The notes beneath the pieces were generated by a model. It had not been told where the DNA came from, did no database searches, and saw only the letters and a list, made by a program, of their open reading frames with translations. From Acidobacteriota bacterium (GTDB lineage: Bacteria > Acidobacteriota > UBA890 > WLXD01), in NCBI GenBank assembly GCA_965205505.1, contig CBDBHB010000009.1:2080001-2144000 (forward strand): a stretch of 64,000 nt of DNA, written 5' to 3'. Each line of letters begins with the position of its first letter. Position 1 is the stretch's first letter. Positions 1 through 64,000 of this stretch are shown here, one piece after another. The translations under genes were made by a program, and so were the position numbers.

Positions 1-1113
1 TTTCTCCGGGAAGAACAGCGGGAATCGCGTCAGGTTGACCTGAACGTCGTCGGCCTCGACCTGCGCGAAGTCGGTGTTGAGCGTCGCGTCGACGGTCAGG
101 TTCGGTGTGGCGATCCACTTGATATCGACGCCCGCATCCGCGGAAGAGTCGGTGAAGTGCGATGAGAACGGGCTCGTTATCGGTCCGTTGGCGATCTGTC
201 CGACATCGCCGAGCGCGAACGGCTTGACCTGGAGGTTCCGCGGCCGGTCAACCGCCTGCATGCCGACCAACATCCCCGACATCGACAGCCGTGTGGCATC
301 GTATTGCCGTGGCACCGGCGCCCAGAAAGCCTGCTCCGAGTTGCGCTTGAGCGTGCGCCGGAAGTTGATGCCCCACGCCCGCATGTTGTCGCGATCGAAG
401 CGCAGCACCCAAAACGGGATGGCGAGCTCGACCGACCAGCCCTCGTCGTCGCGATGTCCAGCCGCCGACCAGACCGCATCCCAGTCTCTGTTGAAGGTGG
501 CGCTGACCCCCCCCCAAAGTGCGGTGCCGCCCTCGCCGATGATCTGCGCATCGAACCGCGCGCCCAACGCGTTGGTCTCAAAGAAGTAGCCGTTGCGATG
601 GTCGTGGTAGGTATCGAGGGTTACCGCGAACGCGTCGTTGTCTCTGTGGTCCTCATCGCGCCGCAGCACCGAGGCGACCACGTCGCGCGGCGACGAGTCC
701 CACAATCGAGCGCCGATGTAGATCGCCTCGTCGTCGTACAGCACACGAACTTCCATGCGCTCGCTCGCATCCGCGCCTTCGTCCGGCTGAGCCTGGACGA
801 AGCGCGCCAGCGGCTCGGCTTCATCCCACGCCGTGTCATCGAGCAGGCCGTCGACGTCCGGCGGTACGGATGCCCGCACCGCGACGACCTGATACAGACG
901 GTCCGCCTCGGTGACCGCGAGGTCGTTCCACTCGTCGCTCCCCGCGGGCGCGACCCGAGAGCTGTTGCCGGCCCCGTCCGTCTGCGCCGGCGGCTTGGAC
1001 TGAGCCTCCGACGCGGCGGGTACGATCAGCGCGGCGGCCAACCAGGCGATGACGAGGCGCCTGGCGGGCGCGTGCCGAGGGACTGTTTCAGGTGTGCAGA
1101 ACACGGTGGCCAC
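1..1113 (-). CDS. DUF5916 / CBM9-like domain exported protein (C-terminus runs off the window)
   Basis: Manual translation (absent from ORF track because there is no stop in the window): signal-like N-terminus, then PPDVDGLLDDTAW, VRVLYDDEAIYIG, WSVELAIPF, WGINFRR, LTVDATLNTDFAQVEAD, NLTRFPLFFPEK. GTG start approximate. Confidence 0.85.
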   Translation of the reverse strand, partial: MATVFCTPETVPRHAPARRLVIAWLAAALIVPAASEAQSKPPAQTDGAGNSSRVAPAGSDEWNDLAVTEADRLYQVVAVRASVPPDVDGLLDDTAWDEAEPLARFVQAQPDEGADASERMEVRVLYDDEAIYIGARLWDSSPRDVVASVLRRDEDHRDNDAFAVTLDTYHDHRNGYFFETNALGARFDAQIIGEGGTALWGGVSATFNRDWDAVWSAAGHRDDEGWSVELAIPFWVLRFDRDNMRAWGINFRRTLKRNSEQAFWAPVPRQYDATRLSMSGMLVGMQAVDRPRNLQVKPFALGDVGQIANGPITSPFSSHFTDSSADAGVDIKWIATPNLTVDATLNTDFAQVEADDVQVNLTRFPLFFPEK

Positions 1114-1187
1114 TGGCGAGATGATCCGAGAGGGTGCCTAACGCTACCGTATCGCGGCATGCTGCACAGCATGTCGCGGCGTCGCGA

Positions 1188-1850
1188 TCAACCCGCCGAA
1201 CCGCACGGCTTATGGAACTTGAGCAACATGCGGTCGGTCATGAAGCGCGGCTTGCCCGCCTGCATGAACACCGCGTAGTCGCGCTCGGGCGACATGTAGG
1301 GCACCGTGCCGACTGCTACTCCCTCGCCGGTGAGGGCGCGTGTCGGCATCTGCGTGGCCTGGTGAGCATCGTCAGGGGCCAGGAGCTTGGCGAGTCCGAA
1401 GTCGAGCACCTTGACCCGACCATCGCTGCTGAGCATGACGTTGGCCGGCTTCAGATCGCGATGCGTGATGCCGCGATCGTGCGCTGCCACCAACGCTTCA
1501 GCTAGAGCCTCGGCGATCGGAAAGAACTCGGTGAGGGGCACACCTTCGTCGGGAATCGCATCGTCCAGCGAGCGCCCCTCGATCAACTCCATCGTCAACA
1601 AGCGACGCTCGTCCACCTGCTCGATGGAGTAAATCGTAACGATGTTCGGATGGTTGATGCCGGCGACAGCTTTGGCCTCTACATCGAAGCGGGCTAGCCG
1701 GGCAGGAGCGGTGGCGAAGTTCTCGGGGAGCACCTTGATGGCGACATCGCGATCAAGGTTGGTATCGCGTGCCCGGTACACCTGCCCCATCCCGCCTTCA
1801 CCGAGCGGGGACAGGATCTCGTAGTGGCCGAGTCGAGTGCCGGGCTCCAT
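1188..1850 (-). pseudogene. Truncated Ser/Thr protein kinase fused to an unrelated C-terminal tail
   Basis: GEGGMG, VAIK, HRDLKPAN, DFGLAK, GTVPYMSPE present; kinase homology stops at ~1283, so subdomains IX-XI are missing. Confidence 0.85.
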
Positions 1851-1883
1851 GGCGCTCTCACGGCGGGGTGGGCGAGCGCCTGA

Positions 1884-1912
1884 AGCCTATCGCCGGAGCG
1901 TGCGAGATCCAA
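1884..1912 (-). promoter_or_regulatory. sigma70-like promoter of kinase copy 1
   Basis: TTGGAT-N17-TAGGCT on the minus strand; the same arrangement precedes the other two kinase starts. Confidence 0.55.
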
Positions 1913-1938
1913 CGGAAGTCGCTCGCCCGCGCCTGTGT

Positions 1939-2592
1939 TCAGGGTTCCGGCATCGTTTCGTTGGCGTCCTCCAAGAACGCCGTACCGATGTTACGACTAG
2001 CGCCCTTTACCGGCGGTAATCGGCGTACAGGCCGACGCCGCTCGGGGAAGGTCTCGCGGCGGATCACGTTGCCCTTGACGCTCACGCGTGCTTGTAGAGG
2101 CGCAGCCGCGCACGTCACGCGAGCGTACGCGGTTCGAGATCGGTAGGTTCGCTGACGACACGCATTTGCGCAGTACAGAGCATCAGACCGCGACGCAGAG
2201 AACGCCCGACCGCATTGTCGGCACACAGGTGTCTCGCGCCGACGTTGCTGTGCTCGGACCCGGCTTCGCGCGAGCAGCCGACATCGTTCAGAGCAGGTCG
2301 TGTACTGACGGTTTGCACGCGGAGATCGATTCACCACCGGTCGTCGGCAACCCACGCAAGGCACGGGCTTCAAGTGATAGTCGTCGTCCGAGCCCCGGCA
2401 TCGCTTACATACCGGCGTGATCCACAACACGGGCCGTCTCAGAACGCTGACGCCGAGGCGAACGGGCCGTCTCCACACAGGATCCATCGTACTTAGCGCC
2501 TCACCGCACGCTCCGCATTCCTTGGCGCTGAGTGCAGCTCGGGCGGCGCGGGCACGAACTTCCTGGATGGAGCCGTGATCGAAGTCGCTCAT
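1939..2592 (-). CDS. Phage-type multi-CxxC zinc-ribbon protein (3' end possibly chimeric)
   Basis: CGAC, CKRC, CVGC, CSERC, CRQC and YCANACRQRTYR motifs; downstream of terminase genes. Confidence 0.6.
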   Translation of the reverse strand: MSDFDHGSIQEVRARAARAALSAKECGACGEALSTMDPVWRRPVRLGVSVLRRPVLWITPVCKRCRGSDDDYHLKPVPCVGCRRPVVNRSPRANRQYTTCSERCRLLARSRVRAQQRRRETPVCRQCGRAFSASRSDALYCANACRQRTYRSRTAYARVTCAAAPLQARVSVKGNVIRRETFPERRRPVRRLPPVKGASRNIGTAFLEDANETMPEP

Positions 2593-2620
2593 GGCTTCGG
2601 GTCCACGCCCGCAAAGTGAC

Positions 2621-2797
2621 TCACGAGCCGTCGGACCACCACCAGCCGACCTCACGGATGCGTCGCAATACTTCGAGCTGGGCGCGTTTGCGCGCGGCCT
2701 CGTCATCTCGTTCGTGTTGCCCGTCGTCCGCCGAGCGCTTCTCCTCGGGATCATCCGATAGCGGTCGTTCCGGCCTCGCCCGTCGCCGATCAGTCAT
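2621..2797 (-). CDS. Small hypothetical phage protein (58 aa)
   Basis: ATG overlaps the terL stop (ATGA); MTDRRRARP...GWWWSDGS. Confidence 0.45.
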   Translation of the reverse strand: MTDRRRARPERPLSDDPEEKRSADDGQHERDDEAARKRAQLEVLRRIREVGWWWSDGS

Positions 2798-4162
2798 GTC
2801 AGGTTCAGCTCCTGGTTGAGTCGCGCGATCTCGGCATCCAACTCCGCGATCTCGCCCGAGGACCCGGTGAACAGCAGTTCGAACGGCACGTAGCTCGCCC
2901 TGGCGGCGAGCACCTGCACGACGCCGGCCGCCGCGTTCGAGTAGTCGTCGTGCTCCCCTGCTTGGTGGTCGATCTTGCCGCCTCGCCACATGAGGCCGAG
3001 CTGCTGCTGCTGCTCTAACTTCGGCGCGTCGAGCAGGACCACCTCGTGAGCGTCCAGGCGCGGTTCGAGCGCTTCGTATAGCTGGTGTGCTGTCCACTTG
3101 GAAACGTCGTAGCTGATCTCGTGACCCTCGAAGTCCGCCTTGAACGTGTTGCCCTCGCAGGAGTCCCCCGTGACTCTCGCCACTCGATACTCGCGAAGCA
3201 CTGGCACGAAGCGCGCGCTGGCGGCGCGCGGGATCGAATGGCGGCGCGGTGCCCTGGTCGACGAGGCGATCCAGCACGATTCGCCCGTCCTCGTCCTCGT
3301 GGCCGATTGCCAGGACGGCGTCATCCGACGAGCCGCCCGACATGTCGACGAAGGCACGGTAGACGATCCCCTCCTCGGGCTTGCGGTACCTCGTTCCACG
3401 CGCCCACGGCATCCATGACGGGCTCAGGCTGGAACGCCGAACCCATCGGTAGCCCCGGCAGGTTCAGATGCAGCCTGCGGTACTTGTGAGCGGGGAGGCG
3501 GCGTTGCTGCTGGGCTAGGTAGTCGGGGTTCGCCCAGCTGTTCTTGCTCGGATTCGCGCGCTCCTCCGGTGTCGCGTCCTCAAGGTCGGGGTCGGTGGAA
3601 GATCGAGGCGTAGGACGTGACCCACTGCTGCGCGGCGATCCGGTGTGGATCGGGCTGTATCGCCTCGAAGACATCCCAGTTCCGGTAACTGTGGATCTCG
3701 TCGTAGCCGACGAACCGATAGCTCACGCCGTGCATGCCCACAACGTCGCCGGCCAGCAGCACCTCCAGGACGCCATGGCCATCCTTGCGCTCGATGACGT
3801 CGCGCTTGATCTCCAGCCAGTCCGCCCAGCGCCGGGCTCGCCGCGATCAGTTTCTTCGCGAGCGCCAGGTCGTTACGCGCCTGGTCTTTATCATTTGCGA
3901 GCAGGTAACACTCCGAGTCGTGGCCGGCGGGCGGCTCAGTCACCAGGCAGAACAAGCTCGCCAGCGCCAAGTCTGCCGACTTCCAATTTTTCTTCGCCCG
4001 ACCCGAGAGGATCAGGTTGTAACGGGGTCGACCATCTTTCTCGAACGTGTCCAGGAACGCGGAGAAGATCCGCGATCGGTAGGGTTCGACGCGCCCCGAC
4101 ATGGGCGAGCCGTCCAGCCACCGCAGGCGGCGCAGGAACGCGGGCCAACGCAGCTTAGCCAT
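2794..4162 (-). pseudogene. Phage terminase large subunit, several frameshifts
   Basis: Walker-A-like GRAKKNWKS, YDEIH Walker B, ANPS, nuclease motif FVDMSGGSSDD and C-terminal HDDYSNA are spread over different frames. Confidence 0.75.
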
Positions 4163-4715
4163 CTGCCGCCTCCGGCGCAGCGGCGAGCTCCTCGGTGAGG
4201 CTTATCTCCCGCAGCTTGCGCCGGAGCCCCAACATCTTTGCCACCCGGCCGCAGCGATCGACCGTAGAGCCGTGGTCGCTCAGCGCTGCCCTGCCGCGCT
4301 TCGTGTCGGTACCCTGCCGGAGTGCGTAGTCCAGTAGCAGCAGCCGCGCCGCCTCCAGGTCCGCCAAGTTATCGATCAGGCCGAGCTGTACCCGACTCAG
4401 CTCGGCTTCGCCGCCGAGGTCTTCGGTCACCTCGCGCCGGAAGGCGATCAGGTACGAGCGCAGGTCATCAGGCAAGACACCGACATCTACGTACCGCCGC
4501 AGCCCGTGCGTCATGGCCGCAACGTTGCCGCGAACCCATGCCCTACACCGGGGACACTGTCCTTTGCCCAAGGGCGCGCCGATATGGCCACATGCCGAGC
4601 ACTCGACAGTCCCCGAACTCGGTTCCGTCGTCGGGCCGTGAGTGCCAGACGGACCAGACGCGGCTACACTTTGGCTACGCGGCGCGTCGGCTACAGATGT
4701 ATCTCGCTTATTCAT
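4155..4715 (-). CDS. Putative terminase small subunit-like protein
   Basis: Overlaps terL start; GNVAAMTHG motif and C-terminal MLGLRRK; CxxC pairs. Confidence 0.5.
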   Translation of the reverse strand: MNKRDTSVADAPRSQSVAASGPSGTHGPTTEPSSGTVECSACGHIGAPLGKGQCPRCRAWVRGNVAAMTHGLRRYVDVGVLPDDLRSYLIAFRREVTEDLGGEAELSRVQLGLIDNLADLEAARLLLLDYALRQGTDTKRGRAALSDHGSTVDRCGRVAKMLGLRRKLREISLTEELAAAPEAADG

Positions 4716-4830
4716 CGGTACTTGGCCTGTACGATGTTCAACACGATCGGCGCACGCCGTTGACGACAGCCAGCGTTAGGCCGTCGATCACCCGGCGGCC
4801 GGGGCGCTGGGGCGACTCCTGGACCGTCTG

Positions 4831-4902
4831 CTAGATCGTTTGAGCGCAGATCAGCCCGTTGTGGCCGGCGCCGATGACGATCGCGTCATACCGGGTTGGC
4901 AC
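4831..4902 (-). pseudogene. N-terminal stub of an FAD-dependent oxidoreductase (phytoene dehydrogenase-like)
   Basis: (M)PTRYDAIVIGAGHNGLICA then stop after 23 codons; directly follows soxG. Confidence 0.75.
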
Positions 4903-4911
4903 GGGATGTGG

Positions 4912-5589
4912 TCAGCCGCTCGAGGGTTCGACGACCAGCACGCCGTATTCCCGGGCCGCGTCCTTGAGCCAGCGCGCAAGATAGTCGGCGAAGGAGCGCC
5001 GCACGATGATATCGAAGGAGGGCGATTCATCCAGCTGCCCCACGATCACCATCGCCTTGGCGAGATGGGTCTGGGCGCAGCGGCCAGCGCCGAAAGCGCG
5101 CGGATGAAAATCCACGGGGCTACCCTTGCTCAGCACATCGCGGGCGCGATGACCCCGGACGTTAATGATCGTCTGGCCCCCGCTCACGTCGGTGACGGCG
5201 GCGAACGTGCCGACGCAGGCGTCCTCGAGGTCTTGGGCGATGCCGGCTTTCTGCTCCGGCGGTGTCAGGAGCAGCCACTCATCCGGTCCGAGCCAGAGAA
5301 CCGTCGCCTCGGGGTCTGCCGCCACGCTGTTCGGCTCCAACGGCAGGCCGATCCCGAGCACCTCCCGCACCGCCCCTTGGAAGGCCTCGTCGGTTGGATC
5401 CCCCCGCAGGTTGAGATGGCCGAGGAAGGGGCGCTCGCGCAGCTGCACGCCCCCTTCGGTGGGGGTTGCTGCGGAACCTGAGTTCACCGGTGCGCAAGCT
5501 CCGACCTGGTCTCGGCCGACCTCGGCGGCGTTGAACTCGTGCAGGGGCGTTTCTCGACGAATCGTCCCGAACATCCCGTCCTCAGGCAT
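4912..5589 (-). CDS. soxG: Sarcosine oxidase subunit gamma
   Basis: LNLRG, LWLGPDEWLL, CAQT, VRRSFADYL; last gene of the B-D-A-G order. Confidence 0.9.
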   Translation of the reverse strand: MPEDGMFGTIRRETPLHEFNAAEVGRDQVGACAPVNSGSAATPTEGGVQLRERPFLGHLNLRGDPTDEAFQGAVREVLGIGLPLEPNSVAADPEATVLWLGPDEWLLLTPPEQKAGIAQDLEDACVGTFAAVTDVSGGQTIINVRGHRARDVLSKGSPVDFHPRAFGAGRCAQTHLAKAMVIVGQLDESPSFDIIVRRSFADYLARWLKDAAREYGVLVVEPSSG

Positions 5590-5750
5590 GTCGCCGGGCT
5601 CCCCGCGGATCGTAAGAGATCACCTCAGACATTGTGTCGGGCCCACTCCCAATCTCCAGGGTCCGCCTCAGACATCCTGTTGGGCTGCCTCCGATCGTTG
5701 AAGACCGCTTCACACATTCTGGCGGGCTCCCTGCGGATCGTAAAAGACCG
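5580..5750 (-). repeat. Four degenerate 42-43 bp tandem copies of the soxA-stop/soxG-start junction
   Basis: Units 5580-5622, 5623-5665, 5666-5707 and 5708-5750, each ending ATGnnTGA(G/A)G on the minus strand. Confidence 0.75.
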
Positions 5751-8718
5751 GGCTTGCGATCTCCGCCCCGACGGTTCCGCCATCCAATAGCGGCACGTGG
5801 ACCCTCTCGCCCATGCGGGCTCGCCCGCCCACGATGAGCGCCAGGGCGATCGAGCGGCCGAGACAGGCGCTGAAATAACTCGACGAAACGTGGCCGATCA
5901 TCGGGGTCGGAATCGAAGCCGATGCAGTCTCGACGATCTGTCCACCCTCCGGCAACACCTCGGCGGGCTCGTCGGTCAGAAGGCCGACCAGCTGTTTGCG
6001 GTCCTCGCGAACGGAATCCGGGCGCGAGAGCGAGCGTCTGCCCAGGAAGTCCTTGTGCGTCGAGACGAACCGCTCCATGCCGAGGTCTATGGGGTTGACG
6101 GAACCATCCGTGTCGTGCCCCACGACGATGTAGCCCTTTTCGGCGCGCAGGATGTGCAGGGCCTCGGTGCCGTACGGCGTTATGTCATGCTGTCGTCCGG
6201 CTTCCAGGAGCGTGTCCCAGACGGTCCGTGCGTAGTTGGCCGAGACGTTGACCTCGTACGTGAGCTCACCGCTGAAGCTGATGCGACAGACCCGCGCCGG
6301 CACGCCCGCCACCGTGCCGTCCCGAACCGCCATGAAGGGAAAGGCCGCGCGCGAAAAATCGATATCATCGCACAGCTTGGCGATCACGCTGCGGCTATGC
6401 GGTCCCACGACCGCGATGTTGGCCCAGTGGTCCGTCACCGAGGTCAGATAGACCTTCAGCTCCGGCCATTCCGTCTGCAGCCAACGCTCCAGCCAGGCCA
6501 CTACCGACGACGCCCCGCCGGTCGTCGTGTGCATCAGGTAATGGTCCTCGGCGAGCCGAGCCGTGACGCCATCGTCCATGACCATGCCGTCCTCGCCCAG
6601 CATGAGACCGTAGCGGCAGCGACCGACCGCCAGGTTGCTCCAATCGTTGGTGTACACCCGATTGAAGAGCTCGGCGGCGTCCGCACCCCGAACGTCGATC
6701 TTGCCAAGGGTGGACTGATCGACGAGGCACACGCCGTTGCGCGCCGCGAGGCACTCCCGATTCACCGCATCGTGCATCGACTCGCCGGGGCACGGGTAGT
6801 ACCAGGGTCGCTTCCACTGCCCGACGTCCTCAAACTCGGCGCCGGCCTCGACGTGCCACTGATAGAGCGCCGTTTTGCGTACCGGATCGAACAGGGGCCC
6901 CTGATCACGGCCCGCCAGTGCACCGAAGCTGATCGGGGTGTACGCCGGCCGGAACTTGGTGGTGCCAACGGAAGGGATGTCCACCCCCAGGGCTTGGGCC
7001 AGGATCCCCATGGCGTTGATGCTGGAGAGCTTGCCCTGATCCGTGCCCATCGCAAGCGTCGTGTATCGCTTGACGAGCTCGACCGAATCGAACCCCTCCC
7101 GCACGGCCAACACGATGTCCGCTGCGGAGACGTCCTCCTGCAAGTCGACGAACTGCTTGTGCTCGCGGGCGATCGGAAGGCGCGATGGCACCAGCCACAT
7201 GGGTATCGGTTGCTCTTCCACTTCGTCGGCGGTGGCGGGGACCTTCGCCTCGGGGCCGCGGGCAAAACCAGCGGCCTCGGCCGCCGCGGCGCCCGCGGCA
7301 AAACCCTCCCTCAGGCACCCACGCAGTGTGAAGGTGCCATTACAGGCGCCGGCCGAGCGTTCGGCCTGGACCGACTCGCCCGGCACGAAACAGGCCTTCT
7401 CCTCATGCCAGCGCGCCCTGCCGCCCGATTGGGAGTGCAGGTGAACCGTTGGAGTCCAGCCACCGGAAACCGCAACCAGATCGCAGCGTATCTTTCGGGC
7501 GTCTCCTTCCACCTCGTCCGCCGTCGCATTCAGGCGCATGATGTCGACGCCCCTGACGCGTTTCTTGCCTTGCACATCGACGATGGCGTGACCACCGATC
7601 ACCTCGATGCCCCGCCGCCTCGTCCGGGCCGGTAGATCACCATCCGGTTGCAGCCGAACGTCGATGACCGCGGCCACCGGAATGTCGGCGCGGGCGAGAT
7701 CCAACGCCGTCCGATAGGCGCCGTCGTTGTTGGTGAAGACGACGGCCCGCGAGCCCGGCGCGACGGCATACCGGTTCACGTAGGTCGATGCCGCCGACGC
7801 CAGCATGTTTCCTGGCCGGTCGTTGTTGGGGAAGACGAGAGGGCGCTCGATCGCACCCGCGGCGAGGACGACCTGCTTGGCGCGCACCCGCCAGAGCCTT
7901 TCACGCGGCCGAGTCGGGTCGCCATCCACGAGGCCGTCGCTCGACCGCTCGAGGATCGCCACGAAGCCCTCGTCGTAGAACCCGAAGGCCGTGCTGCGCG
8001 GCAGTAGGCGAACCTCCGCCATCCCGCGCAACCTTCCCATCACCGCCGTCGCCCATTCCATAGCAGGGACGCCATCGATGAGCTGGCGACCGCTCAGCAG
8101 GCCGCCACCGAGCTCCGACTGCTCGTCGGCGAGGATGACCCGCGCGCCCGTACTACCGGCTGCCAGCGCTGCGGCGAGGCCGGCGGGGCCGGCGCCCACC
8201 ACCAGCACCTCACAATGAGCGTTGACCTTGTCGTAGCGATCGGGGTCCGGCTCCTGCGGCGAAAGCCCCAGGCCGGCCGTTCGTCGAATCAGGTGCTCGT
8301 ACGTCCTCCACATGCGTTTCGGTCGCATGAAGGTCTTGTAGTAGAAGCCGGCCGGCAAGAGGCGGGAGAAGAGGCCGATCACGGCATGGACGTCGTACTC
8401 GACGCTCGGCCAGCAGTTCACGCTGGCGGCACGGAGGCCTTCATGGAGTTCGACCTGTGTGGCGAGGTGGTTCGGAAGCGTGCTCGCGCCGCTGCCCAGC
8501 TGAACGACCGCGTTCGGCTCCTCGGCACCGCTTCCGACGATGCCGCGGGGACGATGGTATTTGAAGCTGCGACCGACGATGCTGACCCCGTTCGCCAGCA
8601 ACGCCGAGGCCAACGTGTCGCCTTCATACCCCCCATAGGCTCGACCGTTGAAGGTGAACGAGATGGGCCTCTCGCGATCGATGCGACCGTCCTGGGCCAG
8701 CCGACGCGGCTGGGTCAC
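5710..8718 (-). CDS. soxA: Sarcosine oxidase subunit alpha
   Basis: 1002 aa; GDTLASALLANG, GRSFKYHRPRG, GAGPAG, KRYTT, GcvT-like C-terminal half. Confidence 0.96.
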   Translation of the reverse strand: MTQPRRLAQDGRIDRERPISFTFNGRAYGGYEGDTLASALLANGVSIVGRSFKYHRPRGIVGSGAEEPNAVVQLGSGASTLPNHLATQVELHEGLRAASVNCWPSVEYDVHAVIGLFSRLLPAGFYYKTFMRPKRMWRTYEHLIRRTAGLGLSPQEPDPDRYDKVNAHCEVLVVGAGPAGLAAALAAGSTGARVILADEQSELGGGLLSGRQLIDGVPAMEWATAVMGRLRGMAEVRLLPRSTAFGFYDEGFVAILERSSDGLVDGDPTRPRERLWRVRAKQVVLAAGAIERPLVFPNNDRPGNMLASAASTYVNRYAVAPGSRAVVFTNNDGAYRTALDLARADIPVAAVIDVRLQPDGDLPARTRRRGIEVIGGHAIVDVQGKKRVRGVDIMRLNATADEVEGDARKIRCDLVAVSGGWTPTVHLHSQSGGRARWHEEKACFVPGESVQAERSAGACNGTFTLRGCLREGFAAGAAAAEAAGFARGPEAKVPATADEVEEQPIPMWLVPSRLPIAREHKQFVDLQEDVSAADIVLAVREGFDSVELVKRYTTLAMGTDQGKLSSINAMGILAQALGVDIPSVGTTKFRPAYTPISFGALAGRDQGPLFDPVRKTALYQWHVEAGAEFEDVGQWKRPWYYPCPGESMHDAVNRECLAARNGVCLVDQSTLGKIDVRGADAAELFNRVYTNDWSNLAVGRCRYGLMLGEDGMVMDDGVTARLAEDHYLMHTTTGGASSVVAWLERWLQTEWPELKVYLTSVTDHWANIAVVGPHSRSVIAKLCDDIDFSRAAFPFMAVRDGTVAGVPARVCRISFSGELTYEVNVSANYARTVWDTLLEAGRQHDITPYGTEALHILRAEKGYIVVGHDTDGSVNPIDLGMERFVSTHKDFLGRRSLSRPDSVREDRKQLVGLLTDEPAEVLPEGGQIVETASASIPTPMIGHVSSSYFSACLGRSIALALIVGGRARMGERVHVPLLDGGTVGAEIASPVFYDPQGARQNV

Positions 8719-8996
8719 CGATCGCCTCCAGGCGGGCTCTCACCGATCCTGTACACCGATAGGATCTCGTACGTCAGCGTGTCACGCTCGACGTTGAACC
8801 AGCGCCTGCATCCCGCCGCATGCAGCCATTGTTCCCGGTGTCGACCCAGTGAGTTGGTGCGCATGAAGAGGTAGTCCGCCCACTCCTCGCCGGAAAGCGC
8901 GTCCGGATCCTGGGGGCGCTCGATGTGCGCCTCACCTCCATAGGTGAACTCCGTCTCCTCCCGCGGCCCACACCATGGGCAATCGATGAGCAACAC
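8715..8996 (-). CDS. soxD: Sarcosine oxidase subunit delta
   Basis: MLLIDCPWCGPREETEF...EQWLHAAGCRRWFN zinc ligands. Confidence 0.95.
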   Translation of the reverse strand: MLLIDCPWCGPREETEFTYGGEAHIERPQDPDALSGEEWADYLFMRTNSLGRHREQWLHAAGCRRWFNVERDTLTYEILSVYRIGESPPGGDR

Positions 8997-9075
8997 ATCA
9001 GTGCTCCCGCTCGTAGCTACTAGGTCGCCTCACAAGACCCATGCGCGCCACCCCTCCTATTCCTCGTACAGGCCT

Positions 9076-10350
9076 CTAGTGGGCCACCGCGGCGGCACCA
9101 TGCTCATCGATCAGGTAGCCCGTCGCGAAGCGTTCCAGCGAGAACGGCTCGTTGAGGGGATGCGGTCGGTCGTGGGCGATCGTGTGGGCGAAGACCCAGC
9201 CGGACCCCGGCGTTGCCTTGAAGCCGCCGGTGCCCCAGCCGCAGTTGATGTACAGGCCCCGCACGGGCGTCGCGCCGATGATGGGGCTGGCGTCCGGGCA
9301 GATGTCGACGACGCCACCCCAATGGCGCAACATTCGCATGCGGCTAAAGATGGGGAACAGCTCGACGATCGCCGACATCGTGCTCTCGATGACGGAGAAG
9401 CTGCCGCGCAGGCCATAGCCCGTGTAAGGATCGATTCCCGCGCCGATCACCAGCTCACCCTTGTCCGTCTGCGACACGTAGGCGTGGACAGCGTTGGACA
9501 TCACCACCGTATCAAGCACCGGCTTGACGGGCTCGGAGACCAGCGCCTGCAGCGGGTGCCTTTCGATGGGCAGGCGAAACCCCGCCATCTCCGCGAGAAC
9601 GCTGGAGTGACCCGCCACGACCATCCCCACCTTCTGCGCCTTAATGAAACCGCGGACGGTATCGACGCCGAGCACCCGGCCGCCCTCGCGCCGGATCCCG
9701 GTTACCGCACAACGCTGAATGATGTCGACGCCGCGGCGATCGGCGGCGCGCGCGAAGCCCCAGGCGACCGCATCGTGGCGGGCGGTGCCCCCCCGCCGCT
9801 GCAGGGAAGCGCCGAGGATCGGATAGCGAGCCTCGGACGAGGTGTTGATGCACGGCACCATCTTCTTGATCTGCTCGACATCGAGCAGCTCGGCGTCGAT
9901 GCCATGGAGCCGATTGGCATGCACGCGACGCGAGAGCTCGCGCAGATGCCCCAGGCTATGCGCCAGGTTGAGGACCCCCCTCTGACTGAACATCACGTTG
10001 TAGTTCAACTCCTGGCTGAGGCCCTCCCATAGCTTCAACGACATCTCGTACAGATGGGCCGTCTCGTCCCACAGGTAGTTCGAACGGACGATGGTCGTGT
10101 TTCGACCGACGCTGCCGCCGCCCAGCCATCCCTTCTCGAGCACGGCGACGTTGGTGATCCGGTGTTCCTTGGCGAGATAGTAGGCGGTGGCCAGGCCGTG
10201 GCCCCCCGCCCCCACGATGACGACGTCGTATTCTGCCTTCGGCTCTGGGCTGCGCCAGACGCGTGGCCAATTCTCGTGGTGGCTAATGGCATTCCACGCC
10301 AAGCTGAAGAAGGAGTATTTCGTCATGAGGGCCGCTTCCCAGTTGTGCAA
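9076..10350 (-). CDS. soxB: Sarcosine oxidase subunit beta (start may be ATG 10326)
   Basis: [51 protein letters not shown]. Confidence 0.96.
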
Positions 10351-10604
10351 ACTACAACTTACCCAGGATTGTTGATATGCACTTCAAGTCGCATGCGTTT
10401 GAAATGTGGGGGTTTGAGGTGATTAGTAGCCCCAATTGAGCACTGTTTTGAACTCGACAGCGATTGGTGGCTGAGGGTGTCGAAGGCGGGGTGTTCCTGT
10501 ACCCGTTTTTCGTGTTAGGAACACCGATGACCTAGTCTTGTGATGTTGTCGTCTCGTTTGCCCGTCCAGCCAAGTTCGAGGGAGGCCACACTGTGAGGAG
10601 CCTG

Positions 10605-11102
10605 ATGCCAAAACGCCTGACCGTGTTGCAGGTAGCGCTGATCCTGATCGGCTCGGCCGCAAGCGCTCACGCCCAAACCGAGTCGCGGGATCCGTTGATC
10701 GGCACCTGGACACTCAACGCCGAGAAGTCGGTCTTTGGCGGCAACGCGCCTCCGCCGACCAGCCTGACGAGGACGTTCGACTACACCAAAGACGGGCTGA
10801 TGCTCGTGACGCTCGAGACCGTGAACGCCCGTGGCCGCTCATTTCTGCACTGGTACTTGGGCTTCGACGGCAAGGAGTACCCGGAGTATTCAAGGGAATC
10901 CGGGGCGAAGCCGACATACTGGCTCTCGGCCAAGGTGATCGATCCCTACACGAAGGAGGTGATAGATCGCGTTGCGGACCAAGACGAGCCATTCCTGATG
11001 ATCACCTTTGCCGTCTCGAAAGACGGTGAGACCATGACGATGACGTACAAGGACATGGATGGTACGCCCGGCAACGTTGTCGTGTACGACAAGGTGTTCT
11101 AG
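10605..11102 (+). CDS. Secreted hypothetical protein, lipocalin-like beta-barrel
   Basis: Signal peptide ending AHA-Q; GTWTLNAEKS, FDGKEYP, VSKDGETMT, VVVYDK. Confidence 0.7.
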   Translation: MPKRLTVLQVALILIGSAASAHAQTESRDPLIGTWTLNAEKSVFGGNAPPPTSLTRTFDYTKDGLMLVTLETVNARGRSFLHWYLGFDGKEYPEYSRESGAKPTYWLSAKVIDPYTKEVIDRVADQDEPFLMITFAVSKDGETMTMTYKDMDGTPGNVVVYDKVF

Positions 11103-11220
11103 TGAGTGCCGCTTAACTTGAGGCGAGCCGAGTGTCGAGTCCCTTCTGAGGGGAGTGGACTCCGGCTCCGTTGATCTCCGCATCCGGCAGACGCGCGATC
11201 GCTTGATCCTAGAAGCCAAA

Positions 11221-11927
11221 CTACCGGACGACGATGACTGGCGAGTCGAGCGCATCCATCGCCTGCTCCTCTAGGTCGATGGTGTTGTAGATGTCGTTGA
11301 TGATCGGCTGCTCCGCCGCACCATTCACATTGCCCTCGATCAGGACGTTGTCGAAGCAGTACGCAGTATCCTGTCCCAAACTCGCGGCCCCGAGTTGAAA
11401 CGTGTTCATAAGTGATCCGGGGGAACGTTGGTCGCGGTACAGCCATCTGCTCGCGCTGATTGTCTTGTCGTCGTCGACCGATATGGGCGCGATTCGAGAG
11501 TTGACTCTCGAGCGCGACCACATCTCGCCAGTCGGCGCGTAGATGTAGCGGCCCATCGGTAGGTAGGCGAAGAAATCGTTCACCGTCGGTGCTGGCATCG
11601 GAAACTCCTCTTTTCGTCATTCTCGAGCCACGTTGGATCGAAGACCGGCAACTTGTCGACGGGAGGCCACGTTCCCGCGCGTTTGTAGACGGCGCCCGTT
11701 TCGTGCACGGACCCAGGTGCTACGACGTATCCACCATCGCCTCGGACGTCGATCGCCAGCTGGAGCTCGCCGATCTTCACGCGGGCGTTGTTGCGGATCG
11801 GGCGACCGGGATACCGGAAGAATCGGTGCTCGCCGCGAGGCGTCTTCGTCGCCATTGCCGTAGGTGGCAGATTCGCGTCGGCCCAGGCGATCGCGTCCGG
11901 TGAGTCGAGGTCGATGGCCTCCGGCAC
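11221..11927 (-). pseudogene. Fragment of a phage/plasmid Prim-Pol (bifunctional primase/polymerase) gene, frameshifted and fused to unrelated sequence
   Basis: IDLD, TPRGEHRFF, IDVRGDGGYVVAPGSVH; continues in another frame as FFAYLPMGRYIYAPTGEMW; N-terminus missing. Confidence 0.7.
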
Positions 11928-12160
11928 CGGCTGCTACGAGAGTAACGACGCCTACCGGGATATCGATTCCTGCTTCATGGTGATGGAACGCAGCGTCGGG
12001 TTTCAGCCGAAACTCTCACCCGTGCCGTTTCGATCGCACATCGCGACCGCACCGCACGGCTTCGAGCAGGGGACGAGGTACAACTACACATCTGCCAATA
12101 CCAACGTGCTGATGTACCTGGCGGAGGTTGTCACCAGCAAGACCTACCCTGAGCTGAACT
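11925..12160 (+). pseudogene. Internal fragment of a serine hydrolase (beta-lactamase family)
   Basis: QGTRYNYTSANTNVLMYLAEVVT resembles the YxSxN region; no start or end. Confidence 0.5.
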
Positions 12161-12332
12161 GCGGCGTTGGCGTCATATCGCCGCAGACGCCTCACTGACC
12201 CCGGTCCGCAAACCTCTTTGATACCGGTCGGTTCCAGGGGGTCGTGCGTATCAGCAGCGCTAGCCGGACGAATCGCCTCCGTTTACTGCTCATCGGCTCA
12301 ACGCCCGGGGGTTGGCACGCCGGGTCAAATGT

Positions 12333-12470
12333 GCGCGCGAATCTGATTTGCTGCGGGAGGCCCTGGGCACGAAGGTCATCGACAAGTTGGTCGAAACCAA
12401 GATCGACGAGTACGATGGCTACCGGCTCCATGTCTCCAATCGCGAGCTCGAAGAGAGGCCGAAACTCTAG
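12333..12470 (+). pseudogene. glnA: C-terminal fragment of glutamine synthetase
   Basis: Manual translation ESDLLREALGTKVIDKLVETKIDEYDGYRLHVSNRELEE...stop resembles the GSI C-terminus; immediately upstream of gltB. Confidence 0.65.
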
Positions 12471-12508
12471 TGTCTTGTAGCCGGGAGGGCCCTCACGATC
12501 GACGCGGC

Positions 12509-15500
12509 ATGCCTCTTGGGGCCACAGCACCGCTCTACGACCCGCAATTCGAGCATGATGGGTGTGGCGTCGGCTTTGTAGCCAACATCGCCGCCAACAG
12601 GACACACGAGATCGTCGAACACTCGATCGAGGCTGTCCGTCGCGTTGCTCACCGTGGTGCATTCGATGCGGACGCCAAGACCGGTGACGGCTCCGGGCTG
12701 ATGCTCCAGGTTCCGAGCACGCTCTTTCGCCAGGAGTACGAGCATCTAACGCGTTTGCGGCCTACGACCGGCCCCATCGGTGTCGGGATGCTGTTCCTGC
12801 CGCCTCGTAGCGAGGCGGCACACCCGGTCTTCAAGAATCTGGTGGAAGAAGTCTTCTTGAAGCGCGGCATGACCCGCTTCGTATGGCGCCACGTACCGAC
12901 GGACGACAGTGTCCTGGGTGACAAGGGGCTCGCCACCAAGCCAGCGATCCAACAGCTCCTGGTGGTCTTCCCGGAGAAAACACTGCCGCTCGAGGCAGAT
13001 CGAGAGCTCTACGCAGCACGCAGGGAGATCGAGTCCCGAGCCGCTCGAACAGTGGACATCGGGCTGTATGTCGTTTCCTTCTCCTGCCGGACGATCGTCT
13101 ACAAGGGTCTCCTTACGGGGACGTCGCTGGCCGACTTCTTTCCAGATTTGCGCAACCCGGAGTTCAAATCAGCCTTTGGGATGTTCCACCAGCGCTATAG
13201 CACCAACACCTTTCCGAACTGGCATCTGGCGCAGCCCTTTCGAATGTTGGCGCACAACGGCGAGCTCAACACCATCCAGGGCAACAAGAACTGGACCCGT
13301 GCCCGTGAAGGGCGCATGGCCTCCGACGTATGGGGTGACGATATCGATTACATCCGGCCGGTGATCCCGGATGGGGCGAGTGATTCGGCAAACCTCGACA
13401 ACGTTCTGGAGCTGTTGACGCTGTCGGGGCGGTCGGCGCCGCATGCAATGGTGATGCTTATCCGGGAAGCGTGGAAGGCTCATTCGGTGTTCAACGAGGA
13501 CGTGCGTGCGTTCTTCGAGTACCACGCCTGTCTCAACGAGCCGTGGGACGGACCGGCGGCGGTGGTCTTCAGCGATGGCGATGTTGTGGGAGCTATTCTC
13601 GACCGGAACGGCCTGCGTCCGGCACGTTACAAGATCACCCGCGACGGCCTCATCGTCTTGGGATCCGAGGTGGGCCTGTTGAACCTGGACGATTCCGAGG
13701 TCGTCGAAAAGGGTCGACTGGGATCGGGCAACATGATCGCCGTCGATCTGCTGAACGGACGGCTCATCAAGGGCAAGCAGATCAAGCGCGAGCTGGCGGC
13801 CCGCCGTCCTTACCGGAGCTGGGTGGCGGAGAACCTGACACGACTGCCGGAGCAGCCGGTAGAGGTGCACACGACGGGGCGGGATCGAGAGGCAGCCGAC
13901 ACCGTCCAGCAGCAGATCTGCTTTGGCTACAGTGCCGAGGAATTCAGGCTGGTTCTCGAACCCATGGTGCTCGAGGGTAAGGAGCCCGTCGGTTCGATGG
14001 GCGATGACACACCGTTGGCGGTGCTGTCAGGCAAGCCCAAGTTGCTGAGCTCCTACTTCGCGCAGCGATTCGCTCAAGTAACCAATCCGCCTATTGACTC
14101 CATTCGCGAGCGGGCGGTGATGAATCTCTCGAGCAACCTCGGACGGCGGCGGAACTGGCTCGCCGAGACACCCGAGCACGCTCGCCAGGTGCGGCTACCC
14201 AGCCCGATCATCTCGGATGCCGACTTCGACCTCATGCGAAGTCGCTTCACACCGGAGAAGGTCAGGGTGATCTCGCTGCTCTGTGACGTGACCGGAGGTG
14301 TGTCAGCGATGCGCGAGCACCTCGATACGGTCTCGTTCGCCGCCCAGGAGGCCGCCAAAGACGGTTGCGAGTTGCTGATCTTGAGCGATCGTGGCGTCAA
14401 CTCCGACAACGTTCCACTGCCGATCCTGCTTGCCGTTGGAGCCGTCAACAACCACCTTCTGCGAGTCGGTGAGCGACTCCAGTGCGACATCGTCGCCGAA
14501 TCGGGCGAGCCTCGAGACGTTCATCAGTTCGCGACCCTCATCGGGTATGGGGCGGGAGCCATTCATCCGTACCTTGCCTACCGCTCGATCCTCGAGCACT
14601 TTGCCAGCGACGAGACACCTGGACGCCGACCGGCGGAGTTGCTGTCCCGGTATCGTGAAGCGCTCAACAACGGATTGCTCAAGATCCTCTCGAAGATGGG
14701 CATCTCGATCCTCTCGAGCTACCGCGGCGCCCAGATTTTCGAGGCCGTGGGTATTAACCGCGGTGTGATCGCCCGTTGTTTTTCCGGCACACCATCCCGT
14801 ATCAGCGGCGTCGGCCTCAAAGAGATTCTCACCGACGCCTTTGTTCGGCATCGGCATGCCTTTGGCGACAGCGCGCTCAGCGCTCCGCCCGACGCCGGCT
14901 TCTACCGGTTCAAGAGGAAGGGTGAGGCGCACGCCTGGATGCCTCCGATGCACCGGGCGATGATCGGCCTTCGCCGGGAGCCCGACTCGGCATCGCACTA
15001 TCGGAAGTTTGCGCTGGCCGCCAACAACCATGCGCCGATCGCTATTCGAGACCTGCTGCGTTTCAGGCGTACTCAGGAGTTGCTGCCGATCGATGAGGTC
15101 GAGCCCGTCGAGTCGCTCCGGAGGCGCTTTACCACTGCTGGCATGTCGCTCGGCGCCCTTTCTCCCGAAGCCCACGAGGCCCTGGCGGTCGCCATGAACC
15201 GTATTGGCGGGAGAAGCAATACTGGAGAGGGCGGTGAAGACTCGGAGCGCTTCCATCCGCTGCCCAACGGCGATAGCAAGAACAGCGCCATCAAACAGAT
15301 CGCTTCGGGGCGCTTCGGTGTTACCGCCGAATACCTGGTGCACGCCACCGAGATCGAGATCAAGATGGCACAGGGATCCAAGCCAGGAGAGGGTGGTCAG
15401 CTCCCCGGCCACAAGGTCAATGGCCTAATCGCGCGGCTGCGCCATTCGGCACCAGGGGTGACGTTGATCTCACCGCCCCCACATCACGACATCTACAGCA

Positions 15501-17011
15501 TCGAGGACTTGTCCCAGCTCATCCACGACCTCAAACAGGTCAACCCCGAAGCGAAAATATGCGTGAAGCTGGTGGCCCAGACGGGAGTAGGAACCGTCGC
15601 CGCCGGTGTCGCCAAGGCGTTGGCAGATGTCATCCTCATCAGCGGTCACGATGGCGGCACAGGAGCATCGCCGCTCGCCTCGATCAAGCACGCTGGCGGG
15701 CCCTGGGAGCTCGGCTTGGCCGAGGCCCAGCAGGTGTTGATGCTCAACAACCTTCGCGAGCGAGTGACGCTGCGAACGGATGGTGGCCTCAAGACCGGTC
15801 GCGACATCGTTGTCGCGGCGATGCTCGGCGCCGAGGAATTCAATTTCGGAACCGCAGCCCTTGTTGCTCTCGGTTGCGTCTACGTCCGCCAGTGCCATCT
15901 CAACACCTGCCCGGTAGGCATCGCGACCCAGGATCCCGCGTTGCGCAAGAAATTCCACGGCCGGCCGGAGGCGCTCGTCGGTTATCTGACGCAGATCGCC
16001 CAGGACGTCCGCGAGATCCTAGCGCAGATCGGCGTTCGCTCCCTCGACGAGATCGTGGGTCGCGCTGACCTTCTCGAGCAGATAGGCGTCGACGGATACC
16101 CGGCAACGGCTCTGGTGGATCTATGGCGGTTGACGCCGCCGGCGCCAGACGGCGTGGCTCGGCGGCGGCTGTGGAAGCGCAACCACCGGCTGGAGGCACC
16201 GCTAAACGAACGCCTGGTGCGTCACGCTCGCGGCGCCATCGAGGGCGGCACACCGGTGAAGCTGCGATACAAGATCGACAATGCCGACCGTACGGTAGGG
16301 GCGACGTTGGCAGGAGAGATTGCCCACCGATACGGTGAGCAAGGGCTGCCTCCAGGGACCATCGAGATCTTGTGCGATGGTAGCGCTGGCCAAAGCTTCG
16401 CGGCTTGGTGTGTCAATGGCATGCGTCTGATTCTCCGCGGCGAAGCCAACGACTATGTCTGCAAGGGCATGAGCGGTGGAGAGGTCGTACTCAGACCGCC
16501 TCCGGGGGTCGAGCGGCGGTCCGAGGAGGACGTCATCATGGGAAACAGCGTCATGTACGGCGCCACCGGCGGGTATCTGTTCGCCCGCGGAACAGCCGGC
16601 GAACGCTTTGCCGTTCGCAACAGCGGCGGGCACGCGGTTGTCGAAGGTGTGGGCGACCACGGGTGCGAGTACATGACCAACGGTGTCGTCGTGGTCCTCG
16701 GTCGTACAGGCCGCAATTTTGCTGCCGGGATGACCGGTGGGATGGCTTATGTTCTCGACGAGCATGAGAAATTCGTCGGTCGTTGCAACCCTTCCACCGT
16801 TATCCTCGGCCCCGTCGCCAAATCCACAGATCTCGAGCTCTTGCGGGGGCTGATCGAACGCCACACCGAGTTAACCGCCAGCTCGATCGGTGAGCGCATA
16901 CTCGATTCTTGGGAGGTCTCGAGCTGCCAGTTCTGGCAGGTCGCGCCGGCCAGCGGCGATACCGGAGCTCAAGAGCGGGAACCTGTGCAATCCGAGGCTT
17001 CCGTCGCCTAG
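12509..17011 (+). CDS. gltB: Glutamate synthase large subunit
   Basis: EHDGCGVGF (catalytic Cys), HQRYSTNT, EPWDGP, KMAQGSKPGEGGQLPG, CxxxxQCHLNTCP, GERFAVRNSG. Confidence 0.97.
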   Translation: MPLGATAPLYDPQFEHDGCGVGFVANIAANRTHEIVEHSIEAVRRVAHRGAFDADAKTGDGSGLMLQVPSTLFRQEYEHLTRLRPTTGPIGVGMLFLPPRSEAAHPVFKNLVEEVFLKRGMTRFVWRHVPTDDSVLGDKGLATKPAIQQLLVVFPEKTLPLEADRELYAARREIESRAARTVDIGLYVVSFSCRTIVYKGLLTGTSLADFFPDLRNPEFKSAFGMFHQRYSTNTFPNWHLAQPFRMLAHNGELNTIQGNKNWTRAREGRMASDVWGDDIDYIRPVIPDGASDSANLDNVLELLTLSGRSAPHAMVMLIREAWKAHSVFNEDVRAFFEYHACLNEPWDGPAAVVFSDGDVVGAILDRNGLRPARYKITRDGLIVLGSEVGLLNLDDSEVVEKGRLGSGNMIAVDLLNGRLIKGKQIKRELAARRPYRSWVAENLTRLPEQPVEVHTTGRDREAADTVQQQICFGYSAEEFRLVLEPMVLEGKEPVGSMGDDTPLAVLSGKPKLLSSYFAQRFAQVTNPPIDSIRERAVMNLSSNLGRRRNWLAETPEHARQVRLPSPIISDADFDLMRSRFTPEKVRVISLLCDVTGGVSAMREHLDTVSFAAQEAAKDGCELLILSDRGVNSDNVPLPILLAVGAVNNHLLRVGERLQCDIVAESGEPRDVHQFATLIGYGAGAIHPYLAYRSILEHFASDETPGRRPAELLSRYREALNNGLLKILSKMGISILSSYRGAQIFEAVGINRGVIARCFSGTPSRISGVGLKEILTDAFVRHRHAFGDSALSAPPDAGFYRFKRKGEAHAWMPPMHRAMIGLRREPDSASHYRKFALAANNHAPIAIRDLLRFRRTQELLPIDEVEPVESLRRRFTTAGMSLGALSPEAHEALAVAMNRIGGRSNTGEGGEDSERFHPLPNGDSKNSAIKQIASGRFGVTAEYLVHATEIEIKMAQGSKPGEGGQLPGHKVNGLIARLRHSAPGVTLISPPPHHDIYSIEDLSQLIHDLKQVNPEAKICVKLVAQTGVGTVAAGVAKALADVILISGHDGGTGASPLASIKHAGGPWELGLAEAQQVLMLNNLRERVTLRTDGGLKTGRDIVVAAMLGAEEFNFGTAALVALGCVYVRQCHLNTCPVGIATQDPALRKKFHGRPEALVGYLTQIAQDVREILAQIGVRSLDEIVGRADLLEQIGVDGYPATALVDLWRLTPPAPDGVARRRLWKRNHRLEAPLNERLVRHARGAIEGGTPVKLRYKIDNADRTVGATLAGEIAHRYGEQGLPPGTIEILCDGSAGQSFAAWCVNGMRLILRGEANDYVCKGMSGGEVVLRPPPGVERRSEEDVIMGNSVMYGATGGYLFARGTAGERFAVRNSGGHAVVEGVGDHGCEYMTNGVVVVLGRTGRNFAAGMTGGMAYVLDEHEKFVGRCNPSTVILGPVAKSTDLELLRGLIERHTELTASSIGERILDSWEVSSCQFWQVAPASGDTGAQEREPVQSEASVA

Positions 17012-17046
17012 CGCGGCGTCGGGTAACACTGGGTCACGCCCTTGAG

Positions 17047-17170
17047 GGCATCGGCAAGTTGACGACGTGTCTGGCAGATCCCGGCGATGAGTGACGGTCG
17101 GCAGCGCCACCCTCGACACCGGTTCCCTCCCGAGATCATCAGCCACGCCGTGCGGCTGTATCACCACTGT
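17047..17170 (+). mobile_element. IS6-family left-end remnant
   Basis: GGCATCGGCAAGTT end followed by RHRFPPEIISHAVRLYH, then truncated. Confidence 0.7.
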
Positions 17171-17195
17171 CCCGTGGCACCTTCCCGGTACCCAC

Positions 17196-17224
17196 CGGGA
17201 TCTCACAGCCTCTGAGGATAGGCT
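17196..17224 (+). promoter_or_regulatory. Promoter-like motif of kinase copy 2
   Basis: CGGGAT-N17-TAGGCT, homologous to 1884-1912 and 21230-21258. Confidence 0.45.
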
Positions 17225-17254
17225 TCAGCGCTCACCCACCCCTCTGGTAGCCCC

Positions 17255-17335
17255 ATGGAACCTGGTACCAAGCTCGGCCACTACGAGATCACCGAGCAGC
17301 TCGGTGCTGGCGGCATGGGCGAGGTGTACCTGGCA
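17255..17335 (+). pseudogene. Ser/Thr kinase N-terminal stub
   Basis: [27 protein letters not shown], then homology ends. Confidence 0.8.
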
Positions 17336-17850
17336 ACGGGCTGCCGGCGGAAGCCTTCGATGCGGTCCCGGCCATCGAGAGCACCGAGCACATGGCGGAT
17401 CCGCGTCGAGCGTTCCGCGAGGCGCGACGGGTCCTCAGACCGGAGGGACGGCTGGTGGTCTGTGCCTGGCTCGCGGCCGAAGCGCCGTCGGGATGGGCGC
17501 GGCGGCATCTCCTCGAACCCATCCGCCGGGAGGGCCGGCTGGCGTGGCTCCCCACCGGATCGAGCCTGCGGGCAGCGGTGGAGGCGGCCGGCCTCCGGGT
17601 CGTGGAGGTCGAGGATCTCACCCGAAAGGTCCGGAGGACCTGGACGATCTGTCTCCGCCGGCTCGCTGGAGCGCTCCTCCGACGTTCCGACTATCGACGC
17701 TTCATCCTGGACCGGAGCCGGGAGGAACGGGTCTTCGCTCGGACGATGGTGCGCATCTGGCTGGCGTATCGGGTCGGGGCGATGCGGTACGCGATGCTCA
17801 CCGCCCGCCGCCCCCGGGAGGATGACCCGGGGCCCCGGGAACGATGTTGA
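17335..17850 (+). pseudogene. C-terminal part of a class I SAM methyltransferase
   Basis: NGLPAEAFDAVPAIESTEHMAD...EARRVLRPEGRLVVCAW; SAM-binding motif I absent. Confidence 0.7.
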
Positions 17851-18569
17851 CGATGGCGAGGGTGGGTGTCGACGACCGCGGCCGCACCCCGCGAACCGCG
17901 AGGGAACCCCTCGGGACCGCAGTCCTGGCGCTGGCGCTCGTCCTCGCCGTGCCGGGGCGCGCGCCGGCGGTCCGGGACCAGGACGAAGGCGCCGCCGCCG
18001 CGATTCCCGTAGACGCCACCGGACTGGCCTCGGGTCCGTACGCCTCCCTGGAAATGGTCTACGAGCGAACGATCTTCCGGGTGGACGTCCTGCGCCTGAC
18101 GCTGCGGTTCGGAGCGCAGACTGCCGCCGAGCTGGAGCACCTTGTTGACGGCCGGCAGTACACCGACGAGCTGGCCGAGTCGGTCGTGCGAGCCGCCGTC
18201 GAATCCCAGGACCTGCTGGTTCGGAGCCGCTTCCTCCACGACGTCAGCCTCGAGCAGTTCCTGGACGGGATTCGCGAGAACATGGAACACGCCCGGGACG
18301 CCGGTTTCCTGTCGTCGGAGGAGGTTCGGACCCTGCTTCCCGAGATCGAGGCCCAGTACGAGCCGATCCGCGATCGAGGTATCCGGGACGGCGAGACTAT
18401 GTGGTACCGGATCCGGGGCGACACCCTCCACGTGGCTTTTCAGGCGCTGGACGGGAGCGTCCTCATCGACCGCAGGCAGGAGGGGTCCGAGCATCGTCGT
18501 GCCGTGCTGGGTGGCTACCTGGCGCCGGGATCGGACTTCCGCGAGGACCTCAGCCGATCCCTCTTCTAG
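17844..18569 (+). CDS. Exported hypothetical protein
   Basis: Hydrophobic signal-like segment; start overlaps the upstream stop; natural-looking composition. Confidence 0.65.
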   Translation: MLTMARVGVDDRGRTPRTAREPLGTAVLALALVLAVPGRAPAVRDQDEGAAAAIPVDATGLASGPYASLEMVYERTIFRVDVLRLTLRFGAQTAAELEHLVDGRQYTDELAESVVRAAVESQDLLVRSRFLHDVSLEQFLDGIRENMEHARDAGFLSSEEVRTLLPEIEAQYEPIRDRGIRDGETMWYRIRGDTLHVAFQALDGSVLIDRRQEGSEHRRAVLGGYLAPGSDFREDLSRSLF

Positions 18570-18579
18570 AAGGCTAGAA

Positions 18580-18913
18580 GGCATTGTCAACTTAACGGAG
18601 ATCCTGGCAGAGTGCGGCCATGATCAACGCCGCCAGCCGCTATCGCCGACACCGTTTCCCGATCGAGATCATGAGCCATGCCGTCTGGCTCTACCATCGG
18701 TTCTGCTTGAGCTTCCGAGACGTCGAGGATCTCCTGGCCCAGCGCGGGGTCGAGGTCACCTACGAGACGATTCGGCGGTGGTGTGGGAAGTTCGGCCCTG
18801 ACTACGCCCGGAAGCTACGTCGGCGACAGGGTCGTCTGGGTGACGCATGGTTCCTGGACGAGGTTTTCGTGAGCATCCGCGGCAGGCGCCATTACCTTTG
18901 CCGTCCGAGTTAA
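18580..18913 (+). mobile_element. IS6-family remnant (left end and truncated transposase 18620-18913)
   Basis: GGCATTGTCAACTT end; YRRHRFPIEIMSHAVWLYHRFCLSFRDVEDLL, WFLDEVFV. Confidence 0.88.
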
Positions 18914-18939
18914 CGTACACACCGTCGTAGCTAGTGCCG

Positions 18940-19647
18940 CTACCCTCCACTACAGGGTTTGAGGGTGACCCAGATGAGCTCGATCGGCTCGTCGCCGTTG
19001 TTGCCCGAGTCGTGCTGCTCCGACAGTTCGACGGCCTCCATCCAGCCGACAGAACCGTCGGGCGAAGGCCGGGTGCCGACTCTCTCGCTGCCATCGCGAC
19101 GCCCGGACCACACACCACCCTTGACATGAACGTAGACCTGCTCGCCCGGGTGGGAGTGCACCCCCTCCCACTGCCCCGGCTCGACGACGAACTTCTGCAC
19201 CACGACGTGATCGTTCTCCAGCAGCAGTTCGCCCGGAATGTTCGGATAAAACGTGCCGGTGTGATGGTTCGCCACTAACGTGCAAGGTTTGAGGGTGATC
19301 CAGACCAACTCGATTGGGGTGTCTCCGGTGTTGCCGGAATTGTGTTGCTCCGACAGATCGATGGCATCCATCCATCCGACGGAGCCGGCGGGCGAAGGCT
19401 GGGTGCCGATTCTCTCGCGGCCGCCACGACGCCCAGACCACACACCGCCCTTGATGGTCACCCAGAGCTGGTTGCCTGGGTGTGGATGGACCCCCTCCCA
19501 CTGCCCCGGCTCGACGACGAACTTCTGCACCACGACGCGATCGTTCTCCAGCAGCAGCTCGCCCGGAATATCCGGATAAAAGGTACCGATCTCCTGGCCG
19601 GCAAAGAGCAATCCGGGGAGCGCCAGGATGACGGCGGCCAGCATCAT
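18940..19647 (-). CDS. Secreted protein with two tandem cupin domains
   Basis: Signal peptide MMLAAVILALPGLLFA; two similar domains LLENDxVVV...GVHxHPG...HxSGNxG. Confidence 0.8.
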   Translation of the reverse strand: MMLAAVILALPGLLFAGQEIGTFYPDIPGELLLENDRVVVQKFVVEPGQWEGVHPHPGNQLWVTIKGGVWSGRRGGRERIGTQPSPAGSVGWMDAIDLSEQHNSGNTGDTPIELVWITLKPCTLVANHHTGTFYPNIPGELLLENDHVVVQKFVVEPGQWEGVHSHPGEQVYVHVKGGVWSGRRDGSERVGTRPSPDGSVGWMEAVELSEQHDSGNNGDEPIELIWVTLKPCSGG

Positions 19648-19805
19648 ACGGATTGGGTTTCGGGTCGCTGCACTCGCGGGTGCTCGGCACGGAACGCAGC
19701 ATCGGTTGCTGCTCGTGAGGTCCATGGACGGCATCAGCTTGACCTGACCCCCCAAAACGGATCCAGAGGTAATCTCACGATCTGGGTCGAAAAGGGGAGG
19801 TCAGA

Positions 19806-20084
19806 ATGCCGACGAAGAGGCACAGCGCCGAGCAGATCGTACGCAAGCTCCGGGAGGCTGAAGTGGAGCTGGCGCAAGGCGGGACGGTCAAGGATGCCTG
19901 CCGCAAGCTAGCGATCACCGAGCACACCTACTATCGGTGGCGGCGGGAGTACGGGGGGCTGAAGGTCAACCAGGCCAGAAGGCTCAAGCAGCTGGAGAAA
20001 GAAAACGCCCGGCTCAAGAAACTGGTGGCGGAGAAAGAGCTCGACCTGTCGATCCTGAAGGAAGTCGCGGAGGGAAACTTCTGA
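19806..20084 (+). CDS. IS3 transposase OrfA
   Basis: HTH ([11 protein letters not shown]) plus leucine zipper; ends GGGAAACTTCTGA at the frameshift window. Confidence 0.93.
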
Positions 20085-20965
20085 GCCCAGCTCGACGGCG
20101 CGAGGCGGTGGCGCATGTACAGGGGCGGCTGGGCGTCTCCGAGAGGCGGGCGTGCCGGGTACTGAAACAACCACGCACGACACACAGGTACATGCCAAGA
20201 GAACCGGGCGATGAGCAGATGTTGACGGAGCGGATCGTGGATCTAGCCCGACAATACGGGCGCTACGGGTATCGGCGAGTGACGGCGTTGTTGCGTATGG
20301 AGGGCTGGTGGGTGAACCACAAACGAGTGCAGCGTATCTGGAGGCGTGAGGGGCTGAAAGTACCGACAAAGCAGCCCAAACGAGCCCGGCTGTGGCTCAG
20401 CGATGGCTCGTGCATCCGGCTGCGACCACAGCGCAAAGATCACGTCTGGGCGTATGACTTCGTCCATCACCGGACGCACGAGGGTCGGGCTATGAGGCTG
20501 CTGACGATCGTCGATGAGTACACACGAGAAAGCCTGGCGATCGACGTGGCACGGAAGCTCAACTGTGAGGACGTGCTCGAGCGGCTCGGGTGGTTGTTCG
20601 TGCACCGGGGCATACCTGAGCACATCCGGTCCGATAACGGACCGGAGTTCACCGCCGAGGCGGTTCGCGACTGGCTCGGTAGGCTCGGTGTGGGCACGCT
20701 GTTCATCGAGCCGGGCTCGCCGTGGGAGAACGGCTACGTGGAGAGCTTCAACGGCAAGCTCCGAGACGAGCTGCTCAACGGCGAGATCTTCTACACGCTC
20801 AAGGAGGCAAAGGTTCTGATCGAGAGATGGAGGCAGCAGTACAACCGCATGCGACCGCACAGCTCGTTGGGCTACCGACCACCGGCCCCGGAGGCGCTGT
20901 TGTTGAAGCCGGCTACGCTCCGCTTCGCCGGCCTCAACAACCCCTTGTCAGCACCGAGTTACTGA
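20081..20965 (+). CDS. IS3 transposase OrfB (DDE), expressed by -1 frameshift
   Basis: [40 protein letters not shown]. Confidence 0.93.
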
Positions 20966-21229
20966 GATTAGACGTGGTACTAACCGTGGGGTCAGGTCAA
21001 GCTGACTCCTGGTCGAAGGACACTTGGGTCGCAGATCGGGAAACGACTCTATCAACATAAGGCCGCCAGTGGTCAAGAGCACAGTCCGTCCTAGCGCGGA
21101 ATGATTACCGCGGTTGGATCGCATCAAGATCCGCCGGCTCCGAAGACTCCGCGTGGTGTTCGAATCGGTGACCGTTGGGGCTCTACCCTCGTTTCACGGC
21201 CGCGCCGTCACGCTGTCAGGCCCCCCCCG

Positions 21230-21258
21230 TTGGATCTCACGCGTCATAGCGGTAGGCT
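21230..21258 (+). promoter_or_regulatory. Promoter-like motif of kinase copy 3
   Basis: TTGGAT-N17-TAGGCT. Confidence 0.55.
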
Positions 21259-21291
21259 TCACGCGCTCACCCACCCCTCTACGGGAGCGCC

Positions 21292-21821
21292 ATGCAACCC
21301 GGCACCAAAGGCCCCTACGAGATCACCGAGCAGCTCGGCGCTGGCGGCATGGGTGAGGTGTACCTGGCGCAGGACACACGCCTGGGCCGCAAGGTGGCCA
21401 TCAAGGTGCTTCCCGCCGAGTTCGCCTCTGACGGCGTTGCCGACGTCGAGACCGGTGAGTACTCGTCTCTGTTTCCCGGTTGGTCGCCAGCGTACGTCGA
21501 GGGTGGTTTCCTCATGTACGCGCAGGCCGACATGCTGATGATCCGTTCGTACGATCCCGACACGCCGCCCGCCCCCCCCCCCCCGAGGTGGCCCAGCCGG
21601 GCGTGTTGAGCATCCAGTGGGGCTCGACGCCGAACGCCCTGTACTCCGTGTCGACGAACGGAACGCTGGCGTTCGTCCCCGGTTCCGGGCCGTCGGCCGG
21701 TGTCCGCGGGCGACTTGCGCTCGTCGACGGCGATGGGAACGCGAATCCCCTCACCGAGACGGGTAGCGATCCCATTTATCCACGCTTCACGCCCGATGGC
21801 GGCGCCGTAACGGTGGCGTGA
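21292..21821 (+). pseudogene. Internally deleted Ser/Thr kinase with TolB/PD40-like propeller remnant
   Basis: [26 protein letters not shown] jumps to WSPAY...SVSTNGTLAF...YPRFTPDG; frame change at the C13 tract. Confidence 0.75.
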
Positions 21822-21960
21822 GTACAAAGGCACAGCGGAGGGTCGCGGCGTCAGCGCTGACACAGACGCACGACCGCAAGAAGAGTCGCTCGTGTTCGGG
21901 GGGCGCTCTTGCTTTTGGTCCGCTTCGTCGTCGGTCACGTGGCTATTCGTGCTCCGGGGC

Positions 21961-22368
21961 AGGGGACTCGGTAGTTGGTCGGGGTCATGGGCTCTTGCCG
22001 GCTTTGGCGCGCAGGCCGGCCAGGCGCTTAGCCAGCCTGTCTGGAACCAGCCCAGGGGCCTTTGCTTGTCGTTCGTACCGCTCGAGTATCGCGAGCTCGT
22101 CGGCTGGCTTCTTCTTCTTCCGGTAGATGATCGCAAGTTGCTCGTAGTACCACGGAACCCCCCAGCCTTCGCCCCAGGCGGATGTCTCGGCCTCTGTGGC
22201 GTCCACCAGGCGCAGGAGAAGCGCCTCCGCGCCATCGAGGTCGCCTGCGCGCTTGAGGCGAAGAACTTCCTCTGCGTAGGTCGCGTAGTGCCGTCCGTCG
22301 ACGAAGCCAGGCTTGGCCATCAGCGGCAGCCCCTCACTAGGGGGCTCGGTAGGTGGTCGGGTCATGGG
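21961..22368. repeat. ~30-bp direct repeat pair (21961-21991 and 22339-22368)
   Basis: aggggactcggtagttggtcggggtcatggg versus agggggctcggtaggtggtcgggtcatggg. Confidence 0.75.
21985..22320 (-). CDS. Hypothetical helical (TPR-like) protein
   Basis: GRHYATY...PWYYEQLAIIYRK...ELAILERY; GAGGGG RBS-like site upstream. Confidence 0.7.
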   Translation of the reverse strand: MAKPGFVDGRHYATYAEEVLRLKRAGDLDGAEALLLRLVDATEAETSAWGEGWGVPWYYEQLAIIYRKKKKPADELAILERYERQAKAPGLVPDRLAKRLAGLRAKAGKSP

Positions 22369-22411
22369 ACGGAACGCGCCGCAGCCGTGAAGGGGCGCCG
22401 GATCAAGCGCG

Positions 22412-22689
22412 GCTACATGCGAGACCCCTCAAGCGCGAGACGCTCGTGCCGCTGTTGATCTCGGACCAGGCATCGGAGCGACGTGGCCTGCCCGCCAGCG
22501 GTCTCTCCGCCGGCGTCCCGCGCCGAGAGGCAAAACATCATCTAGTCGCAACGGGGTGAGACTCGGACACAGCTACATGCCCGACCCCCTCAGCGCGAGA
22601 CTCCCGCCGCCAGGGGCTGAGGAAGGACTACTGCTAAGCCCGCAAGCGGCGGTGGGGGTCGGCGGCCTAGCGGGTCCCGCGCCGAGAGG
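22412..22689 (-). repeat. Two tandem ~160-bp units with inverted arms; candidate structured ncRNAs
   Basis: gctacatgc..cccctc(a)agcgcgagac and gtcccgcgccgagagg each occur twice, 160 and 159 bp apart; the arms are complementary. Confidence 0.65.
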
Positions 22690-22795
22690 TACCCGATAAT
22701 TGTAGACCCCTAGCGCCCCGACCGGATAGTGCCTAGCGAATTTCGACTTCGCCGCGATGTTCCTGGCTGAGGCCGGCGCGCTGTTTGCCGTTCCT

Positions 22796-23164
22796 CTACC
22801 CTCGCCGTCGAGCGCCGGCCGTATCCTCGATCGCCCGCCGAGCTTCAGCCGGCGTCACATCAGCACCCCGCAGATGCGCATCCATCAGGTCGGCGATCCA
22901 GCGCCGCAGCAGCTCCCGCCGCACGACCTTCGCCTTGGTCTTCGTCGGCGCCAGGACCTCTGCAATAGAACCTAGCGAAGCGCGATCAGGCGGGAGATAG
23001 CGACCACACCGGTAGCCGCTCATGGTGCCCTGCGTGATGCCGAGATCGGTGGCGATTGTGCGCATGGAGGCGGGGTGATCGTCGATGAGCTTGCCGAGGT
23101 AGGAGCCGAACTGGCGGAGGGGGTAGGCGAGGGGGCGGGCGAAGGTGCTGCGGCCGCCTCTCAC
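22796..23164 (-). CDS. XRE-like HTH protein
   Basis: SMRTIATDLGITQGTMSGYRCGRYLP helix-turn-helix pattern. Confidence 0.6.
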   Translation of the reverse strand: MRGGRSTFARPLAYPLRQFGSYLGKLIDDHPASMRTIATDLGITQGTMSGYRCGRYLPPDRASLGSIAEVLAPTKTKAKVVRRELLRRWIADLMDAHLRGADVTPAEARRAIEDTAGARRRG

Positions 23165-23170
23165 TAGAGC

Positions 23171-23329
23171 CTACGGGCCGGCCTGTCCGCCGACGTTGTC
23201 AGCAATCCGTTCGACTGCCTTGACGAGGCGCGCGGCTAGCCCCATTAGGTAGATGAATAGGGCGATCCAGATCAGCCCGAACAACACAGGGAACAGTCCC
23301 ATCGCAGCCATCATCGGCATGTCCATCAT
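23171..23329 (-). CDS. Small single-pass membrane protein
   Basis: GLFPVLFGLIWIALFIYLMGLAARLVKAVERIA. Confidence 0.6.
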   Translation of the reverse strand: MMDMPMMAAMGLFPVLFGLIWIALFIYLMGLAARLVKAVERIADNVGGQAGP

Positions 23330-23460
23330 GTTGCTACCGCCGTCGACGATGCACCGCAAAGGCTGCTCAGCCTAGCGGAATAGATCGGCTCTCACCACGT
23401 GAGAGCAGCCGGGCGACCTGCGAGAGCCTTTCGTGACCCACTCAATCCTTCCCTTCGGGA

Positions 23461-23988
23461 TCAGCGCTTTCGCCAGATAGTCGCTGTTTTCTCAACCCAC
23501 GAAATACTGTGATCGGGCCCTAGCTGTTCAATCCCGCGCGCTGCCTCGCGGGCCCCACCGTCTTGCGCGACAAGACGGGCGAGCTCGCTAGCCCGTTCCT
23601 GGCCTAACGCGTCAAACACTCGGACAACGAAGAGACGGCCCGTCAACCGATCCCGCGCCTCGTACCAGTAGGCCGGCGCAGGCTCGCAGATCCCGCGGGC
23701 GATGTACGTCCACGGCTCTTCGATTGCTGCGTCTAGGGCCTGATCGCCGTAGCAAGTGATTTCGATGAAGCTCGACCAATCGCCGATCCGGCTGTCTTGC
23801 GGTGCTGAGCGAGACGCGATCGATACGAGTTCGCTTATTTGCAGGTAGTGCACGACCGGGTTGGCGAACTCGGTTCCGTCCTCCAGTAAGAAACGGTCAT
23901 TCAATACGCGCCCAAGCTGCAGTCCACGGTTGCGCAGGCACAAGAGAACTGCGTAGTCGCCGGGACCAAGCTCTACGCCGTCCGGCAT
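23461..23988 (-). CDS. Hypothetical protein
   Basis: GGAG RBS before ATG 23988; natural-looking 175-aa ORF. Confidence 0.55.
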   Translation of the reverse strand: MPDGVELGPGDYAVLLCLRNRGLQLGRVLNDRFLLEDGTEFANPVVHYLQISELVSIASRSAPQDSRIGDWSSFIEITCYGDQALDAAIEEPWTYIARGICEPAPAYWYEARDRLTGRLFVVRVFDALGQERASELARLVAQDGGAREAARGIEQLGPDHSISWVEKTATIWRKR

Positions 23989-24107
23989 CTTTGTCTCCCG
24001 TTGCCCACGCCTCACGCGCGCGGAACAGTTTTCTTCCTACCACTACAGAAGCTCGCAGCCGGGCGATTTGCGAGGGGGGGGGGTGGTTCGGAGGCGAGGC
24101 TTCTTTG

Positions 24108-24640
24108 TCATGAGCCCTCCTTACCCGTCGATTCCCGCAACTCTTTCAGGAGCCGGCCAACTTGGTCGGCGTGCGGAGATTCGATCTCAATGAAGATCTT
24201 GAGGGCCTGCTCATGAAACTCGATGGCCTTGCGGGTCTCGCCGAGGGCGGCGTAGGCGCTCCCGAGGTTGCCGAGGTCATTGCCCCTCGCTCCTCCGGTC
24301 GCCGATCTCGCGAGAGATGGCCAGGACTGTTCATGAAACTCGATGGCCTTGCGGGTCTCGCCGAGGGCGGCGTAGGCATTCCCAAGGTTGCCGAGGGCAC
24401 TGCCTTCGGCTGTCCGGTCACCGATTCGCGAGAGATGGCCAGAGACTGTTCATAAAACTCGATTGCCTTGCGGGTCTCGCCGAGGCCGGCGTAGGCTTCC
24501 CGAGGTTGCCGAGGGCATTGCCTTCGCTCCTCCGGTCGCCGATCTCGCGAGAGATGGCCAGAGACTGTTCATGAAACTCGATGGCCTTGCGGGTCTCGCC
24601 GAGGGCGACGTAGGCGTTCCCGAGGTTGCCGAGGGCTTTA
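24108..24640 (-). pseudogene. TPR-repeat protein C-terminal remnant
   Basis: Four near-identical 40-aa repeats (GNLGxAYAALGETRKAIEFHEQ...SREIGDRR) at spacings of 120, 119 and 119 bp, so frameshifted; 5' part missing. Confidence 0.85.
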
Positions 24641-24806
24641 CATTTCTTTACTGTCTACCGCTGTAGTTGCACGAGCAAAGGACGTAGCGTTCCACCGGAC
24701 CACACCCCGTTACGGCGCGCCCCGGCCCCGATGCGCGCAGGCAGCGTTGTAGAGCAGGTCATGACCGGAGCGTCGGAAGTGACCGTCACGCGCACCGGAG
24801 AATCCT

Positions 24807-26192
24807 ATGCTCGAAGGTGCCCGCCAACGGATGGCAGCCCTTCTTCGCGCAGGCGCGGACCATCTCGCGTCAGTGGGTCCGGAGGCAGCCGATGATCAGC
24901 TAACGTTTTTCTTCGAAGCCTTGGCGTACGGGTCCAGAGAGCTGATCGGTCAGCTACCGCTGGACGAGAACAACTATCTTCGTGTGTTCGGACCGGCACA
25001 CACGGATTGTCGCGCTGTCTTCATGTATTCGGTGCTCGACGAGCTTGCCAAGGCCGGAGTAAGCATCCTCCAGTGGCGCGATTGGCTGGGTGAGGAGGAC
25101 TTCACGCCTGGCAACGACAAACCGTACGCTCGACGCAGTTATCGTCTTGTAGTTACAGCCACCCTGGAGACCCAGGCTCTACGGATTCGACGTCTCACCG
25201 AAGCACTGGTCGACTTGCTCGGTTTCAAGACGACGAACCGGCAAGATTACTTCCGCTATTACCTGCTTCTCCGTGACATCGACGGCCGCGTCTCTGCGAG
25301 CCGCGACCTCGAGTACTTTTGGTCGGCCCCCAGCGGGAACCTCCGATATGGAATCGAGATGTCTCTTGAGCAGGCGCGAGAGGTCGAGAGCCGACTGGAC
25401 CTCGACCGTGCCTGGTTTCGCCATGGACAGGCGCCGCTTCAGGGCGTGGAGACGCTGCGCCCCGGTCGGCTGCTCGCCAGTTTGCGGCAACGGTTCATCT
25501 ACGCTCTCGAACACGCCGATGATGAAGAAGTCATGCAGCTTCGTATGTCCTACGGAAGCGGCTACGGGTCGCAGAGCAGGGAGATCCACTTCCGGCCCGA
25601 CGCGGGCCGTTGGTGGCGGCAGAATCGGAACGAGGTCCGTTCCCGCGCGGGGATGATCGGGCTGCTCGGAGTGCACCTCCTGCTCCTCGTGCAGAACCTG
25701 ACCGAGCTTGACGGTGGACCGAGAATCGCGGCTCTTCGTAGCGCCTTCGAGAGCGGCGAGATCACGCCTCCAAGAATCGTCGAGCGTTCGCGTGATCCCG
25801 GCATCGAACCGGGTGACCTAGTTGTCACTTCATTCCGTGCGTTGGCTGAGGTCACGAACGTCGTCGAGAGCAGCTTCGGTTTCAAGAGCTGCGCCATCCG
25901 ATACCTCGCCGACGCGCCGCTGGAGGACGTCGATACAGAGACTCTCCCGGCGACGGACGTTGTTCGGGTGTTCCGCCCGGATCTGAACGCACGCGAGTCG
26001 CTGCAGGAACTTTTGGAGCAGGGCCTCCTCGATCAGGCAACTGTCGACGAAATCGCGCAAGCGCCGGAGGACAGGTGGCGATCTTCCCTTCGCAGCTCGT
26101 ACGCGTACGCCTGGCAGCACGCTGGGCTCCGCGAGTACGTCTTGAGTCAACTGTTACGTGACGAGGACCGAGGCAGTCCCGGCTCAACGTAG
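24807..26192 (+). CDS. Hypothetical protein, 461 aa, candidate defence gene
   Basis: Intact ORF with GGAG RBS; directly upstream of an hsdM stub. Confidence 0.8.
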   Translation: MLEGARQRMAALLRAGADHLASVGPEAADDQLTFFFEALAYGSRELIGQLPLDENNYLRVFGPAHTDCRAVFMYSVLDELAKAGVSILQWRDWLGEEDFTPGNDKPYARRSYRLVVTATLETQALRIRRLTEALVDLLGFKTTNRQDYFRYYLLLRDIDGRVSASRDLEYFWSAPSGNLRYGIEMSLEQAREVESRLDLDRAWFRHGQAPLQGVETLRPGRLLASLRQRFIYALEHADDEEVMQLRMSYGSGYGSQSREIHFRPDAGRWWRQNRNEVRSRAGMIGLLGVHLLLLVQNLTELDGGPRIAALRSAFESGEITPPRIVERSRDPGIEPGDLVVTSFRALAEVTNVVESSFGFKSCAIRYLADAPLEDVDTETLPATDVVRVFRPDLNARESLQELLEQGLLDQATVDEIAQAPEDRWRSSLRSSYAYAWQHAGLREYVLSQLLRDEDRGSPGST

Positions 26193-26211
26193 CCCCGACG
26201 CACAGAGTGAT

Positions 26212-26346
26212 ATGGAACAGGGCCAACTGAACTGGATCACCAATTTCATCTGGGGCATCGCCGACGACGTCCTGCGGGATCTCTACGTTCGAGGCAAGTA
26301 CCGAGACGCAGCACCGCAGTGGCCGCGTCCACAACCGTCGAGATAG
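26212..26346 (+). pseudogene. hsdM: Type I R-M methyltransferase subunit N-terminal stub
   Basis: LNWITNFIWGIADDVLRDLYVRGKYRD; homology ends at ~26307. Confidence 0.85.
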
Positions 26347-26677
26347 GCCTCGAAGTCGGCCTTGAGTTGCTGTTGGCTAGCGCGGGCCTGCTGGCATGCG
26401 CCGCCGAGACGGAAACGCCGGCAGAGAGTCGCAGAAGGCCGGCTAGCTACGGCCCTCGCACCGTCGCAGCGGTACCGGCGTATATAGCCCGCGAGGGTCC
26501 TACAACGCGAGCGCGGTTGGGGGCAGGGGAGGCCAACTTACTCACCCGTACGCCCAGGTACGGCGTAATACGCTCCCGTAACCTAAGTGGAACCTAAGCG
26601 ATCGGCCCTTTCCGCAGTCAGTTGTCACCGTCCCGATATTTCTGTAATTCCCTGACAAACAATGGGTTAAGTCAAGG

Positions 26678-26751
<74 letters not shown>

Positions 26752-26786
26752 ACCCTGGAATGCCGCTGCGCGGAAGCCGGGTACTA

Positions 26787-26936
26787 GTGGACTGTAACGG
26801 CTGAACGCTCATTGCAGCGCCGGCCGGCGACGCGATGTCCGGCGTTGCGCCACCTCGACGTAGGTCCTTTGTACGCCTGCGTCGGCGCGCCTTGTCCTGG
26901 CGCCGCTGCACTGAACGTTCAGCCGTCACAGTCCAC
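26787..26936. mobile_element. 150-bp inverted-repeat element (MITE-like) in the tRNA spacer
   Basis: 33-bp arms 26787-26819 and 26904-26936 with 3 mismatches; CTAG at the left edge. Confidence 0.6.
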
Positions 26937-26941
26937 AGATG

Positions 26942-27014
26942 TGGGCCGTCAGGGGATCGAACCCTGGACACCCGGCTTAAAAGGCCGGTGCTCTGCCAAC
27001 TGAGCTAACGGCCC
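26942..27014 (-). tRNA. tRNA-Lys (TTT)
   Basis: GGGCCGT stem, AGCTCAGTTGGCAGAGC D arm, CT-TTT-AA loop, GGTTCGATCCC. Confidence 0.96.
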
Positions 27015-27021
27015 GCATGCA

Positions 27022-27050
27022 AGGTTACAGGCCGTTCCGGGTGGCGGCAA
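27022..27050 (-). promoter_or_regulatory. tRNA operon promoter
   Basis: TTGCCG-N17-TAACCT, 7 nt upstream of tRNA-Lys. Confidence 0.6.
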
Positions 27051-27130
27051 CGCGGTTGTCTCGCGTCGCTGAACGCGCCATGCTCTACGCCTACGAAGTG
27101 GCCCGGTGTGCCAGGAGCGACGCCTCTTCA

Positions 27131-27364
27131 ATGAAGGGCATTACTGCAGAGCAGGTTCGTGAGCTTCGCGGCGAGGACACCGGCGCGGTCTTCGGCGAGC
27201 GTGTTCGGGTGGAGCTTGCCAACCTGCTCGAGGTGTCGCTGAGCAACATTCCAAAGGTGAGCTACACGCAGGTGTCACGCTGGGAGAGTCGCGGTCTCAA
27301 TCCGAGCACTGGCAAGATCTCGACCTTGGTCTACCTTGCTGCGCTGGGACGTCTACGCCGGTAG
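27131..27364 (+). CDS. Small HTH-like protein (77 aa)
   Basis: ITAEQVRELR...VSYTQVSRWESRG is XRE-like. Confidence 0.55.
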   Translation: MKGITAEQVRELRGEDTGAVFGERVRVELANLLEVSLSNIPKVSYTQVSRWESRGLNPSTGKISTLVYLAALGRLRR

Positions 27365-27398
27365 GGAACGCCGCCCTCACCGTGGCCTGATAGGTCTG

Positions 27399-28700
<1,302 letters not shown>

Positions 28701-28882
28701 CTAGCTTCCTGAGTCAGAGGTGCGTCGCGTATTGAAAGGCGCACTCCGCACACAGATCTGGTGCGGAGAGAAGGAGGGATTCGACACGGGGATCGTAGCA
28801 AGCGCCCATCGGAGCGACAAGCAGCCGGTATGCTACGGAGCTGCCGCCCGATGGGCAGCGCCGGTGGCGAGGGCAACAACCG

Positions 28883-29086
28883 ATGAATCTCGATTGGAAG
28901 CTCATCTGGATCGCCTTGGGCCTCGTGCTGATCATCGAGGGGTTGCCGTATTTTCTGTTCCCGGATCGCGCCGTGGCGATGTTGCGCCAGCTGGAGGATG
29001 CCGGCCCCGGGGCATTGCGGCTCTTCGGCTTCCTGGCGATGATGGCAGGCGTCGTTTTCTTGGTTGTCGGACGATGGCTTACCTAA
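28883..29086 (+). CDS. DUF2065 (YjeT-like) membrane protein
   Basis: ALGLVLIIEGLPYFLFP...LRLFG. Confidence 0.85.
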   Translation: MNLDWKLIWIALGLVLIIEGLPYFLFPDRAVAMLRQLEDAGPGALRLFGFLAMMAGVVFLVVGRWLT

Positions 29087-30609
29087 TGGCTGGCGGTGGA
29101 ACGACGGTGTTGGAGCTCGACGGTCGTACATTGCGGCTCGCCGATGTGGAACGGGTGGCGCGATCCGCGGGCGCAGAGGTGCAGTTGGCGTCGTCGGCCC
29201 GCGAGGCGATGCTTCGTGCACGGAAACAAGTCGATGCGATCGTAGACTCGGGCGAGCCGGCGTACGGGGTGAACACCGGCTTCGGGCACTTTGCCGAGGT
29301 CAGCGTGTCGGCAGACCAAGTGAGGGAGCTGCAGCTGAACCTGGTGCGCTCACATTCGGTTGGTACCGGCGAGGCGCTGCCAGCTGAGACCGTGCGGGCG
29401 CTGCTGCTGCTGCGTGCCAATGTCATGGCGCGCGGCGCCTCCGGCGTGCGCCCGGCGGTCGCCGACCAGATGCTCGGGCTCCTGCGTGCCGACGTTCTTC
29501 CGGTGGTACCGCGGCAGGGTTCTGTGGGGGCGTCCGGTGACCTGGCGCCGCTGGCACATCTGGCCCTGGTCTTAGTCGGGGAAGGGGAAGCAATGATCGA
29601 TGGCGCGCGCGTATCCGGCGCTGCAGCCCTCCAGCACGCCGGGCTGGAACCTCTGGAGCTTTTGGCCAAGGAGGGTCTGGCGCTGGTGAATGGCACCCAG
29701 GTGATGGCGGCCCTCGGTGTAATCGCCAGCGGCGAGCTGTTGCGGCTGTGCAGCATCGCCAACGTGGCTGGCGCTCTCAGCCTCGAATCGCTGCGGGGCA
29801 AGAGTGGACCGTTCGATCCGGTTGTTGCCGAGCTGCGGCGCCATCCCGGTCAGGCGGTCTGTGCCGACGAGCTACGCCACCTCCTTCGTGGCAGCGAGTT
29901 GGCCAATGCGGACCCCACACGGGTGCAGGATTGCTACTCACTGCGCTGCATGCCGCAGGTACACGGCGCCGCGCTCGACGCCTGCGAGATCGTCAGGCAG
30001 GTACTTCGAATCGAGGTGAACTCGGCCACCGACAACCCACTGGTGCTCGAAGACGGGCGGCTGCTCAGTTGCGGGAATTTCCACGGCCAGCCCGTTGCCC
30101 AGGCGCTTGACTGGCTAGCGATGGCGGCGGCCGACCTCGCCTCGATCTGCGAGCGGCGCATCAATCGCCTGCTCAATCCAAAGCTCTCCGGCCTGCCGGC
30201 GTTCCTGGTGCGCGACGGTGGCGTGCGGTCCGGGTACCTGCTGGTGCAGACGGCGGCGGCCGCGTTGGTAAACGAGACCCGTACGCTGGCGATGCCGGCG
30301 AGCATCGACAACATTCCGACGTCGGCCGATCAGGAAGATCACGTATCGATGGGGGCGTGGAGCGGCTGGAAGGCGGTGCTCGCGGTGACGAATTGCCGCC
30401 GGGTGGTGGCCATGGAGCTCCTGTGTGCCGCCGAGGCGGTGAGCTTCCACCAGCCGGTGCTGCCAGCCTCGAGGCTTGGCGATGCTCATGCGTGGGTGCG
30501 GGAGCAAGCCCCGGCGCTCGACGTCGACCGGTCGCTGTCGGCCGATATCGAGAGGCTGGCCGCCCTCCTGGCGGAGGGCACACTGCTGCACCGAGTGGGG
30601 CTGCTTTGA
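29086..30609 (+). CDS. hutH: Histidine ammonia-lyase
   Basis: YGVNTGFG, NLVRSH, GSVGASGDLAPLAH (MIO), QEDHVSMG; start coupled to the upstream stop. Confidence 0.93.
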   Translation: MAGGGTTVLELDGRTLRLADVERVARSAGAEVQLASSAREAMLRARKQVDAIVDSGEPAYGVNTGFGHFAEVSVSADQVRELQLNLVRSHSVGTGEALPAETVRALLLLRANVMARGASGVRPAVADQMLGLLRADVLPVVPRQGSVGASGDLAPLAHLALVLVGEGEAMIDGARVSGAAALQHAGLEPLELLAKEGLALVNGTQVMAALGVIASGELLRLCSIANVAGALSLESLRGKSGPFDPVVAELRRHPGQAVCADELRHLLRGSELANADPTRVQDCYSLRCMPQVHGAALDACEIVRQVLRIEVNSATDNPLVLEDGRLLSCGNFHGQPVAQALDWLAMAAADLASICERRINRLLNPKLSGLPAFLVRDGGVRSGYLLVQTAAAALVNETRTLAMPASIDNIPTSADQEDHVSMGAWSGWKAVLAVTNCRRVVAMELLCAAEAVSFHQPVLPASRLGDAHAWVREQAPALDVDRSLSADIERLAALLAEGTLLHRVGLL

Positions 30610-31358
30610 GTCGCAGCGCGGCGGACGTCAGGCGCACTGGGACGGCTGCGATTGCGCTCCTGGCGGCATTCGCGTGCGGGGCCGAATCGGTTTCGATACA
30701 GCGCACGCGCGAGGTAATCGACGACCTTACGGCGCATGAGTTCGGTGCCGCATCGAGTCGCTATCGGATGTACGAGTCGGAGGTACTGTCCATCGAGGCC
30801 GCTCCAATCTGGCGCCGAGCGCTGGCGCATTCCGACGCGACGGTTCGCGAGTGGGCAGTGGATGCGCTGTCGCGCATCGGCGCCGCGGAAGACGTGGACC
30901 GCATCGCTGACCTGCTCGAGGACACGTCTCGTGGCGTTCGGCAACAAGCGCTGGATGCCTTGATACGAATTGATCCCAGCGTTGCGACTGAGAGCTTCCG
31001 CCGCCGCCTGGAAAGCTCGGTGCCCGAGCAGGTCGTGTTGGCGGCCCAGGGTCTGGCGCAGGCTGGCGCGACGGACGCGGCTCTGGCAATTCTGCAACGC
31101 GCCGGCGACATCACGTTGCCTCCCAGCACGCGCGGCGCGCTGATGCAGCCCCTAGCGGCCATCGGCGACCCGGTTGTCGTTCCCGCCCTGGTCGATCTGG
31201 CTCTCGACGATGCGGCCGACCCACAGCTACGGCGTCTCGCTGCGGAGGCTGCGGTGGCGATCGACACCGCAGATCCGCGTGTCGCCCTGCGCCGGCTGGC
31301 CAGCGCCAACGACGACTACGTACGGGCGTTCGGTGAGCACGGTCTCGAGCTGCAATAG
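30606..31358 (+). CDS. HEAT-repeat putative lipoprotein
   Basis: LLAAFAC lipobox-like site; repeats VREWAVDALSRIG, VRQQALDALIRI. Confidence 0.7.
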   Translation: MSRSAADVRRTGTAAIALLAAFACGAESVSIQRTREVIDDLTAHEFGAASSRYRMYESEVLSIEAAPIWRRALAHSDATVREWAVDALSRIGAAEDVDRIADLLEDTSRGVRQQALDALIRIDPSVATESFRRRLESSVPEQVVLAAQGLAQAGATDAALAILQRAGDITLPPSTRGALMQPLAAIGDPVVVPALVDLALDDAADPQLRRLAAEAAVAIDTADPRVALRRLASANDDYVRAFGEHGLELQ

Positions 31359-31373
31359 GAGGGCGAGCGCCGG

Positions 31374-32336
31374 TTAGCCTGCGGCGGGCTCCGGCAGAGG
31401 GAGCCGCGATCTGATGGCGGTGAGGGCCGCCGCGGCTGCGGCGCGATGATTGTCCAGTAGTGCCCACAGCCAGCTGCCCGCCGCATCTTCACGGATGCCG
31501 CAGACATGTAGCTCGGAGCTACCGGCAACTCTCGTCGGTGAATCGATTGTCTCACCGTCGGGGCTTGTCGCGTCAACGCAGACCCCACCCCGGCGGAGGG
31601 CGTCGCGCAGCTCCTCGGCCGAAGTGTCGGGCAAGTAGATGCTGGCACCGGTGGCGTGAAAAACCGATACGCGCAGAGCGTTGAGGGCCGGTGCCAGCAC
31701 GCTGAGGCTGCCGAGCTGCTGCCTGATCGCTTCTGCGGCGCCGACGGGTGGCGTGGCGTCGAGCCAGGCATCGAAGGCCAGGCGTCGTCCGAAACTCTCT
31801 TGCGGGCTGTCGCTTAAGCTCAGCATCGCCGCGGCCTGGCTCGCCAGCTCCTGGGTGGCGACGTCCGATAGCTCGGAAGCGGGCAACAGGACCGTCACAA
31901 TCGCACGGACAAAACGCTTGCCGAGGGCACCGGCCAGCGTGGCCAGCAACAGTGTTCCCGCTTGTGGTACGACCAACAGGCCGCTGGCTTCGGGGCTGCC
32001 GTCGGTGTTGATCAAAGTCACATCCGCGGCGGAGTCATGGGCGCGCGTGCAATCGATCACCGTGCCTCCCGCGGCGACGACGATCGGCGCAAATCGCTGG
32101 GCGGCGGCGTGGTCGCCGCAGAAACAAACCAGCTGATGCTCGCGCAGCGACTCCTCGCCGGCCTCGAGGACAACGCGCGCCTCATCGCCGTACTTGGTGA
32201 TGAGGCCGATCTGGTCATCGAGGTCTAGCAGCTCAACGGTCCCGCCGGGGTAGCCAGTCGTCGAAAGCAGGTCCTTGAGATCGCCGCCAAGGACGCTCGA
32301 CGAACCCACCAGGGCTAACCGTGTCGGTGCAGTCAT
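31374..32336 (-). CDS. Aspartate-semialdehyde dehydrogenase-like (Asd/USG-1-like) protein
   Basis: Rossmann-type start, RVSVFH, WALLDN; catalytic PNCS motif absent. Confidence 0.75.
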   Translation of the reverse strand: MTAPTRLALVGSSSVLGGDLKDLLSTTGYPGGTVELLDLDDQIGLITKYGDEARVVLEAGEESLREHQLVCFCGDHAAAQRFAPIVVAAGGTVIDCTRAHDSAADVTLINTDGSPEASGLLVVPQAGTLLLATLAGALGKRFVRAIVTVLLPASELSDVATQELASQAAAMLSLSDSPQESFGRRLAFDAWLDATPPVGAAEAIRQQLGSLSVLAPALNALRVSVFHATGASIYLPDTSAEELRDALRRGGVCVDATSPDGETIDSPTRVAGSSELHVCGIREDAAGSWLWALLDNHRAAAAAALTAIRSRLPLPEPAAG

Positions 32337-32406
32337 GTCTCGCTGCGCCGCGCTACCGCCGTGAGCCGTGCGTCGACGTAGTCATTCGATCGGATTCGAA
32401 GCTGCG

Positions 32407-32643
32407 TCAGTGCGTGACCTTGGTGGCCTCAACGGCGCGTGCCAGCACGGCCATGCGGTCCTTGATCAGGAGCTTTCGCTTCTTGACGACGTTTTCTTCG
32501 AACCAGTCCTGTTGAGTAAAAGGTCTTCGGTTGGCGATCTGCTCGAGTTGTTGCTCGTATTCGTGGTGCTCTGTATCAAGGCGCCTGAATTCCTCGTTTG
32601 AGTCCCTCAGGCGCGCCCGGTTTTCGGTCTCGAGCAGCTCCAT
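32407..32643 (-). CDS. DUF465 (YdcH-like) protein
   Basis: EFRRLDTEHHEYE...KKRKLLIKDRM. Confidence 0.8.
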   Translation of the reverse strand: MELLETENRARLRDSNEEFRRLDTEHHEYEQQLEQIANRRPFTQQDWFEENVVKKRKLLIKDRMAVLARAVEATKVTH

Positions 32644-32728
32644 ACCATCCTCCTCGTCACAGGTTGGAAGGTCGAGTATCGCTATCGTATCACGCAGTCG
32701 GGAGGTCTCGATCCTGGCTCAGTCCGTC

Positions 32729-33463
32729 TCATCTGGATCGTCGCCGTCTGCTTTGGGTGAGGTTGTCGCGCAGCGGAGATGGACCGGGTACTGCATCTAC
32801 TGGGCGGATGTAGAAGGGCTCTAGTGGCGTCACCTGATCGTCGCCAGCAGCGGCTGCGAGCCGCGCCACCGCGCCGGCGAGAAGTGCGGTAGCAATCGGT
32901 CGCGTCGCCGCCATGACATGGTCGTATACGGCGACACCAGGGCCGGCGGATGTTGGCGAACTGTCTCCGAGACGGTCGATGAGCTCGGCCGGGGTCAGCA
33001 AGTCGGGACCCCATTCGAACACCATTCCGGCTGCCGGTGTTCGGTCGGCGAAGCTGAGCGCCGCATACAGCTGACCTCGCCGCGCGTCGACGATCGCCAG
33101 CACCGGGCCCGGTGCTTCGCGGCTCGCCGTGAAAGCCGCATCCACCAGGGCCTCAAGTGTCGTAATACCGACTGGCGTTGCGCCGCTGCCGCGGGCGAGA
33201 CCAGCGGCGGTGGCGATGCCGACGCGGATTCCGGTGAAGGTGCCCGGCCCGATGCTCGACGCAATCCGGTCTACGTGCGTCAACGAGACGCCGGCATGGT
33301 CAAGGACGGTGTCGATCCCCTCGAGGATCCACGCGTCGGTCTGCGGCCCGAACGGCCCGGTGGTGCTGGCTAGCAGCTTGCGACCGCGTACCAGCGCGAC
33401 GCTGGCGGGCGGTGTGGCCGCGTCGAGTCCCAGGACGAGGGGCGCAGTCGATGAGGCGGTCAC
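32729..33463 (-). CDS. tsaB: tRNA t6A biosynthesis protein TsaB
   Basis: GPGTFTGIRVG, DARRGQLY, LEPFYIR. Confidence 0.92.
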   Translation of the reverse strand: MTASSTAPLVLGLDAATPPASVALVRGRKLLASTTGPFGPQTDAWILEGIDTVLDHAGVSLTHVDRIASSIGPGTFTGIRVGIATAAGLARGSGATPVGITTLEALVDAAFTASREAPGPVLAIVDARRGQLYAALSFADRTPAAGMVFEWGPDLLTPAELIDRLGDSSPTSAGPGVAVYDHVMAATRPIATALLAGAVARLAAAAGDDQVTPLEPFYIRPVDAVPGPSPLRDNLTQSRRRRSR

Positions 33464-33574
33464 AGAATCCGGACAGTGAAGCGAGCCGTGGCTGTGGGCT
33501 CAGGCATGCGTGATAACCTTCCGCTCCCGCTGCGATGCCGGCTCCGGCGCCCCGCCGCTACCGCACAAAGGACC

Positions 33575-36211
33575 ATGGCCGAAGCGTCGTCTCCGATGAT
33601 GCGGCAGTACCACCGCATCAAGGCGTCCCATCCCGACGCCATCCTCTTCTTCCGGCTCGGAGACTTCTACGAGATGTTCTTCGAGGATGCGGAGCTTGCC
33701 AGCGGCGTTCTCGATATTACCTTGACGGCGCGGCATCGTGGCACGCCCAACGAGGCGCCGATGTGTGGCGTACCCCATCACAGCGCCGACGGGTACTTGG
33801 CGCGTCTGCTCGAGGCCGGCCACAAGGTAGCCATCGCTGAGCAGGTGGAGGACGCTGCGCAGGCCAAGGGGATGGTGCGGCGTGAGGTCGTACGGGTGTT
33901 GACCCCGGGCACGCTGGTCGAAGACGACCTGCTCGACAGTCGTGACAATAACTATGTGATTGCGGTAGGCGAGCGCGGCGAGCAGGTAGGCGTAGCGGTG
34001 CTTGACGTTTCCACCGGCGAGTTCATCGTTGCCGAGTTCGACGGCGACAGCCCTCGTACCCGGGCGCGGGAAGAGATTGCTCGCTGGGCGCCGAGCGAGG
34101 TCTGCCATCCGGAGTCGGACAGTCCTGCAGACTGGCTGGTTCCGGAGGAGCGCAGCCTACCGTCGGTGCAGGGCGTTCGGACATGGAGCCCACTGGCCGA
34201 CTGGAACTTCGATGCGCAGCGCGCCCGCGCCGGATTGTGTGAGCACTTCGGGGTCTCGTCGCTGGACGGCTTCGACCTGAGCGGCTGCGACGTCGGCGTG
34301 GCGGCCGCCGGTGCGCTGTTGCGCTATGCGTCCGAGGAGAGCCACAAGGCCCCGCTCCGCCACGTTCGATCGATTCGCCGCTATCGCGACCGTGAGGTGC
34401 TGCAACTCGACGAGACCACGCGACGCTCGCTCGAGCTCACCGCGTCCTGGCAGCAGGGCGGGCGCGAGGGCTCGCTGCTCGCGGTGCTCGATCGTTCGGC
34501 GACGGCGATGGGCGGCCGGAGATTGCGGCAATGGCTGTTGCGACCCCTGCGCGATCCCGGAGCCATCGACGCGCGCCTCGAGGTGGTCGACAGCCTGGTG
34601 TCGGCGGTGCGACTTCGCGACGCGGTGCGCGAGGCGCTGCACGCCGTGCACGACATCGAGCGCCTCACGACGCGCATCACCATCGGTTCGGCCAACCCAC
34701 GCGACCTCTATGCGCTGCGCACTTCACTGGAGGCGCTGCCGGCGGTGGTCGATGGCCTGTGCGAGCTTGCCGACACGCGGCTCGGCAGCCGGTTGTCCGA
34801 TCGGCTCGATCGCTGTGAAGACGTTGCCGCGATCATCGTCGCTCGCCTAGTGGACGAGCCACCGGTAGGCCTAAATGCCGGAGCAGTGATTCGCGAAGGG
34901 TACGACGAGCGGCTGGACGCACTGCGCAAGATGCGTGCCGAGGGTAAGGGGTTTATCGCATCGCTGCAGACCACGGAGCGTGAACGCACCGGCATCACCT
35001 CGCTCAAGGTGCGGTTCAACAAGGTGTTCGGCTACTTCATCGAGATCTCCAAATCCAACCTCGCCAAGGTCCCGGAGCACTATCACCGCAAGCAGACGCT
35101 GACCAACGCTGAGCGCTTCATCACCCCTGAGCTCAAGGAATTCGAGCAGACCGTGCTGGGGGCCGAGGACAAGATCGCCGCCCTGGAGCAGGAGATCTTC
35201 GCCACGCTACGACAAGAGGTTGCTGGCGAAGCGGAACGGCTCCACCGTACCGCCGACGTATTGGCCACCCTCGACGCACTCGCCGGCCTGGCCGACGTTG
35301 CGGCACGCGCCGGGTGGGTGCGGCCAGTGGTTGACGATGCGCTCGTGCTCGAGGTGCGCGGAGGGCGCCACCCGGTGGTCGAAGCTTTGCAGCCTGACGT
35401 GCGCTTCGTGCCCAATGACGCGTATCTCGACGGCGGCGAGCATCGTATCAAGCTGGTAACCGGGCCCAATATGGGCGGCAAGTCGACGTATCTCCGCCAG
35501 GTGGCGTTGATCGTGATCCTGGCGCAGATGGGGAGCTTCGTCCCGGCCGAGGGCGCTCGAGTAGGCGTTGTCGATCGCGTGTTCACACGCGTTGGCGCCA
35601 GCGACAACCTGGCGAGGGGCGCTTCGACGTTCTTGGTCGAGATGCAGGAAACAGCCAACATTCTTAACAACGCCACGCCGCGCAGCCTCATCCTGCTCGA
35701 CGAGGTTGGACGAGGCACCAGCACGTACGATGGCCTGTCGATCGCCTGGGCGATGGTGGAGCACCTGCACGATACTCGCCAGCTCTTCTCGCGCACTCTG
35801 TTCGCGACCCACTATCACGAGCTCACAAAGCTGGAAGATCGGCTGAGCGGACTGACGAACCTGCAGGTCGCGGTGCATGAATCCGCCGCCGGGGTCGTGT
35901 TCCTGCATCGGGTGGAGCCAGGGGCTGCGGATCGGTCGTATGGAATCCACGTCGGGCGGCTGGCCGGGTTGCCTCTTGCCGTCGTGTTCCGGGCCGAAGA
36001 AATATTGGCGGAGCTCGAAGGGCATGAGAAAGGCGTACCGGCCCCTCCGGAGATCGCCGTGGAGACGCCGCAGATGAGCCTCTTCGTACCGGAGCACCCA
36101 TTGGTTGAGAGATTGCGCCAGCTGCAGCCGGAATCGATGACTCCTCTCGAGGCCCTCGAGCAGCTGACCCTCTGGAAGCAGCAGTTCGGCGCTGACGAGT
36201 CCAGGGAGTAG
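33575..36211 (+). CDS. mutS: DNA mismatch repair protein MutS
   Basis: SPMMRQY, GDFYEMF, TGPNMGGKSTY, LDEVGRGTST, FATHYHEL. Confidence 0.98.
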   Translation: MAEASSPMMRQYHRIKASHPDAILFFRLGDFYEMFFEDAELASGVLDITLTARHRGTPNEAPMCGVPHHSADGYLARLLEAGHKVAIAEQVEDAAQAKGMVRREVVRVLTPGTLVEDDLLDSRDNNYVIAVGERGEQVGVAVLDVSTGEFIVAEFDGDSPRTRAREEIARWAPSEVCHPESDSPADWLVPEERSLPSVQGVRTWSPLADWNFDAQRARAGLCEHFGVSSLDGFDLSGCDVGVAAAGALLRYASEESHKAPLRHVRSIRRYRDREVLQLDETTRRSLELTASWQQGGREGSLLAVLDRSATAMGGRRLRQWLLRPLRDPGAIDARLEVVDSLVSAVRLRDAVREALHAVHDIERLTTRITIGSANPRDLYALRTSLEALPAVVDGLCELADTRLGSRLSDRLDRCEDVAAIIVARLVDEPPVGLNAGAVIREGYDERLDALRKMRAEGKGFIASLQTTERERTGITSLKVRFNKVFGYFIEISKSNLAKVPEHYHRKQTLTNAERFITPELKEFEQTVLGAEDKIAALEQEIFATLRQEVAGEAERLHRTADVLATLDALAGLADVAARAGWVRPVVDDALVLEVRGGRHPVVEALQPDVRFVPNDAYLDGGEHRIKLVTGPNMGGKSTYLRQVALIVILAQMGSFVPAEGARVGVVDRVFTRVGASDNLARGASTFLVEMQETANILNNATPRSLILLDEVGRGTSTYDGLSIAWAMVEHLHDTRQLFSRTLFATHYHELTKLEDRLSGLTNLQVAVHESAAGVVFLHRVEPGAADRSYGIHVGRLAGLPLAVVFRAEEILAELEGHEKGVPAPPEIAVETPQMSLFVPEHPLVERLRQLQPESMTPLEALEQLTLWKQQFGADESRE

Positions 36212-36276
36212 GCTTGTCGGCGGTCGATGCAAACGCGACGGCAGGTGCGCACTGCGAGCGGAGTAGCTGATCTACG

Positions 36277-37413
36277 ATGGATCTGGCGCTGGGGCTTATC
36301 TCGGGAACCTCGATGGACGGCATCGACGTGGCCCTCATCGGCGCCGAACGCGACCCTTCAGTGTTGCCGACCCTTGCCGGGTTCCGCAGCCGGCCCTACG
36401 AGGAGGATCTGAGCGCCGAGCTGCGTCTGTGCCAACAACACGGTGAGATTGCCCACTTGGCGCGCTTGAACGTCGCGGTCGGGGAGGCATTCGCCGAAGC
36501 GGCGCTTGCCTTGCTCGATGAGCTCTCGGTGCGGGCCGATGAGGTGCGGTGCATCGGGTCTCATGGTCAGACTCTGGTGCACCTGCCCGAGGCGGTCGAG
36601 CTGGGCGGCCAGGTTGTGCGCGCGTCGCTCCAGATCGGCGATCCTTCCGTGATCGCGGCGCGCACCGGCATCACAACAGTGGCCGATTTTCGCGCCATGG
36701 ACATGGCGCTAGGCGGTGAGGGGGCGCCGCTGGTGCCGCTGCTCGACTGGCGCCTGTACCGCCATGCAACGCTGGGCCGCGTCCTCTTGAACCTCGGGGG
36801 TGTGGCGAACGTCACCGGTCTACCGCCGGGGGCGCCTCTCGGCGCGGTGATCGCGTTCGATACCGGGCCTGGCAACGTGTTGCTCGATGCTGTCGCTCGT
36901 CGCCGCCACTTACCTCGTGGGATCGACGTTGATGGACAGTTGGCGTTGTCGGGGCAAGTGGTGCCGCAGCTGTTAGAGGTGCTGCTGGCCGACGACTACT
37001 ATTCACGTATGCCTCCCAAGTCGGCGGATGCGGAGCAATTTGTGCTGTGCCTGCACGACGAGGGCATTTCGGATCTCGCCACAGCAGACGTGCTCGCTAC
37101 CGCGGTGCAGCTGACAGTGACCTCGGTGGTGGATGCGGTGGAGCGCTGGATCGCCCCACACCAGCCGATCGACGAGGTGCTCGTGGCCGGCGGGGGAGTC
37201 CACAATCGGGCGCTCATGGACGGGTTGCGCGCCCGATTTTCGTGCGTCAAGCCGGTGCCGCCTGAAGACGGGATTCCGCCGGATGCGAAAGAGGCAGCAG
37301 CCTTCGCTGTTCTGGCGCTGGAAACCTTGGCCGGACGTCCAGGGAACGTCCCCAGCGCTACCGGCGCGGCCAGAGCGGCGGTGCTGGGTTCGGTGGTCCG
37401 CGCGCCAGTCTAG
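36277..37413 (+). CDS. anmK: Anhydro-N-acetylmuramic acid kinase
   Basis: SGTSMDGID, GSHGQT, GGEGAPLVP, FDTGPGN. Confidence 0.95.
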   Translation: MDLALGLISGTSMDGIDVALIGAERDPSVLPTLAGFRSRPYEEDLSAELRLCQQHGEIAHLARLNVAVGEAFAEAALALLDELSVRADEVRCIGSHGQTLVHLPEAVELGGQVVRASLQIGDPSVIAARTGITTVADFRAMDMALGGEGAPLVPLLDWRLYRHATLGRVLLNLGGVANVTGLPPGAPLGAVIAFDTGPGNVLLDAVARRRHLPRGIDVDGQLALSGQVVPQLLEVLLADDYYSRMPPKSADAEQFVLCLHDEGISDLATADVLATAVQLTVTSVVDAVERWIAPHQPIDEVLVAGGGVHNRALMDGLRARFSCVKPVPPEDGIPPDAKEAAAFAVLALETLAGRPGNVPSATGAARAAVLGSVVRAPV

Positions 37414-37525
37414 TGTCCTGAGTCAGTACCCTGCGAATCGCAGAATAGCGAGGTCTCGGGGGCCAGGGGGAAAACCGGCTGCATGGTAACATCGACGCTC
37501 CCGCAGCCCCTCAGGAGGTCCGCGC

Positions 37526-38506
37526 ATGGCTGCTCTCGAGCCAACTCCCTACTTGTGGCACAACGGCAAGTTGATCCCTTGGGCCGAGGCGACGGTACAC
37601 GTCGGAGCGCACGCGCTGCACTACGGCTCTTCGGTGTTCGAGGGCATCCGTTGCTACAAGACCGAGCGCGGGCCGGCGGTATTTCGCCTGCCGGAGCATT
37701 GCCGGCGTCTGCTCGATTCGGCGCGAATCTATCGGATGGAGCTCGACTACGACGCCGAGCAACTGGCCGCCGCCTGTCTGGAGACCATCCGTGCCAACGA
37801 GATGGAGCACTGTTATATCCGGCCGATCGCCTTACGCGGCTACCATTCCCTCGGGGTGAACCCGCTTCCGTGTCCGATCGAGACGTACATCATGGTGTGG
37901 GAGTGGGGCGCCTACCTCGGCGAGGAGGCGCTTGAATCCGGCGCCGACCTGAAGGTGTCGTCGTGGAATCGCATGGCGCCAAACACGCTGCCGTTCATGG
38001 CCAAGGCCGGCGCCAACTATATGAACTCGCAGCTTGTGAAGATGGAGGCGGTGACGGAGGGTTTCGCCGAGGCGATCGCGTTGACACCCGCAGGCGTCGT
38101 ATCGGAGGGCAGCGGCGAGAACATATTCCTTGTCCGTGACGAGGTGATCCATACTCCCAGCACGGCTTCGTCGATCCTCCCGGGGATAACCCGCGACTGC
38201 GTCATCACACTTGCTCGTGACCTCGGTTTTGAAGTCCGCGAGACGGATATTCCGCGTGAGATGCTCTACATCGCTGACGAGGTGTTCATGAGCGGCACGG
38301 CCGCCGAGATCACCCCGGTTCGATCGATCGACCGCATCCAGATTGGCCTCGGCCGACGCGGGGTAGTGACCGAGCAGATCCAACGACGCTTCTTCGAGAT
38401 CGTGCAGGGACGAACCGACGATTCGTACGGTTGGCTCACGCCGGTCTACCCAGAGGCGAGCGCCGAACGGGCGGCGTCGTTAGCGGGCGAAAGCTCGGTC
38501 GCCTGA
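37526..38506 (+). CDS. ilvE: Branched-chain amino acid aminotransferase
   Basis: [34 protein letters not shown]. Confidence 0.96.
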
Positions 38507-38515
38507 GGAAACAAC

Positions 38516-39637
38516 ATGGACCTCGATACGCTGCTCTGGGACGCGGTTGATCGCGGCGCCTCCGACTTGCACCTGCGCGCCGGTAGCCCGCCGATGCTCC
38601 GCGTTGATGGTGAGATCGAGCCGGTTGACGGTGAGGCGTCGCTGACGGCGGCAGACACGAGCGCCCTCGCGAAGGAGATCCTGCAGGATCATCAGATCAA
38701 TTTCGAGTCGATGTGTGAGATCGATGTCGGCCATGCGGTGCGCGAGCTTGGCCGCTTTCGCGTGAACATATTTACCAACAGCGGTCAGATAGGCATCGTG
38801 CTGCGAATCATGCCGCCGGAGCCGCTAGGGCTCGAGGAGCTCAATCTGCCGCCGGTGCTGTCCAAGGTCGCGGAGGCCAATCGCGGCCTCGTGCTGGTGA
38901 CCGGAGTGACCGGGAGCGGCAAGTCGACGACGTTGGCGGCGATGATCGACCACATCAATTGCAATCGACGCCGCCACATCATCACGATTGAAGATCCGAT
39001 CGAGTACGTTCATGTTGATCGGGACAGCCTGATCACCCAGCGTCAGCTGGGGCTCGACACCAACTCGTTTGCCGACGCGCTGCGCGCCGCACTGCGGCAA
39101 GACCCCGATGTGATCCTCATTGGTGAGATGCGCGATCGGGAAACCATCGACGCAGCGGTGCTCGCTGCCGAGACCGGTCACCTCGTGTTCTCGACGCTGC
39201 ATACGGTCGATGCCCCGGAAACGCTCAATCGGATCCTGGCAACCTACCCGCCGTACCAGCAGGAGCAGGTGCGTACTCAGCTGGCCGACGTGCTGCGAGC
39301 GGTGATCTCCCAACGGCTTTTCAGCCGCATCGACGGTGAAGGACTGGTGCCGGCGGTCGAGGTGCTGATCAATACGAAGTTCGTCTCCGAGTGCATCCGC
39401 GACGCCAAGCGCACACAGAGAATCCGTGACGCGATGTCGGAGGGTGGTGATCGGTACGGAATGCAGACGTTCGATCAGTCGATCCTTTCGCTATGCCAGC
39501 GCGAGCTCATCTCGGAAGAGGTAGCGGTGGCCGCCGCCACGGTCCCGAATGACCTGAAGCTGCAGCTGCGCGGCATCGTGTCGGGGAGCAACCGCGGACG
39601 CGGTATCCAGGGGGCCGATCCGTCGCGGTCCGGGTGA
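38516..39637 (+). CDS. pilT: PilT/PilU-family type IV pilus retraction ATPase
   Basis: ASDLHL, GVTGSGKSTT, TIEDPIE, ALRQDPD, GMQTFDQ. Confidence 0.9.
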   Translation: MDLDTLLWDAVDRGASDLHLRAGSPPMLRVDGEIEPVDGEASLTAADTSALAKEILQDHQINFESMCEIDVGHAVRELGRFRVNIFTNSGQIGIVLRIMPPEPLGLEELNLPPVLSKVAEANRGLVLVTGVTGSGKSTTLAAMIDHINCNRRRHIITIEDPIEYVHVDRDSLITQRQLGLDTNSFADALRAALRQDPDVILIGEMRDRETIDAAVLAAETGHLVFSTLHTVDAPETLNRILATYPPYQQEQVRTQLADVLRAVISQRLFSRIDGEGLVPAVEVLINTKFVSECIRDAKRTQRIRDAMSEGGDRYGMQTFDQSILSLCQRELISEEVAVAAATVPNDLKLQLRGIVSGSNRGRGIQGADPSRSG

Positions 39638-40125
39638 GCCGTCAGCCGAAGCGGACCGCTTTCGCGGATGCGCTGAGGATTATCGGCCTCCGCGACCTGA
39701 GCGCGCGCCGCCTGGAGGAGAGATTGCGGGCGCGCACATACACCTCCGACGAGGCCGTTGCTGCGGTGGCTCGTTGCGTCGAGCTCGGCTATGTGAACGA
39801 CTACAAGTTCGGTGTCGACCGCGCCGGAGCGATCCTCAGACGCAGACCATGTGGACGATTGGCGCTACATGGCGACTTGCAGCGTCAGGGACTGCCCCGG
39901 ACAATGATCAGCCGGGTCGCCGACGACGCCTATGAGGAGGCCGGCGGCGAGCGTGGGATACTCGCCGAGGCGGTGCGTCGCTGGGTGGAGCAGAAAGGTG
40001 AGCCGGTCGATTGGCCGAGTATCCGTCGGTGCTCGAATCACCTGGGACGACGCGGTTTTGCGGGAGGCGATGTTCAGACGGCGCTATCCCGCTGGCTCGA
40101 TGACCTGAACACTAGTGGCCTGTAA
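39634..40125 (+). CDS. recX: Regulatory protein RecX
   Basis: GYVNDYKF, HLGRRGF; usual position upstream of alaS. Confidence 0.75.
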   Translation: MSRQPKRTAFADALRIIGLRDLSARRLEERLRARTYTSDEAVAAVARCVELGYVNDYKFGVDRAGAILRRRPCGRLALHGDLQRQGLPRTMISRVADDAYEEAGGERGILAEAVRRWVEQKGEPVDWPSIRRCSNHLGRRGFAGGDVQTALSRWLDDLNTSGL

Positions 40126-40353
40126 CAGATGATCGTCGCATATCGTGGTGGCGAGATGGGTCCGGATACCAGGCGCTACGACGAGACGACCCCATCTTGG
40201 AGGAGGAGCAACGCTGCAGACGCACCGTTGGCGGCGCAACCCGTAGGGCAAGTGGGACCCACCACACTTCCATCACGGCCTGCTAGCATCGCCTTCCTCG
40301 CCGCGCCTTGATCTCACCCGCAAATCCCATCTGCGATACGCAACGATCATCTG
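40126..40353. mobile_element. 228-bp MITE-like element with a nested end of another MITE family
   Basis: Inverted ends CAGATGATCGTCGCATATCG / CGATACGCAACGATCATCTG followed by CTAG; internal gacccaccacacttccatcacggcctg+CTAG. Confidence 0.6.
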
Positions 40354-40369
40354 CTAGAGGGCAGCTTCC

Positions 40370-43012
40370 GTGAGTTTCCGTAGCGACGACGTCCGGCAAA
40401 GTTTCATCGAGTACTTCGCCGGGCAAGGCCATACGCGGGTGGCGAGCAGCAGCCTCGTACCTGCCGACGATCCCACGTTGCTGTTCACCAACGCGGGCAT
40501 GAACCAGTTCAAGGCGACGTTTCTGGGCGAGTCCAGTCGCCCGTACCGTCGCGCTGTGACGTCACAGAAGTGCATGCGCGTGTCGGGAAAGCACAATGAC
40601 CTCGAGACCGTAGGCCCGTCGCTGTACCACCACACGTTCTTCGAGATGCTGGGCAACTTCTCGTTTGGCGACTACTTCAAGGCCGAGGCCATCGTCATGG
40701 CTTGGGAGCTGATGACCGAGCACTTCCAGCTTCCCAAGGAACGCCTGTGGGCGACGGTGTTCGAGGAGGATGACGAGGCCGAAGAGCTCTGGATACAGGA
40801 GACCGACATCCAGCCCAAACGCGTCCTGCGACTCGGCAAGGAGGACAACTACTGGTCGATGGGGGATACCGGACCGTGCGGTCCTTGCTCCGAGCTCCAC
40901 TATGACTACGAGCTCGGCGAGCCGCAGGGTCCCGTAGATCTCGACGCCGATCGATTCGTCGAGCTGTGGAATCTGGTCTTCATGCAGTTCAACACCAACG
41001 CCGACGGCAGCACCGAGCCGCTGCCCAATCCCAACATCGACACTGGCGCCGGCCTCGAACGGTTGACCGCGGTTCTGCAGGGAACACGGTCAAACTACGA
41101 CACTGATCTGTTCCGCCCCATTATCGAGGCCGTCGCCGACCAGACTGGGAGTGCGTACGGCGATGCTGCCGACAGCGACATGGCGCTTCGGGTTATCGGC
41201 GACCACAGCCGCGCCTTGGCTTTCTTGCTCGCCGACGGGGTGATGCCGGCCAACGAGGGCCGCGGCTACGTTCTCCGAAGGCTCTTGCGGCGCGCCATGC
41301 GGTTCGGCATGAAGCTGGGACTCGACCGACCGTTTCTACACACCACCGCGCTGACCGTGGTAGATCGGATGGGCGCGATCTATTCGGAGTTGGAAGAGCA
41401 CCACGACCTGATTGGTCGTGTAGTGCAAACGGAGGAAGAGCGGTTTCTACAGACGCTCTCGTCGGGCTCACAGAGGTTCAACGAGCTAGCCGCCGGTCTG
41501 AAGGCCGCTGCGGAATCGACCATTCCGGGTGAGGAGGCCTTTCGTCTCTATGACACATTCGGCCTGCCCATCGAGCTGACGCGCGAGTTCGCTACGGCGG
41601 AGGGACTGAGCATCGACGAGGAGGGGTTCGCGACGGCGCTCGAGGCACAACGGGCGCGCGCGCGCTCGGCCTGGAAGGGTGCCGATGATGAGCCAGTGCG
41701 CGATCTGGTGCGCAGGCTGACCGTCGCCAGTGAGCCGACGGAGTTCCTCGCGTATGTGAGCACCGAGGTCAACGAGGCGCGCGTCGTGGTGTTGATCCGC
41801 GATGGAGAGTCCGTCGACGGGCTCGTTGCCGGGGAAGAAGGCGGCGTGTTGGTGGATCGAACGCCCTTCTACGCCGAGTCCGGTGGTCAGGTCGCCGACG
41901 TCGGCGAAATGCGCTGGGCGGGCGGATTTGGCCTCGTCACCGACGTACAGCGGCCGGTGACTGGAGCGATCCTGCATTCTGTGAAGGTGCAAGAGGGCGA
42001 GCTGCTACTCGGGCAACAGGTGTCGCTTCAGGTTGACGCCAGGCGTCGCCAGAACATCCAGCGTAACCACACCGCCACCCACCTGTTGCACGCGGCGCTG
42101 CGTGAGCAGCTCGGCGAGCATGTGCGCCAAGCAGGCTCGCTGGTTGACGAAGGCCGTCTACGCTTCGATTTCGCTCACTTCGAGGCCGTCGAGTCGACAC
42201 AGCTGGAGCAACTGGAAACTGAGGTCAATGCCGCTATTCGGGGCGACCTGGCGCTCGGCATCGAAGAGACGGATTACGACGATGCCATCGAGCGCGGCGC
42301 GCTTGCCTTCTTCGGCGACAAGTATGGCGATCGAGTTCGAGTGGTGAACATACCTGGTGTCTCGACGGAGCTGTGCGGCGGAACGCACGTCGGTCGCACG
42401 GGCGAGATAGGCGCGTTCGTCGTCCAGCGCGAGGAGAGCATCGGAGCGGGGATCCGGCGGATCGAGGCGGTGACTGGAGAACCAGCTTTGCGCCTGTTGC
42501 AGCACTACCGAGGGCTGGTGCGAGATGCTGCCGGGCGCATGCGAACCCCCGAGGATCAACTCGCCGACGGCGTCGAGAAGCTGGTGCAGCGAACCTACGA
42601 CGCCGAGCGTGAGGTGGATCGCCTGCGCCTGCGTCTGGCGTCGCAAGAGGCCGGAAGCGATGTGGACGCCGACGTGATCGAGGTCGACGGCGTGCGGGTG
42701 CTGCGCCGCGAGGTCGAGGGGCTCGACGCATCGGGATTGCGCAACCTGGTCGACGAGCTCAAGGCGAAGGTGGGATCCGGAGTGGTAGTAGTCGGTCTGA
42801 GGAACGATGCCAAGGCGGCGCTAGTGGTAGGCGTTACAGCCGACCTGGTCGCCCGGATCGACGCCAGTGAGGTGATCCGGATGATCGCGCCGATCGTCGG
42901 TGGGGGCGGCGGAGGTCACCGCGAGCTAGCGCAGGCAGGTGGTCCCGAAGCAGGAAAAGTCAGTGAAGCACTAAAGAGGGCTCCAGAACTGATTGCTGAG
43001 CTGCTACAGTAA
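40370..43012 (+). CDS. alaS: Alanine--tRNA ligase
   Basis: DPTLLFTNAGMNQFK, GPCGPCSE, NHTATHLL, ELCGGTH. Confidence 0.98.
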   Translation: MSFRSDDVRQSFIEYFAGQGHTRVASSSLVPADDPTLLFTNAGMNQFKATFLGESSRPYRRAVTSQKCMRVSGKHNDLETVGPSLYHHTFFEMLGNFSFGDYFKAEAIVMAWELMTEHFQLPKERLWATVFEEDDEAEELWIQETDIQPKRVLRLGKEDNYWSMGDTGPCGPCSELHYDYELGEPQGPVDLDADRFVELWNLVFMQFNTNADGSTEPLPNPNIDTGAGLERLTAVLQGTRSNYDTDLFRPIIEAVADQTGSAYGDAADSDMALRVIGDHSRALAFLLADGVMPANEGRGYVLRRLLRRAMRFGMKLGLDRPFLHTTALTVVDRMGAIYSELEEHHDLIGRVVQTEEERFLQTLSSGSQRFNELAAGLKAAAESTIPGEEAFRLYDTFGLPIELTREFATAEGLSIDEEGFATALEAQRARARSAWKGADDEPVRDLVRRLTVASEPTEFLAYVSTEVNEARVVVLIRDGESVDGLVAGEEGGVLVDRTPFYAESGGQVADVGEMRWAGGFGLVTDVQRPVTGAILHSVKVQEGELLLGQQVSLQVDARRRQNIQRNHTATHLLHAALREQLGEHVRQAGSLVDEGRLRFDFAHFEAVESTQLEQLETEVNAAIRGDLALGIEETDYDDAIERGALAFFGDKYGDRVRVVNIPGVSTELCGGTHVGRTGEIGAFVVQREESIGAGIRRIEAVTGEPALRLLQHYRGLVRDAAGRMRTPEDQLADGVEKLVQRTYDAEREVDRLRLRLASQEAGSDVDADVIEVDGVRVLRREVEGLDASGLRNLVDELKAKVGSGVVVVGLRNDAKAALVVGVTADLVARIDASEVIRMIAPIVGGGGGGHRELAQAGGPEAGKVSEALKRAPELIAELLQ

Positions 43013-43107
43013 GATTTAGATCGCCTGCGATGCGGACCGCATAAGGAACGCTCGCAATGCGATAGAGGGTCTGCGCTACCGCTTGGGGGGCAAGTAGGAG
43101 GGCGGTC

Positions 43108-43725
43108 ATGGCCGTTGCTTGGCGACGTGGCGCGTTCAAGGCTGGACTGGTGGGAGCCACGATGCTCGCTCTGGTCTTCGCCGACGCGCGCCCAGCGAGA
43201 GCCCAAATCTGGGTAGTGACGGATGCGGACGGATCGCAGCGATTCACGACATCGCCCGAGCCAGGCGCAGTGGTATTCATGCGCACCATTCACGGCGCCC
43301 GCACCGGGCGAATGATGACCGTCGGCATTCCGGCACCCCGTTACCGTGACGAAATTGCCAGCGCGTCGGAGCGCACAGGCTTGGCGCCGGCGTTGATCAT
43401 CGCGGTGATCGCCGCGGAGTCGAACTTCAATCCCAACGCGAGGTCATCGAAAGGTGCACAGGGCCTGATGCAGCTCATGCCGGCAACGGCCGCCTCGCTG
43501 GGTGTGCGCAACGTGTGGGATCCTCGCCAGAACATTCGAGCTGGCTCCGACTTTCTTGCCCGCTTGTACGCCAAGTACGACGATCTTTCCCTCGCCCTGG
43601 CGGCCTACAACGCCGGAGAGGGGACCGTGGCGCGACACGGCGGTGTGCCCCCGTTTCGAGAGACGCGCAACTATGTACGGCGCGTTCTGAGTTACTACGA
43701 GCGTTATCGGGGCGGGGATCCATAG
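43108..43725 (+). CDS. Lytic transglycosylase (SLT domain)
   Basis: AESNFNPNARSSKGAQGLMQLMP, LAAYNAG, ETRNYV. Confidence 0.93.
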   Translation: MAVAWRRGAFKAGLVGATMLALVFADARPARAQIWVVTDADGSQRFTTSPEPGAVVFMRTIHGARTGRMMTVGIPAPRYRDEIASASERTGLAPALIIAVIAAESNFNPNARSSKGAQGLMQLMPATAASLGVRNVWDPRQNIRAGSDFLARLYAKYDDLSLALAAYNAGEGTVARHGGVPPFRETRNYVRRVLSYYERYRGGDP

Positions 43726-43800
43726 GCCTGCGCACTTCTATTGCGTTGCGCTAGCTAATTCTGACTGACCCTAGCTAACTGCGTGACTTTTCGGCCCCTG

Positions 43801-43830
43801 TTGCAGTCGGAGCACTTTCCGTCCTATACT
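43801..43830 (+). promoter_or_regulatory. Putative sigma70 promoter for the amidase gene
   Basis: TTGCAG-N18-TATACT. Confidence 0.5.
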
Positions 43831-43888
43831 CTGACCTGATCGCTGATCAACGGGGCGAAAGTCAGGGAGGGGCTGCGTAAAGGGTGGC

Positions 43889-45778
43889 ATGGTGCGGAGT
43901 TTTGCCATGGCCATCAAGCAGACCGTGTTTTCTGCTGTAGCATGTCTGGTGGGAATCGCCCTGGCGGCGAGTCCGACGGCAGGAGAAGTCGCCTCGGCCG
44001 GCGTGTTGTTCGAACGCGCCGAGACCCTTTACCGTCAGTTGCGGACTGTCGATCCGGAGTGCGCTGACGACGCCTCTTGGAACCGCCTGCTCACCGCCTT
44101 TGGCCGGATCCCGGTGGAATTCCCTGCCAACCCACTGGCCGGCGATGCGCTCTGGCGTATCGGTGACATCCACTCACGGCGAATGGCTGCTGGCGACCTC
44201 GATGCAGTGGTGGCGGCGCAAGCAGCATACGAGTCGCTGACCAAGCGGTATCCGAGCAACGTGTACGCGCCTGAAGCGTACCTCCGTCTCGGAGACCTGG
44301 CGCGTCCGAGCGAGTCATCGGGCTACTACTTCCGTCTTCTGGAGAGTTTTCCCGGCTCCCCACAGGCAGAGGAGGCCAGCCGTCGCATCATCGGGGGCCG
44401 CAGATCTGCTGCGCCCGACACCGTCGTAGCAGACAACTCGACGGTTGAGGTGCCCGCCGCCGAGCCTGTGGCTCGCGACACACCGCCATCTTCTGATAAA
44501 CAGCCGCCCGTCGAGGAGCTGGAGACGATGCCCACCCCCGTCTCCGGTCCCTCGGCTGGGCGCGTTTCGGTAGAGACCGAGACCGCCGAGGCGCCAATCA
44601 CCACAACAGTGGCGAGCGTCGCTACCACAGCGGTAGAGGCGGCGGCAGCTGGCGAGGTGTCTCAACCCGCGGCATCGACATTGGCGCCGACGGTTACCGG
44701 CCGGGTACTGAGCGTGCGTCACTTCTCGGACGGCAAGCACACGCGCGTAGTCTTCGATCTCGACAATCCGGTGCAGCACCGTATCGGCGAGGCACTGGCG
44801 CCACCGCGCGTGTTCATCGACTTGATCGGAGCTGATTTGGCGAAGAGCCTGCCGCGGAGCGTGGCGATCAACGGCTCCGGAGTTCGACAGATCCGTCTGG
44901 CGGTCAACCGTCCGGGCGTAGTGCGCGCAGTTCTCGACCTGACCGGTGCCGTCGAGTACAGCTTCTTCACACTGGCCCGGCCGCCGCGACTGGTTCTCGA
45001 TATACCGAGCGCCGCGATGTCGAAGCGACTCGCCAACGCTCGCCGCCCAGATCCTCCAGAGGGCGGATCGGAGGCTCGGCAGCTTGGTTTCGGTGTGCGC
45101 CGTATCGTCATCGATCCGGGGCACGGGGGCACTTCGCCGGGCGCGATCGGTCGGTCCGGATCGACCGAGAAGGAGCTCACGCTCGACATTTCACGCCGCG
45201 TCGCGGGCAATCTACGCGACAGCCAGTACGAAGTGTCGCTGACAAGATCCGACGACAGCAACATCGATCTAGAGGACAGGGCGAGCTTCGCCACGAGGAG
45301 TGGTGCCGACCTGTTCGTCTCGATCCACGTCAACTCGAGCACGAATCGCAATCTGACCGGGTTTGAGACCTACTACCTCGATTTGGCCACCGATCCGACA
45401 GCCGCAGAGACAGCGGCGCGTGAGAACTTGACGGCTCGGGGTGGAGTAGGCGGATTGAACGAGGTGCTGGACGAGATCGTACGCAACGCCAACAAGCGCG
45501 AGTCACGTGATTTGGCCACCTCCATTCAGGACAGCCTGGTCATGCAGATGAGCAAGCAGTACGGCGACGTCCGTGACTTGGGCGTCAAGCATGCTCCCTT
45601 CGTAGTGCTGGTGGGCGCGGAAATGCCGGCGGTGCTGGTGGAGGTGTCGTTTCTGAGCAACCCGACGGAAGAGACGCGTCTGAACGACGACGCCTACCGC
45701 CAGCAAGTTGCCGACGCGATTCACATCGGCATCGAGAACTTCGTCGAGCGTCGCCGCATGGTCAGCGCCGCGGAGTGA
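43889..45778 (+). CDS. N-acetylmuramoyl-L-alanine amidase (TPR-like + AMIN + Amidase_3)
   Basis: TRVVFDL, IDPGHGG, EKELTL, LFVSIHVNS, PAVLVEV. Confidence 0.92.
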   Translation: MVRSFAMAIKQTVFSAVACLVGIALAASPTAGEVASAGVLFERAETLYRQLRTVDPECADDASWNRLLTAFGRIPVEFPANPLAGDALWRIGDIHSRRMAAGDLDAVVAAQAAYESLTKRYPSNVYAPEAYLRLGDLARPSESSGYYFRLLESFPGSPQAEEASRRIIGGRRSAAPDTVVADNSTVEVPAAEPVARDTPPSSDKQPPVEELETMPTPVSGPSAGRVSVETETAEAPITTTVASVATTAVEAAAAGEVSQPAASTLAPTVTGRVLSVRHFSDGKHTRVVFDLDNPVQHRIGEALAPPRVFIDLIGADLAKSLPRSVAINGSGVRQIRLAVNRPGVVRAVLDLTGAVEYSFFTLARPPRLVLDIPSAAMSKRLANARRPDPPEGGSEARQLGFGVRRIVIDPGHGGTSPGAIGRSGSTEKELTLDISRRVAGNLRDSQYEVSLTRSDDSNIDLEDRASFATRSGADLFVSIHVNSSTNRNLTGFETYYLDLATDPTAAETAARENLTARGGVGGLNEVLDEIVRNANKRESRDLATSIQDSLVMQMSKQYGDVRDLGVKHAPFVVLVGAEMPAVLVEVSFLSNPTEETRLNDDAYRQQVADAIHIGIENFVERRRMVSAAE

Positions 45779-45802
45779 TCTTGATTCCCCAACCACGGCC
45801 TG

Positions 45803-46180
45803 CTAAACAGGCCGATACGTCGCGCTGAATCCAGCGGCCTCGCCGATCGTCAGCTCGATGAGGGGCAGCCCCGGGAGGCGACGCCCGAGTAGATGCGCTA
45901 GCTGCCTGGCCACTTCTTCCGCTGTGGGACTGAGCTGATCGAATGGCGCCACATCGTTGAGGCTTCGTCCGCGATGTCGTCGCGCCCAGTCTGCGATTAC
46001 CACTCTCGCCTGCTGAGCTGCCGTCTCGGCGGCGCCCGGCGAGGGTTCGAACACCGCCGCCACGCGCCAGTGGTGAACGTGGATCGGCTCGTGCGATCCT
46101 CGGTCGTCGATACGAATGCGATGGGCGGCGGGGAAACTGCCGCGAATGCGAATTCGAGTTCGAGCGATCGCCGGGCGCAT
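45803..46180 (-). CDS. 6-pyruvoyl-tetrahydropterin synthase / QueD-family protein
   Basis: FPAAH, HEPIHVHHW, SLND, PTAEEVA. Confidence 0.75.
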   Translation of the reverse strand: MRPAIARTRIRIRGSFPAAHRIRIDDRGSHEPIHVHHWRVAAVFEPSPGAAETAAQQARVVIADWARRHRGRSLNDVAPFDQLSPTAEEVARQLAHLLGRRLPGLPLIELTIGEAAGFSATYRPV

Positions 46181-46253
46181 GACACCCATTTTATTCGGAC
46201 CGCCGTGCCGGCTAAACTCACAGACCACTTTCGCACCTGTTGAGCCCACGACG

Positions 46254-46850
46254 ATGAGCACCGATTCCAAACCCTCGGAGACAGTCTCGGCGGCCAGTCC
46301 CACAGCCGTCAACGTACTGTGGACGCTTCCCAACGCCCTCACGTTGCTGCGCATCTTCCTGGTTCCGTTGTTGGTGGCGTTTCTCCTGACCCGCTACGCC
46401 TGGACCGGGCTCACCGTCTTCCTGGCGGCTTCGTTCACCGACTGGCTCGACGGCCATCTGGCGCGCAAGCACAGTCAGGTAACCACGTTGGGGCAGCTTC
46501 TCGACCCGGTAGCCGACAAACTGCTCATCTCGGCGGCATTCGTCTCCTTGGTCCAACTCGGCCTGGCACCGGCGTGGATGGTCGTCGTGATCATTGGCCG
46601 AGATCTCGCGGTGACCGGGCTTCGGGCGGTCGCGGCGGCTCGAAACATCATCATCCCGGCCGGCACGGTGGGGAAGTACAAGTTGGGTGCTCAGGTCGTC
46701 GCGGTGTCGATCTTGATCCTGCGCGCTCGCTTCGATTGGCTCGAGGTGCCGGGGCAAATCGCCCTGTGGGTAGTGGTGTCGTTAGCAGCGGTGTCCGCCG
46801 TGCAGTATTTCCTCGGTTTCTGGAACCGGGTTGGAATAGCGGAGCAATAA
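46254..46850 (+). CDS. pgsA: CDP-diacylglycerol--glycerol-3-phosphate phosphatidyltransferase
   Basis: PNALTLLR, TDWLDGHLAR, LGQLLDPVADK. Confidence 0.93.
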   Translation: MSTDSKPSETVSAASPTAVNVLWTLPNALTLLRIFLVPLLVAFLLTRYAWTGLTVFLAASFTDWLDGHLARKHSQVTTLGQLLDPVADKLLISAAFVSLVQLGLAPAWMVVVIIGRDLAVTGLRAVAAARNIIIPAGTVGKYKLGAQVVAVSILILRARFDWLEVPGQIALWVVVSLAAVSAVQYFLGFWNRVGIAEQ

Positions 46851-46874
46851 AGGCTTTTCGAGGCCGCCGCCCGC

Positions 46875-47903
46875 TCAGCTGCGTACCAGTGGCTCCCGGA
46901 GACCTGGGTCCTGCCCAAGCGCCTTCAGCAGGCGACGGATGAGGGTCTCCGCCATCTCGTCGTAGCCGCCGTCCGGAACCGGCACCTGTCCACCCGCCAT
47001 CGTTCCGTGGCCGCCGGCCGTACCTAGTCCGGCAACAATGCGTCGGATGAAGCGCCCGGCGTGGGCGAAGGGATCGGTAGTACGGAGCGAGACGACCAGA
47101 TCGTTTCGGTGTCGTCCGATGCAGCAAGACCACTCCGTGCCTTGGAGACGCAGGAGGAAGTCGGCGATCTCGGCAACAATGTCGGGGGTGGCTACCGCCC
47201 GCAGGTCGGTCATCACGACTTTGTCGTGGATGAACGCGCGCTCGATGGCCTGGTGGAAGGCGCTGAAGTACTCGCGCGGCACGGGAGCACGTTGGATACG
47301 CGCGACCGAAACCAAGTCGGCCTGCTCGAGCAATCGGAAATAGGCCTCCCGATCGGCGTCTCCCGCCTCGCGACCCAAATCGAGTGTCTCCGACCGGATG
47401 GCGTAGAAGAGCGCGGTAGCGAGGTTGGCCGGCAACTCCAGCTCGGCCGCATCGAGGTACTCGAGCATCATCGTTGCCGTGGCGCCGTAGTGTTCACGAA
47501 CGTCAGCAAAGGCCACCGTTTCGGGAACGAACTTCAGCGGGTGGTGGTCGAAGACGGCGATCAGCGGCCACTCGTCGATCCAGGAGTTGTTGCCGGTACC
47601 CGGCTGTGTGTCGACCATGGCGAAGGCGGGCATCTCGCTGAGGTCGAGCGTAGACAACGGCTCTGGGTCGAGGCCGAGCACGTGGACCATCGCACGGTTC
47701 TCGGCTCGTCCGATCAGCCCGGAAAACGCCACCCGCGCCGTCGTGTCACAAACGCTCTCGAGGAGGAGGCGGAGGGCAAAGGCGCTGGCAAGCGCATCAG
47801 GATCGGGATCGTCGTGCGTCAAGATGACCGCCGACGGGATGGCCTTGAAAGCCCGCCGGAGCTGCTCGAGATTCGCGGTTGATCGTGACGCCCCCGGCGT
47901 CAC
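46875..47903 (-). CDS. DHH-family phosphoesterase
   Basis: THDDPDPDA, VDTQ, FDHH, AGGHG; GTG start overlaps the pepA stop. Confidence 0.9.
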   Translation of the reverse strand: MTPGASRSTANLEQLRRAFKAIPSAVILTHDDPDPDALASAFALRLLLESVCDTTARVAFSGLIGRAENRAMVHVLGLDPEPLSTLDLSEMPAFAMVDTQPGTGNNSWIDEWPLIAVFDHHPLKFVPETVAFADVREHYGATATMMLEYLDAAELELPANLATALFYAIRSETLDLGREAGDADREAYFRLLEQADLVSVARIQRAPVPREYFSAFHQAIERAFIHDKVVMTDLRAVATPDIVAEIADFLLRLQGTEWSCCIGRHRNDLVVSLRTTDPFAHAGRFIRRIVAGLGTAGGHGTMAGGQVPVPDGGYDEMAETLIRRLLKALGQDPGLREPLVRS

Positions 47904-49387
47904 GCTTGTGCTCGGCTCCGCAACCAGCTCACCAGCAGCCTCACGCCGAAGCCGGCGCCGCCACGCGGGACGTAAGGGGTCGCCTTCGTCCGGTACGCCG
48001 GCCCAGCGATATCCAGGTGCGCCCACGGCGTGTCGTCGACAAATCTCTCCAGGAACTTGGCTGCGGTAATGGCGCCTGCCCAGCGGGCGCCGCTGTTCTT
48101 GATGTCGGCGACCTTGCTGTCGATCATCTTGGCGTAGTGCGGAAACATCGGCATCCGCCACACGGGCTCGCCGACGCGCTCGCCGGCTGCCAGGAGCTCA
48201 GCGGCGAGGTCAGGGTCGTTGTCCATCAGCCCGGCGACGTCCTCGCCCAATGCCACGACACAGGCGCCCGTCAACGTGGCGAGATCGACGATACAGCGCG
48301 GCTGGAACCGCTCGCACGCGTAGGCAAGGGCATCGGCAAGGATCAACCGGCCCTCCGCATCCGTGTTGATTACCTCGATCGTCGTGCCGCCATAAGCTCG
48401 TATGAGGTCACCCGGTCGGTAGCTGTCACCACCCGGCATGTTCTCCGCCATCGGTACGACGCCGACAACGCGGGTGGGAAGATCGAGCTCCGCAACGGCG
48501 CGCATGGTTCCCAACGTGGCTGCTGCGCCCGACATATCCGACTTCATCTCGTCCATTGATGTTGCCGGCTTTAGCGAAATACCGCCAGTGTCGAACGTCA
48601 CGCCCTTTCCGACGATTACGATCGGGTCGGAGTCTGGATCCGCACCGGCATGCTCGATCACGACGACCCGTGGCTCGACGGAAGAGCCACGCGCTACCGC
48701 CAACAACGCGGTCATCCCCAGATCGCGCGCCGCAGACTCGTCGATGACGTGGCAATCGAGCCCGGCATCGGCAGCCATCCGTTCGGCTACCGCGGCCAGG
48801 GCGGGGGGTCGCTTATCACTAGGTGAGGTGTTGATCAGGTCACGGGCCCAGCAGGTGGCGCGTGCGACGATGGTGGCGACGCCCACCTCGGGCTCCACGC
48901 TGTCGGACACTCCGACAATCCGGAGCTCAGCGATCACCGTCTCGTCGTCTGCAGGCTGCTTGAACTCGGTGAAGCGATACTCGCCGAGTAGCACCGCCTC
49001 CGCGGTTGCCGCTGCGATGCTCTCTTCGGAGTCCACGTCGAGGCGCACGGCTACGGCCAGGCGGCGCGCCCCGTGTCGGCGTGCGGCGGCGGCTCCACGT
49101 GCCACGGCGCGACGCCACGATTCCAGGTTGACATCGGCCGGCTTTCCGAGCCCCACGAGGACGAGCTCACGGGGCCCGCCCCCGGCCCGGAGGGGAACAT
49201 GGAGACATCGGCCGGCCTTGCCGTTGAAAGCGGGGCCGTTCAACGCCGAGGTAATCAAGCCGCCAACCTGCTCGTCCAGGCCCTCCCAGGGGGCGGGACC
49301 GGAAGAGGCGGGGTAGGGCAGGATCAAGGCATCAGTGTCGAGGTCGGCCGCGAGAAGGCCGCCCACACGAACGTCGATTTCGGTCAT
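47900..49387 (-). CDS. pepA: Leucyl aminopeptidase (M17)
   Basis: VGKGVTFDTGG, MKSDMSG, NTDAEGRL, AHLDIAG. Confidence 0.96.
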   Translation of the reverse strand: MTEIDVRVGGLLAADLDTDALILPYPASSGPAPWEGLDEQVGGLITSALNGPAFNGKAGRCLHVPLRAGGGPRELVLVGLGKPADVNLESWRRAVARGAAAARRHGARRLAVAVRLDVDSEESIAAATAEAVLLGEYRFTEFKQPADDETVIAELRIVGVSDSVEPEVGVATIVARATCWARDLINTSPSDKRPPALAAVAERMAADAGLDCHVIDESAARDLGMTALLAVARGSSVEPRVVVIEHAGADPDSDPIVIVGKGVTFDTGGISLKPATSMDEMKSDMSGAAATLGTMRAVAELDLPTRVVGVVPMAENMPGGDSYRPGDLIRAYGGTTIEVINTDAEGRLILADALAYACERFQPRCIVDLATLTGACVVALGEDVAGLMDNDPDLAAELLAAGERVGEPVWRMPMFPHYAKMIDSKVADIKNSGARWAGAITAAKFLERFVDDTPWAHLDIAGPAYRTKATPYVPRGGAGFGVRLLVSWLRSRAQA

Positions 49388-49407
49388 CGGGTTGGCTCCG
49401 GCGCCTG

Positions 49408-49965
49408 CTAGATGCGTGGTGCAGTGATGCCTGTCTGTGCCTGGTACTTGCCGCGACGGTCAGCATACGAGGTTTCACAAGTCGGGCTTCCCTCGAAAAA
49501 CAACAACTGCGCAATGCCCTCGTTGGCATAGATCCGCGCGGGCAGGGGGGTGGTATTAGAGATCTCCAGGGTGACATGACCCTCCCACTCCGGCTCCAAT
49601 GGGGTGACGTTGGTAATGATCCCGCAACGCGCATAGGTCGACTTGCCGACGCAAACTACCAGCACGTCACGCGGGATGCGGAAGTACTCGAGCGACCGCG
49701 CGAGGGCGAACGAGTTGGGCGGGATGATGCACTGCGGCCCCTCGTACTCGACCACCATCGAGTTCACGTCGAACGACTTCGGGTCAACCACTGTGCTTCG
49801 CACGTTGGTGAAGATCTGGAATTCCTCGGCGATCCGGAGGTCATAGCCGTACGATGACACCCCGTAGGAGATGATGCCGTCCGATACCTGAGTCTCCTCG
49901 AATGGCTCGATCATGCGCTGTTCTACAGCCATCTTCCTGATCCAGGTGTCAGGTTTGATGCTCAT
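49408..49965 (-). CDS. dcd: dCTP deaminase
   Basis: [28 protein letters not shown]. Confidence 0.96.
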
Positions 49966-50095
49966 TCGTTGAACTCCTAGTGTCCTGTACAGAGGTTCGT
50001 TGCATATTGTGGCGCGCGCGACCGAGTCGAATCCAAGGAGGCACGACGACGGCGATGCTGAGGGTATCGCAGAGGAGGGCCGACGTCGGAAGTGG

Positions 50096-50129
50096 CCAGA
50101 CCCACCACACTTTCACTCCGGCCTGCTAG
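50096..50129. repeat. Isolated terminal repeat of the xseA/xseB MITE family
   Basis: ccagacccaccacactttcactccggcctg+CTAG, at the stop codon of the PHP gene. Confidence 0.7.
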
Positions 50130-50971
50130 CCGGCCGCACGACGTTGCTCAGACCGGCCGCGCAAGCGCTCGCTCCATTGGATGGGAATCCGGTATTGGCC
50201 CAGCCGTGTATCGCCGCGCCCCGGACCATGAAAGTCAGATCCCCCGGAGGGTAGCAAACCGAGCCTGTCACACAATTCCATCAGGCTGCGCTGGCGTCCC
50301 GGGGAATGCCGCGGATGGCGCACCTCAATGCCGTCGAGGCCTAGCTCGCCTAGCTCGCCGAGCAGCGTCGCGCGGACGCGGCTGCTTCCCGGGTGCGCGA
50401 CCACGGCGACGCCGCCTGCACGGTGAATCGTAGAGATGGCATCCGCCGCGCTCGTCGACTGTTTCGGCACGAATGCTGGCCGCCCGATGCCCAGGTAGCG
50501 GTCGAAGCCCTCCTGCGAGGCGGCTACAACCCCGGCTCGTACCAGCGCGGCTGCCATGTGCGGTCGTCCGATCGGGGCGCCCGCCGCGATGTCGGTGACC
50601 GCCTCGAGGTCGATCGAAACGCCGAGACTCTGGAGGCGCGCGACCATTACCTCGGCGCGCTCGGCGCGAAAAGACCGTTGGCGCTCGGCGAGCTCGCCGA
50701 GCTCTGGAGTTGCCGGTTCGATGAACAAGCCCAGCATGTGAACCTCACGCCCCCTCGCGTGGCAGGAAAGCTCGATGCCGGGGACTACCTCGACGTTCGT
50801 GCTGCTGGCGGCGCGCTGCGCCGGCCCCACGCCGTTGAGGGTGTCGTGATCGGTGATAGCAAGCGCGTCGAGCTCGGCTTCGACAGCCGCCGCCACCAAC
50901 TCCTCGGGTGTCAGAACGCCGTCCGAGCAAGTCGTGTGCGCGTGCAGGTCAGCCGATTGTTCACCAGACAT
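50126..50971 (-). CDS. PHP-domain phosphoesterase (TrpH/YciV-like)
   Basis: DLHAHTTCSDG, ITDHD, GRPH, AHP, GGSDFHG. Confidence 0.92.
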   Translation of the reverse strand: MSGEQSADLHAHTTCSDGVLTPEELVAAAVEAELDALAITDHDTLNGVGPAQRAASSTNVEVVPGIELSCHARGREVHMLGLFIEPATPELGELAERQRSFRAERAEVMVARLQSLGVSIDLEAVTDIAAGAPIGRPHMAAALVRAGVVAASQEGFDRYLGIGRPAFVPKQSTSAADAISTIHRAGGVAVVAHPGSSRVRATLLGELGELGLDGIEVRHPRHSPGRQRSLMELCDRLGLLPSGGSDFHGPGRGDTRLGQYRIPIQWSERLRGRSEQRRAAG

Positions 50972-51142
50972 GATTCGTCCACCAGGCGAGTCGGTGGCCC
51001 ACCCCAGTATGCGCCGCTGGCGAGTGTCCCGGAGCATGGAGCCGCGGTCAAGCCGAGCGCCGGGATTGGGCGGTGCCGGCTATAATTGTTGCCAGGGTCG
51101 AGAGGGCGTGACCTTTCTCATCCGCAGACGACGAGCGTTTTG

Positions 51143-52315
51143 ATGCCATCCGTGACCGAGGCCGTTGATCTCGGCCCGAGCCAAGACCAGGACCTGATCG
51201 CACAAAGCGTGCGGGAGTTCGCCGAAGCGGAGATTCGCCGCCATGTGCGCGCCTGGGATGAGGCGCAACAATTCCCGGACGAACTGCTGCGCCGCATGGG
51301 TGCGCTCGGTCTCATGGGCGTGATGGTGCCCGAGCAGTACGGCGGGGCGGGGATGGGCCCCCGGGAGCTCGCCACCGTGATCGAGGAGCTAGCGCGCGTC
51401 GACCCGTCGGTGGCGCTGTCGGTGGCCGCCCACAACGGACTCTGCATTGGGCACCTCATGATCGCCGCCGATGAGCACCAACGGCAACGCTACCTGCCCA
51501 GGCTGGCGACCGGTGAATGGATTGGCTGCTGGGGACTCACGGAGCCGCTCGCTGGTTCCGACGCGGCCGGCACGCAGACGCGCGCCGAGTTCGACGACTC
51601 GAGCGGCAAGTGGATTCTGAACGGCACCAAGACTTTCAACACCAATGGTGCCCGCGCAGACCTTGCCGTGATTCACGCGGTGACCTCCGCCGGCCACGGA
51701 AGCAAGGGAATATCGGCATTCGCTGTCGAGAGCGCTACCGCCGGCTACCACGTCGGTCGCAAGGAGGACAAACTCGGCATGCGCGCCAGCGACACGGTTG
51801 AGTTGGTGTTCGAGGAGTGCGCCGTGCCGGTAGAGAATCTGCTCGGCAAGCGAGACAGGGGTTTCATCGATGCGCTCAAGGTGCTCGACCGAGGTCGTAT
51901 CAGTATCGGCGCACTATCGGTCGGCATAGGACAAGCGGTGCTCGACGCGGCCGTCGACTACGCCCAAGAGCGACGACAGTTCGGACGTACGATTGACAGT
52001 TTCGAGGCCGTGCGCCACAAGTTGGCCCGCATGGGTGCCGAAGTCGGAGCGGCGCGCCTCATGGTGACGCGCGCGGCGATGCTGCGCGAGGCCGGCAGGC
52101 CGTTCAAGAGCGCTGCTTCGATGGCGAAACTCTACGCCTCCGAGGTTGGCATGCGCGCCGCAGAAGCCGCGGTCCAGATCCATGGCGGATACGGTTACGT
52201 GAAGGACTATCCGGTCGAGAAGTACTTCCGCGACGCTAAACTCTGCACCATCGGCGAAGGAACATCGGAGATCCAGCGAATGGTTATCGCGCGACAACTC
52301 ACCGCGGCAGTTTAA
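51143..52315 (+). CDS. Acyl-CoA dehydrogenase
   Basis: [35 protein letters not shown]; TATAAT at 51081. Confidence 0.95.
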
Positions 52316-52319
52316 GAGG

Positions 52320-52742
52320 ATGTTCAACGCCATACCGGTGGGACCTCTCGATCACGTTGCAATCGCTGTTCACGACCTCGAGGCGGCGGCAAAGCGCCTC
52401 GGGGGGCCATTCGGTGTGGAGCTCTCGCATCGGGAAGAGATCGCTGACGCCGATGTGGAGGTCGGGTTCCTCGAGCTCCCCGGGCAGACGAGCATCGAGC
52501 TCGTTTGCCCGACGACCGACGACACACCGCTGGCGAGATTCCTTGGCCAACGCGGCGAGGCGCTACATCACATCTGTTTCCGAGTCGACGATGTGGTTGC
52601 TGCGCTGGCTGCCGCCAAGCGAGCCGGGCTCGATCTGATCGACCACAAACCACGTCCCGGAGCGCGCGGCTCGCGTATCGCGTTTCTGCACCCGCGGTCA
52701 GTCGGTGGCCTCCTAGTGGAGCTCAAGCAAAAGGCTCAGTAG
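52320..52742 (+). CDS. mce: Methylmalonyl-CoA epimerase
   Basis: LDHVAIAV, LHHICFRV, IAFLHP, LVEL. Confidence 0.85.
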   Translation: MFNAIPVGPLDHVAIAVHDLEAAAKRLGGPFGVELSHREEIADADVEVGFLELPGQTSIELVCPTTDDTPLARFLGQRGEALHHICFRVDDVVAALAAAKRAGLDLIDHKPRPGARGSRIAFLHPRSVGGLLVELKQKAQ

Positions 52743-52761
52743 GGCGGACTGGCGGAACCGG

Positions 52762-53949
52762 CTATTGGTCCTGGTCTTCGGCTCGCGGCTCAGGTCCGCG
52801 CTGGGGCGTGAATAACCGCACCGTGCCGTCGTTTTCGACGACAGCTACTGCACCTGGGCCTACTCCGGGCGGCAGACTGAGGTCGCTTGTGGCGGTCAAC
52901 AGCACGACGCGCGGAAATCCCGGATCCGCCGGGCTGATGGGGCGCAGCGGGCCGCGCACCAGGGTCCACGGCCCCGGCTGGGGGCTGGCGATAACCCATC
53001 GTCCCCAGACCACCAGGTCGGCATAGATGCGTCCCGCAAGCGGTACCCGATGCCTGTGGCTGCCGCCACCGATCGTATAGGCATGCAGCGCTGCATCGAG
53101 CCCGGCAACCCATACGAGATCGCCGACAACCGCCGGTGCACCCGCAACACGCACACCGATCTCCTTGCTCCTCCAGCGCCGCTTGCCGTTCTCGGCGTCG
53201 AGAGCGACGATCCGGTTATCGCTGGCAACGACGAAGAGCGTCCCCGCGATGGCGGTGGGCCGGGGCCCGCCGGCCTCGACGCTATCGCTGCTCCAGAGTA
53301 CCTGGCCGTCGCGCACGTTGAGGGCGTGGACGCGCCGGTCCGCCGTGACCACGAATATCCGCTGGTCGGGTGGGCTGGCGGTCAAAAAGCCAACGCCTTC
53401 CAGCTCCGTCCGCCAGACCGGCACGATGGTTGGCGTGCCCTCGTCATTGAGCCGTAAAGCGTAGACGCCAGCGGGATCCGCCACATAGATGCGTCGACCG
53501 ATAGTGGTGGTGTCGAGGGGAGTCGCCGCGATGGCGAGCGCGGTCTTGGTACGGCCGAGTGCATCGAGCCAAAGCCAACGTTCGTCGGTGGCGATGAGGA
53601 CGCCGTCGCTGATGGCGATCGGCGCCAGCGTGATCTCGGATGCCATGCGCAGCTGCCACAGCATGTTGCCGTTGTCCCGGTCACGAGCCAGCATCTGGGT
53701 CCCGTAGGCGATGAACACCGCGCTTGTGCCCAGCGCCGGTACCTGCGATGGTGCGTCCGGTTCGTCGTCGTTGTCGATGTCGAGCTCAGACTCGACTTTC
53801 CAGTGTTCGCGCAGCGCCACCGGTTCCACGTCCGCCGGTTCTACGCGCACGGGAATCGGTGCGAGGGGGTCGGTGATGCCCCCTGCGCCGCAGGCAGCTG
53901 ACAGGATGGCAAGCCCGAGCCCGAGCGAGGCCGGACGCAGCCAGCTCAT
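52762..53949 (-). CDS. PQQ-repeat beta-propeller lipoprotein (BamB-like)
   Basis: LSAACG lipobox; repeats ALNVRDGQVLW, ALDAENGKRRW. Confidence 0.8.
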   Translation of the reverse strand: MSWLRPASLGLGLAILSAACGAGGITDPLAPIPVRVEPADVEPVALREHWKVESELDIDNDDEPDAPSQVPALGTSAVFIAYGTQMLARDRDNGNMLWQLRMASEITLAPIAISDGVLIATDERWLWLDALGRTKTALAIAATPLDTTTIGRRIYVADPAGVYALRLNDEGTPTIVPVWRTELEGVGFLTASPPDQRIFVVTADRRVHALNVRDGQVLWSSDSVEAGGPRPTAIAGTLFVVASDNRIVALDAENGKRRWRSKEIGVRVAGAPAVVGDLVWVAGLDAALHAYTIGGGSHRHRVPLAGRIYADLVVWGRWVIASPQPGPWTLVRGPLRPISPADPGFPRVVLLTATSDLSLPPGVGPGAVAVVENDGTVRLFTPQRGPEPRAEDQDQ

Positions 53950-54839
53950 CGGGACCCCCACTGCAGCTTGGTGCGCAAGATATCGAAGTACGATCGCGGT
54001 ACCGGCTGCAGCAGGCGCACAGCTAGGGGAGACTTCCGAATGGTTACCGTCTCGCCGGCATACAGCTTGAAACCAGCCTGCCCATCCAGGGTGAGGATGA
54101 CCTCCTGATTACGCGATTCGTGGCGAATCTTCACTACCGCGTCACCTGGCAGCACGAGCGGGCGGTTAGTCAAAGTGTGCGGGCAAATGGGTGTCAGAAC
54201 GATCGCATCGACCTCTGGCATGACGATGGGGCCGCCAGCGGCGAGCGAATATGCGGTCGAGCCGGTTGTAGTGCAAACGATCAGACCGTCGGATGCGAAC
54301 GAGCTCACCAGATCGTCGTTGACCATGGCAGTAAGCTCGACGATCCGCGCCAGGTCGGTCTTGTTGATTACCGCATCGTTGAGCACGTCATGCTTCACTG
54401 GCTGGTCGCGTGCCGCGCCCTCGAGCTCAGCGCGAAGCATGCTTCGCTCGCTGCTGATGTAGTGTCCGTCGAGGACGCTCTCGGTCGCCTCGATGAGCTC
54501 ATCGCGCGGGGTGGCGGTAAGGAACCCGAGACCGCCGTAGTTGACCCCGAGCACGGGGACACCAGCAGCCGCCGCGAACCGCGCAATCGACAGCAACGTA
54601 CCGTCGCCACCGAGTACCACCAGCAAGTCGACCCCAGCGGCGAGCGCTCGTCGCTCTGTACCACTATCACCAGTCTCCAGCATGCTGGCGGCTTCGATAT
54701 CGAGCTGTACCTCGATGTTGCGAGCGTCCAGCCGCTCGAGCAGACCTTGGAGGGCGCGAGCCACGCTGGGGTTGCTGCCCTTCGCAACGATCCCGATGCG
54801 CCGGAAGCTCGTCGAGACGGCCGCGGCACCGTCAATCAT
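53946..54839 (-). CDS. nadK: NAD kinase
   Basis: LGGDGT, LND, TTTGSTAYSLAAGG. Confidence 0.95.
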   Translation of the reverse strand: MIDGAAAVSTSFRRIGIVAKGSNPSVARALQGLLERLDARNIEVQLDIEAASMLETGDSGTERRALAAGVDLLVVLGGDGTLLSIARFAAAAGVPVLGVNYGGLGFLTATPRDELIEATESVLDGHYISSERSMLRAELEGAARDQPVKHDVLNDAVINKTDLARIVELTAMVNDDLVSSFASDGLIVCTTTGSTAYSLAAGGPIVMPEVDAIVLTPICPHTLTNRPLVLPGDAVVKIRHESRNQEVILTLDGQAGFKLYAGETVTIRKSPLAVRLLQPVPRSYFDILRTKLQWGSR

Positions 54840-55638
54840 CGGGTATCTCTAGCTGGTCGAGCCAGCGCGTATCTCCGGCAGCGACCGCACCCGGCTCGCG
54901 GCCGAGGTGGAGGAAGCACTCCCAGTTCCCACGTGGTCCCCGTAGAGGGCTCGGATAGGCACGATGTACGCGCCAACCAAGCTCCCGAGCTCCGGCGGCC
55001 ACAGCCTGAACCGTGCGCTGGCGGATGTCCGCGGAACGCACGACTCCGCCACGCTCGACGTCGTTGGGGCCGGCTTCGAACTGTGGCTTTACTAGTACGA
55101 GCGCCTGGCATCGAGGGTCACTCAGGTGGGTTGTCGCGGGGAGTATTTTGAGCAAACCTATGAAGGATACGTCGACGGTGAGCACCGTGATTGCCCCCGG
55201 GAGCTCGCGTGGCAATGATTCGGCGGTAAGGTGACGTGCATTGGTGCGCTCCAGGACGTGCACGCGCGTATCCTGACGGAGCTTCCATGCGAGTTGACCG
55301 TATCCAACGTCGACTGCCACGACCGCTGCGGCGCCGTGCTGCAGGAGGCAATCGGTGAAGCCTCCTGTGGAAGCGCCCACGTCGAGGCACGTTGCCGCGG
55401 ATATGTCGATGCCGGAGGCCGCGAGGGTCGGCTCCAGCTTGTCGCCGCCACGGCTGACGTAGCGCGGTGCCTTCGCGACCGCGAGGGTTGCCGCGGTTTT
55501 GACTGGCGTCCCGGGCTTGTGAACCGCGTGCCCGTCAACTCGAACTTGGCCGGCAAGGACGAGGCGACGCGCCATGCTACGGCTGGCCACGAGACCGCGA
55601 TCGACGAGCGCCTGATCGAGTCGGACGGGCGCAGCCAC
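54832..55638 (-). CDS. tlyA: TlyA-family rRNA methyltransferase
   Basis: RLDQ, YVSRGGDKL, DVGASTGGFTD, LVKPQFE. Confidence 0.95.
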   Translation of the reverse strand: MAAPVRLDQALVDRGLVASRSMARRLVLAGQVRVDGHAVHKPGTPVKTAATLAVAKAPRYVSRGGDKLEPTLAASGIDISAATCLDVGASTGGFTDCLLQHGAAAVVAVDVGYGQLAWKLRQDTRVHVLERTNARHLTAESLPRELPGAITVLTVDVSFIGLLKILPATTHLSDPRCQALVLVKPQFEAGPNDVERGGVVRSADIRQRTVQAVAAGARELGWRVHRAYPSPLRGPRGNWECFLHLGREPGAVAAGDTRWLDQLEIPDD

Positions 55639-56564
55639 TAGCTCGTGCGGTCGACGATCAGTCGGGCCAGGCCGCGTAGCGCGGCGGCCTCGGCTCCGAA
55701 GCGTCCCAACGCCGCGATCGCCGTTTCGCGCAAGCACGTCGCTTCGGCACGCGCCGCCTCGACACCGATCAGGGCCGGAAACGTGGGCTGACCGCGCGCC
55801 GCGTCGCCGCCTGGTCGCTTGCCCAGCTCATCGATGTCGCCTTCCACATCGAGCAAGTCGTCCACTACCTGAAAGGCGAGGCCGATGGAGTCGCCGTAAC
55901 GCTCGAGCGCATCACATTCGGCGTCGCTGGCGGCCCCGACCAGGCCGCCACAGACTACCGCGGCGGTGAGCAACGCCCCGGTCTTTGCAGCATGCAGACC
56001 GCGCAACGCTGGCAGCGCGATCGGCTCGCCGGTAGCCTCGATGTCTAATGTTTGGCCGCCGCACATGCCGATGCTGCCTGCGGCAGTTGCGACTCGCCGC
56101 GTCGCCGCCATCCATCCGTGAGGATTCGTGGCGTCGCTTGCGGCCTTCAGCAGGGTCTCGAACGCCAACGCTTGCAATGCGTCACCGGCGAGAATCGCGA
56201 CCGCCTCCCCGAAGACCACGTGACACGTTGGTTGACCGCGCCGGAGCTCCTCGTTGTCGAAGGCCGGGAGATCGTCGTGGATGAGCGAATAGGTGTGGAT
56301 CAGCTCGATGGCGCAGGCTGCCGCCAGTACCTCCGATGGTTCCACATTGCATGCGCGACCGGCCGCGATGGTCAGTAGCGGGCGAAGTCGCTTGCCGCCG
56401 CCGAGGGCGGAATGACGCATGGCGCGGTGCAGGCTCTGCGGCTCACGGTTGGCCGCCGGTAGCAGGTGTTCGAGCTCGTCGTCGACGCGCACTCTCTCTT
56501 GCGCAACGAACTCCCGGAGGTCGAAATCGGCACCGGCCGTAGTGGGTTCTGGCTCAACCATCAC
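55638..56564 (-). CDS. ispA: Polyprenyl (farnesyl) diphosphate synthase
   Basis: GGKRLRP, SLIHDDLP, FQVVDDLLD. Confidence 0.92.
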   Translation of the reverse strand: MMVEPEPTTAGADFDLREFVAQERVRVDDELEHLLPAANREPQSLHRAMRHSALGGGKRLRPLLTIAAGRACNVEPSEVLAAACAIELIHTYSLIHDDLPAFDNEELRRGQPTCHVVFGEAVAILAGDALQALAFETLLKAASDATNPHGWMAATRRVATAAGSIGMCGGQTLDIEATGEPIALPALRGLHAAKTGALLTAAVVCGGLVGAASDAECDALERYGDSIGLAFQVVDDLLDVEGDIDELGKRPGGDAARGQPTFPALIGVEAARAEATCLRETAIAALGRFGAEAAALRGLARLIVDRTS

Positions 56565-56814
56565 CAGTCTCGGCGGGAGCCCCCAGCGGCGTGGTGAGCG
56601 GCTCTCCCTCGAGATCGCGAGTCAGGAGCTCGAGCTTGGCTTCGACCCCGGTAAGTCGATCGCGGCAGGCACGGAACAGTCCCACGGCGCGCTCGTATAC
56701 CTCGAGTGCCTGTTCGAGCGGGATATCACCCTCCTCTAACTCACGTGCCAGACTCTCGAGTTGTTCGAGAGCGGCGTCGAAGCCGAGGTCATCGGCGGGA
56801 GGTTCGGCAGACAT
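56554..56814 (-). CDS. xseB: Exonuclease VII small subunit
   Basis: FDAALEQLE...LEEGDIPLEQALEVYE. Confidence 0.92.
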   Translation of the reverse strand: MSAEPPADDLGFDAALEQLESLARELEEGDIPLEQALEVYERAVGLFRACRDRLTGVEAKLELLTRDLEGEPLTTPLGAPAETGDG

Positions 56815-56838
56815 GATCAGGACACTAACACCTGCTAG

Positions 56839-57109
56839 CAGGCCGTGGAGAAAGTGTGGTGGGTCTGGCAACAGGGTCTTGCGAAGTGGAGGCAAGGAGA
56901 GAGGACGAGGCGATGGTTGCCCCATCGTTGACGAGGAACGACGCAGCATACGCGCGCAACCCCCTGTCGCCCGAAGGGTTACGGCGATTTGGGGCCATTT
57001 GCGGCGTTGGCCTTCCTCGACGATGGCTAGGGCATCGCCAGTGTCAGGCCGCCTTGCATCTGGCCCCAACTCGCCGTAACCAGACCCATCACACTTTCAC
57101 CACGGCCTG
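56839..57109. mobile_element. Complete 271-bp MITE
   Basis: ~30-bp inverted ends CAGGCCGTGGAGAAAGTGTGGTGGGTCTGG; CTAG on both flanks (56835-56838, 57110-57113); no credible coding content. Confidence 0.85.
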
Positions 57110-58483
57110 CTAGCTCTTCGTCGAGTGCGCCACTACTTCACAGTCTAGCCACCCACGACGTACGGTCACGGAAACCCGGTCGCCGTTGGCCACACGCTCT
57201 GCGTCGCGTACCAATGCCCCCGACGCATCCTGACAAAGGGCGTATCCTCGCCCAAGAACCGCCAGCGGACTCATCGCCTCGGTTCGGGCGGCCGTCGAAG
57301 CAAGCCGCTCTCGGGCGCTGTGTAGGCGCCCGCGCATCATCGTCTGTAGTGCTTCTGAAGCGGTATGCAATCGGGCGGCTCGGTGCTCGGCAACGCGTTG
57401 AGGCGAATGGCGGCCGGTGCGCGACGCGGCAGCTTCGAGCCGAGCACGTCCAGCTTCGAGCTGGCGTCGGACGGATGCGCCGGTACTCGACCAGGCCGCG
57501 TCCAGTCGCTGGTGATAGGCAGTCAGCCTTCGCTCCGGGCGCTCGAGCGCGCGTCTCAGAAAGTTATCCTGTAGCCGCTCGCGGGCCTGTCGGGCACGGC
57601 GGTCAACGGCGGATTCTGCCCGCCGGGCCGCACCGCGCAGCCGGCGCACAAGATCGCTACGGGCCGGCGCGACGATCTCGGCCGCGGCGGTGGGAGTCGC
57701 GGCGCGACGATCACCGATCAAGTCGGCGATCGTGACGTCGATCTCGTGTCCGACAGCACTGATCACCGGGATTCGCGAGGTGACGATGGCCCGCGCCACC
57801 CGTTCATCGTTGAATGCCCCTAGATCTTCGCGCGAACCGCCACCGCGTCCGACGATCATCACGTCGGCTTGGCCGTGCTGATTCAGCAGCTCGATCGCGG
57901 CAACGATGTCTCCTGGGGCGCGATCACCCTGCACTGTTGCCGGCACCAGTAGAACGCGCATCCCGACCTGGCGACGCTCCCAAACCCGTGTCATGTCGTG
58001 CCAGGCAGCTCCGTCCGGACTGGTTACCACACCGACGCACCTCGGCAGCAAAGGAAGGGTGCGTTTGCGCTGCTCGTCGAACAGTCCCTCGGCCGCGAGC
58101 CTGCGCTTGAGTTGCTCGAATGCGAGTTGTTGTGCGCCCCAACCTCGGGGTTCCAGGAGGTTGGCGATCAGCTGGAATCGGCCGGCACGGACGAACAGCG
58201 AAAGACGGCCGAAGGCCGTGACCTCGAGGCCCTCTTCGACCTCGAACGCGACGCCGATGTTGTCGCTGCGAAACATCGCTACCGGCAAGACTGCGTGCTC
58301 GTCCTTGAGATCGAAGTACCAATGTCCGCTTGCCTGTGCGCGGAAGTTGGAAACCTCGCCCTGCACCCATACGGCGGAGTATGTGGTCTCCAGGCACCAC
58401 TTGGCGTCTTCGACCAGGTCGCTGACCGACCATACGCGACGATCCGCCGCGCCAGTGAGCGGTAGCGCCCCCTGGTTGGTCAC
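57110..58483 (-). CDS. xseA: Exonuclease VII large subunit
   Basis: WVQGEVSNF, SGHWYF, RGGGSREDL, VGHEID, TPTAAA. Confidence 0.95.
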   Translation of the reverse strand: MTNQGALPLTGAADRRVWSVSDLVEDAKWCLETTYSAVWVQGEVSNFRAQASGHWYFDLKDEHAVLPVAMFRSDNIGVAFEVEEGLEVTAFGRLSLFVRAGRFQLIANLLEPRGWGAQQLAFEQLKRRLAAEGLFDEQRKRTLPLLPRCVGVVTSPDGAAWHDMTRVWERRQVGMRVLLVPATVQGDRAPGDIVAAIELLNQHGQADVMIVGRGGGSREDLGAFNDERVARAIVTSRIPVISAVGHEIDVTIADLIGDRRAATPTAAAEIVAPARSDLVRRLRGAARRAESAVDRRARQARERLQDNFLRRALERPERRLTAYHQRLDAAWSSTGASVRRQLEAGRARLEAAASRTGRHSPQRVAEHRAARLHTASEALQTMMRGRLHSARERLASTAARTEAMSPLAVLGRGYALCQDASGALVRDAERVANGDRVSVTVRRGWLDCEVVAHSTKS

Positions 58484-59274
58484 CGCGAGCTTGCCAGCGG
58501 TGGATCGATGATTTGATGAATACTGAGTGCGCGACCTGTCGCAGGGTCGGCCTCGACAACAACGCCCGCTACGCAGAGGTTGCCATTGGCCACCTGGAAG
58601 CGCACCGGCCGCGCGCTCAACAAACGTTCGATGGCCAGGTCGGGCCGCGTTCCGATGACCGAGTCGTACGGACCTGTCATTCCGACGTCGGTGCAGAACG
58701 CCGTGCCACCCGGAAGGATGCGGGCGTCGGCTGTGGGCACGTGCGTGTGGGTTCCCAGTACAGCAGTGACCCGACCATCGCAGTACCAACCCATGGCCAG
58801 CTTCTCGGACGTCGCTTCGGCATGCATGTCGAGCAGGACGATGCGGGCACGTCCACCTATTTCGTCCAAAATCCGATCAATCGCCTGGAACGGGCAGTCG
58901 AGCGCCGGCATGAAGACTCTGCCCTGGAGGTTGACTACGGCGACCTCGACCCCGCGACGGCTGCGGCCCAGGAACAAGCCACTGCCGGCACTTGGAGCTG
59001 GATAATTGTCGGGACGCAGCAGGCGTGTCTCGGAGCGCAAATACCCTTCGATCGCTCCTTGCGCCCAAATGTGATTGCCGCTCGTGATCACGTCAACACC
59101 GAGTGCCAGGATCTGGTCGGCCATTGCCGGCGTGATGCCGCGGCCGCCCGCCGAGTTCTCGCCGTTAACGATCGTGAAGTCCACCTGCCACTGGCGCTGC
59201 AATGGTCCGAGCCGCTCGGCGAGTACCTGACGCCCAGGCTTTCCCACCACGTCACCGAGGAACAGGAGCTTCAA
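58480..59274 (-). CDS. ymdB: YmdB-family metallophosphoesterase
   Basis: [30 protein letters not shown]. Confidence 0.93.
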
Positions 59275-60842
59275 TGGGCGATCTCCACCGCTCGGGTCTC
59301 ACGGATAACCGTGACTTTGATCTCGCCGGGATACTGCACTTCGCGCTGGATGCGATTCGCGATATCGCGCGAAAGCCAGATCGACTCGATGTCGCTGACC
59401 TTGCCGGATTCGACGATGATACGCAGCTCGCGCCCCGCCTGAATGGCGTAGGATTTGGCAACCCCGCGGAACGAATCGGCGATCTGTTCGAGCTTTTGCA
59501 AACGCTTCACGTACGTCTCGAGCATGTCGCGTCGCGCACCCGGGCGGGCTGCCGATAACGCGTCTGCGGCTTGTACGATGACCGCCTCTACGGTGGCCGG
59601 CTCGACGTCGAAATGGTGTGCCTCCATCGCGTGTACGACCTCCTTGGATTCGCCGTACTTGCGAAGCAACTTGATACCTATCTGCAGATGCGTCCCTTCT
59701 ATTTCTTGGTCGACAGCTTTGCCGACGTCATGCAATAGCCCGCCGCGGCGTGCAACCGTGTGGTCGGCGCCGAGCTCGGCCGCGATGATGCCCGAAATCG
59801 TCGCGACTTCGATCGAATGGCGAAGCACATTCTGACCATACGAGGTACGGAATTTCAGCATGCCGAGGAGGCGAAGTAACTCCGGCGCCATGTCGTGAAT
59901 GCCGATCTCGGTCGCGGCGCTGGTCCCATCGACGAGGATCTGCTCTTCGATCTCCTCACGCACCCTTTGCACGACCTCCTCGATCCGGGCCGGGTGAATG
60001 CGACCGTCCGAAACCAGCCGATCCAACGCGAGTTTCGCAATCTCGCGCCGGAAGGGATCGAAGCTCGAGATCAGCACGGCCTCCGGCGTGTCGTCGACGA
60101 TCAGGTTGACACCCGTCATCATCTCGAACGCACGAATATTGCGGCCTTCTCGCCCGATTACGCGCCCCTTCATATCATCCGAGGGCAGCGCTACGACGGA
60201 CACGGTGTTCTCGGCCACGTGGTTGCTGGCGCACCGTTGGATTGCCGTTGCCACGACGCGGTTGGCTTCCCGAGTGGCGTTGGTCTTGGCCTCGTCGATA
60301 ATGCGAGTTGCTTGCCGTGCCCCTTCTTCCTTTGCCTCGCGTGCCATCGCTCGAACCAACTGCGCTTTGGCGTCCTCGCGGTGGTAGTGCGCAGCTTTCT
60401 CGAGTTGTGTCACAGCTTCGTCACGACGCTGCGCGGCCTCTTCGCGCAACAGGTTCACGTCGCGCTCCCTGCCCTGCAGGCGGTCGTCATAGTGTTTGAG
60501 CTTGCGCTCACGCTCGTCGATTCGGTTGGCGCGTCGCTCGAGCGACTCTTGCCGCTCGTGTATGCGTGCCTCGGCCTCGGCCATGTGTTGACGGCGCTCG
60601 CGCGACTCGGCATCAAGTGCCTGGCGCTCGGCGTGGAGCTGTTCGCGCCCTTCTATGCGCGTTTCCTTCAGCAGCACAGCTGCCTGAAGTTCAGCGTCCT
60701 CGATGAGCCGCCCGGCTTTGCCTCGTGCCCTGCCCAGGTCCTCTCGGGCGCCGGGCCGTCCGCGCATGAAGAACCAAACGATGACAACAAGAACCGCGAG
60801 GCCTGCGATTGTGCCCGCCCCTGCGATGAACTCCTGCGACAT
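59271..60842 (-). CDS. rny: Ribonuclease Y
   Basis: N-terminal TM helix, coiled coil, KH domain ([11 protein letters not shown]), HD domain (LLHDVGK). Confidence 0.97.
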
Positions 60843-60867
60843 GTCACCCCCTCCGGGCTCCGGAGGC

Positions 60868-61022
60868 GACAGACGAGTCTATGGGCGATCTAGGGCGTTC
60901 GAGGCTTCGGTGCAGCCACGTATCGGGCAGACAGGCGAAAGGTGCGCCGTGCAGGGAGCGGAGGTTCAACCAGCGAGCGACTGTCGCGCTTGCAATCCTC
61001 CACAGATGCACTCGTCAGGGCG
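60868..61022 (-). ncRNA. ssrS: 6S RNA (boundaries approximate)
   Basis: Between zapA and rny, the usual locus; closing stem GACGAGU/ACUCGUC and internal UUGAACC. Confidence 0.7.
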
Positions 61023-61039
61023 TTTTACCGTTCGTTGCC

Positions 61040-61348
61040 TCATTTGTCGAGTGGCCGTCCGAGTTCCTCGTTCACCGGTTCGAGAACCTGGCCTAGTTCC
61101 TGCGCCAGGTCTCGCGTTCGTTCATTGACTTCGTTCTGATATTTCTCTAGAGCCGTGTGGGTTCGGTAGTAATCGTCAGCAATGTTAAGCGCCGCCAGCA
61201 CGGCGACGCCCAGAGCATCCCCGGGCCCCACTCGCTCTTCCATCTGCCGCATCCGGCTGTCGACGTAGCGAGCAAGGACCCGGATCGTGTTCGGATCATG
61301 TTCGCCTCTTATGTTATAGCTGCGACCGAGAATATCAACGGTGGTCAT
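61040..61348 (-). CDS. zapA: Cell division protein ZapA
   Basis: VDILGRSYNI, ARYVDSRM, AVLAALNIADDY. Confidence 0.9.
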   Translation of the reverse strand: MTTVDILGRSYNIRGEHDPNTIRVLARYVDSRMRQMEERVGPGDALGVAVLAALNIADDYYRTHTALEKYQNEVNERTRDLAQELGQVLEPVNEELGRPLDK

Positions 61349-61661
61349 TTTGGCGTTCCTCCGGCTCGGCGCTTCCCAAGTATCCGAGTCGTGCCTGAAG
61401 GCTGAGAAGCCGAGTCTTGATCGCCTCGCGCTCACGCTCCAGCTGCTGTAGTCGCTCGCTTGGGCCTCCGACATCCACGGCGATGTCGACGTGAGGCTGT
61501 GGGGGAGGAGGCCGGCCGGCGGCGTCAACACGTGCCGCAAGCCGTCGTTCGAGCTGGTCGACGCGCGCCTGAAGAGCGGCGCGCTGGTCGCGTAGCGAAC
61601 GGAGCTCGACAACCGCGACCGTGATGGCCCGTTCGAGCGGCGCATAGGGGTTCTTGCTCAT
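61335..61661 (-). CDS. Coiled-coil protein (ZapB-like)
   Basis: Heptad-rich; lies between pheT and zapA. Confidence 0.65.
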   Translation of the reverse strand: MSKNPYAPLERAITVAVVELRSLRDQRAALQARVDQLERRLAARVDAAGRPPPPQPHVDIAVDVGGPSERLQQLEREREAIKTRLLSLQARLGYLGSAEPEERQNDHR

Positions 61662-61704
61662 GGAGCGTTCCGAATCAGACGATGGGCACTGGCACCCAAC
61701 AAAA

Positions 61705-63750
61705 TCAGCGGCGCGCAGCGCCGAGGCAACGTTCAAGATGATCGACCACTCGCTCTTGGGCGGCCTCGATCTCCTCGGCAGTGAGGGTGCGGTCGTTGGC
61801 GCGATAGGTCAACCGTAAAGTCGCGGCGAGCCGCCCGTCCGGCACGTCGCCGCCGCTATAGAGGTCGAGTAGACGTAGCTCTGCCAGCGGAATCCCCTGC
61901 AGTGCGGTTACTTCTGCCACGATCGTTCCGAACGGCAGATGGTCATCGATCAGAATCGTCAGGTCTCGCTCGCCGGCCGGGTACCGGGGCAGCGGATCGA
62001 TGGAGAAATCAGTCGCCTCGTGCTCCAGCAATGCGCCGACTTCGAGCTCTGCCGCCCACACGGCGACGTCGGTACCAAGCGCCGCGGGTACTTCGGGGGC
62101 AACCTTGCCGGCGATCCCGGCGGCTAGCTCACCGATGCGAATCTCGGCTGCCGAGCCGGGCTGCAGCCCCGGTACATGGGCAGCAGACCACTCGATCCGC
62201 GGCCAGCGCATTCGGGCGCGCAGGGTTTCCAGGGTGCCCTTCAACTCTCCGAAACCACTGGAGACCTCCGGGACGGCAAAATGCGCCTCGTGAGCGGCGC
62301 CACAGGCTGCAAGTGCCAGCCGGCGGCGCTCGATTGGGGGCCCGCTGTCGCGGCCATGGAACGTTCGGCCGACTTCGAACAGCCTGACCCGGCGTGCCCC
62401 ACGATTACGATTGCGAGCTATAGCCGCGAGCAGGCCTGGCAGCATGCTAGTGCGCATTACGCCCATAGCCTCTGAGATCGGGTTTACGAGCGCCAACGGT
62501 GTCTCTCCGTCCAGGAAAGGAGTCTGTTCAGTGGCACTGGTGAACACGAAGGTCATCGCTTCCCAATAGCCGGAGGCGGCGCAGATGTCCTTGAGGCGCC
62601 GCTCGCGCCGGAGCGCTTCGCTCGCGCCGCGGGTGTCACGCCTGCGCAGCAGGGGCAGGGTGCTCGGTAGCTGATCATAGCCGTGGAAGCGCGCGATCTC
62701 CTCGATCAAATCCTCCTCGCGCGAAACGTCGATGCGACGCGGCGGCACGACGACCTCGAAATCTCCCGCGGCGTCGCTCACAGCGAACCCGAGTGCGCTC
62801 AGGATGGCGGTGACGCGGTCGGCGGAGACCTCCACCCCGAGATAGCCGCGCAGGCGCTCGGCACGAAGCACCAGACGTCGAGCTTCTGGCAACGAGCCGA
62901 CGGCGTCGATCCCCTCAGAACTGACGGTTCCTCCACCTTGTAGCGCGATCAGATGGCAGGCTCGTTGGACCGCCGCCAAGATGCCTTGCGGCGACATATC
63001 CCTTTCGAAACGGTGGCTGGCGTCGGTGTGCAAGCCGAGGCGCTTGGACATCCGACGCACCGTGACCGGGTCGAAGTAGGCGCACTCGAGCAGCACTCGC
63101 CGGGTCGACTCCGTTACGCCGGTCTTCGCGCCCCCCATCACTCCTGCGATTCCTACGGGCTGCTCGTGGTCGGCGATCACCAGGTCGTCGGAGGTGAGCT
63201 TGCGTTCGACCTCGTCCAGGGTGACAAGGCGTTCGCCATCCCGTGCCCGGCGCACAACGAGCTGGCCGTCGACGAGCTCGTCGAGGTCGTAAGCGTGCAT
63301 CGGCCGCCCAAGCTCCCACATCACGAAGTTGGTCACGTCGACGACGTTGTTGATGGGACGCAGGCCGATCGATTCAAGCCGCGCGCACATCCAGTCCGGT
63401 GACGGGCCTACCTCGACATCGACGATCACGCGGGCGGCGAAGCGCGGGCACCCGGCCGGATCCTCGACCCGCACGCTAGCGAGCGACGTGGTTGGATCCC
63501 CCGACTCGCTGACTTCATCTGACGGTTGGCGCAGGTTGGCGTCGAGCGCGATGGCGAGCTCACGAGCGAGGCCGTGGTGGTTGAGCACGTCGGGGCGGTT
63601 ACTCGGCAAATCGAGGTCGAGGCTCAGATCGTCGCCCTCGGGTCGAGCGTCGTCGACCACGAGCCCGAGCATGGAGAGTGTGGCGCATAGCGCCTGAGTC
63701 TCGTCCGGGAGGTCCGTGTAGTCGGCGATCCAGTTGCGAGAGAAGCGCAT
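61705..63750 (-). CDS. pheT: Phenylalanine--tRNA ligase beta subunit (short form, 681 aa)
   Basis: NRPD, PINNVVDVTN, DLIEEIAR, LFEVGR, RTLTAEE. Confidence 0.96.
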   Translation of the reverse strand: MRFSRNWIADYTDLPDETQALCATLSMLGLVVDDARPEGDDLSLDLDLPSNRPDVLNHHGLARELAIALDANLRQPSDEVSESGDPTTSLASVRVEDPAGCPRFAARVIVDVEVGPSPDWMCARLESIGLRPINNVVDVTNFVMWELGRPMHAYDLDELVDGQLVVRRARDGERLVTLDEVERKLTSDDLVIADHEQPVGIAGVMGGAKTGVTESTRRVLLECAYFDPVTVRRMSKRLGLHTDASHRFERDMSPQGILAAVQRACHLIALQGGGTVSSEGIDAVGSLPEARRLVLRAERLRGYLGVEVSADRVTAILSALGFAVSDAAGDFEVVVPPRRIDVSREEDLIEEIARFHGYDQLPSTLPLLRRRDTRGASEALRRERRLKDICAASGYWEAMTFVFTSATEQTPFLDGETPLALVNPISEAMGVMRTSMLPGLLAAIARNRNRGARRVRLFEVGRTFHGRDSGPPIERRRLALAACGAAHEAHFAVPEVSSGFGELKGTLETLRARMRWPRIEWSAAHVPGLQPGSAAEIRIGELAAGIAGKVAPEVPAALGTDVAVWAAELEVGALLEHEATDFSIDPLPRYPAGERDLTILIDDHLPFGTIVAEVTALQGIPLAELRLLDLYSGGDVPDGRLAATLRLTYRANDRTLTAEEIEAAQERVVDHLERCLGAARR

Positions 63751-63760
63751 CGGTCGGCGA

Positions 63761-64000
63761 CTAGGAAGCGAACTGGCGCAGGAAGCGCAGATCGTTTTCG
63801 TAGTAGTAGCGGATGTCCTCGACGCCGTAGCGCACCGCCGTGATGCGGTCGATTCCGAACCCGAACGCGAACCCCTGGTAACGGCCAGGCTCATAGCCGA
63901 CGTTCTCGAACAGAACGGGGTGCACCATTCCGGAGCCCAGTAATTCTACCCAGCCCGATCCCTTGCAGATTCGACATCCCTCGCCGCTGCACGCCGGGCA
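63761..64000 (-). CDS. pheS: Phenylalanine--tRNA ligase alpha subunit, C-terminal part
   Basis: [33 protein letters not shown]. Confidence 0.95.

Follow-up and report, generated by a model that had tools for sequence, protein, structure and literature searches.

The window considered here, meaning the whole 64,000-nucleotide stretch of Acidobacteriota DNA that was analysed, carries two related hairpin elements (U1 and U2) in a stretch that lies between gltB and the genes for tRNA-Glu and tRNA-Lys and is not syntenic in relatives. Read along the minus strand, the order is a 62-amino-acid ORF, an XRE-like HTH gene, U1, U2, a leader, a gene for a small TPR-like protein, a leader remnant, a broken Ser/Thr kinase gene and an IS3-family element (Table 1). 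The first-pass annotation had placed the units downstream of an HTH gene, and weak family matches agree with this placement. Indeed, weak HTH matches are all that the genes of this module return from Pfam, PHROGs, PADLOC and NCBIfam, and the 62-amino-acid ORF matches no family in any of the four. The XRE-like gene is kept in three modules of this genome (G000), with paralogues at loci L022 and L023, and its homologue in a sister species (genome G004) matches HTH_31 with an E-value of 4.3e-5.

The TPR-like protein downstream is 111-126 amino acids long and likely starts at M16 (position 22320), judging from alignment of its homologues. It occurs in five of 401 sampled Acidobacteriota genomes, namely this one (five copies), G004 (10 copies) and three others, and 289 of 400 scored metagenome candidates are homologues at E <= 1e-3. 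A structural model (pLDDT 75) gives weak, generic TPR fold matches (E 0.016, TM 0.52-0.55), and neither the protein nor a homologue is present in the ESM Atlas. The family is widespread in metagenomes and unannotated, and one homologue from Actinomycetota is fused to a HIRAN domain. The conserved leader between U2 and this gene, L1, also follows units U5 and U8 and three units of G004; it is conserved as nucleotides, since indels shift the reading frame. Searches for the RNA beside distant TPR-like homologues found none at four loci from three other Acidobacteriota, and 80 metagenome loci gave just three matches (E 1.9-4.7, 10.7-12.7 bits), so that the RNA lies outside the conserved context of the TPR-like protein.

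Several other features of the surroundings were noted. A second copy of the leader and start region of the TPR-like gene directly follows the gene's stop codon (21961-21991 versus 22339-22368, with 23 nt at 91% identity and 10 nt exact), with no intact gene behind it. The IS3-family element (rve, HTH_21; 19342-20965) has a 1.26-kb core found at more than 40 places in genome G003 at 91% identity and at several in G004 at 99-100%. Beside modules there are also Ser/Thr kinase N-termini that are broken or truncated (21292-21821 on the plus strand of the window; L021:6570-7115), and a 360-bp kinase N-terminal segment is present in dozens of copies, with about 90% identity, across the four genomes of the genus. 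Finally, a tandem repeat at 24207-24636 (period 119 nt, 3.6 copies, 90% matches) gives rise to ORF fragments on either strand and may be what is left of a gene for a repeat protein.

Table 1. Features of the unit-bearing stretch and the further units of the same genome. Positions are those of the window unless a contig (C8 or C9) is given.
Feature	Position	Strand	Basis or remark
Small hydrophobic ORF, 62 aa, XRE module	23171..23359	-	paralogue at L023:8383-8568
XRE-like HTH gene, 122 aa, upstream of units	22796..23164	-	phrog_638, E 9.6e-4
Upstream box TTCGCTAGGCACTAT, common to first-type units	22726..22740	-	genome scan
TACAAT, -10-like box 9 nt upstream of U1 arm	22699..22704	-	sequence
Unit U1, hairpin element (contig C9)	22569..22692	-	covariance-model matches, 90.1 bits (R1) and 92.1 bits (R2)
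U1 5' arm	22674-22689	-	
U1 interior	22602-22673	-	
U1 3' arm	22586-22601	-	
U1 conserved 3' tail (..GCAUGUAGC)	22572..22585	-	sequence comparison
Inter-unit spacer U1/U2	22534-22568		
TAGATG, degenerate box before U2, in spacer	22539..22544	-	sequence
Unit U2, hairpin element (contig C9)	22409..22533	-	covariance-model matches, 88.4 bits (R1) and 85.5 bits (R2); class B interior
U2 5' arm	22515-22530	-	
U2 3' arm	22425-22441	-	one bulged U
U2 conserved 3' tail	22412-22424	-	sequence comparison
Conserved leader L1 (start), U2 to downstream gene	22366..22408	-	runs into annotated ORF start
Small TPR-like helical protein gene, downstream	21985..22365	-	homologue alignment and model
Further unit	C8 565488-565609	-	
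Further unit	C8 566208-566332	-	
Further unit	C8 566397-566527	-	
Further unit	C8 812338-812465	+	
Further unit	C9 464854-464975	-	
Further unit	C9 470093-470218	-	
Truncated unit, 5' arm alone	C9 ~1846738-1846786	-	

Two tandem units and their relatives

A repeat finder run on the window recovers a 35-nt repeat (GCTACATGC...GCGAGAC) at 22412 and 22572, with 80% identity and a spacing of 160, together with an exact 16-mer (GTCCCGCGCCGAGAGG) at 22515 and 22674 with a spacing of 159. Both values agree with the period of 160/159 bp that had been reported for the two units. Both units have the same layout on the minus strand, with CCUCUCGGCGCGGGAC followed by 72-73 nt, GUCUCGCGCU(U)GAGGGG and finally GCAUGUAGC. 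The arms of U1 pair at 16 of 16 positions, three of them as G-U or U-G, exactly as the first-pass annotation had described. Its statement that the interiors are dissimilar needs qualification: they do differ, though not wholly, for both hold CCGC..GCGGGC and (C/G)AGCGGC, and these pair into an inner stem. The word 'array' does not fit, given that there are two units here and elsewhere at most three to five that are loosely clustered. The exact arm is confined to these two units within the window. If up to three mismatches are permitted, the window contains seven arm matches versus 4.06 expected, a count that is uninformative by itself.

When both strands are folded, the arms close both units in the minimum-energy structures of the minus strand (-63.8 and -66.0 kcal/mol), and the plus-strand folds are weaker (-53.0 and -60.9 kcal/mol). 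The minus strand thus folds better, as had been anticipated, but these energies are unexceptional for sequences of 65-70% G+C (z -1.16 and -0.92; 26 of 200 and 40 of 200 shuffles are at least as stable). The case for a conserved structure is consequently built on the comparison of copies and not on fold energy. In a transcript that ran through both units, pairing would also be possible between the 3' arm of U1 and the 5' arm of U2, over a 55-nt spacer.

The stretch was found in sequencing runs of 10 studies, none recorded as RNA. Contigs assembled from four runs of different studies cover the tandem pair (22074-22732) with 0-5 differences, which speaks to presence only. A T>G change at 22429 in the contigs of two of these four runs turns a U-A pair in the closing stem of U2 into U-C.

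By BLAST, motif scan and nhmmer over the whole genome, eight full units and one truncated unit were found in G000. In the truncated copy, a 5' arm lacking its 3' partner is joined to the leader of a gene for a membrane protein. Another copy of this membrane-protein gene (L023, about 7900-8000) has a degenerate box and no arm, and the start of the gene resembles the GAUGCCUGG of class B interiors described below. A covariance model built from the eight units (R1) matches two of 61 genomes, G000 and G004, which belong to the same genus, and none of the 59 other relatives. With a second model that has a hand-set inner stem (R2), we find eight units in G000, 14 in G004 and none in G001-G003 of the same genus. 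The genome search recommended in the first-pass annotation therefore did yield further units, but not longer arrays. Strict two-arm pattern scans gave no match among viral contigs and none among JGI metagenomes, where the pattern would catch at most 18 of the 21 known units; over a collection of genome contigs, the two-arm pattern found the sister species' own record alone. Likewise, blastn returned no match in phage and plasmid collections.

We also compared the units with known RNA classes. Infernal searches of 5 kb and of 341 nt against Rfam 15, in E-value mode with a limit of 10, gave no credible family match. The sole overlapping match, MIR4416, scores 16.5 bits against a gathering score of 70 and reflects spurious pairing between the 3' arm of U1 and the 5' arm of U2. 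The NAD+ (nadA) riboswitch was considered on account of its tandem bulged stems and ACCCC bulge in Acidobacteria and was set aside, with no Rfam match. A search of the window for tRNA and tmRNA genes found just tRNA-Glu and tRNA-Lys, 4 kb from the units. As far as the genome sequences tell, the element is an undescribed hairpin of about 120 bases, present in 8-14 copies per genome in two sister species of Acidobacteriota, where 'undescribed' refers to Rfam 15 and the collections searched.

Pairing conserved on one strand

Individual folds of the units share a rod-like architecture: a 16-bp closing stem (P1) leads to an internal loop of about 15-22 nt on the 5' side, next to an inner stem (P2; CGCCGCU(A)G with C(U)AGCGGCG) and then to an apical hairpin that differs between copies in both sequence and length. 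We assessed this architecture in an alignment of 21 rows, 20 of them distinct (A4), which had been fitted to R2. In it, 94.3% of 491 cells are paired, versus 37-61% in controls in which the pairing was slid, and none of 500 shuffles reaches the observed value on any of five measures. P1 (16 pairs) is paired in 98.7% of cells and is conserved in sequence, not in pairing alone, and the 7-pair core of P2 is paired in 88.1%. Changes on both sides of a pair occur in eight of the 25 pairs overall, including five of the seven in the P2 core, although the copies are all paralogues, drawn from two closely related genomes, and such counts are therefore not independent events.

The distribution of non-Watson-Crick pairs in P1 reveals which strand matters. 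Among the 20 distinct copies, P1 contains 242 Watson-Crick cells, 70 G-U cells, two A-C cells and two others, with G-U in 10 of the 16 columns and A-C in two. Because the 70 G-U cells would be A-C mismatches on the plus strand, selection acts on a single-stranded form of the minus strand. Consistent with this, forward covariance-model matches score 45-118 bits, far above the reverse complement, which reaches at most 25.5 bits. The pairing is selected on the minus strand, which is the gene-sense strand, and the strand-specific folding proposed from U1 is upheld across the family. It is important to note that strand specificity is no proof of RNA, since ssDNA hairpins also tolerate G-T.

Two other accounts can be weighed against these data. 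The copies might have no function of their own and be leftovers of an accessory module that underwent repeated segmental duplication and gene conversion, with the palindrome kept merely by youth. Such an origin would suit the narrow distribution (two of 61 genomes), the identity of 94-99% between some flanks in G000 and G004, and the unexceptional fold energies. However, the interiors are now about 70% identical or belong to different classes while P1 has stayed paired almost throughout, neutral decay would yield G-U and A-C cells alike, and P2 pairing has survived the two-sided changes in its core. We consider this account improbable. The second holds that the arms are inverted sites, about 90 bp apart, in double-stranded DNA and serve as an operator for the XRE-like regulator. 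Although an XRE-like gene lies directly upstream in three G000 modules and the arm sequence itself is highly conserved, most units have no adjoining XRE-like gene, and a duplex site explains neither the asymmetry between G-U and A-C nor the conserved pairing of P2 and the apical stem; an operator is thus highly improbable.

About three or four classes can be distinguished among the interiors, which are 55-85 nt long. Class A is marked by ..GGGAC..AGAGGGAG.., class B contains ..GAUGCCUGG.CCGAGAUCACAGCGG. and class C precedes an ORF beginning MMPFTKQQ, with the U1 interior standing alone outside all three. This is not what one expects of a scaffold that presents a variable, guide-like insert, as had been suggested, given that the interiors form classes with a common inner stem and are not unique. 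Comparison of the interiors with the host genome points the same way, giving a single weak match to another gene. This is an exact 18-nt match of the U1 interior at G000:C9:426373-426390 (E 0.004), antisense to a gene for an MFS-like membrane protein, and it is probably due to chance in G+C-rich sequence coding for Gly and Ala. We note that U1 RNA could pair with the MFS-like mRNA through these 18 nt.

Flanks, gene context and DNA-level explanations

Beyond the left arm about 15-45 nt are conserved, and beyond the right arm about 14 nt. Both flanks are conserved yet unlike each other, and the palindrome ends at the arms; duplex energies of the 22-nt flanks beyond P1 are no better than those of shuffles in 19 units. 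The left flank contains TAnnAT, at a distance of 7-9 nt from the arm, in all but one of 19 units (TAGGAT in 12, TAAAAT in two, TAAGAT in two, TACAAT in one and TACGAT in one). The TACAAT of U1 had been noticed in the first-pass annotation, where it was placed about 10 nt upstream at 22692-22697; the box is present, but it lies at the position given in Table 1. In TAnnAT, T1, A2 and T6 are fixed and the middle bases vary, which would be the pattern expected of selection on a -10 hexamer. The tRNA-Lys gene of the window has TTGCCG-N17-TAACCT 7 nt before its 5' end, so that -10 boxes of this type appear to be used in this genome. By eye, there is no canonical -35 element at 16-18 nt from the box before the units, a consensus promoter scan reported no promoter-like sites, and no U-tract terminator follows P1 on the minus strand.

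Further out, the flanks can be sorted into types. 'First-type' units have TTCGCTAGGCACTA in common, which with at most one mismatch is confined to unit loci in the genome. For the upstream box listed in Table 1, a 15-mer shared by these units, this gives four sites, all before units (a fifth unit-linked site has two mismatches). 'Tandem-type' units have GCTGTAGCCGAGTCGCCCCCGTTGCGAC in common, and GTTGCGACTAGGATG takes the position of the TAGATG of U2 in other tandem-type spacers. About 60 nt upstream of the arm, inspection by eye also shows GGAAC-N17/18-GTT (ATT in the window, at 22741-22775) in the window and in 4-5 other first-type units; we take GGAAC-N17-GTT to resemble ECF-sigma promoters. 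In two G004 units, homopolymer tracts lie upstream of the -10-like box, a poly-G of about 19 nt at L043 (C7, upstream of 139984) and a poly-C of about 26 nt at L038 (C2, about 363600), and these could reflect slipped-strand phase variation or an assembly artefact. On the right, most units carry the tail CCUCGCAUGUAGCC, after which at least three types of sequence follow, namely the leader of the TPR-like gene, a tandem spacer or CACCCCGAG....

Upstream types, interior classes and tails are freely recombined among the copies. All-against-all BLAST reveals homology blocks that often start or stop at about -15, +15 to +23 and +82 to +110. For example, a 125-bp block (-15 to +110) of one G004 unit is 97.6% identical to U5, with an upstream region that resembles that of U8. 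All copies found have flanks of the family type.

Most units are directed towards small accessory genes, within mosaic regions rich in IS elements. Applying our ORF filter, we find a same-strand ORF start within 500 nt downstream of 12 of the 22 units. A further four units precede the 89-amino-acid MMPFTKQQ ORF, which is coiled-coil-like, one faces an opposite-strand ORF and three have no ORF within 1.5 kb. The genes that follow other units encode a Gly/Met-rich membrane protein, the 89-amino-acid protein, an XRE-like protein and a fragment of a DNA methylase, and their neighbourhoods contain IS4/5, IS3 and IS6 transposases and a tyrosine recombinase. Since U3 adjoins a divergent kinase fragment, this unit cannot be the 3' end of an upstream gene.

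Could the units instead be mobile or recombinogenic ssDNA hairpins of the REPIN, MITE or attC type, with the promoter-like box incidental? The architecture invites the comparison: conserved 16-nt inverted arms enclose a variable centre, the copies are many, some in tandem pairs, the surroundings are IS-rich mosaics and homology blocks often begin or end at the arms. The nearly identical 125-bp block within other flanks is of the same kind, as are two G004 loci at which units form inverted pairs around a segment, and G000 encodes an integron integrase (C8:1214363-1215181; 350 bits, above the curated cut-off). The copies themselves favour this explanation less, given that every unit found has flanks of the family type, that conservation is asymmetric beyond the arms and that units are mostly co-oriented with the downstream gene. 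With up to two mismatches, the arm motif occurs at the unit loci and at sites that are scattered and unpaired; among the IS elements of G000 whose ends were inspected, none was seen to end in the arm pair.

Nor did a partner enzyme emerge. Genes for Y1 transposase or RAYT (PF01797) are present in none of three genomes (G000, G004 and G003), in a search whose controls gave matches in six of 14 genomes; no Y2 transposase was found either, in a search whose control was silent everywhere. The integron integrase has no unit within about 19 kb, and the 39 kb around it contain no unit and no Rfam match, nor is a repeat array evident on the L084 side, the side scanned. G003 has an IntI-like gene (its integron integrase copy scores near the cut-off) yet no units, and G004 has a fragment with a stop codon. 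Taken together, these null results for enzymes and boxes lower the probability that the units belong to the REPIN, MITE, retron or attC classes and are compatible with an unknown enzyme acting on an ssDNA hairpin. We regard a DNA-level hairpin repeat as the main rival explanation, though a less likely one than an RNA.

Known classes were also examined individually. The terminal core boxes of attC sites, R'' and R', read RYYYAAC ... GTTRRRY and pair with each other at the hairpin base. By eye, the arms CCTCTCGGCGCGGGAC and GTCCCGCGCTGGGGGG lack these boxes, including at the arm ends, on both strands, and the sole GTT (GGTTACC) is on the 5' side with no AAC partner. A MITE is disfavoured by a conserved block that extends past the arms, by flanks that are not complementary beyond chance and by the absence, by eye, of a target-site duplication at block ends. 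With RAYT and target-site duplications both absent from our searches, a dispersed REP or MITE family of the kind that the first-pass annotation had also considered is less likely. Retron msr-msd elements were rejected as well: G000 has RVT_1 just at C9:297046 and C8:538221, with 27 kb between a unit and the nearer of the two, and G004, despite its 14 units, has none. The conserved parts of the two units are inverted arms, not the short direct repeats alternating with unique spacers of a CRISPR array. The original impression that no CRISPR, attC or tRNA pattern is present was thus sound, and it extends to the Rfam families.

Toxin-antitoxin systems were considered too. A type III (ToxI-like) system would have tandem direct repeats ahead of an endoribonuclease toxin gene; the genes downstream of the units proved varied (TPR-like protein, membrane protein, XRE-like protein and DNA methylase), no nuclease was found and PADLOC gave no matches for the genes of the window. 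A type I system of the Sib/Ibs kind, which would carry a conserved small hydrophobic ORF inside the repeat or opposite it, appears unlikely, as indels shift every frame and no common short ORF is apparent by eye.

A proposed promoter-linked structured RNA and its meaning

We consider the best explanation, with about an even chance of being correct, to be that the element specifies a structured RNA linked to a promoter, which would be either one of a set of sibling sRNAs or a hairpin in the 5' leader of accessory genes. The units would then be copies of a gene-like element, specific to this lineage, whose product is a structured RNA of about 105-120 nt. Transcription would start a few bases before P1, and the hairpin would therefore form the extreme 5' end of the transcript. 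For the minus strand, we predict a start 0-3 nt before CCUCUC and either an end near GCAUGUAGCC or continuation into the downstream gene. The hairpin might then end up as a stable small RNA, making the units a 'sibling' sRNA family, or it might head the mRNA of the downstream gene as a leader that sets stability or processing, for example by protecting the 5' end or by providing an RNase III site. The sequence-conserved P1 would probably be recognised by a protein. Recombination among family members spreads and reshuffles the copies in IS-rich mosaic regions that vary between genomes. Against a promoter-linked RNA stand the missing canonical -35 element, the degenerate box of U2, the missing U-tract terminator and the unexceptional fold energies, and also the T>G change that breaks a P1 pair in U2 and the fact that A4 was fitted to its model.

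Among characterized elements, CREE of Neisseria offers one parallel. It is described as a small, intergenic, multi-copy element bounded by inverted repeats, associated with promoter activity beside genes and with a transcript hairpin that is bound or cut by RNase III (PMC2649163). In the traits outlined there, the present element is alike: it too is small, intergenic, multi-copy and bounded by inverted repeats, with a promoter-like box by genes. CREE is present in hundreds of copies, compared with the 8-14 observed here, and there is no sequence similarity between the two. Furthermore, the promoter-like box of the present element is outside the inverted repeat, its centre is variable and its flanks are conserved and asymmetric, and no target duplication is seen.

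Sibling sRNAs encoded in tandem, each with its own promoter, include PrrF1/PrrF2, OmrA/OmrB and the Sib/QUAD repeats of E. coli. The units resemble them as homologous sequences of about 100-150 nt that are both tandem and dispersed and are narrowly distributed. Transcripts and terminators have been demonstrated for these sRNAs, whereas our units have no U-tract terminator, a single long stem that would close the whole RNA and, by eye, no conserved small toxin ORF. The stabilizer hairpins at the 5' ends of mRNAs, such as that of the ompA 5' UTR, are short single stems. In both cases a stem would lie a few bases from the presumed transcript start and be followed by a leader (about 100 nt here) and a gene, but the present element forms a rod of 105 nt whose inner features are conserved, and it is also found in tandem with no intervening gene.

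The DNA-level parallels are likewise incomplete. REPINs are inverted REP doublets that are mobilised by RAYT transposases, form hairpins and occur in clusters (PMC3337134, PMC3116915). The units share hairpin formation and clustering with REPINs, and they differ in that neither genome has RAYT or Y1, the copy number is low, the conserved flanks are non-palindromic and the units are co-oriented with genes. With attC sites they have in common conserved ends, a centre that varies in sequence and length, folding on one strand, small cassette-like genes nearby and an IntI in the genome. However, they lack the core boxes, they lie upstream of genes with a promoter-like box and not at 3' ends, and none is near intI.

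A more speculative, and decidedly improbable, possibility is that P1 is a handle for a protein and the inner 55-85 nt an exchangeable module, which would amount to a new kind of cassette system. Such a system could consist of decoy or guide RNAs, all bound by the same partner but each offering it a different inner hairpin. Alternatively, the units could be ssDNA sites of a non-integron recombinase that shuffles promoter-plus-gene cassettes in these Acidobacteriota.

The Acidobacteriota are abundant and little studied, and to our knowledge almost nothing is known about their small RNAs and repeat elements. The narrow distribution, in two sister species among the genomes searched, limits the general reach of the finding. 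Even so, these genomes carry a strand-specific hairpin with a conserved stem and its own promoter-like box, placed before different accessory genes in variable regions. If the element acts at the DNA level, it would be a hairpin repeat that lacks all of the known partner enzymes. If it is transcribed, it would represent a new RNA family and might give horizontally acquired genes a portable signal for expression or stability.
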